64,000 nt of DNA, taken from contig NC_091988.1 of the NCBI RefSeq assembly GCF_044704955.1, forward strand, positions 93,124,001 through 93,188,000. The letters run 5' to 3'. How positions within the stretch are numbered: position 1 is the first letter of the stretch; every line of letters starts with the position of its first letter. Under the pieces are notes generated by a model that worked only from the letters and a program-made list of their open reading frames with translations, had not been told where the DNA came from and made no database searches. Positions 1 through 64,000 of the stretch are shown piece after piece. Both the position numbers and the translations under genes were made by a program. This DNA comes from Pristiophorus japonicus (lineage: Eukaryota).

Positions 1-1367
1 TTGAGAAGGTGGTGGTGAGCCACCTTCTTGAACCGCTGCAGGGTGAAGGTTCTCCCACAGTGCTGTTAGGGAGGGATGTCCAGGATTTTGCCCAGCGACG
101 ATGAAGGAATGAAGATATACTTCCAACTCAGGATGGTGTGTCACTTGGAGTGGAACTTGCAGGTGATGGTGTTCCTATGCGTCTGCTGCACTTGTCCTTC
201 TAGATGGTAGAGGTCGCGGGTTTGGGAGGTGCTGCCGAAGAAGCCTTGGTGAGTTGCTGCAGTTCATCTTGTAGATGGTACACACTGCAACCACGGTACG
301 CCGGTGGTGGAGGGAGTGAATGTTTAAGGAAGCGGGCTGCTTTATCCTGGATGGTGCTGAGCTTCTTGAGTGTTGTTGGAGCTGAACTCATCCAGGTAAG
401 TAGAGAGTATTCCATTACACTCCTGACTTGTCCCTTGCAGATGGTGGAAAGGCTTTGGGGATCAGGAGATGAGACACTCGCCATAAAACACCCAGCCCCT
501 GACCTACTCTTGTTGCCACAGTACTTATGTGGCTGGTCCAGTTAAGTTTCTGGTCAATGGTGACCCCCAAGATGTTGATGGTGGGGGATTCGGTGATGGT
601 AATGTCATTAATTGTCAAAGGGCAATGGTTAGACTTTTGCTTGTTGGGGATAGTAATTGCCTGGCATTGTGTGGCGCGAATGTTACTTGCCACTTATCAG
701 CCTGAATGTTGTCCAGGTCTTGCTGCATGTGGGCATGGACTGCTCCATTATCTGAGAAGTTCTGAATGGAACTGAACACTGTGCAGTCACCAGCGAATAT
801 CCCCACTTCTGAACCTATGATGGAGGGATAGTCATTGATGAAGCAGCTGAAGATGGTTGGGCCTAATACATTGCCATGAGGAACTCCTGCAGCGATGTCC
901 TGGGACTGTGATGATTGAACTCCAACCACCACAACCATCTTCCTTTGTGCTAGGTATGACTCCAGCTAGTGGAGAGTTTTCCCCCTGATTCTCATTAACA
1001 TCAATTTTACAAGGGCACCTTGATGCCACACTCGGTCAAATGCTGCCTTGATGTCAAGGGCAGTCACTCTCACCTCACCTCTGGAATTCAGCTCTCTTGT
1101 CCATGATTGTACAAAAGCTGTAATGAGGTCTGGAGCCGAGTGGTCCTGGCGGAACCCAAACTGGGCATCGGTGAGCAGGTTATTGGTGAGTAAATGCCGC
1201 TTGATAGCCCTGTCGACGACACCCTCTATCACTTTGCTGATGATGATAGGGCAGTAATTGGTCAGATTGGATTTGTCCTGCTTTTTGTGGATAGGATATA
1301 CCTGGGCAGTTTTCCACATTGTCGGATAGATGCCAGTGTTGTAGCTGTACTGAAACAGCTTGCTGGA
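1..1367 (-). mobile_element. Degenerate non-LTR retrotransposon (CR1/Jockey-group), RT region to 3' end
   Basis: Minus-strand ORF fragments carry RT motifs: QFGFRQDHSAPD, LDIKAAFDRVWHQG, GVPHGNVLGPTIFSCFIND, NILGVTIDQKLNW. The frame is broken. The same 3' end recurs at ~25400-25640 (+) and ~43890-44150 (-). Confidence 0.85.
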
Positions 1368-1504
1368 TGCCCCTCCAAATTAAAGATGAAAACTCTCCTT
1401 TACTTTCACCTAATGCAGCATTGCCTCCAGGGTTTTGTTTGGAAAGACAGCTGCCTCTCCCATTCCCACAGCCCCGCTCACTGGGCCCCTGCATTCACCA
1501 ATGC

Positions 1505-1702
1505 CATCTTTAATTATAAAATTATCATCCTTGTTTTCAAATCCCTCCATGGTCTCAGCCCTCCCTATTCAGGTGCTCCTTAAAATCTACCTCTTTGACC
1601 AATATCTCTTTTTGTGGCTTAGTGGTCAAGTTTTGTTTGATAATGCTCCTGTGAAGTGCCTTGGGACATTTTATTACATTAAGGGTGCTATATAAATACA
1701 AG
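1505..1702 (+). mobile_element. L2 LINE 3' end fragment
   Basis: Encodes KIIILVFKSLHG and ends in the tail gtgaagtgccttgggacat...gctatataaatacaag, shared with the L2 copies ending at ~12684 and ~24950. Confidence 0.8.
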
Positions 1703-2324
1703 CAAAAACAATTAGAAAATGCGGCACCTGCAAAGCACAGAAAGTGCAGATGTCTCTTTAAGGAGCTCTTGACTGTTGCTGAGCCCAATGACCCAACCCA
1801 AACGCACCCCCCCACTCCCCCCCCCCCAAATCCCCTGCCCTCCAACCACCAGCCTTCCACTTCCCCAGTGTATGGATCAGTCCATGCTGGGTGGGGGTGA
1901 GGGGAGCTAATTAATTATTAAAGTGAGGGGACCTCGGAACAGACTCAGAAGGTCCTCCCACGTGCCTACAATGCAAGATGCACTTATGCACTGTCAGGTG
2001 CACTGTTGCTGTGTGGCAAGTGTAAAATCTCCCACTTATACTCACACCGAAGCTGGTCATATCTGCGATCGACATTCATGTCACATGGCTCCCTTCAGCC
2101 TTTCTTCAGCCACAAACACCAAGAATATATGCAGCGTAATCCGGCATGGTAATAACAGAGCCATGCAGCCCAGGAAGGCCCCAAGTCCGATCCTTGCACT
2201 CTGCTGTGTTAGCTGGTCTCACCCAAGGTGGCATTTGAGGTGCTGCACTCGGCTTGGGTGCGCTTGGGTCAGCAAGCAGAAAAATCAACTGTCCTGGATC
2301 TCTATAAAAAGTGCCAGTCATTGC

Positions 2325-3155
2325 TCAGTCTTGTCTCTGAGTCAGAAGGTTGTGAGTTCAAGTCTCACCCCAGAGACTTAAGCGCATAATCTAGACTGAC
2401 ACTCCAATGCCGTACTGGAAGGCTGCACAGTCGGAGCTGCCGTATTTTGGATGAACATAGGAACAGGAGTAGGCCATTCAGCCACTTGAGCCTGTTCTGC
2501 CATTCAATGAGATTTGGCTGATCTGTGACCTAACTCCATAAACCCATCTTTGCCCCATATTCCTTAATACCTTTGGTTAACAAAAATCAACCAAGCTCAG
2601 ATTTAAAATGATCAATTGACCCAGCATTAATTACCGTTTGTGGAAGAGAGTTCCAAACTTCTACCACCCTTTGTGTGTAGAAGTGTTTCCTAACTCCACT
2701 CCTGAAATGCCTGGCTCTAATTTTTAGAATATGCCCCCTAGTGCTAGACTCCCCAACCAGTGGAAATAGTTGCGCTCCATCTACTCTGTCATTTCCTCTT
2801 AATATCTTTCAAATTTTGACCAAATCACCTCATAGCTTTCTAAATTCCAGGGAATACAACCCTGGATGAGAAGTTAAACCAAGGCCCTATCTGTCCTTTC
2901 AGATGGATGTGAAAGATCCCACGGAATTATTCAAGAGAAGGGCAGGGGAATCCTCACCAGTGTTCTGGCCAATAATTAGCCCTCTCAAAAACAGATTATC
3001 TGGTCATTTATCACATTACTTGCTCTGCACAAATTGGCTGCCACATTTCCTACATTGCAACAGTGACTACATTTCAAAAGTACTTCATTGGCTGTAAAGC
3101 ACTTTTCGATGTCCTGAAGATGTGAAAGGCGCTATATAAATGTAAGTTCTTTCTT
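2325..3155 (+). mobile_element. Deu-domain SINE (SacSINE1/AmnSINE-like), interrupted by a CR1
   Basis: tRNA-like head (gagtcagaaggttgtgagttcaagtc), Deu core (ggatgag...ttaaacc...aaagatccc...acagattatctggtcatt) and L2-like tail (aaaggcgctatataaatgtaag). Confidence 0.8.
2455..2862 (-). mobile_element. 5'-truncated CR1 3' end
   Basis: Reverse-complement CR1 tail (aacataggaacaggagtaggccattcagcc). Flanked by direct repeat tggatga at 2448-2454 and 2863-2869. Confidence 0.85.
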
Positions 3156-3828
3156 TCCACTGCCGAAAGCGGGCGGGTGCTTATGTCTAATGAGGACAGG
3201 GTCATTCTAGGCTGCGAAGCCCCCCATGGTCACACAGCTCTCTGGGCTCAGGCATGGAAGGCAGCCTGAGTCAGTCAGCTGTAGAAATGTACATCAACCA
3301 TGTGAGTCAGCACATTCAGGGTAGGTTCAGCACATTCAGGGTAGGTTGGGAGAAAAAGAAGGGAACTTGGGCGAATAGCAAATAATCGTTTTAAAAAATG
3401 AAAGCAACTTTACAAGAGGCGGTGGAAGTCAGACTGGGAAATTGGCACTCCAACTTCATGATGTTTTTCACTTTGAATTTATCTGGCATTTAGAATTTCT
3501 TGCTGAGAAAAACGTTCAAAACGCAGAATTTGAAATGAAATTACTATCTATCCAAAACCTACTGCTCACGTGTTTATTTTTTTTCCAAATCCCTTTTAAT
3601 TCTGTATAGGATTACAATTGTATATTTGTTCCGTGAGTGACAGCTGCTGATTTATTCCAAGCACTCTGTTCCGCTGCTTAATCCAGCTTTTTTTGCATAT
3701 ATTGCAACACTTGCCCACTGAATTCAGTCAATTTCTTTAAACTCATTCCTTCAGACATTGAATACTTGGCTGCGGCTGAATCACTCAGATCCCTCGTCCA
3801 GTGCTAACGTCTTTCTCTCAAGTTTCTT

Positions 3829-4185
3829 GTGAGGTGTTTAAGATGATTAAAAGATTTGATAGGGTAGATAGAGAGAAACTATCTTCTCTGGTGGGGGAGA
3901 CCAGAAAAAGGGGGAAGAACTTTAAAATTAGAGCCAAGCCATTCAGGGGTGATGTCAGGAAGCACCTCTTCATACAAAGAGTAATGGGAATCTGGAACCC
4001 TCTCCCCCCAAAAAGCCATTGAGGTTGCGGGTCTATAGAAAATTTCAGATTTTTGTTAGATAAGGGTATTAAGGGATATGGAACCAAGGTGAGTAAGTGG
4101 AGTTAAGATACAGCTCAGCCAGGATCTAATTGAATGATGGAACAGGCTCAAGGGGCTGAATCATCTACTCCCATTCCTATGTTTC
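3829..4185 (+). mobile_element. CR1 3' end
   Basis: Encodes a CR1 ORF2 C-terminus (EVFKMIKRFDRVDREKL...QRVMGIWNPLP) followed by a tail ending ttcctatgtt. Confidence 0.85.
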
Positions 4186-5310
4186 CCTCTCCTTTCCTGA
4201 AGGTGTTGACCTGCTGGGTTATGGTTCCACAGACCATCAACAATTATTTTCCAATGGTCATCTCTCTATATGTGAGCCTAGCCTTGGGAGTAGTCACTTA
4301 ATTGAAGTGGACCATGCTTCCCGCCAATGACCACACATGCACACTTTCCAGCAAGGGTCACGGGACAGCAATCACTATCGAGGACCCCCATTTGGTAATT
4401 TCTCCTGCCTAGCCCAGGTGTGCTGAAACTCTTTTTGGAGTTTATCTGAAAACATAAAACATTAATCCGTGCCACCCGACCTGGATGACACACCAGACAT
4501 TTACAAGGCCCTTTTTTTCCTTTTTTGTGGTTTTTTTTTGTGTTTTTCTTTTTTTTGTTTTTTTTTGGGCACTAAAATCAAATTTGTTCCTCCAGCGCCC
4601 CCTATAAAAGGGGAGGGGGACACTAAAAGCACCGGCAATTAAAACAAATTAAACTTTAAAATGTAAAATCAAATTAAAATTTGGTTGCCGGGCGTGATGA
4701 TGCACTCCAGTCCCTCCGGTGCCCACCTCTCGTGGAAGGCCGCGAGCGTACCGGTGGACACCGCGTGCTCCATCTCCAAGGACACCCTGGACCGGATGTA
4801 AGAGCGGAAGAGAGGCAGGCAGTCAGGTTGAACGACCCCCTCGACTGCCCGCTGCCTGGACCGGCTGATGGCACCCTTGGCCGTGCGCAGGAGCAGTCCT
4901 ACGAGGAGGCCCTCGGACCTACCCGCTCCCCTCCACACAGGGTGCCCAAAGATCAGGAGAGTGGGACTGAAGTGCAGCCAGAATTTCAGGAGCAGCCCCT
5001 TTAAATAATGGAACAGGGGCTGCAACCTCGTGCACTCAATAAAAACATGGAACACGGACTCCTCCAGACCGCAGAAATTGCAGGCGGCCTGGGAGTCCGT
5101 GAACCGGCTTAAAAATTAACCGGCACTGCTCCATGCACCACCCTCCAGGCCAAGTACCCGATGAATAGTGGGAGGACTCCCGCATAGAGTGCCCTCCATC
5201 GGGGACCCCCGCCTCCTCCCCAGGTGTGCTGAGACCAAATGTCACTGCTCCAGCTGAATTCACTCTAACTTCGCAGAGACTGGGATTTAACCTCTTACTG
5301 TGTCAGACCT
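4186..5310 (-). mobile_element. LF-SINE-like element, split by a Tx1 insertion
   Basis: The minus strand reads ...ctgggctaggcaggag...gtgacccttgctggaaagtgtgcatgtgtgg...ctaggctcacatat...gtggaaccata..., matching the recalled LF-SINE core. The two halves join cleanly across the TSD. Confidence 0.65.
4427..5218 (-). mobile_element. 5'-truncated Tx1-clade (L1-group) LINE
   Basis: ORF2 C-terminal zinc-knuckle region (C-x2-C...FHVFIEC, then LQPLFHYLKGLLLKFWLHFSPTLLIFG), A-rich 3' UTR, and 14-bp TSD cccaggtgtgctga at 4413-4426 and 5219-5232. Confidence 0.85.
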
Positions 5311-6586
5311 GCCAATGTTTGATGGGGTGGTGTTCAGTTATATTATGTAAGAACATAGAAATTACTAAATGAAAAAACCCAAGATTCATCTAGTTCGCCT
5401 TCTACCATCCTGGAACTCACATGGTCCAATGATAATGGATTTGTTGAGTAATCATAGCAATCAATGTTTTATATATAATTACATTTAGCAAAAAAAAAGT
5501 TGAAAGGACTCTCCTCTCAACTTTGTGACAATATATTGTGTTCAATTAGAAATGAAATATATCTTAAAAATCTATAATAAAAGCGGAAGAATGGGTGCAG
5601 ACAAACAGGTTTGAGGCCAACATCGAATTCATTTCAGGGCAAGACCCGAGAAGCTTGGTGGAATCTGCTGAATCCAGACCAGAACGAATACACGGTTTGC
5701 TCACTCTCTTGGTTGGCTGTCAGATTCGCCCATGTACTGAGTTTGGGGACAGTCTGTTCCAGTTCCAGTGGGCCCACAGTGCGAAACTCGCCACAATTTG
5801 GAACAAGTTGGCAAGCTTACAGAAATGCCAGATACATTGTCAGCGCAACAGAGGTGACACTGTGTAGATGGATGGGGGGGGGGGGAGGTTAAGGCACTTG
5901 GTTGGAATCAAGTTGGAAAACTTATCATACATTTGTCTGAGAATATTTTATGGGACATCATAGTGAGAGCTTTATTGTGCACTTGCTCCCCTACTATGGG
6001 ACTGTTTGATGGGACAGTGAGCAAAGAACCTTTAATTCCCCATTTAACTGTGTCACAGGTGAACTTATTTTCCTATGGTAGTAACAAAGCAAATCAAATG
6101 TTGGCTATCAGGTGACCTGACAGTGTACAAGGTAAAGCTTCCTCAGCACGATTGCCATTCTAATTCTGGATGTATAAACACTTTTATTAATCTGAAAGTA
6201 CACAGATTAATAATGGGGGCAGGATAAGATCTATCCCGGGAAGTAATGAAGGGGCAAAACAGAACAGTCTTAAATTGACAGTGGAAGTCTGAAGGTTCAT
6301 TGGGGTCCCTGGCACATCTGTGCAGGTGGGGGTGGGGGGGGGGTCTTTGCATGTGGAGGTCTGCAGCAAAGGGGGACTGGCTTCGGGCAGAGGCAGGTGT
6401 CTCTGTTTGTAAGGTCTCTTCTCAGGTTAGGGGGCAGGAGAGGGTCTTTCTGGGCTGGAGCAAGGGTCCGTCCCCGTGGTCATTGGGGTAAGGGAGGGAA
6501 GAGATGCTGCAGACCAGTGCCGTGCCTGGCAGTCGACAACGAGGCGAGGGGACAGCAGCAGCAGCAGCGAACAGCGAGCACGGAGG

Positions 6587-6619
6587 ATGGTAAACGCGGA
6601 GCCCAGCCACCGGCGCTGA
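6587..6619 (+). other. Candidate upstream ORF (MVNAEPSHRR*) in the putative 5' UTR
   Basis: ATG in strong Kozak context (aggATGg), stop at 6617-6619, about 100 nt upstream of the GRIP-like ATG. A second, overlapping uORF runs 6504-6593. Confidence 0.35.
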
Positions 6620-6722
6620 CTCAACGGCAGCCCTGGACTGAGGCGAGCAGCACGCAGGGGAGTCGTTCCTGTACATTTATATACATATATACATATCTCG
6701 CCCATTCAGGAACCGAGCCGAG

Positions 6723-6777
6723 ATGCCGGGCTGGAGGAAAAGCTTCACTTCGTGCTTGCAGAGACTGCACGATGAAG
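6723..6777 (+). CDS. GRIP2: First coding exon of a glutamate receptor-interacting protein, palmitoylated N-terminal isoform (GRIP2/pABP-L type; GRIP1b not excluded)
   Basis: Translates to MPGWRKSFTSCLQRLHDE plus 1 nt, followed by donor G|GTAGGC (phase 1). Cys is at position 11. Resembles the recalled N-termini of pABP-L (MRGWRRNLALCLQRLPDE) and GRIP1b (MPGWKKNIPICLQAEEQE); CLQRLxDE favours GRIP2. Too short for the ORF track. No downstream exon recognised in the window. Confidence 0.7.
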
Positions 6778-8679
6778 GTAGGCAAGTGATGGTTTGAAAA
6801 AAAACCTGTGAATTTGCAATGGTTATGGACGAGGCTGCAGAGCCGAGCTTTGTGCGGGCAACCCTCGCCGAGACAGGCTGTGCATCTTGCGGCGAGAATC
6901 GCGGGTTCGGAGACGGTGGATTTCCATTGCTCGCTGGGATCGGGATTGTTTTGTACCCATAGAGTGGGGATCGGTTCACTAGAAGTAAACAGTGGCGTTT
7001 GTTTCCGTCTGTTACCGCTTGTGCAATTTACCGGTCCATGTATACATAATATCAACATATTAAAATGTTTGCATTATGTGTGTTTACATTATATCAAGCA
7101 AGAGGTGGCAATGAAACTGGCTACAATGTGATTTTGGGACTGTGTTTATATTGCTACATAACATACACGTGTGCATCAGTTGAAGGAGCTGGTTTGCTTG
7201 GGCACAGAATAGTTGTTTTAAGAGTTTGCATTGGCCTGGTTTAAAACTAAGGATCTATTTAAAAAAAAACGAGAAGAGTGCTTTTCTGGCCGGATCTGTG
7301 CAGGGGCTGTGCCAGGAGTTAGTTTCAGTCTGATTGAAGTTATTCTGCGGACCAGGCGACTACAATTCAGCTGGTGTGTTGTGGGGCAAAAAGATCAATT
7401 GGATTGACCCGCTGTTCAATTCGGCTCCCTTTTGATTATTGGCTGCACAATTCATTCTTCTTTCAAAGCACGATGCAAAATTCCAATTAAGGCCGCAATC
7501 TGTGCGCATATGTCTGATGTTTAAGGCCAAGCACTGAGAGCGCATCACGCCACAGCAGTGCTCAGTGTACCCCCTGCTTCACCCTTTGATGTGTGTGTGC
7601 CATTTAAACTGGAAAACATATACAGCAATAACCATTTTCCATCAATCTGTGCTGATGAATGTCGAAATCCAGTGTTTTTCAGACTTTAAATGTGACTATG
7701 TGGAGGGCTGCAGAATGTTACACCTGAGGCTTAGAATCTACCCTGGATGGTCCCACCCAATCCCATCCCATCATTCCTACTGCCTCATTCTGCCCATCTG
7801 ACTCCGACCATACACTGGCCCCTGGCTGAAAGGTTTTCCTACCTGTGACCAACCAGTGCTGCTCTTCACTGACCACTAGGTGTGCAAGAGCAACTCTGCG
7901 ATGACTTTTGCTCTCTTTCCCCAATGGGGAAATGTCTGGGGTCCCCCACTGTCCTGTCTGAAATCAGTGGGACAAGGGGGACAAAATTGGGCAGTGAGGC
8001 CTACCACTGTCTCACTGAACCAACCTAAATTTGCCTCCTCCCTCCCGCGCTGGGATCACTGCTGGCTGCGCCTTCCCCACCCACTGCAGTCATGCTGTCG
8101 GTGAGCTGGGGGAGAGTTTGACCCAGGTTTCCTCCGACCCACCACATCTTGGGGCCACCAAGTGGACCATGGTGGTAGGCCCCGGGTTTGGCAGAAATGG
8201 GTTCAAAAGTTCCAGTTGGAGTGAGAAGTTTTAGCAGTGGCCCGTCTCCCTTTACTTCTCCCTCTTGGCTTATCTGCTAACAGTCATGGCCTTGACCAAG
8301 GCCTTCAGTGGATGGCTTCATCCCATCTTGGGGACCTATGGCACCATTTAAAGCTTCTTCTGTATCTTCTCGAGGGTCACTGGAAGTCGGTCTGCAATCT
8401 CTCAATGAACTTAGCAACACACTTAAGAACAAAGGCAGAGGAGTATGAATGTCGGTAACTTCTGAGTTACCTTAGAAAACGCACATTTTTAAGAAAGGCA
8501 GGATTCAGAGTTGTGGCCTGAGGAAAAATTAAACTCTGACCTCACCAAGTGTTCGCTTAACAGCAATTAGACGTTGCTTAGAGACACAACTTCACTCTTA
8601 ACAGAATACACTCTTACAATGCATCCTTACAAAATAGTATACTACCTGACTTATTATGCTCAGAACATGGAAGGTCCAC

Positions 8680-9432
8680 TTGTGTCAGCTTGGCTCAGTT
8701 CGTAGCACTCTCACTGCTGAGATAGAAGGTTATGGTTCAAGTCCCAATCCAGGACTTGAGCAAATAATCCCAGCTGACACTTCAGTGCAGTACTTGGGCT
8801 GTGCAAGAGGCAGTTTTGGATGTCTATGTCTTTTGGATGAAATGTTGACTGAGGCTCCACCTGCCTGTTCAGGTGAAACGTATAAGCTTATGAGGAGGCT
8901 TGACAAGATAGATGCAGAGAGGATGTTTCTGCAGAGAGGATGTTTCCACTGATAGGGGAGACTAGAACTAGGGGGCATAATCTTAGAATAAGGGGCCGCC
9001 CATTTAAAACTGAGATGAGGAGGAATTTCTTCTCTGAGGGTTGTAAATCTGTGGAATTCGCTGCCTCAGAGAGCTGTGGAAGCTGGGTCATTGAAATATT
9101 TAAGACAGAGATAGACAGTTTCTTAAATGATAAGGAGATAAAGGGTTATGGGGAACGGGCAAGGAAGTGGACCTGAGTCCATGATCAGATCAGCCATGAT
9201 CGTATTAAATGGCGGAGCAGGCTTGAGGGGATGTATGTCCTATTCCTGTTCCTATTTCTTATGTTCTTATTAAATTAAAGGAGCACATGGCACTTTTCAA
9301 AGAAAAATGGGGAATGTTCCTTGAACATTTATCCCTCAATCAGAAATAGATTATCTGATAATTTATTAATTTGCTCTTTGCGTGCACAAATTGTCTGCTG
9401 CATTTGCCTACAAAACAACAGTCGCTGCACTT
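8680..9432 (+). mobile_element. Deu-domain SINE, split by a CR1 3' end (~8875-9270)
   Basis: Head ggctcagttcgtagcactctc...ggttcaagtccc. The Deu core resumes after the CR1 tail (ttcttatgttctta). The CR1 piece encodes MFPLIGETRTRGHNLRIRG. Confidence 0.75.
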
Positions 9433-9621
9433 AGGAACATAGGAATTGCTGGACGAAAAGAGGACAAGATCCATCTACCTTGCATTTGACCATCCTGGTA
9501 GTTACATGAAACAATACTAGAGTTGTTGACTAATCATTGCAATCAGTCTCTATCAATTAATCTACAACAGATCCAGACATGAGGTGAGGAAAACTCCCGT
9601 GCTGGAGAGCTTTGGGAACCA

Positions 9622-10150
9622 TGGGCTGGATTTTTGACTTTGATGTTTTCAGGGCGGTAATGACGGCAGGGTGGTACAGTTTGCACCTCAGTAATTAACA
9701 TTGGGCAGCTGGGCCCTGAGTCATGGGGTGCAGCGCTAAGGATGGCGTTGTACATCTCTATTTGGCGCTAGCGTGGGAAACTCCCGAGCTAAGAAGCCGG
9801 ACCGGGAGCGCTCCGAGAGATGCCTGGGAGTTGGTGGGGGGGGGGAACCTAAAAAAAAAAAAAAAGCCCCAAAAACATTCCCAAAAACATTGCCCACGCC
9901 ACCACAACACAAATTGCAAAAAAAATTAAAAGAAAAAACAATCACACTACTTATCTTTCCGCTGTCGGTATCGTTGCACTACCTGATTTCCCAGGTGTTC
10001 ACTGCGGGGCCACTTCGGGGGCGTATGGGTCGGGCAAGGGTTAAAACTCACGCCGGTGTCGCAACCAGGGGCATTGCACACCGGAGCAGCTCTTCTGGGC
10101 GGTGCTGCTCCACATTGCTGCAAAGGAGTATTATGCGATAAAAATTTGAC
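9622..10150. repeat. GC-rich interspersed repeat, probably a degenerate TIR element
   Basis: Starts gggctggatttt like other GC-rich elements here. The right-hand inverted repeat is weak. Confidence 0.35.
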
Positions 10151-10370
10151 ACTGAACTGCATAAGTAGAAATTAGCGCAGGTGATCAAAAGCTTGGTCAA
10201 AGAGGTATGTTTTAAGGAGCGTCTTGAAGGAGGAAAGAGAGGGAGAGATACGGCAAGGTATGGCAGGGAGTTCCAGAGCCCGGGGCCTAGGCAACACAAG
10301 GCATGGCCACCAATGGTTGAGCGATTTTAATCAGGGATGCTCAGGAGGGCAGAATTGGAGGAGCACAGAC
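10150..10370 (-). mobile_element. L2 3' fragment
   Basis: The minus strand encodes CCLGPGLWNSLP and matches the L2 3' regions at ~12440-12600. Confidence 0.7.
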
Positions 10371-10974
10371 ATCTTCAAATGTCCAAGATATGTCAAAAGT
10401 CACCTGTTCCTCCCAAGCATGTCTCAAATACTCATATACTGTAACAAAAGGTTCTTTTCTGAAATAAATCTATCTAATTTACATTTGAATTTGCCTCCCT
10501 TCATGTGCAGGCCATGTCCTCTGGTTCGACTGTTCTGGACAATGTACAATAGCTTCTCAAAAATAATTGATTAACTGTGAAGTACTTTTTGGAGTTCTGA
10601 GGATATGAAAGGCACTATTATAAATACATGTTTTTTCTTTATCAGCCATAATCCAAACGTCACACACGCGAACACTTTACTGATGTCCTAGAGACAGCTC
10701 GGGCCGGGAAATAAATGCTGCCTTGCTGGTATTGTCCACATACCAAGAGCAAATCATTTTTATAAAAGAAGAAAAGCCAGTTATTGATGGGAGCTTGAAA
10801 TTTACAACTAGTTACACTTCTCTTGTGAATTATCTTGTTCGTTCATAACCAGCGACATTAAATGTGCCCATTTAGACCAGTGGTCTTAAATAGATGTGTA
10901 GGGTTAACAGCTAAATATCACCAAACCTGTTGCAGACCCCAGGCTAATCATGAGCAGTGCCATAGGAGATTATA

Positions 10975-11225
10975 GAACTTGCATTTATATAATGCCTTGT
11001 GTTTCTACAACATCCCAAAGTACTTTGTGGCCAATGAATTACCTTTGAGATGAAGCCAATTGGTGCACAACAAGGTCCCATAAATGCCAAATGAATGAAT
11101 GAATGACCAGAGCATCTGTTTTCAATGATGTTGGTGACCAGGAGAACTCCCTTCTGATTTGGTTTGTGCCATGGAATCTTTTATGTCCACCTGAACAGGT
11201 AAACAGAACCTCAGTTTAAAGATGT
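10975..11225 (-). mobile_element. Degenerate Deu-domain SINE
   Basis: Reverse-complement tail (acttgcatttatata) and Deu core (gccatggaatcttttatgtccacctga). Confidence 0.65.
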
Positions 11226-11454
11226 ATCCATTCTTCGAACAGAGCTGAGAGAAGGACTTCACACAAGATCAACTCTCCACCAATTTCTCTTTTTTTAATT
11301 ACAGTTGTTGGTAACCAGGTCACTTTCATTGCGCTTCTTGTACCAACAACTTGATAATTAAAAAATTTTAATAGAATTTTGTTTGTCAATTAATTTGCGT
11401 CACACAATGCAGTTCCTGCCTTGGCACCAAGAGTGTCTTTTCAATGTTGGTTTT

Positions 11455-13080
11455 ACATAGAATTACATCGAATATACATCACAGAAACAGGCCATTTGGC
11501 CCAACTAGTCTGTGCTGGTGTTTATACTCCACATGAGTCTCCTCCCATTCCAGCCTTTCAGCATATCTTTTTATTCTCTTTTCTCTCATGTACTTGTCTA
11601 GTTTCCTTTTGAAAGCATCTAAACTATTTGCCTCAACTATTTCCTGTGGTAGCGAGCTCCACATTCTAAGTACTCTGAGTAAAGACATTTCTTCTTATTT
11701 TCTTGTTGGATTTTTTAGTAACTATCTTGTATTTATCCATTACGCTGATGATATCCAGGTCTACCTCACTACCACTTCTTTTGACCCCTCTACGGTCTCT
11801 AAATTTTCAGACTGCTGGTCCGACATCCAGTTCTGGATGAGCAGAAATTTTCTCCAATTGAATATTGGGAAGACCGAAGCCATTGTTTTCGGTCCCCGCC
11901 ACAAACTCCGTTCCCTAGCCACTGACTCCATCCCTCTCCCCAACCTCTGTCTGAGGCTGAACCACACTGTTCGCAACCTTGGTGTCATATTTGACCCTAA
12001 AATGAGCTTTCGACCACGTATCCGCAGCATTATTAAGACTGCTTATTTCCACCTCTGTAACATCGCCCATCTCCGCCCTTGCCTCAGCTCATCCGCTGCT
12101 GAAGCCCTCATTCATGCCTTTGTTACCTCTAGACTTGACTATTCCAACGCACTCCTGGCTGGCCTCCCACACTCTACCCCACGTAAACTAGAGGTTATCC
12201 AAAACTCGGCTGCCCATATCCTAACTCGCACCAAGTCCCGCTCACCCATCACTCCGGTGCTCGCTGACCTACATTGGCTTCCGGTTAAGCAATGTCTCGA
12301 TTTCAAAATTCTCATCCTTATTTTCAAATCCCTCCACGGCTTTGCCCCTCCCCCCATCTCTGTAATTTCCTCCAACCCCACAACCTCCCCGAGATGTCTG
12401 CGCCCCTCTAATTCTGCCCCCCTAAACATCTCTGATTATAATCGCTCAACCATTGGTGGCCATGCCTTCTGTTGGCTAGGCCCCAAGCTCTGGAACTCCC
12501 TGCCTAAACCTCTCCGCCTCTCTACCTCTCTTTCCTCCTTCAAGATGCTTAAAACATACCTCTGCCTCCTGCGCTAATTTCTACTTATGAGGCTCGGTGT
12601 CAAATTATTATCGCATAATACTCCTGTGAAGCGCCTTGGGATGTTTCACTACGTTGAAGGCGCTATATAAATACAAGTTGTTGTTATGGCCCCTAGGTTT
12701 GGATTCGCCCATAAGTGGAAACCTTCTCTCCACATCTACCCTGTCCAACCCATCCATAATTCTGAAGACCGCTTCAGGTCACCGCTACGTCTTCTCTCTG
12801 CTCTAAAGAAAAAAGCCCCAACCTGTTCAGTCTTTGCCATAGCTGTAGTCTCTCGGTCTGCGACCATCCTTGTAAATGTTTTTTGCACTTTCTCCGGTAC
12901 TTCTATGTCCTTTATTTATAATATAGAAACCACAACTGTGCACTGTACTGCAAGTGTGCCCTGACGAGGGTCCTATACAAGTTTTACATAACTTCTCCTT
13001 TAGAAATCCAGAAATAAAACCCAGCATTTTTAATTGCTTTGCTGACCTGCAATTATGCTTTGAATGATTTGTACACCATT
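11455..13080 (-). mobile_element. Old CR1 3' region, split by an L2 insertion
   Basis: The minus strand encodes LRMWSSLPQEIVEANSLDAFKRKLD. CR1 sequence resumes at ~12685. Confidence 0.65.
11738..12684 (+). mobile_element. 5'-truncated L2 LINE with an open RT C-terminal frame
   Basis: HYADDIQVY, LQLNIGKTE, VRNLGVIFD, AFVTSRLDYSNALL, LHWLPV. Tail ggcgctatataaatacaag(ttg)n. The 11588-12577 ORF is a chimera of antisense CR1 and this L2. Confidence 0.9.
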
Positions 13081-14220
13081 ATCCCTGGACCTCTTCCTCC
13101 TCTCCTGGAGACTCAGACAGCAGCAGCAACAGCTCCTTCCTCCACAGGCTCACAGCTCCAAGTGGCTAAGCCACTCCCACAACAGCTCTACAATAAAGAA
13201 CTTTAAATCAAGTACCCCCTTTTTGTAAGGGCACTAGAACCCACAAATGTCCTGTATCCCTAGATCCCTTTGCTCTTCTACCCCATTCACTTTCTTATTT
13301 TCTAAGGTACAGGTGATGTTTCCATTGGCCCTACTCAAGTATATTATCTTACATTTATCGATTTTAAAGTTAATTTGCCACTTAACTGCCCAGTCTGCAA
13401 GTTTTCTAATGTATTATGTTGCATTCTTCCTCAGTGTTAGCTATACAGCTATGTGCCCTACCCACCATAGCCTGACTGCCTCTCTGTGCCCCCAGTGCAC
13501 ACAGTTTGGATATAGTGATTAACATGCTAGGCTCAATCCCCTCGCCTGTCCAATAGAGGCGGAGGGAGGCCACTGAGTTGCCAGTGTAAGAATGGTGATA
13601 AATAGCTGGTTCCGATTTGAAGGCTAGTGAAAATGGGTGCGGAATTAAATTATTTATGCCCTCTCTACTTTGTGAACACCTGCAATGCCCATGGAACAAC
13701 TAAACAAATCATTTTTTAATAAATCATCTTTTTTTACTATCATTTAGTATTCTGGAGATGCTTGCAGCAAAAGGGAGCTTCACAGAATTTGTATATTTAT
13801 TCAGTCTCAGGATCATTTGATTTGTGTACTCAGTCAGTGTGACATAATAATCAATTTGCTGTGTTATCTACGTTGCTTAATTTAAGTTGTTCCCTGTGCA
13901 TTATCTGATGGTTCCATTTTTTATGAGCATTAAATTACCACTCTGTGTTACTTGTGTTTTAATTTGAATTATTGGGCAATTCAAAATGTTCCAATGCAAT
14001 AAATAAAAATGATTGACTCATCAGGAGTGGGACCGCATTGGCTCAGTCTCAGGATTGCAGGGTTAGTGAACGTGGCCAGTGACTTGTTGGCAGGATCTGT
14101 TCGTACAGTCAGTTCCAAAAACGTGCAGAGTGTCATAAAAATGGGCAACTTTTTGTTTTTGGCTTTACCTGTCACTTTAAATGCAACAGAAACTTGGCTA
14201 TTCAGGATAGAAGCTGCCCC

Positions 14221-14464
14221 TTTTTTTTAAAAATTCGTAGCCAATCTTTCCAATTCTTTGTCAAATCACAAACGCCAGAGGTCACCTTGCACACATCAAG
14301 GATCACTCTGTGCCAATGCTCTTAGCCAAAAGGCCGAGAGCCACTGCACCGTTCCTGGAAGTACTGCAATACCAGGTTCGTGCCATGGAGGTGGATGGGT
14401 CAGGCCCCCCACACACCTCCGTGGAGGTGGATGGGTCAATCCACCCCACCCACCTCCTATTTCC
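14221..14464 (-). mobile_element. U2 snRNA-derived short retroposon (SINE-like), copy 1
   Basis: Minus strand: two U2 SLIII-like hairpins, U2 3' end (acctggtattgcagtacttccaggaacggtgca; 14345-14377), U2 5' end (tctcggccttttggctaaga; 14320-14339), ~90 nt unique tail, poly(A). Near-identical copy at 48280. Confidence 0.8.
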
Positions 14465-14964
14465 TCAAGGCTTCAAACTGGCAGCTGGTGGAGTCTTGGC
14501 TACGAGAACAAGGCTGTTTGCCTTTAATCAGAAATCAATTACTTTGAAGGCACTTTGAACCAGGTGTAAATTGACTATGCCTATTGCACTTTGAACTGGG
14601 TCAAGCGCCCAAATCCAGATGATTTATCTTTACAGTCCTCGCCAGCACCCCATTTGGTGATCTGTAATTCAGTAAGCCCGTGCTTACTGCATAGACTATA
14701 CTATTTATACTGAGCAACAAGATCGCATACATCTGAAGGAGATTTCGAGACCTGTTGACCTACTATACTTGGTTAATCCCTGTTTCTAGACCTCTCGTCC
14801 TGTATTGTCACTTTTAAAGGCTGAACTGCTTTTTTCTGTGAGTAACTCTATTTACAAATTCAGCTGATCATTAGATTACAAAATGTGTGGCTGATCCACC
14901 TTCTGAAGAGTGGGGTGCAGTGGAATTCTACATGCTATTGAGAAGCGATTTTAAAAGGTGGCGA

Positions 14965-17590
14965 GCCACTGAGGCATGGCTGAAAGAAGGGCAGGTATGG
15001 CAGCTCAACATTCCTGGTTATAGGGTTTTCAGACAGGATAGAGAGGGGGTAAAAAAGGAGGGGGTGGCAGTATTGATTAAAGAAACAATTGCAGCTGTGA
15101 GGAGGGATCATATGTTGGAAGGATCATCAAGTGAGGCCATATGGGTCGAATTGAAAAACAAAAAAGGGGCGATCACACTGCTGGGAGTGTACTATAGACC
15201 CCCAAACAGTCAGAGGGAGATAGAAGAGCAAATATTTAGGCAAAAACTATAGGGCAGTAATAGTAGGAGATTTCAACTACCCTAATATTAACTGGGATAA
15301 AATTAATGTGAAAGGTATAGAGGGTGCAGAATCCTAAAATGCATTCAGGAGAACTTTTTTAGCCCGTATGTAGCAATCCCAACAAGGGAGGGGGCAGTTC
15401 TGGACTTTGTTTTAGGGAATGAAGCTGGGCAGGTGGAAGGGGTATCAATGGGTGCTAGTGATCATAATTCAGTTCGATTTAGGGTAGTTATGGAAAAGGA
15501 CAAAGTTAGACCAGGAATAAAAGTTCTCAATTGAGGAAAAGCCAATTTTGCTAAGCTGAGAGGTGATTTAGCCATAGTGGACTGAAAACAGCTACTTGAA
15601 GGTAAATCAGTGTCAGAGCAGTGGGAGGCATTCAAGGAGGAGATCATGAAAGTTCAGGCCAAATATGTGCCCTTTAAAGAAAAAGGGTGGGACTAACAAA
15701 TCTAGAGCCCTCTGGATGTCAAGGGACATACAGGGTAGGTTAAAAGAAAAGTAGAGAGGATTATGACCAATACCAAGGGCTCAATTCTGCAGAAACTCTA
15801 GCAGAGTATAGAAAATGCAATTAAAAAGGAAATTAGGAAAGCAAAGAGAGAGCATGAAAATATTTTGGCAAGTAAAATTGAGGTAAACCCAAAAATGTTT
15901 TATAAATACATTAGGAGCAAGAAGATAACTAAAGAAAGAGTGGGGCCTATTAGAGACCATAAAAATAATGTGTGTATGGAGGCCGAAGACGTGGGTATGG
16001 TTCTTAACGAATACTTTGTATCTGTTTTCACAAAAGAGAGGGACGATGCAGACATCGCAATGAGGAGGAGTGTGAAATATTAGATGAAATAAACATAGTG
16101 AGATAGGAAATATTAAGGGGTTTAGCAACTTTAAAAGTGAATAAATCTCCAGACCCGGGTGAAATGACTCCCAGGCTGTTAAGAGAAGCAAACGAGGAAA
16201 TAGCAGAGGCTCTGACCATCATTTTCCAATCTTCTCTGGCTACAGGTGTTGTGCCGGAGGACTGCTAACGTGGTACTTTTGTTTAAAAAGGGAGAAAGGG
16301 ATAGACCGAGTAATTACAGGCCAGCCGCTGGTGGGAAAATTATTGGAAAAAATTCTGAGGGACAGGATAAATCTTCATTTGAAAGGCACGGATTAATCAA
16401 GGACAGTCAGCATGGATTTGTTCAGAGAAGGTCATGTTTGACTAACTTGATGGCATTTTTTTGGGAGTGAATTTAATGTAGTGTATATGGATTTTAGCAA
16501 AGCTTTTGATAAGGTCCCACATGGCAGATTGGTCACGAAAGTAAAAGCCCATGGGATCCAGGGCAAAGTGTCAAGTTGGATCCAAAATTGGCTCAGGGGC
16601 AGGAAGCAAAGGGTAATGGTTGATGGGTGCTTTTGTGACTGGAGGGCTGTTTCCAGTGGAGTTCCGCAGGGCTCAGTACTAGGTCACTTGCTTGTGGTAT
16701 ATATCAATGATTTAGTCTTGAATGTAGGGGGTATGATTAAGAAGATGGTACTAAAATCAGCTGTGTGGTTGAAAGCTGTGGACTGCAGGTAGATATCAAT
16801 CAACTGGTCAGGTGGGCAGAACGCTGGCAAATGGAATTCAATTCAGAGAAGTGTGAGGTAATGCATTTGGGGAGGACTAACAAGGCAAAGGAATACGCAT
16901 TAAATAGTACGAAGTGTAGAGGAACGAAGGGTCCTTGGAGTGCAGGTCCACAGATCCCTGAAGGTAGCAGGCCTGCTAGATAAGGTGATTAAGAAGGCAT
17001 ACGGAATACTTGCCTTTATTAGCCGAGGCATAGAATACAAGAGCAGGGAGGTAATGCTTGAACTATATAAAACACTAGTTAGGTCACAGCGAGAGTACTG
17101 TGTGCAGTTCTGGTCACCACATTACAGGAAAAATGTGATAACACTAGAGAGGGTACAGAGGAGATTTCCGAGGGTATTGCCAGGACTGGAGAATTTTAGC
17201 TATGAGGAAAGATTGAATAGGCTGGGGTTGTTTTCTTTGGAACAGAGGAGGCTGAGGGGAGAGCTTATTGAGATGTATAAAATTCTGAGAGACCTATATA
17301 GAGTGGATAGGACGGACCTATTTCCCTTAGCAGAGGGGTCAAGAACCAGGAGGCATAGATTTAAAGTAATTGGTAGAAGGCTAAGAGGGGATTCTTCACC
17401 CAGAGGGTGGTGGGAGTCTGGAACTCACTGCCTGAAACCCTCACCACATTCAAAAAGGACTTGGATGTGCACCTAAAATGCTGTAACCTACAGGCCTGCG
17501 GATCAAGAGCTGGAAAGTGGCATTAGACTGGATAGCTCTTCGACTGGAGCGGATACGATGGGCCGAAATGACCTCCTTCTGTGCTGTAAA
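14965..17590 (+). mobile_element. Degenerate CR1 LINE (endonuclease + RT + 3' tail)
   Basis: [44 protein letters not shown]. Many frameshifts. Ends in a (ttctatga)n tail. Confidence 0.9.
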
Positions 17591-17734
17591 TTTCTATGAT
17601 TCTATGAATCTAACCCTGAGCTCACTAATTTGCTCACTTCATGCTTTAATATTGTAAGCTTTGACTCACGGGACACAGGGCTTGCCCACGGAACACAACT
17701 GAAGAGCATTGGAAGATACTGTGTATCATAACAC

Positions 17735-18076
17735 TAGGTTTATATACTCGGTCAGTTTCAAGAGCCAGGGTTTATATACTCGGTCAGTTTCAAGAACCAG
17801 GGTTTATAGACTTGGTCAGTTTCAAGAACCAGGGTTTATAGACTCGGTCAGTTTCAAGAACCAAGGTTTATATACTCGGTCAGTTTCAAGAGCCAGGGTT
17901 TATATACTTGATCAGTTTCAAGAACCAGGGTTTATATACTCGGTCAGTTTCAAGAGCCAGGGTTTATATACTCGGTCAGTTTCAAGAACCAGGGTTTAAT
18001 ACTCGGTCAGTTTCAAGAACCAGGGTTTAATACACAGTTTCACGGTGTTGGCATTGGTGTACTCGGTCAGTTTCAG
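17735..18076. repeat. 32-bp minisatellite, about 9 copies plus a partial copy
   Basis: Unit gggtttatatactcggtcagtttcaaga(a/g)cca, with 32-nt spacing (17751, 17783, 17815...). Confidence 0.95.
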
Positions 18077-18149
18077 CCCACTGCTTTTCTCTGTGCTTCT
18101 CTTGGCATCCTCTGAAGGGCCACTGTGGCACTCGTCGCTGTCTCCTCAT

Positions 18150-21100
18150 GAGTAGCAACCCTAACAGTCCAAAGCAATGCTCTCACTGACCTTGCTGCCC
18201 AGCTTGCCTGCAGGGGGTTAACCTTGCCAATCTTCTCCCCATCCAACTCATCCCTCCAAGCGCTGGCCCTGTGGACTCTGGCAGTGGATCAGCCATCATG
18301 GACCCTCTCCGCATCTCCCTGCAGAATGTCTGTTCACTTACGAACAAGGCCCTTGCCACCCATGAGCTTATCGTGGATGATACCATCGACATCATGGTCC
18401 TGACGGAAACTTGGCTGAGGGGAGTGATGACACTTTACCTTTAAACGAAGCCTCCCAGCCTGGCTATCAGACCGCCATGGTGACGGTGTGGTTCTCATCA
18501 CCAAATCACACCTTGGTCTGTCCCTCTCCAGCACTTTCTCCTCCTTTGAACATCTCACCTTATTCCACCTCTCTCCTCATTTAAAATTCTAGTTCTCTAT
18601 CCCACACCCAAGTACGATAATATTTTTATCACCGGGATATCTTCACTGCTTTCCTCCCTCAGCCTCTTCATTGAGCGACTTCTCATCCTCGGTGATTTCA
18701 ATCTCCATCTCAATTCATCATGCTCTCTCCACTGAGTTCCCAACCCTCCTATCCTCCCTTAATCTCCCGCCATGTGAACTCCCTAACCCATATTCACGGC
18801 CAACCCCATGACCTTGCCATCTCTCGTGGCCTCACTATTCCTACCGTGTCAATTTCCGCTAAGTCCATCTCTGACCATTTCCTTGTATTGCTCGGCACCC
18901 ACATACCCCTTCCCCAACCCAACCCTACTTCCTTCTGCGTCTGGCCCTGGAAAAAACTCTCTCCAAACTTTCTGACAAGTGCATTTATCAACTCCCAGCT
19001 GTCCAGCCTCTGGCCCTCCATTCACCATGACATTTCTGCAGTTACCGATCTGCTCAATCACACCCTCACCACCACCTCTGATGCCCTAGCCCTATTAAAA
19101 CCATTACTCTCTCTCACTCTGGCCGCTCGCCCCGGTACAGCCCTGATCTTCGCTCCCTCGTCCAAGGGACGCAGAATTGAACGGATGTGGCAGACAACTG
19201 GTTTAGCCATTCACCGCCAGGTCTGGCCGGACCACATCAAGCACCATCGGGTCCTACTTTTATCTGCCAAAACTGCTGACTGTTCCAGGATCATTCTGTA
19301 ATGGAAAGATAACTCCCGGCTATTTTTCTCTACTGCTAACCGTCTTCTTAAATCCCTCTCCCCTGTCTCCACCACACTCACCTCCAACAACAAGTGCGAG
19401 GAGCTCCTGGACTTATTTGTCTCAAAGATTGAGACCATCCAATCAGCTGCCTAAGCGAGTTTCCTTCCTTCCCCTAGCCCACTGGGCCAAACTTCCTCTG
19501 AGGTTCCCCCTGTCCTAGCCCTGAATTCGTATCTTCCCCAGTTTCTCTCCGATCTTCCCTCATGACCTCTCTGAGCTCATCCTGTCCATGAGACCCACTT
19601 CCTGCTCCCTGACCCTATTCCCATCAAACTGCTGACCACCCAACTTTCTTTTCTGGCTCCCATGTTAGCTGACATTGTTAACAGTTCTCTCTCCTCAGGT
19701 ACTGTTCCCCTCTCCTTCAAATCTGCCGTCATTGCCCCTCTCCTCAAAAAAAACAACCCTCGACCCCACTTTGCTTGCTAGCTACCGCCCCATCTCCAAC
19801 CTCCCTTTCCGCTCCAAAGTCCTTGACCATGTTGTCGCCTCCCAAATCCATGCCCATCTTTCTTGGAATTCTGTGTTTGAATCCCTTCAATTTAGTTTCT
19901 GCCCCGTCATAGTACCAAAACGGCTCTCATCAATGTCACAAATGACATCTTTTGTACCTGTGAAAAAGGTAAACTATCCTCGTCCTCCTTGTCATTCTCG
20001 ACCTGTCTGCAGCTTTTAACACGGATGACCACTCCATCCTCCTCCAAATCCTCTCCACCATCGTCCAGCTGGGTGGGACTGCAATTGCCTGGTTCCATTC
20101 TTATCTCTCTAATCGTAGCCAAAGAATCACTTGCAATGGTTTCTCTTCCCACCCCCGCATTGTTCCCTCTGGTGTCCCTCAAGGATCTGTCCTTGGCCCC
20201 CTCCTATTTCACATCTACTTGCTGCCCCTTGGTGACATCATCCGAAAACACGGAGTCAGTTTCCACAAGTACGCTGACGACACCCAGCTCTACCTCACTA
20301 CCACGTCTCTCGACCTCTCCATGGTCTCTAAATTGTCAGATTGCTTGTCTAACATCCAGTACTGGATAAACAGAAATTTTCTCCAGTTAAATATTGGGAA
20401 GGCCAAAGCCATTATCTTTGGTCCCTGCCACAAACTGCGTTCCCTAGCCACTGACTCCTTCCCTCTCCATAGCATCTGTCTGAGGCTGAACCAGACTGTT
20501 CGCAACCTAGGCGTCATATTTAACCCTGAAACGAGGTTCTGGCCACATATCCACGGCATAACTAAAACCACCTATTTCAACCTCTCTAACATTGCCCACC
20601 TCCGCTCCAGCCTCAGCTCATCTGCTGCCGAAACCCTCACCCATGCCTTTGTTACCTCTAGACTTGACTACTACAACGCATTCCTGGCTGGCCTCCCACA
20701 TTCTATCCTACCTAAACTTGAGTTCATCCAAAACTCGGTAGCTCGTGTCCTAACTCGCACCAAGTGGTCATCCCCCTGCAAAACAGATACACTGATTTGA
20801 GTACTGTTGAGGGGGATGACTCATCAGGGGAGGGCAGCAGCAGCCAAGTTCATGGCACCGTGGCTGGCTCTGTTGCACAGGAGGGCAGGAAAAATAGTGG
20901 GAGAGCGATAGTGATAGGGGATTCAATTGTAAGGGGAATAGATAGGCGTTTCTGCGGCCGCAACCGAGACTCCAGGATGGTATGTTGCCTCCCTGGTACA
21001 AGGGTCAAGGATGTCTCTGAGCGGGTGCAGGACATTCTAAAAAGGGAGGGAGAACAGCCAGTTGTCGTGGTGCACATTGGTACCAACGACATAGGTAAAA

Positions 21101-24100
21101 AAAAGGGATGAGGTCCTACGAAACGAATTTAAGGAGCTAGGAGCTAAATTAAAAAGTAGGACCTCAAAAGTAGTAATCTCGGGATTGCTACCAGTGCCAC
21201 GTGCTAGTCAGAGTAGGAATCGCAGGATAGCGCAGATGAATACGTGGCTTGAGCAGTGGTGCAGCAGGGAGGGATTCAAATTCCTGGGACATTGGAACCG
21301 GTTCTGGGGGAGGTGGGACCAGTACAAAGCGGACGGTCTGCACCTGGGCAGGACCAGAACCAATGTCCTAGGGGGAGTGTTTGCTAGTGCTGTTGGGGAG
21401 GAGTTAAACTAATATGGCAGGGGGATGGGAACCAATGCAGGGAGACAGAGGGAAACAAAAAGGAGACAAAAGCAAAAGACAGAAAGGAGATGAGGAAAAG
21501 TGGAGGGCAGAGAAACCCAAGACAAAAAACAAAAAGGGCCACTGTACAGCAAAATTCTAAAAGGACAAAGTGTGTTAAAAAAACAAGCCTGAAGGCTTTG
21601 TGTCTTAATGCAAGGAGTATCCGTAATAAGGTGGATGAATTAACTGTGCAAATAGATGTTAACAAATATGATGTGATTGGGATTACGGAGATGTGGCTCC
21701 AGGATGATCAGGGCTGGGAACTCAACATCCAGGGGTATTCAACATTCAGGAAGGATAGAATAAAAGGAAAAGGAGGTGGGGTAGCATTGCTGGTTAAAGA
21801 GGAGATTAATGCAATAGTTAGAATGGACATTAGCTTGGATGATGTGGAATCTATATGGGTAGAGCTGCAGAACACAAAAGGGCAAAAAACGTTAGTGGGA
21901 GTTGTGTACAGATCTCCAAACAGTAGTAGTGATTTTGGGGAGGGCATCAAACAGGAAATTAGGGGTGCATGCAATAAGGGTGCAGCAGTTATAATGGGTG
22001 ACTTTAATATGCACATAGATTGGGCTAACCAAACTGGAAGCAATACGGTGGAGGAGGATTTCCTGAAGTGCATAAGGGATGGTTTTCTAGACCAATATGT
22101 CGAGGAACCAACCAGGGGGGAGGCCATCTTAGACTGGGTGTTGTGTAATGAGAGAGGATTAATTAGCAGTCCCGTTGTGCGAGGCCCCTTGGGGAAGAGT
22201 GACCATAATATGGTGGAATTCTGCATTAGGATGGAGAATGAAACAGTTAATTCAGAGACCATGGTCCAGAACTTAAAGAAAGGTAACTTTGAAGGTATGA
22301 GGCATGAATTGGCTAGGATTGATTGGCGAATGATACTTAAGGGGTTGACTGTGGATGGGCATTGACAGACATTTAGAGAGCGCATGGATGAACTACAACA
22401 ATTGTACATTCCTGTCTGTCGTAAAAATAAAAAAGGGAAGGTGACTCAACTGTGGCTATCAAGGGAAATCAGGGATAGTATTAAAGCAAAGGAAGTGGCA
22501 TACAAATTGGCCAGAAATAGCAGTGAACCCGGAGACTGGGAGAAATTTAGAACTCAGCAGAGGAGGACAAAGTGTTTGATTAGGGCAGGGAAAATGGAGT
22601 ACGAGAAGAAGCTTGCAGGGAACATTAAGACGGATTGCAAAAGTTTCTATAGATATGTAAAGAGAAAAAGGTTAGTAAAGACAAATGTAGGTCCCCTGCA
22701 ATCAGAATCAGGGGAAGTCATAACGGGGAACAAAGAAATGGCGGACCAATTGAACAAGTACTTTGGTTCGGTATTCACTAAGGAGGACACTAACAACCTT
22801 CCGGATATAAGAGGGGTCAGAGGGTCTAGTAAGGAGGAGGAACTGAGGGAAATCCTTATTAGTCGGGAAATTGTGTTGGGGAAATTAATGGGATTGAAGG
22901 CCGATAAATCCCCAGGGCCTGATGGACTGCATCCCAGAATACTTAAGGAGGTGGCCTTTGAAATAGCGGATGCATTGACAGTCATTTTCCAACATTCCAT
23001 TGACTCTGGATCAGTTTCTATCGAGTGGAGGGTAGCCAATGTAACCCCACTTTTTTAAAAAGGAGGGAGAGAGAAAACAGGGAATTATAGACCGGTCAGC
23101 CTGACATCGGTAGTAGGTAAAATGATGGAATCAATTATTAAGGATGTCATAGCAGCGCATTTGGAAAGAGGTGACATGATAGGTCCAAGTCAGCATGGAT
23201 TTGTGAAAGGGAAATCATGCTTGACAAATCTTCTAGAATTTTTTGAGGATGTTTCCAGTAGAGTGGACAAGGGAGAACCAGTTGATGTGGTATATTTGTA
23301 CTTTCAGAAGGCTTTCGACAAAGTCCCACACAAGAGATTAATGTGCAAAGTTAAAGCACATGGGATTGGGGGTAGTGTGCTGACATGGATTGAGAACTGG
23401 TTGTCAGACAGGAAGCAAAGAGTAGGAGTAAATGGGTACTTTTCAGAATGGCAGGCGGTGACTAGTGGGGTACCGCAAGGTTCTGTGCTGGGGCCCCAGC
23501 TGTTTACACTGTACATTAATGATTTAGACGAGGGGATTTAATGTAGTATCTCCAAATTTGCGGATGACACTAAGTTAGGTGGCAGTGTGAGCTGCGAGGA
23601 GGATGCTATGAGGCTGCAGAACGACTTGGATAGGTTAGGTGAGTGGGCAAATGCATGGCAGATGAAGTATAATGTGGATAAATGTGAGGTTATCCACTTT
23701 GGTGGTAAAAACAGAGAGACAGACTATTATCTGAATGGTGACAGATTAGGAAAAGGGGAGGTGCAACGAGACCTGGGTGTCATGGTACATCAGTCATTGA
23801 AGGTTGGCATGCAAGTACAGCAGGCGGTTAAGAAAGCAAATGGCATGTTGGCCTTCATAGCGAGGGGATTTGAGTACAGGGGCAGGGAGGTGTTGCTACA
23901 GTTGTACAGGGCCTTGGTGAGGCTACACCTGGAGTATTGTGTACAGTTTTGGTCTCCTAACTTGAGGAAGGACATTCTTGCTATTGAGGGAGTGCAGCGA
24001 AGGTTCACCAGACTGATTCCCGGGATGGCAGGACTGACCTATCAAGAAAGACTGGATCAACTGGGCTTGTATTCACTGGAGTTCAGAAGAATGAGAGGGG

Positions 24101-24950
24101 ACCTCATTGAAACGTTTAAAATTCTGATGGGTTTAGACAGGTTAGATGCAGGAAGAATGTTCCCAATGTTGGGGAAGTCCAGAACCAGGGGTCACAGTCT
24201 ACGGATAAGGGGTAAGCCATTTAAGACCGAGATGAAGAGGAACTTCTTCACCCAGAGAGTGGTGAACCTGTGGAATTCTCTACCACAGAAAGTTGTTGAG
24301 GCCAATTCATTAAATATATTCAAAAAGGAGTTTGATGTCGTCCTTACTACTAAGGGGATCAAGGGGTATGGTGAGAAAGCAGGAATGGGGTACTGAAGTT
24401 GCATGTTCAGCCATGAACTCATTGAATGGTGGTGCAGGCTAGAAGGGCCGAATGGCCTACTCCTGCACCTATTTTCTATGTTTCTCTGTTTCTAAGTCTC
24501 GCTCACCCATCACCTCTGTGCTCGCTGACCTACATTGGCTCCCTGTTACGCAACGCCTCGATTTCACAATTCTTATTCTTGTTTCCAAATCCCTCCATGG
24601 CCTCGCCTCTCCCTATCTCTGTAATCTCCTTCAGCCTCACAGCCCCCCGAGATATTTGCACTCCTCTAATTCTGCCCTCTTCAGCATCTCAACCATTGGT
24701 GGCTGTGGCTTCAGCTGCCTGGGCCCTAAGTTCTGGCACTCCCTCCCTAAACCTCTCTGCCTCTCTACCTCTCTTTCCTCCTTTAAGATGCTGCTTAAAA
24801 CCTACCTCTTTGACCAAGCTTTTGTTCATCTGCCGTAATTTTTTCTTATGTGGCTCGGTGTCAAATTTATTTGATTTGTCTTATAATACTCCTGTGAAGA
24901 CCCTTGGGATGTTTTATTATGTTAAAGGCGCTATATAAATACAAGTTGGT
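18150..24950 (+). mobile_element. L2 LINE (endonuclease + RT, degenerate), split by a CR1 at 20766-24493
   Basis: Endonuclease-like segment near 18320-18720, YRPISNLPF, KYADDTQLY. The sequence ...actcgcaccaagt at 20765 resumes as aagtctcgctcacccatc at 24494. L2 tail at ~24945. Confidence 0.9.
20766..24493 (+). mobile_element. Young CR1 LINE with ORF1 C-terminal part and near-intact ORF2
   Basis: ORF1 SGNH/GDSL esterase motifs (GDSIVRG, VVHIGTND, DGLHL). ORF2 endonuclease (LNARSIRNK, GDFN, SDHN) and RT ([20 protein letters not shown]). Only a few stops or shifts. TSD aagt at 20762-20765 and 24494-24497. Confidence 0.95.
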
Positions 24951-25399
24951 GGTGGAGAAATCCACGAGTTAGTCTGGCGTTATGTGGGCTGAGGTAGCTT
25001 GAGCCTTCCTTTCAAACCTTTTATTTGCTCTCGTGCAGGCAGAGTGGCCTTGGAGTGGGGGTGGCGGGGGGCCGGGGGGAAGGGAAGGCGGAAAGAAAGA
25101 GACTTTCCAGTCTCTGGGTTTGCGGCAAGGGTCACCGCCGTGTTAGGGTTTGGTATCGCAGTAAGAGGGAAGTTTGGAACTGGAGGACGTGGATCTGGAA
25201 TTTGAGTCCAGGGGACCGAGTGTGCACAAAACGAGCCTGTAGTGAGCACTGTGCTTGTGGCTCCTGCTTTACCTGCTGTTCAGCAAATGGCTGATAGGAT
25301 GGAACAGACTTTGGGCAGCCCAAGGGGCACAGAATGGAAATTTAGGATTAAAACAGAAAATTGTGGAATGACATGGGCAGCAGGCAAATTAGAGCACCA

Positions 25400-25640
25400 T
25401 CAGCTCCAGGTTCCCCTCCAAGTCACACACCATCCTGACTTGGAAATATATCGCCGTTCCTTCATCGTCGCTGGGTCAAAATCCTGGAACTCAACTCCCT
25501 CACAGCACTGTGCGAGCACCCTCACCACACGGGCTGCAGCGGTTCAAGAAGCAGCTCACCACCATCTTCTGAAGGGCAATTCGGGATGGGCAATAAATAC
25601 TAGCCTTGCCAGTGATGCCCATAGACCAGGAATGAATTAT
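25400..25640 (+). mobile_element. 3' end of the LINE family seen at 1-1367
   Basis: Reverse complement of window positions ~1-170 (gcggttcaagaag...gctcaccaccatcttct). Confidence 0.8.
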
Positions 25641-26124
25641 TAAAAGATAATAATTAAATGTTCTGCAGCAGATGCATGTCTGATGTGTCCATGGAACGAG
25701 AAGCATGCGTACATTTCACTAAAAAGCAACCAAAAACAAACCTTATTCCACTAGCTCTCAAATACCTGTCCCCCCAAAATCCCAGGGTCGATCAAATCCT
25801 TGAAAAAAAGTTTGGGTCCCATCAGTGGCCATATTGGCTTCCTATCCCATTATATACCCTTGAAAATCAAACTGAAAAATACACACAAACTAATCATTTC
25901 TATCCAACTTACCCTGAAATGCATCCATCCCACCTTCGAACACCTTCCCCACACTGGCTTTGGGCTTCTCCATTCCCAGAGCTTTGATCTTCAAGCTAGG
26001 CCCAGTTTATGGCACTTTCCATGCACCCCCATGACCGGAGAGCTTGTTGGCCCACTCTGCTGCCTTTTCAACCCTCGGTTTTCGCAAATACTTTCCCATT
26101 CTTCAGTGCAAAGGCAACAGCCGG

Positions 26125-26830
26125 TTGTGAATCGGTGCCCTGGCATTTATGCCTCAATCAACATCACTAAATACAGATTATCTGGTCATTATCACATTGC
26201 TGTTTGTGGGAGCTTGCTCTGCGCAAATTGGCTGCCGTGTTTCCTACATTGTTTCAGTGACTGCACTTCAAAAAGTTCTTCATTGGCTGCAAAGTGCTTT
26301 AGGACGTCATCATCATAAGCAGTCCCGCAAAATCGAGGAAGACTTGCTTCCGCTTCAAAAGTGAGTTCTCAGGTGACTGTACAGTCGAATTTGGGAATTA
26401 CAGTCTCTGTCACAGGTGGGACAGATAGTTGTTGAAGGAAAGGGTGGGTGGGGAGTCTGGTTTTCCGCACGCTCCTTCTGCTGCCTGTGCTTGATTTCTG
26501 CATGCTCTCGGCGTCGAGACTCGAGGTGCTCAGCGCCCTCCCGGATGCTCTTCCTCCATTTAGGGCGGTCTTGGGCCAGGGACTCCCAGGTGTCGGTGAG
26601 GATGTTGCAGTGTATCAGGGAGGCTTTGAGGGTGTCCTTGTAATGTTTCCTCTGCTTACCTGAGGCTCGTTTGCCATGTAGGAGTTCCACGTAGAGCGCT
26701 TGCTTTGGGAGTCTCGTGTCCGGCATGCGGACAATGTGGCCCGCCCAACGGAGCTGGTCGAGTGTGGTCAGTGCTGAGTGTGGACGTACTGAGGTTGTGA
26801 AAGACACTCTATAAATGCAAGTCTTTCCTT
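26125..26830 (+). mobile_element. Deu-SINE 3' half, split by an RTE element
   Basis: Deu core at 26140-26307. The tail resumes at 26782 (ggacgtactgaggttgtgaaag...ataaatgcaagtc). Confidence 0.8.
26308..26781 (-). mobile_element. 5'-truncated RTE-clade (BovB-like) LINE
   Basis: QLRWAGHIVRMPDTRLPKQ...KRASGKQRKHYKDTLK...CPTC...HLRTH; (GAT)n tail; TSD ggacgt at 26302-26307 and 26782-26787. Confidence 0.9.
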
Positions 26831-26849
26831 CATTCTTGAATGCGATTGT

Positions 26850-27037
26850 TCGCCACAATGTTGAAGGAGATTCAGTAATAACTTTCAAAAGGATATATTC
26901 CCCTTTCCTGAAAAGGAAAAGAATGCAATGCTATGGGGAAAGAGCAGGGATGTGGAACTGATTGGTAGCTCTTTCAAAGAGCCGGCACAGGCACGATGGG
27001 CTGAATGGCCTCTTTCATTGCTGTATGATTCTATGAA
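26850..27037 (+). mobile_element. CR1 3' tail fragment
   Basis: gatgggctgaatggcct...tatgattctatga terminus. Confidence 0.7.
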
Positions 27038-27687
27038 TGCCAAGTGTACCGGCTCCTCTACCAAAGAAGAATGTGTGAAGAGCATCAAAATACTGAAGAG
27101 GAAATGTCACCTGAGGCAACATTAATCAGGAATAGGCTGGGACAAAAACTATTGATAAGATCATTTTTAAATATTTGGATTGTCAATAGAATTTGGGATA
27201 AAATGGAAAGCAAGTGAATAGTTGGTGAATCTATTCGTACTGTACTGCATGGGTTCTCAAACTTTCTGCTTTCGAGCTCCCCTTCTGAGTGATAAAAATT
27301 CCTCGGACCCCCTGTTACACAACATGTATTTTTTCTGTATAAATATTAGATATTAATAGCTCTATTACACCTTGCATAAAGAAGAATTTATTAAATCCTA
27401 AGTTTACATAAGCAAAATTCCGCAGATGTTGGAAATTTTAAATATACCAAAATTCATTGGGACCTCATGATCAATAGTACAACCTTCCAGTGAATTGACA
27501 TGTTGTTCTAACTCCCTCTATAGGGTGAGCTGACACAAAATTCTGTGTCATCGATAGGTAGAGAAGGCCAGGATTTTAGTTCCTTACTCTTCTATGGTGT
27601 TCGCAGATCTCTGGCATTGCCCACATCATTCAGATGATGCGTTGATTTGTAACAAACCAATGAATGCATGTAACTGCAAAATGTTCT

Positions 27688-27902
27688 TGCCACTGGACCA
27701 AGCCCTAGCTCTGTCAAGCCCGTGTGGTGGCTGGTGTGCAACGGCCACCCCACGTTAAAAAAATTCACGCACAGGCACCTTCCACCCTTCAGGATGTAGT
27801 TCGGGTCCTTCATTGAAACACCTGTGAACTTGTTCTTTTTTTGCCGGTGGAAGCAAGTCATCCTCGTTTCGAGGGACCGCCCACGATGATGATGATGATG
27901 AC
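27688..27902 (+). mobile_element. Short non-autonomous retroposon with an RTE-type 3' tail
   Basis: Ends ggaagcaagtcatcctcg...gggaccgcc...(gat)n, like the RTE tail at 26308-26352, but the upstream body differs from that RTE. TSD aatgttct at 27680-27687 and 27903-27910. Confidence 0.75.
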
Positions 27903-28489
27903 AATGTTCTAAATATTTTGCTTTAAATTTGCCCGTCCCTTTAAGATTAAAATGTCTAATTGTTTTTCTGAGTCAGTTGAAAGCGAACAGTTGCTTGTGA
28001 GGGAGGTTTATTGCAGGCAGGTACAGTTCTGGCCCTCAGGGTAGAATAAACCAGTTTCATTTTTAAAAATTATTTCAACTTTCTTTTAGATGGTCCTTTA
28101 TAATCTCACTGTTGTGTATAGAAACAATGCTCAGGATTCACACCTGTTCCAGCGAACCAGCCGGCATCATTCCCAAAGAGACTGTGAATCTGGGATTCGA
28201 TTGTATGAACAGAATCTGCTACATTACATCATGGTTTGGGGAGATTTCTATGCGTTTGTAAGTTACGTGTCCCTCCGCCAGTGTGTGCTGATTTAGATCT
28301 GTGTAATTTCACACCTGGGAGGTTCTGTGTCGCATTGCACAGTTGTTCATTCACCTGCATAATGACCTTGCCATTATATGAAGCTGTTACCAAGAATTTG
28401 AGTAAGGAAAAGGACAACAGGCAAATATCATCGAGAATAACTGAAGAGCAGGAGAATGTTATATAAAATAAACTCAGGACTGCAGTATG

Positions 28490-29281
28490 TAAACACTGAG
28501 AATGATGGACAGTAGGGGGGGGGGGGTTACATTGAGAATGATCGACAGGAAGGGGGGGGTTACACTGAGAATGATGGACAGTCAGGGGGAGGGGTTACAC
28601 TGAGAATGATGGACAGTGGGGGGGGGTTACACTGAGAATGATGGACAGTCGGGGGGAGGGGTTACACTGAGAATGATGAACAGTAGGGGGGGGTTACACT
28701 GAGAATGATGGACAGTAGGGGGGAGGGGTTACACTGAGAATGATCGACAGGCAGGGGAGGGGTTACACTGAGAATGATCGACAGGCAGGGGGGAGGAGTT
28801 ACACTGAGAATGATGGACAGTCGGGGGGAGGGATTACACTGAGTGATGACAGTCAAGGGGGGAGGGGTTACACTGAGAATGATGGACAGTCGGGGGGGAG
28901 GGGGTTACACTGAGTGATGACAGTCGGGGGGGGGAGGGGTTACACTGAGAATGATGACAGTCAGTGGGGGAGGGGGGTTACACTGAGAATGATGGACAGG
29001 AAGGGGGAGGGGTTACACTGAGAATGATGACAGTCAGTGGGGGGAGGGAGGTTACACTGAGAATGATGGACAGGCAGGGGGAGGGATTACACTGAGAATG
29101 ATGGACCGTCAGTGGGGGAGGGGATACACTGAGACTGATGGACAGTCGGGGGGAGGGGTTACACTGAGAATGATTGACAGTCGGGGGGAGGGTTATACTG
29201 AGAATGATTGACAGTCGGGGGGAGGGTTACACTGAGAATGATTGACAGTCGGGGGGAGGGTTACATTGAGAATGATGGACA
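28490..29281. repeat. G-rich minisatellite, about 23 units of ~31-39 bp
   Basis: Core gttacactgagaatgatggacag followed by variable G-runs. Confidence 0.95.
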
Positions 29282-30098
29282 GCTGGTTGTTCAGTGCAGT
29301 GCGTTCCCAGCTGTTGGATGTTCTCCATGTCGCACACTGCCAGATGTTGATTACTCACTGCTCTCTGAGGACATGGAGCGCCGTGAAGGATACCCAGTTT
29401 GCAGAGTCATCACGGGATTGGCCTGTCATTCCAACCACAGTTGAGTTCCTATATTAAATGAAAATATTCCGTTTAATTTGAATTCATCTATTTATTCAAT
29501 GTGTGATCTGAACAGAATACATGATGAGAAGCTGTGGGTGATCCACTTCGGAGAGCTGACTGATAACTCGTTCACCACGCTCAGATTACGTGTTTTCTCT
29601 GATTTGTTTCTGGGGCTTTGTTTTTCCCTTTGCCCGCCTCCTTCTTTCCTGGAGATATTGTCTTCCTGTCTTCCTGAGCGGACATTATTTGCCCTCTCTC
29701 CCTCACCCAAGTGTCTTCGAATGAGAGTGCTGCCGCGCTATTCGATGTTCGTGAGCATCGTGTTCAAGTTTGATCCTGCCTCGACCTAGTCTTAAGGCAC
29801 ACTCACTTTCCAGTGGAGGTTACAGTGATCAGGAACCCAAGCTCATTTTCCCCATCCTTGGCCCAGGAGAGCTGAGGGCAACTGTGACGTGTCATTGTCT
29901 CTGTATGTGTGAGTGTCTTTCTTTATCTGCTTCCGTATACATGTGTCTCTCGGGCCGAGCGGTCCCAGGCACCGCTCCAAACCTGAAGGATGGCAATATC
30001 TAAAATGGCAGCTCCTCCGCGGAGACTCAGCAGCCATTCTGCACCGGCCTGTGGCTGCCACTTTCAGTCGGCCATGGGCCTTATAGAAAAGGGCAATC

Positions 30099-30560
30099 CT
30101 CTCACACACACACTCTGTCTCTCTCACACTCTCTGTCTCTCTCACACTGTCTGTCTCTCTTTCACACTCTGTCTTTCTCTCACACTGTCTCTCTCACACA
30201 CACTCTCTGTCTCTCTCACACTCTGTCTCTCTCACACTCTCTGTCTCTCTCACACTCTCTGTCTCTCTCACACTCTCTGTCTCTCTCTCACACTCTCTGT
30301 CTCTCTCTCACACTCTGTCTCTCTCACACTCTCTGTCTCTCTCACACTCTCTGTCTCTCTCTCTCACACTCTCTGTCTCTCTCTCACACACGCTCTGTCT
30401 CTCTCTCACACACGCTCTGTCTCTCTCTCACACATGCTCTCTCTCTCTCTCACACACGCTCTCTCTCTCTCTCACACACGCTCTCTCACACACACCCTCT
30501 CTGTCTCTCTCACACACACTCTCTCTCACACACACAATCTCTGTCTCTCTCACACACACA
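30099..30560. repeat. Compound (CT)n/(CA)n microsatellite
   Basis: Direct inspection. It explains the low-complexity ORF at 29990-30601. Confidence 0.95.
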
Positions 30561-30565
30561 TTCAA

Positions 30566-31158
30566 TCCATTCTGAGAAAGCAACGTAGCCAAGTTTGCTG
30601 ACGATATAAAGATGGAAGGAAAAGCAATGTGCGAGGAGGATACAAAAAATCTGCAAAAGCACATAGATAGGCTAAGTGAATGGGCAAAAATTTGGCAGAT
30701 GGAGTATAATGTTGGAAAGTGTGAAGTCATGCACTTTGGCAGAAAAAAAATCAAAGAACAGTTATTATTTGAATGAAGAAAGATTGCAAAGTGCTGCAGT
30801 CTAGCGGGACCTGGAGGTACTTGTGCTTGAAACACAAAAGGATAGTATGCAGGTACAGCAAGTGATCAGGAAGGCCAATGGAATCTTGGCCTTTATTGCA
30901 AAGCGGATGAAGTATAAAAGCAGGGAATTCTTGCTGCAGCTATACAGGGTATTGGTGAGGCCACACCTGGAATACTGCGTGCAGTTTTAGTTTCCATTTT
31001 TACGAAAGGATATACTTGCTTTAGAGGCAGTTCAGAGAAGGTTCACTAGGTTGACCCCGCAGATGAGGGGGTTGACTTATGAGGAAAGGTTGAGAAGGTT
31101 GGGCCTCTACTCATTGGAATTCAGAAGAATGAGAGGTGATCTTATCGAAACGTATAAG
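30566..31158 (+). mobile_element. CR1 RT C-terminal fragment
   Basis: KFADD (aagtttgctgacgat), aagtgtgaagtcatgcacttt, ccacacctggaatactgc. Stops abruptly at gaaacgtataag. Confidence 0.85.
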
Positions 31159-31159
31159 T

Positions 31160-31553
31160 GTATAAGAACATAAGAAATAGGAACATGAGTAGGCCATACG
31201 GCCCCTCGAGCCTGCTCCGCCATTCAATAAAATCATGGCCAATCTTCCCTGCCCACTCCCCATAACCCCTTATCCCCCTATCGTTCAAGAAACTGTCTAT
31301 TTCTGTCTTAAATATATTCAATATTCCAGCTTCCACAGCTCTCTGAGGCAGCAAATTCCACAGATTTTTAACCCTCTGAGAGAAGAAATTCCTCTTCTCT
31401 GTTTTAAATGTGCGGCCCCTCATTCTAAGATCATGCCCTCTAGTTCTAGTCTCCCCTATCAGTGGAAACATCCTCTCTGCATCCACCTTGTCAAGCCCCC
31501 TCATAATCTGCAGTGGGACAGAGACAGGCTAAGTGAGTGGGCAAAAATTTGGC
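31160..31553 (-). mobile_element. CR1 3' end with a short inverted 5' segment
   Basis: The minus-strand ORF reads MRGLDKVDAERMFPLIGETRTRGH, with the tail at ~31163. Positions 31507-31553 are plus-oriented CR1 RT sequence similar to 30648-30697. Confidence 0.75.
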
Positions 31554-32657
31554 CTTAGACAAACTCCTGGACGCATAGGCGACTGGTTGCAATGTTCCTG
31601 ATTCGTTAGCTTGTTGTAACATACACCTGACCCCGTATGAAGACGCATCGCAAGCTAGCACCAAACGTTTACATGGGTTATACAGAACAGGCAGTTTGTT
31701 GGGACATAACAGATTTCTGGCTTTCTCAAAAACAGCCTCTTATGATTTCCCCCATACCCAGTCGTCTCCCTTGCGTAACAGCACATGTAGGGGTTCTAGC
31801 AAGGTGCTTAACCCGGGTATGAAATTACCGAAATAGTTGAGGAGTCCCAGGAACGACTGCAGCTCCATCACGTTCTGTGATTTCGGCACGTTTGATGGCC
31901 TCCGACTTGGCGTCAGTGGATCTGATGCCGTCTCCCTAAGAACTCGACCGCTGGTGCCAGGAAAACACACTTAGAGCATTTCAACCTGAGTCCCACGCGA
32001 TCTAGCTGACTTAGAACCTCGTCCAAGTTTTGCAAGTGTTCAATGGTGTCTCGACGATGGTGTATCATCCTGGAAAACCATGGTGCGCGGAACCGACTTT
32101 AGCAGGCTCTCCATGTTCCTTTGGAAAATTGCTGCGGCCGAATCCCAAACAGGCATCTATTGTAGATGAACAGACCTTTGTGCGTATTGATGCAGGTGAG
32201 GCCTTTCGAAGATTCCACCAGCTCCTGTGTTCATGTAGGACGAGGTCAGGTCCAACTTGGTGAACATCTTTCCTCCAGCCAGGATCGCACATAGGTCGTC
32301 TGCCTTGGGTAGCGGGTATTGGTCCTGTAGCGAAAAATGGTTCATTGTTACTTTATAGTCCCCACAAATTCTGACCGTGCTGTCGCCTTTGAGAACCCGA
32401 ACAATTGGACAGGCTCACTTGTTGAACTCCACCGACGCAATGATGCCTTCTCACTGCAGCCTATCCAGCTCAATTTCCACTTTCTCTCGCATCATATATG
32501 GCCCGTGCCTTGTGGTGGATGGGTCGTGTACCAGGACCCAAGTGGATCTGCATCTTCATCCCTGTGAAACTTCCGATGCCTGGCTCAAAGAACGACGGGA
32601 ACTTTCTCAGTACCTGGGCACATGAGGCGTCATTGATGGACGAGAGCGCTCGGATGT

Positions 32658-35352
32658 GGTTAGGAAGGACATTAGTTGGGAATAGTTAGGAAGGACATTA
32701 GCTTGGATGATGTGGAATCTATATGGGTAGAGCTGCAGAACACCAAAGGGCAAAAAACGTTAGTGGGAGTTGTGTACAGACCTCCAAACAGTAGTAGTGA
32801 TGTTGGGGAGGGCATCAAACAGGAAATTAGGGGTGCATGCAATAAAGGTGCAGCAGTTATCGTGGGTGGCTTTAATATGCATATAGATTGGGCTAACCAA
32901 ACTGGAAGCAATACGGTGGAGAAGGATTTCCTGGAGTGCATAAGGTATGGTTTTCTAGACCAATATGTCGAGGAATCAACGAAGGGTGAGGCCATCTTAG
33001 TCTGGGTGTTGTGTAATGAGAGAGGATTAATTAGCAATCGTTGTGCGAGGCCCCTTGGGGAAGAGTGACCATAATATGGTGGAATTCTACATTAGGATGG
33101 AGAATGAAACAGTTAATTCAGAGACCATGGTCCAGAACTTAAAGAAGGGTAACTTTGAAGGTATGAGGCGTGAATTGGCTAGGATTGATTGGCAAATGAT
33201 ACTTAAGGGGTTGACAGTGGATGGGCAATGGCAGAAATTTAGAGACCGCATGGATAAACTACAACAATTGTACATCCCTGTCTGAAGTAAAAATAAAAAA
33301 GGGAAGATGGCTCAACCGTGGCTATCAAGGGAAATCAGGGATAGTATTAAAGCCAAGGAAGTGGCATACAAATTGGCCAGAAATAGCAGTGAATCCGGGG
33401 ACTGGAAGAAATTTAGAACTCAGCAGAGGAGGCCAAAGGGTTTGATTAGGGCAGGGAAAATAGAGTAGGAGAGGAAGCTTGCAGGGAACATTAAGATGGA
33501 TTGCAAAAGCTTCTATAGATATGTAAAGAGAAAAAGGTTAGTAAAGACAAACGTAGGTCCCCTGCAGTCAGAATCAGGGGAAGTCATAACGGGGAACAAA
33601 GAAATGGCAGACTAATTGAACAAGTACTTTGGTTCGGTATTCACTAAGGAGGACACAAACAACCTTCCGGATATAAAAAGGGTCAGAGGGTCTAGTAAGA
33701 AGGAGGAACTGAGGAAAATCCTTATCAGTCGGGAAATTGTTTTGGGGAAATTGATGGGATAAAGGCCGATAAATCCCCAGGGCCTGATGGACTGCATCCC
33801 AGAGTACTTAAGGAGGTGGCCTTGGAAATAGCGGATGCATTGACAGTCATTTTCCAACATTCCATAGACTTTGGATCAGTTCCTATGGAGTGGAGGGTAG
33901 CCAATGTAACCCCACTTTTTTAAAAAGGAGGGAGAGAGAAAACAGGGAATTATAGACCGGTCAGCCTGACATCGGTAGTAGGTAAAATGATGGAATCAAT
34001 TATTAAGGATGTCATAGCAGCGCATTTGGAAAGAGGTGACATGATAGGTCCAAGTCAGCATGGATTTGTGAAAGGGAAATCATGCTTGACAAATCTTCTG
34101 GAATTTTTTGAGGATGTTTCCAGTAGAGTGGACAAGGGAGAACCAGTTGATGTGGTGTATTTTGACTTTCAGAAGGCTTTCGACAAGGTCCCACACAAGA
34201 GATTAATGTGCAAAGTTAAAGCACATGGGATTGGGGGTAGTGTGCTGACATGGATTGAGAACTGGTTGTCAGACAGGAAGCAAAGAGTAGGAGTAAATGG
34301 GTACTTTTCAGAATGGCAGGCAGTGACTAGTGGGGTACCGCAAGGTTCTGTGCTGGGGCCCCAGCTGTTTACATTGTACATTAATGATTTAGACGAGGGG
34401 ATTAAATGTAGTGTCTCCAAATTTGCGGATGGCACTAAGTTGGATGGCAGTATGAGCAGCGAGGAGGATGCTATGAGGCTGCAGAGTGACTTGGATAGGT
34501 TAGGTGAGTGGGCAAATGCATGGCAGATGAAGTATAATGTGGATAAATGTGAGATTATCCACTTTGGTGGTAAAAACAGAGAGACAGACTATTATCTGAA
34601 TGGTGACAGATTAGGAAAAGGGGAGGTGCAATGAGACCTGGGTGTCATGGTACATCAGTTATTGAAGGTTGGCATGCAGGTACAGCAGGCGGTTAAGAAA
34701 GCAAATGGCATGTTGGCCTTCGTAGCGAGGGGATTTGAGTACAGGGACAGGGAGGTGTTACTACAGTTGTACAGGGCCTTGGTGAGGCCACACCTGGAGT
34801 ATTGTGTACAGTTTTGGTCTCCTAACTTGAGGAAGGACATTCTTGCTATTGAGGGAGTGCAGCGAAGGTTCACCAGATTGATTCCCGGGATGGCGGGACT
34901 GACATATCAAGAAAGACCGGATCAACTGGGCTTGTATTCACTGGAGTTCAGAAGAATGAGAGGGGATCTCATAGAAACGTTTAAAATTCTGACGGGTTTA
35001 GACAGGTTAGATGCAGGAAGAATGTTCCCAATGTTGGGGAAGTCCAGAACCAGGGGTCACAATCTAAGAATAAGGGGTAAGCCATTTAGGACTGAGATGA
35101 GGAGAAACTTCTTCACCCAGAGAGTGGTGAACCTGTGGAATTCTCTACCACGGAAAGTTGTTGAGGTCAATTCACTAAATATATTCAAAAAGGAGTTAGC
35201 TGTAGTCCTTACTACTAAGGGGATCAAGGGGTATGGCGAGAAAGCAGGAATGGGGTACTGAAGTTACATGATCAGCCATGAACTCATTGAATGGCAGTGC
35301 AGGCTCGAAGGGCCGAATGGCCTACTCCTGCACCTATTTTCTATGTTTCTAT
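32658..35352 (+). mobile_element. Young CR1 LINE, same subfamily as 20766-24493, 5'-truncated in the endonuclease
   Basis: Near-identical to 21830-24490. TSD gatgt at 32653-32657 and 35353-35357. Confidence 0.95.
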
Positions 35353-36585
35353 GATGTCGTCCCAGTTCCAGTGCATTTTCCCAGCCAACTTTTGCCGAAC
35401 AGTGTGGGGCCATCTCCTGGTACAATCCATAGTGGGAGTTCGTGCACTGCTCCATCATAGGAGTCTTTTACTGCTGCGCTGCCAATAACAGCTCTTTAGT
35501 GTAAGTTCTTAACTTGGTATGAATGGGGCTAAGCTTGGGCCTGTGTGCCTTGTTGCACCACAGACTGTCGAAGGCCTTTTTGCTCATGATAGATTGACTC
35601 GCACCGTGTCCAGTTCCATGGATACTGGAATTCCATCCAGTTCAAATTTTAGCATGATCAGTGGATATTTCGTGGTGAAGGTGTGTACCCCGTACACTTC
35701 TGCCTCCTCGGTTCGAGTCTCTAGTTCAGCCTGATCCACCACGGATCGATCCTCTTCTGCAATGTGGTGGTTTGCAGGGTTTGCAGCTCATCTGCACATT
35801 CGCTGGAGGTGTCCCATTGTTCCACAGCCTTTGCACACATAGTGTTTGAAGCGGCATTGATGGGCTCAATGATCACCTCCGCAGCACCAACAAGGTGTTA
35901 ACTGCCTCGCATTAACGATTGATGGCAGACTCTGGGTCATCTGAGGTCGTGCAGCTGCCGGTGTGTATGTTCTGCCATATGCATTCCTGCCTGAAAATGA
36001 AGTCACTTTGTGTACAGTGTTGCGAAATTTATTCAGTGTTATTGCTGGTGGACATAAATGCCTGGACTATCGTTATGGCTTTGCTCAGATTCGGTGTTTC
36101 AACAGTCAATAGTTTGCGAAGGATAACCTCATGGCCAATGCCAAGCACAAAGAAGTCTCTTAGCATTTGCTCAAGGAATCCATCGAATTTGAAATGTCCT
36201 GCAAGGCGCATCAGTTCGGCGACATAGCTTGCCACTTCCTGGCCTTCAGACTGTTGACACGTGTAGAATCGATACCTTGCCATCAAAATGCTTTCCTTCG
36301 GATTTAGGTGCTCCCGGACCAGCGTATACAGTTCTTCATAGGATTTGGTTGTTGGTTTCACAGGAGCTATAAGATTCTTTATGAGGCCATAGGTTGTTGC
36401 CCCACAGACGGTGAGGAGGATCGGCCTTCGTTTGGCAGTGTTCTCGTCCCCTTCCAGGAGTTGGCCACGGAGTATTGGTCGAGTCGCTCCACGAAGGTCT
36501 CCCAATCGTCCCCCTCTGAGAATTTCTCCAGGATACCAACAGTTCTTTGCATTTTCGTGTGGTTGTTCGTTATCTCGTCGCCAGT

Positions 36586-36798
36586 TGTTAAGCTCAAAAT
36601 AAAATAATGTAACTGAGTACTGTAGACGCGAGTAAGTGTGACCTTAGCTCCTTTATTCAAACTCCAGAGTGTTGGTACAGCGTGGGAGACCTGCTTATAT
36701 ACAGTGCTCCCAAGGGATGCTGGGATCCTTTGGGACTCCAACAGGTGGGCCCTCTGGTGGCGGTGTGATACAGATTGCCTAGGGTTGCATACATAACA
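36586..36798 (-). repeat. 5' LTR of the minus-strand Gypsy element
   Basis: Minus strand runs TGTTAT...AACA, contains TATATAA and AATAAA, and is followed by the PBS-like TGGCGACGAG and the gag ATG. Confidence 0.85.
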
Positions 36799-37379
36799 CA
36801 CACACTCACCGCCTCCCTCTGTCGGTCTCTCTCTCAGTATCTCCCTGTAAATTTCCTATCCTTTCAATAGTGAATATGCACAAGCATCTCTTTGTGATAC
36901 GCAGGTTGTGATATTTTTAAATGTTGCTTTTGGATTGGTTTATAAATCTGACGAGGTTGATGCGGAACTTCTATCTAATTGGTGTAGAGTTAAAGCACAA
37001 AAATACTATCCGTCTACAGACTGTCATGATTTTTAAAAGCTGGCTGAGTAACTGAAATACTCCCCGTCTCCCATTCCTCCTAATTCCATCTGTCCCTAGA
37101 GCAGCAATGCAAACATGTCAGCAATGATGAGGATTTGATAGCATTAATTGTGAAGCTCCCTTTTTATAAACGTTTCCTCGCCTTCCTGCTTCATGGCTGT
37201 GAAGGCAGTGATTAATGTCAGCCACTAGGGTGTGCTCAAGAGCAGTCAAGGCTGTGTCTGTCGCTCTCTGACTTCCCCTCTGTCCAAATATATTGCATTT
37301 TCTGACCTGTGTCATCTCTCGCTTTCTCACTCTCACCCTGTGCTTTCTGTCATTATCTTTCCCCCCTCTTTTTTTTCTT

Positions 37380-38455
37380 GCTGTCTCTTCCTCCTCCTCT
37401 TCCACCTTCTCTCCCTCCCCCTCCCCTCTCTTCCTCCCCCTCTGCTCTCTTCCACCCCCTCCCCTCTTCCTAACCCCTCCCCCTCTCTACCGCTCCCCCT
37501 CTCTCCCCCTCTCGCCCCCACCCCCTCTCTCTGCCCCTCCCCTTATCTCCCCCCTCCCCTTTCCCCCTCCTCCTCCCTCTCCCTCCCCCCCTCTGTTTCT
37601 TCACCCCTCCTCCCTCTCTTCTCCCCCTCCCCTCTCTTCTCCCCTTCCCTCTCTTCTCCACCCCGCCCCTCTCTTCTCCCCCCCCGCTCCTCTCTCCCCC
37701 CCGTCCCTCTCTTCTCCACCCCGCCCCTCTCTTCTCCCCCCCGCTCCTCTCTCCCCCCGTCCCTCTCTTCTCTCCCCCTTCCCTCTCTTCTCTCCCCCGC
37801 CTGTCTCTCCTCCCCGCCCGTCTCTTCTCCCTGCCCCTCTCTCTCCCCCCCCGCCCCTCTCTCTCCCCCGCCCCTCTCTCCTCTCCCCCGCCCCTCTCTT
37901 CTCCCCCCACCCCTCTCTTCTACCCCCCGCTCCTCTCTCCCCCCACCCCTCTCTTCTCTCCCCCCCGCCCCTCTCCTCTCTCCCTCCCCTCTCTTCTCCC
38001 CCCCCCGCCCGTCTCTCCTCCCCGCCCCTCTCTTCTCTCCCCCGCCCCTCTCTTCTCTCCCCCTCCCCTCTCTTCTCCCCCCCGCCCCTCTCCTCTCTCC
38101 CTCCCCTCTCTTCTCCCCCCCCCGCCCGTCTCTCCTCCCCGCCCCTCTCTTCTCTCCCCCCGCCCCTCTCTTCTCTCCCCCTCCCCTCTCTTCTCCCCCC
38201 CTCCTCTCTTCTCCCCCCCTCCCCTCTCTTCTGCCCCCCGCCCCTCTCTCCCGCCCCCCGCCCCTCTCTTCTCCCCTCGCCCCTCTCTCTCCCCCCTCCC
38301 CCTCTCTCTCCCCCCTGCCCCTCTCTCTCCCCCCGTCCCCTCTCTCTTCTCCCCTCCTCTCTCTCTCTCTCTCTCCACCCCTCCTCTCTATCCCCTCCCT
38401 TCTCTCTCTCGCTCTCTCCCCTCTCTCCACCACCCCCCCTCTCTCTCCCCCCTAT
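37380..38455. repeat. ~1.07-kb polypyrimidine/polypurine low-complexity tract
   Basis: Almost entirely C/T on +, with recurring ccccgcccctctcttctc units. Source of the spurious Pro/Ser/Leu and Gly/Glu/Arg ORFs. Confidence 0.95.
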
Positions 38456-40899
38456 TGGACAGCTGGTCCAATCTTGCTTCTGATCATCCAGACTGACAGA
38501 AGAGAAAGGCTTGCGACTAACTGTAACAGACAAGAGCTGTGTGATGTGGGGACAGGTTTGTGTCAGACAAGAGCACACAGCTATGACTGACATTGAGCGA
38601 GCCGGATCCCAATAGCTCATAATGTGGCCTTGATCGGGACCTGTTACCTTTTAGAATGGATAAGATACCTGGAGTTGGTGGGGACAGTGGGAAACTACTT
38701 TTAGTTGGTGTTGAGACCGACTGCTGATGGCGAATGTGCTCAGCACAATTGGCACACTGGGATATTGATGACTGGGTTTTAATCACTGATCTTTTCTGGA
38801 GCGATAATCCATAGTTAGCCCCTGGGATGTCACTCAGTCTGCATTATTAGATTGTTTTGACATTGATGTAGAATGCCAGTTGTTCTCTTCTTTCCAACAG
38901 CACCATTTACAGACTTGATCTGAACCCTGACCTCTGACCTGGCGGACACCATCTCACCTGGAGTCCCGTCAACAAGTGCACGCTAATCATAAACAGCAAA
39001 TCGTTAACCAAACGAGGGGAGTAAAATCGCTCCAGTTCGCCTCTTGACAGTCCTTGGCCTCGGCGAGCCTGGTAATTTATTATTGGAAATGGATACTGAT
39101 CATTTTGCAAACTATAAACTGCAGAGTAACTATTGAAAGATCAAACGCACAAGAATCAGCACTTGTAGTGCCGGAAGAATTGTGTTGTGTGACAAGTCTT
39201 TCGTGATTGCTGGAAGGCTTTTGATTATATGTGGGTGTTATAGTTTGGGCTTTCGCCCAATGTTTACCTCCTGCTCATGAGTGGTGTCCAATTTACATAA
39301 TCTACACAATCCCTTATGCAGCAAAAACTTGCCTCCATTTTCTGAGTGAGCTTTAATTATTAACCCATGAATCGAGGCCAATTGCGCTTTGCAAAATATA
39401 TGTGATGTCCACCCACCTCGCACAGCAGAAAATAACACACTGCCGGACCAATGCAAACAGGCTAAATTACTTGGTCGGATTTATTTATAAGCAAAATAAC
39501 ATACCAAAGCAAAAAATGAATACCAAGAATATAATAACCAAACTTGCATAGTATGTAAACAAGAAAAGACAAAGTTTGAAATCTTTTCCACTTTTCTCAG
39601 CAAATTCATCATAATAAAAAAAACATTTTTGGGGGGAATTTTTTTCCTCACAGACCGCTACAGTGGTGTGGCAAAATGGGCAACTTGGGACCCTGAGAGG
39701 GTATCGGGGCAACTTTATAACCCAGTCTTTGAAGTAAAAGCAGACTCTGTGAAGATTTGCTGTCAACAAAGCCACTTCACAGCCACCCATGCGTTAATGT
39801 TAAGAAGTGAGTCTCCACTTGGAGTTTACACCACCTCTGATGTGCTGGCTCGTGACACGTGACAGGAATTTGAAAACACGACTCCATCTGTGTAAGTGGG
39901 CTGGAATTAGAGAATATCGTGCCGTGTTCGTTAAAGACCCTACAGTCTGCCAATAGCTGGGGCTCTGAGCCAGGCGCACCAGAGTAAATGCTCTAATTGG
40001 GCTTCCGATTGAGTATCGGTTGGGTACTGGACTATGAGAACCTGCCCAGCCATACATCCAGTGGATGAGGCCCCAGCACCTACTAGGCCTGCCGTTGGAA
40101 ACTTGGCTGGTAAGTGAAGCTAATAATGAGGAGAGTGGCCCTCTCCAGGATATGCGCTCCACAGGGCAGCGTTCCTGAACCAGGTAGAGGCAGGGAAACT
40201 GGGGACATATCTGACCTGTATTGCACCTGGCAGAGCCAGTCTTATGGTGCGCATTATCTAAAATGCGTTGTGGGCTGGTGTGGTATCTGCTGATTCTCTG
40301 CATACTTTCGAGAGGGAGCTGGACCGGTTCTTGACTGGGGCAGAGACAGCATTGTAAGAAGGTAAGCGGGTTTACAGATAACACGCAGTCCATGTGATCT
40401 GGGCTGGTTTTAATCGTCTGAGTGGGTCGGAGAGGACTTTTTCCCCTTTTATCAGCCGTGGGTTTTTCTCTTAGAGCCAACCAGATTGGTTAGAGGATGG
40501 GACTGGGGAAATATGAACCAATAAATCGGACGCTGCTTTCTCCTGAAGATAGTTGTTCATAAACATGAAGTCGGCATGCTTTAAGATGAGCTGATGGTTT
40601 CTGAGAGTTCCAGTTCCAGATCAGATTTATTTAGTGTTTGTCTCCAAAAAAAATAATATAACAAAGAAGCTGAAAAGATCAATTACATTTTCTGATCCAT
40701 GATCTGCTATTATCCTATGTGACGGTTTGACTTCTTCAAGACTAATTACAGGTTTTTTTTTGAGAGAAGGAGAAAGTTTCCTGTGAACCGGAGCAGGCCG
40801 TTCAGCCCTTCGGGCCTCCTCCGGCATTCAGTTAGATCATGGCCAATCTATACCTCAACTCACTCCCCGCCTTCGCTCCATATCCCTGATACCCCTGTG

Positions 40900-41845
40900 A
40901 TATAGATCAATGCAGGGGGCATGATGAAGAAGTTTGCAGATGTTACAAAAATTGGCCGTGTGATTGATAGTGAGGAAGAAAGCTGTAGACTGCAGGAAGA
41001 TATCAGTGAACTGGTCAGATGGGCAGAACAGTGACCAATGGAATTCAGTCTGGAAAAGTGTGAGGTAATGCATTTGGGGAGGGCAAATAGGACAAGGGAA
41101 TACACGTTAAACGGTTGGATATCGAGAAGTGTCGAGGACCAGAGGGTCCTTGGAGTGCAAGTCCACAGATCCTTGAAGGTAGCAGGGCAGGTAGTTAAGG
41201 TGGCTAAGAAAGCATATGAAATACTTGCCTTTATTAGCCAAGGCATAGAATATAGGAGCAGGGAAGGTATGCTTGAACTGTATAAAACACTAGTTAGGCC
41301 ACAGCTAGAGTACTGTGTGCAGTTCTGGTCACCACATTACAGGAAAGATGTGATTGCACTAGAGAGGGTGCAGGGGAGATTTACGAGGATGTTGCCAGGA
41401 CTGGAGATTTTTAACTAGGAGGAAATATTCGATAAGCTGGGGGTATTTTCTTTGGAACAGTGGAGGCTGCGTGGTGACTTAATTGAGTTTCTAAAGGCCT
41501 AGATAGAGTGGATAGGAAGCACTTATTTTCCTTAGCAGAGAGGTCAATAACCAGGGGACATAGATTTAAAGTAATTGGTAGAAGGATTAGAGGGGTGTTG
41601 AGGAGACTTTTTCACCCAGAGGGTGGTGGGGGTCTGGAACTCACTGCCTGAAAGGGTGGTAGAGGCAGAAACCCTCATCACATTTAACAAATATTTGGAT
41701 GTGCACTTAAAGAGCCGTTAACTGCAAGGCTGCGGACCGAGAGCTGGAAAGTAGGATTAGGCTGTATAGCTCTTTTGACGGGCGCAGACACGTTGGGCTA
41801 AATGGCCTCCTTCTATGCCATAAATTTATATAATTCTATATGATT
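40900..41845 (+). mobile_element. 5'-truncated CR1, same type as 14965-17590
   Basis: KCEVMHLG, LYKTLVRPQLEYCVQFWSP; tail ttctatatgattc. Preceded by a minus-strand CR1 tail (~40785-40900). Confidence 0.85.
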
Positions 41846-41939
41846 CCAACAAAAATCTACCGATCTTGGTCTGGCTTGCTCCAATTGTCCCAGCATCCAA
41901 GGCCTATTGGGGGAAGAGACTTCCAGAGGATACTTCCAC

Positions 41940-42265
41940 TCAGGGGTAACTAAAACTAGGGGACATAGTCTTAGAATAAGGGGTCTCCCATTTAGAACTG
42001 AGATGAGGAGGAATTTCTTCTCTCAGAGGGTTGTAAATCTATGGAATTCTCTGCCCCAGAGAGCTGTGGAGGCTGAGTCATTGAATATATTTAAGTTGGA
42101 GATAGACAGATTTTTGAGTGATAAGGGAGTAAGTAAAGGGTTATGGGGAGCGGGCAAGGAAGTGGAGCTGAGCCCAAGATCAGATCAGCCATGATCTTAT
42201 TGAATGGTGGAGCAGGCTCGAGGGGCCAAATGGCCGACTCCTCTCCTATTTTTTATGTTCTTATT
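41940..42265 (+). mobile_element. CR1 3' end
   Basis: TRGHSLRIRG...FFSQRVVNLWNSLPQ and a ttatgttctta tail. Confidence 0.85.
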
Positions 42266-43234
42266 TCTCCTACACCATTATCTGGAGGTAAGATACAGAC
42301 CTGCTTTGATCCCATTGCATGACGGACAGGCTCGCTGGGCCGACTGGCCCACTCCTGTTTCATCCTTCGCTAGAATTGGCCGGGTTTCAACATAAAACGT
42401 TGATCGGATTCTACTACAGTGTGCTTGTGTGGTGTGTGACAGTTGAACCATTGCCTGTTTATCAAGTTGTGTAACTTTGCCAGTGATTTTTGTTTCAGCA
42501 TTCTGGTGGTGCAGGCTCCTTTGCTAACGTGCAATAACCGGTAGGAGAGGCTGCACCTTATGTGACCGAGCACTCAGCGTCCGTAGGGAAATGTGAAGAA
42601 GGACAATAAGCAGTAAAATAGATTGCAAACATCAGGCTGCAGGCAATGTCAAACCTCACTGAGAAGTGCAGCATTCTGCTCCTGGCGCCTGTCCGTGCAG
42701 GTTTTCATACACCGTTTTTTACTGATTACAGCGTATAATGAATTTGATCTCCAGTTCAAGAGTCTAAATCTTTTCGACAGGGTTGAGATTTTGATCAATG
42801 TCCTCCGAACGTGTTAAGCATTTGTCCACAATGATCAGCAGCGCTAATTTATAGCCTCCTGTCTCAAAGTTTAAAATAACACAGGACACTGCACAGTAGG
42901 CTGATCGGCATGTAAAAGAGGAAAAGGTGGGTTACAGTCCGTGTCTAACCCTCCATTTGAGCTCGCTTCGATGAGATTGACTTGCCCTTATTGCTCCGGT
43001 ATCTATTAAAAATAAAAGTTATCTAGGTAAAATAGTTCAGTCAGCACTTCCTTAATCCAACTAATGCCCTCCTGCCTCCAGCTCTAGGCTGCCATGGTCT
43101 AGGACAGGGGCAGATGTGATAGTGCGCCAGTTTGTCAATGTGGAATACATCGCTGCTTGGATTAAGGTAGGTGTGTGTTGCAATAGATTTCAGTTCAGAA
43201 ATTAACAGGATGGGAGACTTTCAGGTTAGGCATG

Positions 43235-43640
43235 ACCCATCAGCCCTGTGCTCGCTGACCTACATTGGCTCCCAGTCCCCCAACGCCTCGATTTTAAAAT
43301 TCTCATCCTAGTGTTCATATCCCTCTGTGGCCTCACCCCTCTCTATCTCTGTAACCTCCTCCAGCCCTACAATCCTCCGAGATCTCTGTGCTCCTCCAAC
43401 TCTGGCCTCTTGTGCATCCTCCACTTTCGTCGCCCCACCATTGGCGGTCTTGCCCTAAGCTCTTGAATTCCCACCCTGAACCTCGCCCCCCCCTCTTCAC
43501 CTCCCTCCTCCTTCAGACGTTTCTTAAAACCTACCTCTACAAACAAGCTTTTGGTCACCTGCCCTAATGTCTCCTCCTTTGGGTTGGTGTCGATTTTTGA
43601 TTAATTACTCTCCCGTGAGGTGCCTTGAGTCGTTTTGCTG
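43235..43640 (+). mobile_element. L2 3' end
   Basis: LADLHWLPVPQRLDFKIL and an L2 3' UTR. Confidence 0.85.
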
Positions 43641-43797
43641 CATTAAAGGTGCTATGTACCACAAAAAACTTGCATTTATATAGCTTGCAAAGTAGAATTA
43701 CAGTAGCATCCAAATTGCATAAAATACACCCAATAAAGTGCTAAGAATGAACATTTTCAGATGTTCATATTCCCAGACCTTGGACAATAAACAGCAG

Positions 43798-44230
43798 ATT
43801 TTAACTTTCAGCAGTGGCAGAAAATGGGCATTAGCAGATCTGTCACCCTTTGCACTCCCATTTAAAAAAAAATGTTCCTGCAAAGAGAGCATTTATTGCC
43901 CATCCCTAATTGCCCTTGAGAGGGTGGTAGCGAGCCGCCTTCTGGAACCCCTGCAGTCCGTGTGTGAAGGTGCTCCCACAGTGCTGTTAGGGAAGGAGTT
44001 CCAGGATTTTGACCCAGCGACGATGAAGGAACGGCGATACCTTTCCAAGTCAGGATGGTGTGCGACTTGGAGGGGAACTTGGGGGTGGTGGTGTTCCCAT
44101 GTGCCTGCTGCCCTTGTCCTTCTAGGTGGTAGAGGTCGCGGGTTTGGGAGAACAATGGAAAGGAACATCAGGTGGGGTGTATAACTGGTGTCTGCTTCTG
44201 CCTGTTTGCACCACCACTGAAAGTTAAAAT
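43798..44230. mobile_element. Small TIR-bounded element carrying a nested LINE 3' end (~43890-44150, minus)
   Basis: attttaactttcagcagtgg at the left and ccaccactgaaagttaaaat at the right form an imperfect inverted repeat. The insert matches window positions 1-230. Confidence 0.55.
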
Positions 44231-44231
44231 A

Positions 44232-45599
44232 TGTCTCCAGTCCAACAAGGAAGGAAGCCGAGTTCGATCTGGTTATAGGGAATGGAGTAGGGCAAATGGA
44301 GTGTGTTACAGTTGGAGATCATCTCGCTAACAGTGGCCACAAAATAATTTGGTTTAAAGTATTATGGAAAGAGACCATAAAATATCGAAGGTAAAAATGC
44401 TCAACTGGGGAAGAGCTAATTTTAGTGATTTAAGAATGGGCCTAGCACAGATAGATTAGAAAAGGTGATTGCAGGGTAAAGCAGTAATGGAGCAATGGAG
44501 GGCGATCAGGGAAGAGACAGTTCAGGTACAAACTAGGCATATTCCTTTGAAGGGAAAAGGTACAGTATCCAAAGATAATGTGCCCTGGATGGAAGAATTT
44601 TTTTAGAAACAGAAAAAGGAGGCTTATGGCAAATGCCAGAAAGATTATGGAAAGAACATGAGGGAATTGAAAAATTTAATACGGGAGCCAGAGAGAGGTT
44701 ACGAGAAAAGATTAGCAGGCAGCATTAAATTGAACCCTAAAACATTTATTCAACACATAAAATGTAAGGGGTTACCTAGGGGAAAAGTTGGGCCTGTTAA
44801 GAACCCAAAGGATATCTTCAAGTAGAGGCAGAGGACATGGCTAAAGTATTAAATAAGTACTTTGCATCTGTCTTCACAAAAGAAGCGGAAGATGTGAAGG
44901 TTACACTAAAAAAAGGAGAGGGAAGTTATGGACAGGATAGTAAGAGATAGAGAAGATGCACTAAAAAGATTAGCATTAGTGCCAGCTGTGGCTCAGTGGG
45001 TAGCACTCTCACCTCTGAGTCAGCAGGTTGTGGGTTCAAGTCCCACTCCAGGGACTTGAGCACATAAATCTAGGCTAACATTCCAGTGCAGTGCTGAAGG
45101 GGTGCTACACTGTCGGAGGTGCCACCTTTCGGATGAGATGTTAAACCGAAGCCTCGTCTGCCTCTCAGATGTATGTAAAATATCCCATTGCACTATTCCG
45201 AAGAAGAGCAGAGGAGTTATTCCCAGTGTCCTGGCCAATATTTATTCCTTAAGCAAAAACAGATTATCTGGTCATTATCGCATTGCTGTTTGTGGAAGCC
45301 TGTTTTGCACAAATTGGCTGCCGTGTTTCCCACATTACATAGAAACATAGAAAATAGGTGCAGGAGTAGGCCATTCGGCCCTTACAACAGTGACTACACT
45401 CCAAAGGTATTTCATTGGCTGTAAAGCGCTTTGAGACGTCTGGTGGCCGTGAAAGGCGCTATATAAATGCAAGTCTTTCTATTACTGAAAATTGGTAAGT
45501 CACCTGGTTCGGATGGACTGCTCTTATAAAGAGCAGGTGCAGCTATTGGTACAATAGCCTGAATGGCCTCCTTCTGTGCTGTAAGTTTCTATGAATCTA
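44232..45599 (+). mobile_element. Old, internally deleted CR1 fragment, split by a Deu-SINE
   Basis: Endonuclease-RT linker sequence (aataagtactttgcatctgtcttcac) resumes at 45481 (aagtcacctggttcggatgg), then jumps to the CR1 tail. Confidence 0.6.
44979..45480 (+). mobile_element. Full-length Deu-domain SINE
   Basis: tRNA-type A box (tggctcagtggg) and B box (ggttcaagtcc), Deu core and L2-type tail. Contains a 42-bp CR1-tail insert at 45340-45381. Confidence 0.9.
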
Positions 45600-45927
45600 A
45601 GGCCTTCCATTCCGTCCTCGGCATTTCTAAATCCAACCATGTGTTGCACACTGCACTTTGGTGTACTTTATTTCTCTTTTCACCAGTTCAGTAAAGGTGA
45701 GAGAATGCTGGAATTATGTGAAACTTATATTATACGTGTCCCACTGCACTTTCATTCTCGCTCCTTGTCTTCATGTGTCGTTAGGTCGATATTCCGTTTT
45801 TGCCTGCTTTCTAGTTTGGCCTTTCAGCAGTGTGGATAGTATGATAAAGGCACTATGTAAATGCAAATTATTTTTTTTAAGTGTGTCATGCAAACATCAC
45901 CACGCCCCAGTATTCAAAATTGGCTCC

Positions 45928-46315
45928 TACATAGAATTAGTAGCACAGGAACAGGCCGTTCGGCCCAACTGATTCACGCTGCTGTTTATGCTCCACACGA
46001 GGCTCATCTCACCAGATCAACATAACCTACTATTCCTTTCTCTCCCATATGCTTATCTAGCTTCCCCTTAACTGCATCTACTATTTGCTTCTGCCGCTCC
46101 ATGTGGGAGCGAGTTCCACATGCTAACCACTCTCTGGGTAAAGAAGTTCCTCCTGAATTATTTATTAGTGAGTATCTTATTTATGACCCCTAGTTTCGGG
46201 ACTCGCCCACAAGCAGAAACATATTCTCTACGTTTACCCTATCGAACTCCTTCATAGTTATAATGACATCTGTTACGTCAGCCCTCAGCCTTCTCGCTCC
46301 CAGAGAAGAGAGACC
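45928..46315 (-). mobile_element. Old CR1 3' end
   Basis: Similar to 11455-11735 and 12685-12830 (acatagaatta...acaggccgttcggcccaact). Confidence 0.7.
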
Positions 46316-47079
46316 CTGTAATCTAGAAAGCTGTATTTGGACTAGAAGATGGTTAATGATTGGAGGGGAAAAAGTGATTGGTTTGAAAATATCTGCATTA
46401 GAAAGTCATTGAGGTAAGTTCAGGTGGCCTTTTAAAGCCAGGTACTGTAGACACGGTAAATGTTGCTGATACTTGTAAAGCAATATTTAAAAGCAGTACA
46501 CAGGGTGAATTGCTTTTGGAAACATACTGATTCATATAGGCAAGCTCGCTAGCCTTTCTGTCAGTAACTTCCCCACAAATAGCCAAGTTAATCTGATTTT
46601 TTTTCTTGCCGCTGTTGGTTGAGGGAGAGATATTTGCTAGGACACCATGGAGAATTCTCCACTCTTTGAATAGTGCCACAGGCTGTTTAACATCCACCTG
46701 AGCCATTGGAACAGGCAGATGGGACCTGGGTTGAACATCTCCTCTGAAGGATGGCTCCTCTGACAATGCAGCACCCTAGTCCTTCTCCTGCCTGGCATGC
46801 TGCCCTCTGGGAAGGGTGTCTAGGAGTTGCCCAAATCCCATCTTCTTCTTGTAGCAGTATGTCCACGCTGCTGGCTATCAAACCGGGGAGGGGGAGGAGG
46901 TGGGGTTCAGGGTGAATGGGCTCCCCCGAAAGAGTGTGGGATTCCTTGGGTTTCTCACGGTGAAAAAGGCGCCATTAATACATCGCATGGAACAATTCAT
47001 GGGAGGCGCTTAGGGAATGTCCCGATTTCCCATATGGCCAATCCACCCCTGGCTGTTCCATCAGTAGCCCACAACCCCT

Positions 47080-47859
47080 GGGGCCGACATTGCCACCCAC
47101 CAGAAACACGGCGTACTTACCGTGTTTGAGCTGTTTTCACCACCGCGGAGGCTTCTTGCGTGAAATTCCGAGTGGCACGGGTTTTTTTTTTTAAGCGGAT
47201 TGGAAGTTGGTTATAATGGGGGCGGAAGTGCGGCGGTGGGCGGAAGATTACAGACTGGAGGGGCGGTAGTTGGGGTGGGCGGGCGAAGTGTTGGCCGCTG
47301 TCAGTCATCAGGCTGGTGCGTCACCACGTCTCTCCCCTTCACTTAAAGGGGAGGGCCACTGCGAGTTCTGCGATTCTTTTAGTTAGGTCCACTGGGCCAT
47401 TAAGGAGCGTTTCGGCCGGGCCAGTGGCCTGGCACCCAAGAGGGAGTGCCAGGCTGCCTGTTGGGGGCCCGGCCGAACCGGCGGGTCATAATTGTCGGGC
47501 CGACAATAAAAAGTAAGATGCGGCTGCGGCAGTGCACCCTCCCCTTTAATGGTGGCCACACCTCCATTTTGAACACACTCCAAGCACAGTGCACCGGCAG
47601 AAAAAACTGTTGGTGGCACCGAGCGGCAGCAGCAACATTTTCTCGAGGAATTTTGTGTTCGGGGGGGAGCACTGGCGGTGAGCGATCTGATGACGCACTT
47701 AGGACGGATCGACAGCAGCGGGGCGGAAATGGGTCACCGCCGGGATATCGCAGGAAGGACATTTTCAAAATGACGGCCATTCGACGAAAAATCAGCGGCC
47801 ATTCCAGTCCTCAGCGTGACTGCCGATTTCCGGCAGAGGGGAGGGGCAATTTTGGCCCC
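47080..47859. mobile_element. GC-rich non-autonomous TIR element (Harbinger-like MITE)
   Basis: Left ggggccgacattgcc, right ggcaattttggcccc. No transposase motif recognised. Confidence 0.7.
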
Positions 47860-48279
47860 TCTGTCTCCTGCCTCCACACTTGCTGTACCATTTATTGAGT
47901 ATTGCCAGCCAATTTGTCTCTAATTCCTTTTTGGAACGAATCAAACATGTGGCTAAGGCAGGTTTCGTGGCAACTTGTGTAGTTGCAGGGGAAATAAAAT
48001 GATTGTTGATGAATAACAAAGATACGAAGCTCTGAGGGAGTTCTGTAGTCACCAAGTATAATCCACCTATACAGTAAGGAAGACATAGCACTCTGGGAGG
48101 GAGGAAGACTACAGGAAAATTGCCAGTGATATTTTCCTGTAAATAATACGGAGCGGGAGTCAGTCTTGCAGGCGTGGTCTGTGTGTTTAATGCAAAATAT
48201 TTGGCAGCTGGGATATTCCTTCAGACCAGTACTGGATCATTCCAATTGCTGACTAACTGTGTGAGACCTACAGTCCAGC

Positions 48280-48497
48280 TTTTTTTTTTAAATATTCGTA
48301 GCCAATCTTTCCAATTCTTTGTCAAATCACAAACGCCAGAGGTCACCTTGCACACATCAAGCATCACTCTGCGCCAATGCTCTTAGCCAAAAGGCCTGGA
48401 AGTACTGCAATACCAGGTTCGTGCCATGGAGGTGGATGGGTCAGCACCCCCACACACCTCCGTGGAGGTGGATGGGTCAAGCCACCCCACCCACCTC
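48280..48497 (-). mobile_element. U2 snRNA-derived short retroposon (SINE-like), copy 2
   Basis: Near-identical to copy 1 apart from a 20-nt internal deletion. Poly(T) on + at 48280-48289; TSD ccagcttt at 48275-48282 and 48498-48505. Confidence 0.8.
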
Positions 48498-48623
48498 CCA
48501 GCTTTGGGGTACCCGAATGTAGTGGTCATCTTACTGCACTACTAACCCAGAGGCCTGGACTAATGAGATTTACATTCCTCCCCTCCCTTGCAAAGTGAGT
48601 GTGGGCCTTCGTTCAGTCGTAGC

Positions 48624-51600
48624 TGTCATGTATTCAACCAACATTGTAACCCATGTATAAACTGACCTAAGTTGTAGACCGTGAGAACACTGATCACGAG
48701 GTGGGAGACACTCCTAACCTGGACCTTCAGGTATAAAAGGGGAAGCTCCACCCACCTTCGTCACTTGAGTGCTAAGGAATAAAGGACAGGTCACAGACTG
48801 ACCTTCTCTCAAGCATGGGCCTCATGTGCATTTATACTGTGTAGTAAGGACGTATCAATGGCGACAAGAAACTGGGATTTAAACCACGCGAGCATGGCCA
48901 CTAGCAGAACAGACGAGAGGTACTGTGTTAAGGAATGGTTGGGTCAGAGATTCAACATTGTTAAAGCAGCACACAGTTCTCCAGGCAGACAAGGGCAGTC
49001 AGGCATGCCCCAACATGTAGTCGAACCCAGAGGGGGAGTTCGACAGAGACAATGGCAAGCTGAACAGCGATTCACGCCATTGCAAGGGACAATGCGGACA
49101 GTAATGGGGCCATCAACACCTGTTAATGATGCACTCAAGGACAATAACAGGGGCAGTCAGGGACGATCGACTGGCAAGGGACCTTTTGTTTCAAACCGCA
49201 ACTCATGCTGGAGGCGTGGAGGCATACATTCAGCCGGAGTTTGCAGAGATGAGCAAAATATCTGCAGAAATTGCAGAAATGGACACTGGGGGAAATCGCT
49301 GGAAGCTGAAGTTCAGCGAGTTCATGTGGAGCACGTATACAGTTCATACACCAGGACGCCACCGATAATGATGAAAGTGCTCCTCAATGGCATCCCAGTA
49401 TCAATGGAGTTAGACACGGGTGCCAGCCAGTCCCTGATGGGTAGCAAACAGTTCGAAAAGTTGTGGGCATCCAAGGCCAGGAGGCCAAAATTATCACCGA
49501 TTGACGCACAGCTACGGACTTACACAAAGCAGATCATTCCGGTGCTAGGCAGTGCCACGGTAGTCGTGACCCACAAAGATTCGGAGAACAGGTTGCCACT
49601 CTGGATTGTCCCAGGGGACGGTCCCGCATTACTGGGGAGGAGTTGGCTTGCTGTCATGAACTGGAAATGGGGCGATGTCAATGCAATTTCCTCTGTGGAG
49701 CGAGTATCATGCTCACAGGTCCTGGACAAATTTGACTCATTATTTCAACCCGGCATTGGCACTTTCATGGGTGCCAAGGTACTGATTCACATAAACCCGG
49801 ACGCCAGACCAGTACACCACAAGGACCGCCTGTTGAGGGAAGGCATCATCTCGCCAGTCGAATTCAGTGACTGGGCGAGCCCGATTGTGCCGGTGCTCAA
49901 GGCGGATAGGTCGGTCAGGATATGTGCCGATTACAAGGCCACCATCAATCGGGTGTCACTCCAAGACCAGTACCCGCTATCGAGAGCGGAGGACCTCTTT
50001 GCGACGCTATCCGGTGGCAAACTTTTTCAAAATTGGACCTGACCTCAGCTTACATGACCCAGGCGAGTGAGTCGAAGAAGCTGACCACCATCACGACACA
50101 CAAGGGGTTGTTTGAGTACAACAGATGTCCGTTCGGGATTCGCTCGGCCGCCGTGATCTTCCAACGAAATATGGAAAGCCTCCTCAAGTCGATTCCAGGG
50201 ACGGTGGTTTTTCAGGACGACATTCTCATTACGGGTTACGATACTGAAGAACACCTCCACAACCTGGAGGAGGTGCTACGCAGACTGGACCGGGTAGGTC
50301 TGCGACTGACAAAGGCGAAGTGCGTCTTCCTAGCTCCAGAGGTAGAATTCCTGGGGATGAGGGTAGCAGCAGACGGGATCAGCCGTACTGCATCCAAGAC
50401 GGAAGCGATCCAAAGAGCACCCAGACCCCGTAACACGACGGAGCTGCGTTCGTTCCTGGGGCTCCTGAACTATTTTGGTAACTTTCTTCCCAAATTGAGC
50501 ACGCTGCTAGAGCCGCTACACATGCTCCTACGCAAAGGTCGCGAATGGGTCTGGGGGGACAGCCAGGAAAGGGCTTTTAATAGAGCACGCAATTTGTTAT
50601 GTTCCAACAATCTGTTAACGCTATATGACCCATGTAAGAAACTTGTGTTAACGTGCGATGCGTCGTCCTATGGTATCGGGTGTGTGTTGCAGCATGTCAA
50701 TATCAAGGGTCAGTTACAGCCGGTAGCTTATGCCTCCAGGAGTCTGTCCCAGGCAGAAAGGGGCTACGGGATGGTAGAAAAGGAGGCGCTCGCATGTGTA
50801 TATGCAGTAAAGAAAATGCACCAGTACCTGTTTGGCAGGAAATTTGAGCTGGAGACAGATCACAAACCCCCAACGTCCCTTTTGGCCGACAACAAGGCCA
50901 TAAATGCAAACGCATCGGCCCGCATACAGAGGTGGGCACTCACGTTAGCTGCCTATGACTACACAATTCAGCACAGACCGGGCACCGAAAACTGCGCCGA
51001 TGCACTCAGCAGGCTCCCACTAGCCACCACTGAGGGGGCTACCGAGCATGGTGCTGAGATGGTCATGGCTGTTGAAGCTTTCGGAAGCGAAGGCTCACCC
51101 GTGACAGCCCGTCAGATTAAAGTCTGCACAAATAGAGATCCGCTATTGTCTCTAGTCAAGAAATGTGTCCTGAATGGGGACTAGGCAGCCATGTACAGGG
51201 CATGCCCTGAGAAATTTAAACCATTTCACAGGCGCAAGGATGAACTCTCGATTCAGGCCGATTACCTACTGTGGGGAAACCGCGTAGTCATGCCCCAGAT
51301 GGGCAGAGAGGTGTTCATCAGAGAACTCCACAATGGGCACCCGGGCATTGTCATGATGAAGGCAATTGCCAGGTCACACGTTTGGTGGCCAGGGATAGAC
51401 GCAGATCTGGAACTTTGTGTTCGCAGGTGCAACACGTGTGCCCAGCTGGGCCATGCGCCCAGGGAAGCCCCCCTTAGCCCCTGGCCATGGCCCGCTAAGC
51501 CTTGGTCACGCATCCATGTGGACTACGCAGGTCCTTTCATGGGGAAAATGTTTTTGGTTGTAGTAGACGCCTACTCCAAATGGATCGAGTGTGACATTTT

Positions 51601-52691
51601 AAATTCAAGCACATCCTCTGCCACGGTAGAAAGTCTACGGGCAATGTTCGCCGCCCACGGTCTACCGGACATCTTGATCAGCGACAATGGCCCGTGCTTC
51701 ACAAGCACTGAATTCCAGGACTTCATGGCAGGCAATGGAATTAACCATGTTAGAACGGCACCGTTCAAGCCGGCCTCAAACGGCCAGGCAGAACGAGCAG
51801 TGCAGATATTCAAACAGGGGATACTCAGATTCCAAGGGGGTTCCCTACAAACCCGCTTATCACGCCTCCTGTTGGCCTATAGATCCCGACCACACTCGCT
51901 CACAGGGGTTCCACCCGCAGAGCTACTAATGAAAAGGACGCTCAAAACCCGATTATCCCTTATACACCCTACCATGAAAGAAATTGTCGAGAGCAGGCGC
52001 CAGTCACAATATCACTACCATGACAGGAATGCGAGGGCGCGATGTATTGATGTAAATGATCCTGTTTTTGTCCTCAACTATGCTGCAGGGCCTAAATGGC
52101 TCGCAGGCACTGTGGTTGCCAAAGAGGGAAATAGGATTCTGGTAGTTAAACTTACCAATGCACAAATCTGCCGCAAACATGTGGATCAAACAAAAAGGAG
52201 GTTCAGCAACCCCATAGAAGAAGCAGAGGAAGAACACGATATAGAGTTCACTCCACCACAGATGACCGAACACCGGAACCAAAGGGAGGAGAGTCCAGTC
52301 ACTGTGGCAGTCCGGACAGGCCTGAGGCACTGCAAACAGCAGACACTCAGGCCAGCGCCCAACAACCGGAGCCCCAACTCAGGCGCTCTACAAGGGAGCG
52401 TAAACCACCAGAGAGACTCAACCTGTGATCCCAATAAGACTTTGGGGGGGGAGGTGATGTCATGTATTCAACCAGCATTGTAACCCATGTATAAACTGAC
52501 CTAAGTTGTACACCGTGAGAACACTGACCTCTAGGTGGGAGACACTCCTAACCTGGACCTTCAGGTTTAAAAGGGGAAGCTCCACCCACCTTCATCACTT
52601 GAATGCTGAGGAATAAAGGACAGGTCACAGACTGACCTTCTCTCAAGCATGGGCCTCGTGTGCATTTATACTGTGTAGTAAGGACGTATCA
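48624..52691 (+). mobile_element. Gypsy LTR retrotransposon with both LTRs; gag largely deleted
   Basis: 234-bp LTRs (TG...CA) at 48624-48857 and 52458-52691; PBS-like TGGCGAC; PPT (G-run then aggtga); TSD gtagc at 48619-48623 and 52692-52696. Inserted in a Deu-SINE head that resumes at ~52697. Confidence 0.97.
48858..52483 (+). pseudogene. Disrupted gag-pol of the Gypsy element
   Basis: Protease LDTGAS, RT FQDD, RNase H CDAS/ETDHKP/ADALSR, integrase HPG...C-x2-C, HVDY, SDNG, AERAV. One frameshift near 50025 and a stop at 51182-51184. Confidence 0.9.
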
Positions 52692-53284
52692 GTAGCAATC
52701 TTGCAAGAATCAGAAGTCGTGGGTTCAAGTCTCACTGCAGGTCATAATCTAAATAGGCATTTTAGTACAGTACTGAGAGAGTGCCACACTGTCATGCTTT
52801 TGTTGCAAAGATCCCGTGGCACTTTTTTGACAAAGAACAGGAGAGTCTTTCCAGTGACTGGGACAATATTCATTCCTCAGCCAGCACCAGATGAACTGTA
52901 TTTAATTCCTATTTGTGGGAGCTTGCTGTATGCAAATTGATTGCTGCATTTGCCTACATTGGAACAGTGACTGCACTTCAGAAGAACTTCATTGGCTGTG
53001 AAGCACTTTGGGAGGTCGTGACAGGGGCTAAAGAAATGAAAGTCTTCACTGGGTATAGGAAATGGATTCCCAGCAAATGCAATTCACGAGCTAGCTTTGA
53101 GTGTGGAAGGCCATCTCCACTCTTCCAGCCAAAAAGACCCAATCATTACTTGAATGATTTCAGTGTCCTCATACTCTACTTTTGTAGCTGAATTTGAAGA
53201 ATTTTTTTAGATACATTGTTTCTATACCTGTACTGTCTTGTATACTTCAGTGAAATCACTTCCAATACAGACTGAAAAGTTCTA

Positions 53285-53859
53285 GGAGGCAAAATTGCCC
53301 CTCGCTCGGTTTTAGGCACATAATTTGAATTAAAAGAATTTAGCACCCGGCGAGATGGACCGCTAAGTTGTGCGGAATTGGGGTCTTAGAGCAAAGAAAA
53401 TGTGTGGGGCGGTAACGGAGCGGTCGCGGGGCGCGACTCTCAGTGCCGCGCGGTGCTAACGTACCGCGTCACAAGGTTCCTTGCCTTTTAAAGGGGGGGC
53501 CACTGCGATTTCTGCAGCCGCTTTAATGGCGCCCACTGGGCCACCAGGGAGGGTGTCAGCTGGGCCAGTGGGGGGGGGGGGGGGTTGCTGGGCTGCATGT
53601 TGGCAGTGTGGCTGACACAGAAAAGATGGTGGCGGCGCTACCACCTCTCCTTTAAGGAGAGCCACCACAACTTCTCGGCCTGCGAAGGTGTCGGTGGCAT
53701 CGCCTCACTCGTCCCGCGGGGTGCAAAGGGGTCGGCGTGGGGCGATGGGTCGGTGTGCACGGCGAATCGCAGGGCGCGGTGCAAAGCTCTTTTTGCACAG
53801 GGAGGGAGGGGGGTGGGGTTGCAGCAACAGGCCTTTCTCTGAGGGGCAATTTTGGCCCC
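53285..53859. mobile_element. GC-rich non-autonomous TIR element (Harbinger-like MITE)
   Basis: 19-bp TIRs ggaggcaaaattgcccctc and gaggggcaattttggcccc, with 3-bp flanking repeat cta on both sides. Confidence 0.8.
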
Positions 53860-54554
53860 CTAGTCGCTCCAGCTTTCTCTGTAACTCATTCCTCTGACAC
53901 TAGGGACTGTCTCATGACTTTGAAACCTCTCCAGTGCTTAAATGTCTCCTTTGAGTCTCGGTGACCAGACAGACAGAGTATGTGAGCTCCTCCTGTTGTG
54001 TCAATGAACTTCTTCAAAAAAGAGTTGGCTAAGTATCTGTTTTTGAAGGGGATTGAAGGCCACAGAGGGTTAAATAATCAGCCGGACATGATGGCTGTTG
54101 CACTGTTGGTGCCACGGACCTGTGGAATGGAGCTGTTGAGAACGGGACAGTGCAGGTCGGATTAATACCTGCGGTAGGGTCAGGGTTAAATGAATTTTTT
54201 TGTACAATTTACTGAGGTTGATTGGTTGGAGTAAAGTCCTGAGCAATATAAGTTGACTGTGGAGAGAAGGGCCATTTCTCATTTTATACTTGCTCTGTGT
54301 GGCGTTGCTACTCCGGCAGCCATTGTTGTTCCTTTCAGCATTCACCCTTGTTAAAGGTGGTGCAGTGGGGTTAGATACCTGGACTTTCAGAAATCTCTGC
54401 TGTAAGGGAGTTTGGAGCAGTCTACTTTTAGGGATGTGGGTGTCGCTGACAAGGCCAGGATTTATAGCTCATCCCTAGCTGACCTAATTTGCTACAACTG
54501 AGTGGCTTGCTGGGCCATATTGGTATGGGATTCGAGTCACATTTAGGCCAGAAA

Positions 54555-55000
54555 AGAAAGACTTGCATTTATATAGCACCTTTCATGACCACCGGACATC
54601 TTAAAGCGCTTTACGGCCAATGAAGTACTTTTGGAGTGCAGTCACTGTTGTAATATGGGAAATGTGGCAACTAACTTGCACACAGCAAGCTCCCACAAAC
54701 AGCAATGTGATAATGGCCTGATAATCTGTTTTTGTTATGTTGATTGAGGGATAAATATTGGCCAAGACACCGGGGATAACTCTCCTGCTCTTCTTCAAAA
54801 TAGTGCCATGGTATCTTTTACGTCCACCTGAGAGAGCAGACAAGGCCTCGGTTTAACGGCTCTTCCGAAAGACAGCACCTCCGACAGGGCAGCGCTCCCT
54901 CAGCACTGTACTGTAGCGTTAGCCTAGATTTTTGTGCTCAAGTTCCTGGAGTGGGACTTGAACCCACAACCTTCTGACTCAGATGCGAATATGCTACCAG
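54555..55000 (-). mobile_element. Deu-domain SINE
   Basis: Reverse complement of the 44979-45480 element. Confidence 0.9.
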
Positions 55001-56129
55001 ACAAGATGAGGATGGCAGATTACCTTTTACTTATACTATAACAGCTTTTTATTTCCAGAGATTCGAGCTCGCGTTCTCTGCATTATTAGCCTAGGTCCCT
55101 GGATGACTAGTCCAATAAGCTAAGCACTATACTACCGTACCCCCCAACCCCCATCCACCCGCATCCTCCTTTCCCCCTCCCCGATCCGGCTCCTCGTGGG
55201 CATGTGCACTCGTTGCAAAATTGCCTCCAATTCCACACAAAGCTGGCAGCATCGCTCGGAGAGGTCAAAGGATGGTTAGAGCGTGGGAAGTGAGAAAATC
55301 TAAACCAATGTCGCAGTGGTGCAAGAGGGTCAGGCTTATTTTAGGTTGGGGCTGATTGTCCTTGTCAGGGGCAGAAGGGAGGAGACGTTTCTAGCAGGTC
55401 TTCCTGGCTGTGGGTCTTGGCGAGTTGCAGCATTGGACTCGCAATGAACGAAGGGCCCATGCTCCTGGATGCAGTAGGACAAACAGGGCTTTAATTGAGC
55501 TGCATCTGATCTTTCGAGTGCCTGATGCTGACACTAGGTGTCTGAAATGGCCCCAACACTGACATCCCTCATCTTGATGAACACACAATTCTCTAAAATG
55601 GAGTTGGGGAGGGAGGCTGCTAAATACCAATTTGTGACTTAACAAAAAGTTGCAGAGCTGCTTTGAAGCGGTTAATTTGAAAGGCTGGGATTTGTTGAGG
55701 AATAAACTGGAATGACCCTAGTGTTGTCATTAGCTGTCAGATCTGCAATCAGCAGTGATCAGCATTCCTACAGTGGAACCCTGCCAGAATCACAGCGTGA
55801 CCTTGCAGCTAAGTGTCCTGATAATGGGAAACCCATTTTTAATTTTATTGGGAACATTGATTATTTTTGGTTTTTGCAGCCCTGGTTCCACTCCCCCCAT
55901 CTTCGTCATCTTTCTAAACCCTCTCTGATCAGCTTTGAACCACGTTCCTTCAGGGAATTCTTGAGTTAATTGACTGTTTTGTGGTCCAATACTCTTTTTT
56001 TACAAGACGCCTCTGATAATTGTGCAGGTGGAGACAGTCCTGTCATGAAAAGACCCCGGTTTCAGCAGTCTCTGAGCCATCATAGCACTCCTTGGCAGTG
56101 GATTAACCTGGGTACCTTGGATGTAATAA

Positions 56130-56590
56130 AGAAAGACGTGTATTTATATAGCGCCTTTCACGACCACTGAACACCCCAAAGCATTTACAGCCAATTAAGT
56201 ATTTTTTGGAATGTAGTCACTGTTGTAATGTGGGGAAAGCAGCAGCCAATTTGCGCACAGCAAGCTCCCACGAACAGCAATGTGATAATGACCAGATAAA
56301 CTGTTTTTGTTATGTTTATTGAGGGAGAAATATTGGCCAGGGAACCGAGTATAACTCTCCTGATCTTCTTTGAAATAATGCCATTTGACCTTTTATGTCC
56401 ACCTGAGAGAGCACATGGGGCCTCGGTTTAACGTCTCATCCGAAAGACGGCACCTCCGACAGTGCAGCACTCCCTTAGTACTGCACTGAAATATCAGCCT
56501 AGACTTTTGTGCTCATGTCTCGGGAGTGGGCCGTGAACCCACAACCTTCTGGCTCTGAGGCGAATGTGCTACCCACTGAGCCATGGCTGC
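56130..56590 (-). mobile_element. Deu-domain SINE, full length
   Basis: Reverse complement of the 44979-45480 element, including the head (cccactgagcca). Confidence 0.9.
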
Positions 56591-56612
56591 CTTTGATAAT
56601 GGCAAAGATAGT

Positions 56613-58769
56613 GGGACCGAAATTGCCCTCCGCCTCAAACGGGGCGCAATTACCGTTTTGTAAGTGTTCTGTCCGGCCCAATGCATGGGGCGGATAACCG
56701 GCGAAATTTAGGACTTTATTTCTTTATTTGCAGCGGGTGTTATCATCAGGGCGGAAATGTGGGCGTGTCGGAACGGCTGTCGCTCCGACTCATCAGCACC
56801 ATGCTGACCCGTCACAACATCCCTCCCCTTCAGTTAAAGGGGAAGGCTGCTGCGAACTCTGCAAGGAGGGTTTGGTCTGGGTCAGTGGTCTAAGAGAGGG
56901 TGTCGGGCTGCCTGTTGGCGTCCTGGCCGAACCAGTGATCACCATTAGAAACATAGAAACGTAGAAAATAGGTGCAGGAGTAGGCCATTCAGCCCTTCGA
57001 GCCTGCACCGCCATTCAATGAGTTCATGGCTGAACATGCAACCTCAGTACCCCATTCCTGCTTTCTCGCCATACCCCTTGATCCCCCTAGTAGTAAGGAC
57101 TACATCTAACTCCTTTTTGAATATATTTAGTGAATTGGCCTCAACAACTTTCTGTGGTAGAGAATTCCACAGGTTCACCACTCTCTGGGTGAAGAAGTTT
57201 CTCCTCATCTCAGTCCTAAATGGCTTAACCCTTATCCTTAGACTGTGACCCCTGGTTCTGGACTTCCCCAACATTGGGAACATTCTTCCTGAATCTAACC
57301 TGTCTAAACCCGTCAGAATTTTAAACGTTTCTATGAGATCCCCTCTCATTCTTCTGAACTCCAGTGAATACAAGCCCAGTTGATCCAGTCTTTCTTGATA
57401 TGTCAGTCCCGCCATCCTGGGAATCAGTCTGGTGAACCTTCGCTGCACTCCCTCAATAGCAAGAATGTCCTTCCTCAAGTTAGGAGACCAAAACTGTACA
57501 CAATACTCCAGGTGTGGCCTCACCAAGGCCCTGTATAACTGTAGCAACACCTCCCTGCCTCTGTACTCAAATCCCCTCGCTATGAAGGCCAACATGCCAT
57601 TTGCTTTCTTAACCGCCTGTTGTACCTGCATGCCAACCTTCAATGACTGATGTACCATGACACCAGGTCTCGTTGCACCTCCCCTTTTCCTAATCTGTCA
57701 CCATTCAGATAATAGTCTGTCTCTCTGTTTTTACCATCAAAGTGGATAACCTCACATTTATCCACATTATACTTCATCTACCATGCATTTGCCCACTCAC
57801 CTAACCTATCCAAGTCACTCTGCAGCCTCATAGCATCCTCCTCGCAGCTCACACTGCCACCCAACTTAGTGCCATCCGCAAATTTGGAGATACTACATTT
57901 AATCTCCTCGTCTAAATCATTAATGTACAATGTAAACAGCTGGGGCCTCAGCACAGAACCTTGCGGTACCCCACTAGTCATTGCCTGCCATTCTGAAAAG
58001 TACCCATTTACTCCTACTCTTTGTTTCCTGTCTGACAACCAGTTCTTAATCCATGTCAGCACACTACCCCCAATCCCATGTGCTTTAACTTTGCACATTA
58101 ATCTCTTGTGTGGGACCTTGTCGAAAGCCTTCTGAAAGTCCAAATATACCACATCAACTGGTTCTCCCTTGTCCGCTCTACTGGAAACATCCTCAAAAAA
58201 TTCCAGAAGATTTGTCAAGCATGATTTCCCTTTCACAAATCCATGCTGACTTGGACCTATCATGTCACCTCTTTCCAAATGCGCTGCTATGACATCCTTA
58301 ATAATTGATTCCATCATTTTACCCACTACCGATGTCAGGCTGACCGGTCTATAATTCCCTGTTTTCTCTCTCCCTCCTTTTTAAAAAAGTGGGGTTACAT
58401 TGGCTACCCTCCACTCCATAGGAACTGATCCAAAGTCTATGGAATGTTGGAAAATGATTGTCAATACATCCGCTATTTCCAAGGCCACCTCCTTAAGTAC
58501 CCTGGGATGCAGTCCATCAGGCCCTGGGGATTTATCGGCCTTCAATCCCATCAATTTCCCCAACACAATTTCCCGACTAATAATGATTTTCCTCAGTTCC
58601 TCCTTCTTACTAGACCCTCTGACCCCTTTTATATCCGGAAGGTTGTTTGTGTCCTCCTTAGTGAATACCGAACCAAAGTACTTGTTCAATTGGTCTGTCA
58701 TTTCTTTGTTCCCCATTATGACGGAATGACCTGGTCACGGCTCTTATAGAAAGGGGCAATTTTGGCCCC
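56613..58769. mobile_element. GC-rich TIR element, split by a CR1
   Basis: Left gggaccgaaattgccc, right gggcaattttggcccc. Shares the internal motif tccccttca(g/c)ttaaagggga with the 47080 element. Confidence 0.7.
56948..58712 (-). mobile_element. Young CR1 LINE, same subfamily as 20766 and 32658, opposite orientation
   Basis: Minus-strand ORFs are near-identical to those copies. Flanking ccatta at 56942-56947 and 58713-58718. Confidence 0.95.
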
Positions 58770-59321
58770 AAGGACTCTGCCCAGTTATACCACTGAGTTC
58801 TTAAAGTTCAGATAACAAATTCTGGGGTTTTTGAAGGGCTTCCTGAGTGCAACTATTTATTTTTAAGAAGTCCTCATCTTAACAATCATTGAAATAATAT
58901 TTATGTTTGTACATGAGGTGAAGCACTGAAAATTCCCTTCCCACCACGTATAATCTCATGAGCATGCTGTATAACGCGAAGGAGTTTTGGGAGCCTTGGT
59001 TATGCGAGATCTGACCTGTGGTGCAATAAGGTCGCTCTGTTCCTTCCTTTTTGCAGCTGAGACCCGCGTTCTGCTGTCATATGCACAGTAATAAATATCT
59101 TGGGAACCTCGTGATTAGATTCCAGCCTGTAATTCACTTCCAGGTATCCATTCTATATATTTTCTCCATCAATCTTGACTTTATAAGGTTGAAAAATATA
59201 TCCTTCAACAAAGGAAGTGACATTTTTGTTATACATGAATGTAATTAAGTTTTTTTTTGTTTTTCAAAATTCACTCTTCCTGAATGTTGCTGGAGCATGG
59301 TTCCATGGGCCAGTCCTCTGA

Positions 59322-59838
59322 TACTATTGGAGGCAGTTCAGAGAAGGTTTACGAGGTTGATTCCTGGGATGAAGGAGTTGTCTTATGAAGAAAGGTTGAG
59401 CAGGTTGGGCCTATACTCATTGGAGTTGAGAAGAATGGGAGGTGATCTTATCGAAACATATAAGATTTTGAGGGGGTTCGACAGGGTAAATGCAGAGAGG
59501 ATGTTTCCCCTTGTGGGGGAATCTAGAACTAGGGGGCATAATTTCAGAATAAGGGGTCACCCATTTAAAACGGAAATGAGGAGGAGTTTCTTTTCTTCGA
59601 GGGTCGTAAATCTTTGGATTTCTCTTCCCCAGAGAGCTGTGGAGGCTGGATCATTGAATATATTTAAGGTGGAGATAGACAGATGTTTGAATGAAAAGGG
59701 AGTCGAGGGTTATAGAGTGCGGACAGGGAAGTGGAGCTGAGGCCAAGATCAGATCAGCCATGATCTTATTGAATGGCGGAGCAGGCTCGAGGGGCCAAAT
59801 GGCTGACTCCTGCTCCTATTTCTTATGTTCTTATGTTC
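59322..59838 (+). mobile_element. CR1 3' end
   Basis: LEAVQRRFTRLIPG...TRGHNFRIRG; (ttcttatg)n tail. Confidence 0.9.
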
Positions 59839-60668
59839 ACCCTTCCTGAATGTTGCTGGGGCATGGTTCCGTAAGGTTTGTCAGTCCTCCGATACTTCAC
59901 CCCTCCTGACTGTTGCCCATCTAGGACTTATTGTCAGCTAACTAGTCAAACCAAGTGGGGCTTGAGGAGTTCAGAGTGGTGACGGAGACGTAATGCTGGA
60001 TGTTGTCAAGATACGTGTGAAAGCTTACTCTGTGTCTATGAATGACGTCACCAAGGGGCAGCATGTGGACCAGGAAAAGGAGCCAAGGATGTGACTATCA
60101 AATTGCATGAAAACCTGTGAAGTCCTAGATGGGCAACGAGGGAGAACCACAATGTTGTCCTCCTGCAGAAAATAGGGGAGAAAATACCTTGAAAAATAAA
60201 AAGGAAAGAAAATGAATTACTGTCTTGAGTCTGTGGTGTTTAATGATTGTGATACGTGTTTGTCAGATGCATGAGATGAGTGGGTTTAAACTGCAGGTCA
60301 CTGCGATATTTTCTAGGGCAGAGGGTGACATTTATGGTGAACTGCTCAGATATTTTATTACTCAAGCCCAGGGAAGGTTTAATTGAGGACAAAGGCTGTG
60401 TGATGCAGCAGACTGATTCTGAGAGCAGCCCTAACTCTTGACTTCAATCAAACCAGTGTGAGGGCTCATCAATCCAGATGAGTTTCCTTTAAACTTTTTT
60501 TTTACTGCGAACTTTGTGCTCATTCGTCAAAGGTTGTCAGTGCTGGGGGATGGATTACTCCCAGGCCAGGTATTCTCCCAGCCATGTGTGCTTTCTCATG
60601 AGTGAGATTGCCAATGTCGCACTGAAATTGGGGTCGTTTTGTGGTGCGAGTCCCTAAACAAACCTACG

Positions 60669-60907
60669 AGGGTTGCCACCTGTCCAGGGTTGCCCTGGAG
60701 TCCTCAGGAATGAGAGTTATTTGCTGGACACTGCTGTGAGTAACCTAGGGAAAAATCCTAGAGGAGTTAAATACTTGTTTTCCATTGTCTTTGAATATTT
60801 TTGTCTTGGGGGGGGGAAATGGCCGTTTGACCGGGCCGGGCAATTGAAGGCAGGAGGTCATGTGGTGAAACCCCTAGGAACATCTCCAACCAGAATTGAC
60901 AACCCTA
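60669..60907. mobile_element. Short TIR element (agggttgcca...tgacaaccct)
   Basis: Imperfect 10-bp terminal inverted repeat. No TSD established. Confidence 0.45.
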
Positions 60908-61504
60908 AAACCTACATTGTAAGGCAAATTTAGGACGGACGTCATGAAGTATTTAATTACACAAAGGATGAACAGTAGCTGGGTTGGTTGCGGTCAGGAT
61001 AGCTATACTGTATGATGAGCTATACTGTACTGGGGGCGGTGGGGTTGGTATAATAGAAGGATGAAATCAAATGGGCAGAACCTTGAGGGCCACTCATTGG
61101 ACAGATGGGTGGGGGGTGGGTGGGGTGATGGGGCGCAGGGGCATGACAGTGGGGAGGGAAGGAGCCATGGGCAAACTGCTAAGTTTAAAAAAAAATCTAC
61201 CTGTCTTATCTTTGGCTTGGTTGGCATAGCCCACCTCAGAAGGACATCCTCAACAAAAGGATGTCTGGTTGCCAGTTGGAAGGGAAGATTCTCCAAGGTT
61301 ATGATGGGTCTGCTGGGTAGTGCCTCTTTTGATCAATGGTTGCCAGGGTGACAGACTAACCATGTTACAGAGCAGAAAACTGAATGAATTTCTTCGGGAA
61401 AAAAATGGGCCAATTGTTTATTCTGACTGAAGAAAATAATTTGCTAATGTTTGACATAAAATATGCAGGCGGAAGGTCACTGTACACATAATTTATTTAA
61501 AAGA

Positions 61505-61675
61505 AAAGGAAGACTTGCAATTATATAGCACTTTTCACGACCTTAGAATGCCCCAAAGCGCTTTACAGCCAATGAAGTAATTTTGAAGTATCGTCACTGT
61601 GGTAATGTAGGGAACGTCGCAGCCAATTTGCGCACAGCAAGCTCCCGCTAACAGCAGTGTTTTAATTGATCAGCT
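61505..61675 (-). mobile_element. Deu-SINE 3' fragment
   Basis: agacttgcaattatatagcac...gccaatttgcgcacagcaagctccc. Confidence 0.8.
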
Positions 61676-62021
61676 AATGGGCCAGATCTTGCTGGAAAAA
61701 TAACGGTATGTTAATGATGCACCCTGCTATTAATGCGCAAATCGGCCAGCAATTTCAGCAGATTAAGAGGTATGGCGTGAGTTGGGAATCGCCAGAACTT
61801 GCTGGCTGATTTACGCCGCTCCACCGTTTGCTTTCCACAAATGGCACCTTGTCCTTAGCCTCCCCGTCGTTGTTAAGAACTTGCTGGATTTGCACATTCA
61901 TTGCTCATTAAACTCGCCGGAGAAAATTAAGGCTGGTAATTAATGGTGTAAGTACCCCTTTCTTCTTAGGCAGACCCCGGAGTCAAGGATGACTTGGTAC
62001 CGCACTAAAATAAGTTCCAAG

Positions 62022-62910
62022 GGGCTCAAGTTTCGGCCTGAGTTGCTCCTATTTTTTTGGAGCAACTAGTTTAGAATGGAGACTCTTAGAAATTGCAATT
62101 CTTGGCATTTAGTTTGCTCCAGTCCTAGTAAGTTAGAATAGTTCCATTTCAGAACAGATTTTTTTTTCAAAAGGGGGTGTGTCCAGCCACTTACGCCTGT
62201 TTTGCAAGTTTAGGCAGCGAAAACTTACTCCAAACTAAATTAGAATGGAGTAAGTGTAGATTTTTGTACGCTGAGAAAAACCTTGTCTACACTTATAAAT
62301 CAGGCGTAGGGACTGAGAGATGGGGGGGAGGGGGAAAGGGGTTTACAAACATTAAACACTTCACTTTTACAAATAAAGAGCCATCATCAATAATAAATGA
62401 TAAATAAATCAATAAATCAACCAATAAAATGTTTTAAAAAAATCAATCAATAAATAAAAAATTAAGTTTCTACTCACCGACTGCAGCACCAAAAGCTCTC
62501 CAACAGCATGCTGGGACGCCCCCCCCCCCCCGCCCCCCCAGTGTCTCTCTCTCTGTCAGTGTCTCTCTCTCTCTCTGACAGTGTCGCTCTGTCTGTCAGT
62601 GTCTCTCTCTCTCTGTCAGTGTCTCTCTCTCTCTCTCTCTCTCTCTGTCAGTGTCTCTCTCTCTCTGTCAGTGTCTCTCTCTCTGTCAGTGTCTCTCTCT
62701 CTCTGTCAGTGTCTCTCTCTCTCTCTGACAGTGTCGCTCTGTCTGTCAGTGTCTCTCTCTCTCTCTCTCTCTCTCTGTCAGTGTCTCTCTCTCTGTCAGT
62801 GTCTCTCTCTCTCTGTCAGTGTCTCTCTCTCTCTCTGACAGTGTCGCTCTGTCTGTCAGTGTCTCTCTCTCTCTCTCTCTCTCTCTCTGACAGTGTCGCT
62901 CTGTCTGTCA

Positions 62911-62945
<35 letters not shown>

Positions 62946-63751
62946 AGTGTCTCTCTCTGTCAGTGTCTCTCTCTCTCTGTCAGTGTCTCTCTCTCTCTGT
63001 CAGTGTCTCTCTCTCTCTCTCTCTCTCTGTCAGTGTCTCTCTCTCTCGCTCTCTGTCAGTGTCTCTCTCTCTCTCTCTCTCTGACAATGTCTCTCTCTCT
63101 GTCAGTGTCTCTCTCTCTGTCAGTGTTTCTCTGTGTTTCTGACAGCGAGGGGTGGGGGGGGAGGAGGGAGGGAGGGGGGAGAGGGGGAGATAGGAGGGGG
63201 AGAGAGGAGGGGGAGGCTGAACGGGCTCCGTCGACGAGTGGAAGCCAGGCCGCCGAAGACTTCGGGCGGGGCCCGCCCCCAGCAAGATGCCGGGCGGGCC
63301 TCGCCGACGACGTGGAGGGAGGGGGAGGGGGCTGGGGGGAGGAGGGGAATGGCTGAATGGGAGGGAGGGGGGGAGAACAGGAGCTGAACGGGAGGGAGGG
63401 AGGCAGGGACTGGGAGCTGAACGGGAGACCCGAGTCCGATCTTCGCCCGGGGAGTCCATTCGGCCAGGGCTCGGGGCGGCGTGCTTCGGGCCCCTCCCAC
63501 GCAACCTCGGGGCGAGGAGCTACTGCACATGCGTGCACACTCTAGTGTGCATGTGCAGAGGTCCCGGCTCTGTTTTCAGTACAGGGACCTGGCTCTGCCC
63601 CCGACCCCGTGTGCTGTGCTACGCCAAGCACGAAGACGTCCTGAGGAGCTTAGACAATCACAAGGTAAGTTTTCGGACCCCTTTTTATTCCAGAAAATCT
63701 GCGCAGCTTATGGAGGTGCACCGTTCTTACAGAGGGCGGAAACTGGGGCCC
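62022..63751. mobile_element. 1.73-kb non-autonomous TIR element (Harbinger-like) with an internal microsatellite
   Basis: TIRs gggctcaagtttcggcc and ggcggaaactggggccc; 3-bp TSD aag at 62019-62021 and 63752-63754; the host RTE rejoins across it. Confidence 0.85.
62540..63135. repeat. Compound repeat [gtcagtgt(ct)n]m
   Basis: Direct inspection. Source of the Ser/Leu/Val ORFs. Confidence 0.95.
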
Positions 63752-64000
63752 AAGGTGACTGATGAGAATAATGCGGGACCTACAGTCTCTGTCACAGGTG
63801 GGGCACATTGTGGTTGAGGGGGCGGGTGGGTGGGGTGCTTGATTTGAAGTACACTCCTTTCGTTGTTTGTACTTGGCTTCCGCGTGCTCCCGGCGGAGAG
63901 ACTCGGAAGTGTTCGGCGTCTTCTCAGATGCTCCTCATCCACTTTGAGCGGTCTTGTGCCAGGGATTCCCAAGAGTCGGTGGGGATGTTACATTTTTTCA

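Follow-up and report, generated by a model that had tools for sequence, protein, structure and literature searches.

The DNA analysed here, a 64,000-nt stretch of a shark genome of 5.9 Gb (on contig C12 in the labels of this report, and called the window below), carries two members of a real, young family of non-coding retroposons that is SINEU-like: the family has a head made from U1 and U2, is shorter than 500 bp with a 3' poly(A), has junctions that are shared between copies, and has a target in common with a LINE of the Tx1 clade. We liken it to SINEU by the published description, not by consensus sequences, and do not file it under SINEU-1, SINEU-2 or SINEU-3. Of the possible explanations we favour one, with a probability of about 0.72, in which copies residing in U2 genes would be source genes under the snRNA promoter and would be moved by a Keno-like LINE.

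Table 1. Retroposon copies in the window, with the parts of the copy at 14.2 kb.
Feature	Position in window	Strand
5'-truncated subfamily A copy of the U2/U1 mosaic retroposon (positions 113-356 of 356)	14221..14464	minus
Linker just 3' of the Sm-like U5 tract; 5' truncation point, within the family-wide hot spot	14458..14464	minus
Hairpin 1, remodelled U2 stem-loop III; U2 97-147 aligns at 72%	14424..14457	minus
Hairpin 2, second remodelled copy of stem-loop III	14387..14420	minus
Piece of U2 stem-loop IV; U2 109-186 aligns at 76% over hairpin 2 and this piece	14344..14378	minus
Second U2 head, U2 nt 7-29, 22/23 identical	14317..14339	minus
Family tail; a shorter form is shared with older subfamilies; without match to the LINE 3' UTR	14230..14316	minus
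Poly(A) end	14221..14229	minus
Second copy, positions 120-356, with a 20-nt internal deletion and an 8-nt target-site duplication found by eye	48282..48498	minus

The two window copies (Table 1) are 89% identical by BLASTN, the 20-nt deletion included, and lie 34 kb apart in unrelated flanks, the distance and the flanks being as the first-pass annotation had described. No target-site duplication was found around the 14.2-kb copy. The minus strand of 14221-14464 folds at -99.5 kcal/mol (z = -4.9), and none of 200 shuffles folded as well. The layout that had been read from this strand is correct, with a 7-nt linker, two GC-rich hairpins, a piece of U2 stem-loop IV, U2 nt 7-29, a tail of ~87 nt and poly(A), and so is the proposal of a duplicated stem-loop III, since both hairpins are remodelled, duplicated copies of it (72-76% identity). 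What did not stand is the permutation of U2: the order SLIII-SLIII-SLIV-SLI arises because a dimer-like element, made of a U2-derived unit, a second U2 head and a tail, is 5'-truncated here, and a permuted single U2 is ruled out by full-length copies and by alignment to the genome's own U2 and U1 genes. The earlier list of parts was accurate for the truncated copy but lacked the U2 head and the U1 insert; the place where both window copies begin is a hot spot of truncation and not the element's own start. Because both window copies are truncated, the Rfam search detected U2 in neither of them, while a full-length copy (L002) scores 55 bits with the same model (gathering score 46). Rfam matches to prion pseudoknots in the window were below threshold and are ascribed to chance.

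Most of 30 fetched loci reach about 112 nt further 5' than the window copy, up to the first base of U2. Aligned to the U2 and U1 genes of the same genome, the element of 356 nt reads U2(1-35)+U1(3-57)+U1(28-47)+U2(97-147)+U2(109-186)+U2(7-29)+tail+poly(A), where U2 1-35 is 94% and U1 3-57 is 82% identical to the genome's own genes. In L002 the U1 model scores 23.4 bits (E 0.0095). This is not an ordinary U2 pseudogene, as the first-pass annotation had concluded; a processed copy of U2 would be collinear with U2 only, and is contradicted by the U1 insert, the duplication, the second head and the tail. A classical Pol III SINE with a tRNA, 7SL or 5S head was likewise rejected, as the head is U2 and ARAGORN found no tRNA in any of the 30 loci; the A- and B-box motifs of an internal Pol III promoter had no match in the element, which contains internal oligo-T runs (T4, T5, T4). 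A tRNA head is confined to a single copy, L002, with a weak Rfam tRNA match (E 0.077) and none by ARAGORN. In that copy the segment 5' of the U2 head and inside the target duplication (L002:1862-1960, minus) resembles a tRNA, with what looks like an intron and with a TTTT-terminated trailer; it likely results from a template switch onto a pre-tRNA, which we take to be an Arg pre-tRNA. The suspicion that the element could be just a LINE 3' UTR was put to rest by the tail, which shares nothing with the 3' UTR of the U2-resident LINE (for subfamily A, 34 of 100 shuffles score as high), and a SIDE-type LINE derivative is rejected for the same reason.

The family is large, and here too the initial impression of a repeated retroposon was justified. 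The junction between second head and tail occurs in 5,829 exact copies in the genome, and exact patterns diagnostic of the subfamilies (A to D and C0, labels coined in this analysis) were counted 1,991 times for the A head, 386 times for the B head, 379 times for the C junction, 223 times for the D head and 30 times for the C0 junction; all of these counts are lower bounds, and the reversed control gave 0 for each. Copies that are 98-100% identical lie on many contigs (DNA search, best 40 of 1,485 candidates scored), and full-length copies begin at U2 +1. The 5' ends of all 87 junction copies from the initial 93 Mb of contig C1 were assigned by rule. Positions 1-20 account for 46 of them, the 20 nt that follow the U5 tract on its 3' side for 32, and other places for 9; about 24 copies are arranged in tandem. 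Internal truncation is far from uniform, with 32 of 41 such events in A/B types falling within one 21-nt window (binomial p 2e-25 vs uniform), compared with 8 of 9 in C0 and 2 of 6 in C. The copying enzyme could be stopped there by an Sm ring or by stem-loop III.

Target duplications of 7-20 nt were found at 78 of 158 clusters by automatic detection, which misses some. The motif G[CT]A+ is present at the cut in 41 of these 78 (null mean 3.1, maximum 10 of 300), its A-run being partly built into the method, and a narrower form that the U2 site also fits was seen at 15 of 78 dispersed SINE sites, against 0.4 in the null. The targets observed are U2 nt 38/39 and scattered G(C/T)/A sites (the slash marking the cut). 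The same site is shared with another SINE flank in 24 of 132 SINE flanks (offset controls 0-4).

Younger copies are often found immediately 5' of older ones, separated from them by the target duplication (L053, L074, L185, L211, L234, L246 and others). Subfamily B occupies this position relative to D in 5 of 30 D loci, and A or B relative to C in several C loci, which points to repeated use of the same nick.

The U2 genes of this genome form tandem arrays with units of ~760 bp, together with a second type spaced at 18-21 kb. Subfamily B (85% identical to A by BLASTN) interrupts genuine U2 genes: the DNA upstream of the gene is unchanged and runs directly into the element at U2 +1, and the poly(A) of the element is joined to U2 nt 39. 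Junctions of poly(A) to U2 nt 39 number 93 in the genome; 82 were examined (the other 11 belong to the second array type and one small contig), comprising 21 SINEs in a U2 gene (20 B, 1 A), 23 SINEs in older C-like copies, 21 LINE 3' ends and 17 others, some of which are variant SINE or LINE ends. When 96 promoter-bearing array units were fetched from regions picked around insertions, where unplaced contigs may repeat one array, 66 were intact U2, 17 had SINE-B at +1, 12 had the LINE and 1 was of another kind. In 15 of the 17 B units the upstream 240 nt are identical to those of the commonest intact unit, and the upstream DNA of a further B copy (L137) matches an intact gene of the second U2 type at 100% over 270 nt. 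Subfamily B has 18 copies whose first base is U2 +1 and whose upstream DNA resembles that of intact U2 genes.

Both the SINE and the LINE knock out copies of the U2 gene: in the assembled part of one array (G000:C19:69615400-69725700), which runs into an assembly gap, 16 of 17 promoter-bearing U2 units are interrupted, 11 by the LINE and 5 by the SINE. In the second U2 type (L085, L086, L139), each large unit has, behind its intact U2 gene, a fragment of the LINE 3' end and then U2 39-191, an arrangement that is apparently fixed in the unit.

The LINE in the U2 arrays is 5.7 kb long, with intact ORF1 (ZCCHC3-RBD, zf-CCHC) and ORF2 (APE, RT and zf-RVT; PF03372, PF00078, PF13966), a start that resembles U2 +1 and a poly(A) end joined to U2 nt 39. 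Among the matches to its RT are a protein named 'transposon TX1' and, at 39%, an RT from Takifugu; none is named Keno. Short, partial protein matches to two shark proteins were also obtained, a weak hint of a cartilaginous fish as host. The 3' flank of the LINE, U2 from nt 39, is the Keno target printed in PMC6136364. By its domains and its target site this LINE is Tx1-type and Keno-like. Keno (Tx1 clade) and Utopia are LINEs that target U2 at the site used by the array LINE, which is like them in its APE endonuclease and in this 3' flank (PMC4640811, PMC6136364). They differ from the shark SINE in being autonomous, and the relevant passages of these papers name no non-autonomous partner (PMC4640811, PMC6136364); a further difference from the systems described there is that most LINE 3' ends and SINE copies in the shark lie outside U2 genes.

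Our favoured reading starts from what is seen, namely high copy number, poly(A), target-site duplications and variable 5' ends up to U2 +1, and a poly(A)/U2 nt 39 junction common to SINE and LINE, both in U2 genes and within the older SINE copies that resemble U2. The element is likely copied by the enzymes of the Keno-like LINE, because sister copies sit in U2 genes at the insertion base of the LINE, and, judging from the fusion of B to U2 upstream DNA, it is likely transcribed from the host U2 promoter. The promoter-linked B copies would then be source genes, with Pol II starting at +1 and continuing beyond the poly(A) to transcribe U2 39-191 as well; the internal A tract would be where reverse transcription is primed. 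The U2 1-28 head may pair with the target, so restoring the +1 junction at each new U2 insertion, and relaxed cutting at G(C/T)/A-type sites would scatter most copies elsewhere as dead ends. Function of the U2 promoter is assumed in this scheme, because an octamer, present at both U1 genes tested, was not found in the upstream DNA of the two U2 gene types. Besides the missing octamer, points that weigh against the scheme are the failure to find subfamily A behind a promoter, the absence of the main B array haplotype from 30 dispersed copies, the unshared tail, and the weak fit of dispersed LINE duplications to the SINE motif; all are set out below with the rival readings. Seven sequencing runs, all of one organism and from two studies, share at least half of the words searched, and no RNA run was listed among the matches.

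A more specific version is put forward only tentatively, as we consider it possible rather than probable. The family would be a promoter-less retroposon homing into U2 genes, each insertion restoring the U2 +1 head under an snRNA promoter; the target site and the splicing-active motifs would have been deleted, and an Sm ring on the RNA would block reverse transcription, explaining the truncation hot spot. If true, a SINE would here have a life cycle that mimics snRNPs.

Rather unlikely, in our view, is a SINEU-like family moved by a Tx1 LINE for which the U2-resident copies are sinks, the sources being dispersed copies with flanking or cryptic internal promoters. It draws on the missing octamer, and on the finding that subfamily A was not seen behind a promoter in any of 18 copies reaching +1 (the pattern covered the two known U2 upstream ends), the sole A copy found in a U2 gene (L136) having lost its upstream DNA. 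It also draws on the commonest B array haplotype (15 of 17), which is identical to none of 30 dispersed copies, so that the array B copies may be daughters, may have been spread by array turnover, or may be duplicated on unplaced contigs. The tail, moreover, has three ATTGG motifs that could act as CCAAT boxes. Against this reading, however, copies end at U2 +1 without sharing upstream DNA, two heads in the lineage stop at nt 38, the base at which the LINE cuts, and, of 30 dispersed copies with the B head, 8 match a U2-resident copy exactly in their core, in 4 cases the promoter-linked L137.

We consider it improbable that the element is transcribed from U2 genes while a second LINE that recognises poly(A), of another Tx1 or an L1 family, makes most of the dispersed copies. 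The absence of a shared 3' tail would suit such a division of labour; recognition by the Keno-like LINE would then rest on poly(A) or on structure. Dispersed LINE duplications fit G[CT]A+ weakly, in 2 of 10 cases, and there are several LINE subfamilies: because the 449 exact LINE 3' ends vary (identity spans 84-100% in 30 examined) and only these 2 of 10 fit the motif, more than one subfamily is a candidate for mobilising the SINE. Nevertheless, SINE and LINE insert at the same base, subfamily B occupying the LINE's insertion site in neighbouring U2 units, and the two are stacked at one site in L121, L169, L293 and L299. Secondary sites are also common to both, as 4 of 28 dispersed LINE flanks share their site with a SINE flank (ten offset controls 0-1). 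The L1 target motif is of the TT/AAAA type, from which the SINE motif differs.

A functional variant snRNA gene, the observed copies being its processed pseudogenes, is very improbable. The first 234 nt of the full element do exceed the U2 gathering score, and B does lie behind U2 upstream DNA, but subfamilies A and B lack the hexamer that pairs with the branch point and have an altered U1 5'-splice-site motif, the resident copies break U2 genes with poly(A), and the subfamilies turn over rapidly, with insertions of one inside another. An accumulation of independently formed U2/U1 chimeric retrocopies, or a LINE 3' end, is already refuted by the junction counts: template switches do occur (the tRNA-like piece in L002, a U1 piece in L322), but one U2-U1 junction is exact in 1,991 copies, and none of the 87 copies continues into a LINE at its own 5' end, barring separate stacked insertions.

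Nested copies preserve a record of how such a SINE is built. One locus (L157) contains four nested insertions, with A in a C-type copy, this in another C-type copy, and that in C0. In 28 of 30 copies the oldest form, C0, has U2 (95-100%) followed by a second U2 head, which runs to nt 38, and then by a short tail with poly(A); the other 2 have the second head only. Most full C0 copies have a common 9-nt deletion in U2. The second head of this form reaches the LINE insertion point, nt 38, and the first head of D is U2 up to nt 38 in 30 of 30 copies, starting at nt 1-24. Two heads that end at the cut base of the LINE would be the expected remnant of a capture of the 5' part of the host gene. We infer that U2(1-38) plus tail gained a whole U2 by template switch, giving C0, and then drifted (C), and that in D, B and A a U1 piece later took the place of the middle, so that the element would have lost its own target site. 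Target site and branch-point hexamer are both lost in A and B, while C keeps the target site and is hit. Self-masking of the hexamer was considered and rejected, as it is predicted to be mostly unpaired in the older forms (0.60-0.75 in C0 and C vs 0.80 in U2). At another locus (L322) a C0 copy carries a piece of U1 on its 5' side, the type of event that could have founded the U1-bearing subfamilies.

The closest known system is SINEU, whose members SINEU-1, -2 and -3 are reported from crocodilians alone, with Mariner-N4_AMi as their target (Kojima 2015, PMC4494074). As described there, SINEU elements are like the shark family in being short and poly(A)-ended, with heads derived from U1/U2 and repeated 5' additions and partial duplications, in their internal oligo-T and tandem copies around a target duplication, and in a Tx1-type partner inferred from shared targets without a LINE tail in common (PMC4494074). 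They differ in that the shark element targets the U2 gene itself, has copies at U2 +1 behind upstream DNA, and has the order U2-U1-U1-U2-U2-U2-tail, with nested copies that record its history. The same paper calls SINEU transcription an open question, the U1/U2 promoters being outside the RNA (PMC4494074). Shark loci with the element at U2 +1 behind U2 upstream DNA, beside an intact LINE of the same site, make this question directly testable, and the family extends snRNA-headed SINEs beyond crocodilians.

A precedent for co-transcription is offered by the R2 SIDEs of Drosophila, non-autonomous elements that sit in a multicopy RNA gene at the site of their partner and are co-transcribed from the host gene (PMC3414825). 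The shark element is similarly non-autonomous and similarly placed, but SIDEs, which reside in rDNA and have a ribozyme, derive from R2/R1 by deletion (PMC3414825), whereas in the shark element no LINE-derived part was found, the host's own 5' end serves as head, and thousands of copies are dispersed. Literature searches found no description of this family, although subscription journals, Repbase Reports and supplements may hold one.

Two features of the Keno-like LINE should be mentioned. Its 5' UTR has an octamer motif and ATTGG (L084 near 7290-7320, minus), whereas the U2 upstream DNA is without octamer, and its U2-like head carries two changes that spoil the target site. The window also contains three RT-encoding LINE copies (21791-24488, 32657-35353 and 56945-58722), 95-96% identical and presumably CR1-like, two minisatellites (17736-18075 and 28493-29282) and, at about 48800-52500, a pol region of LTR type.
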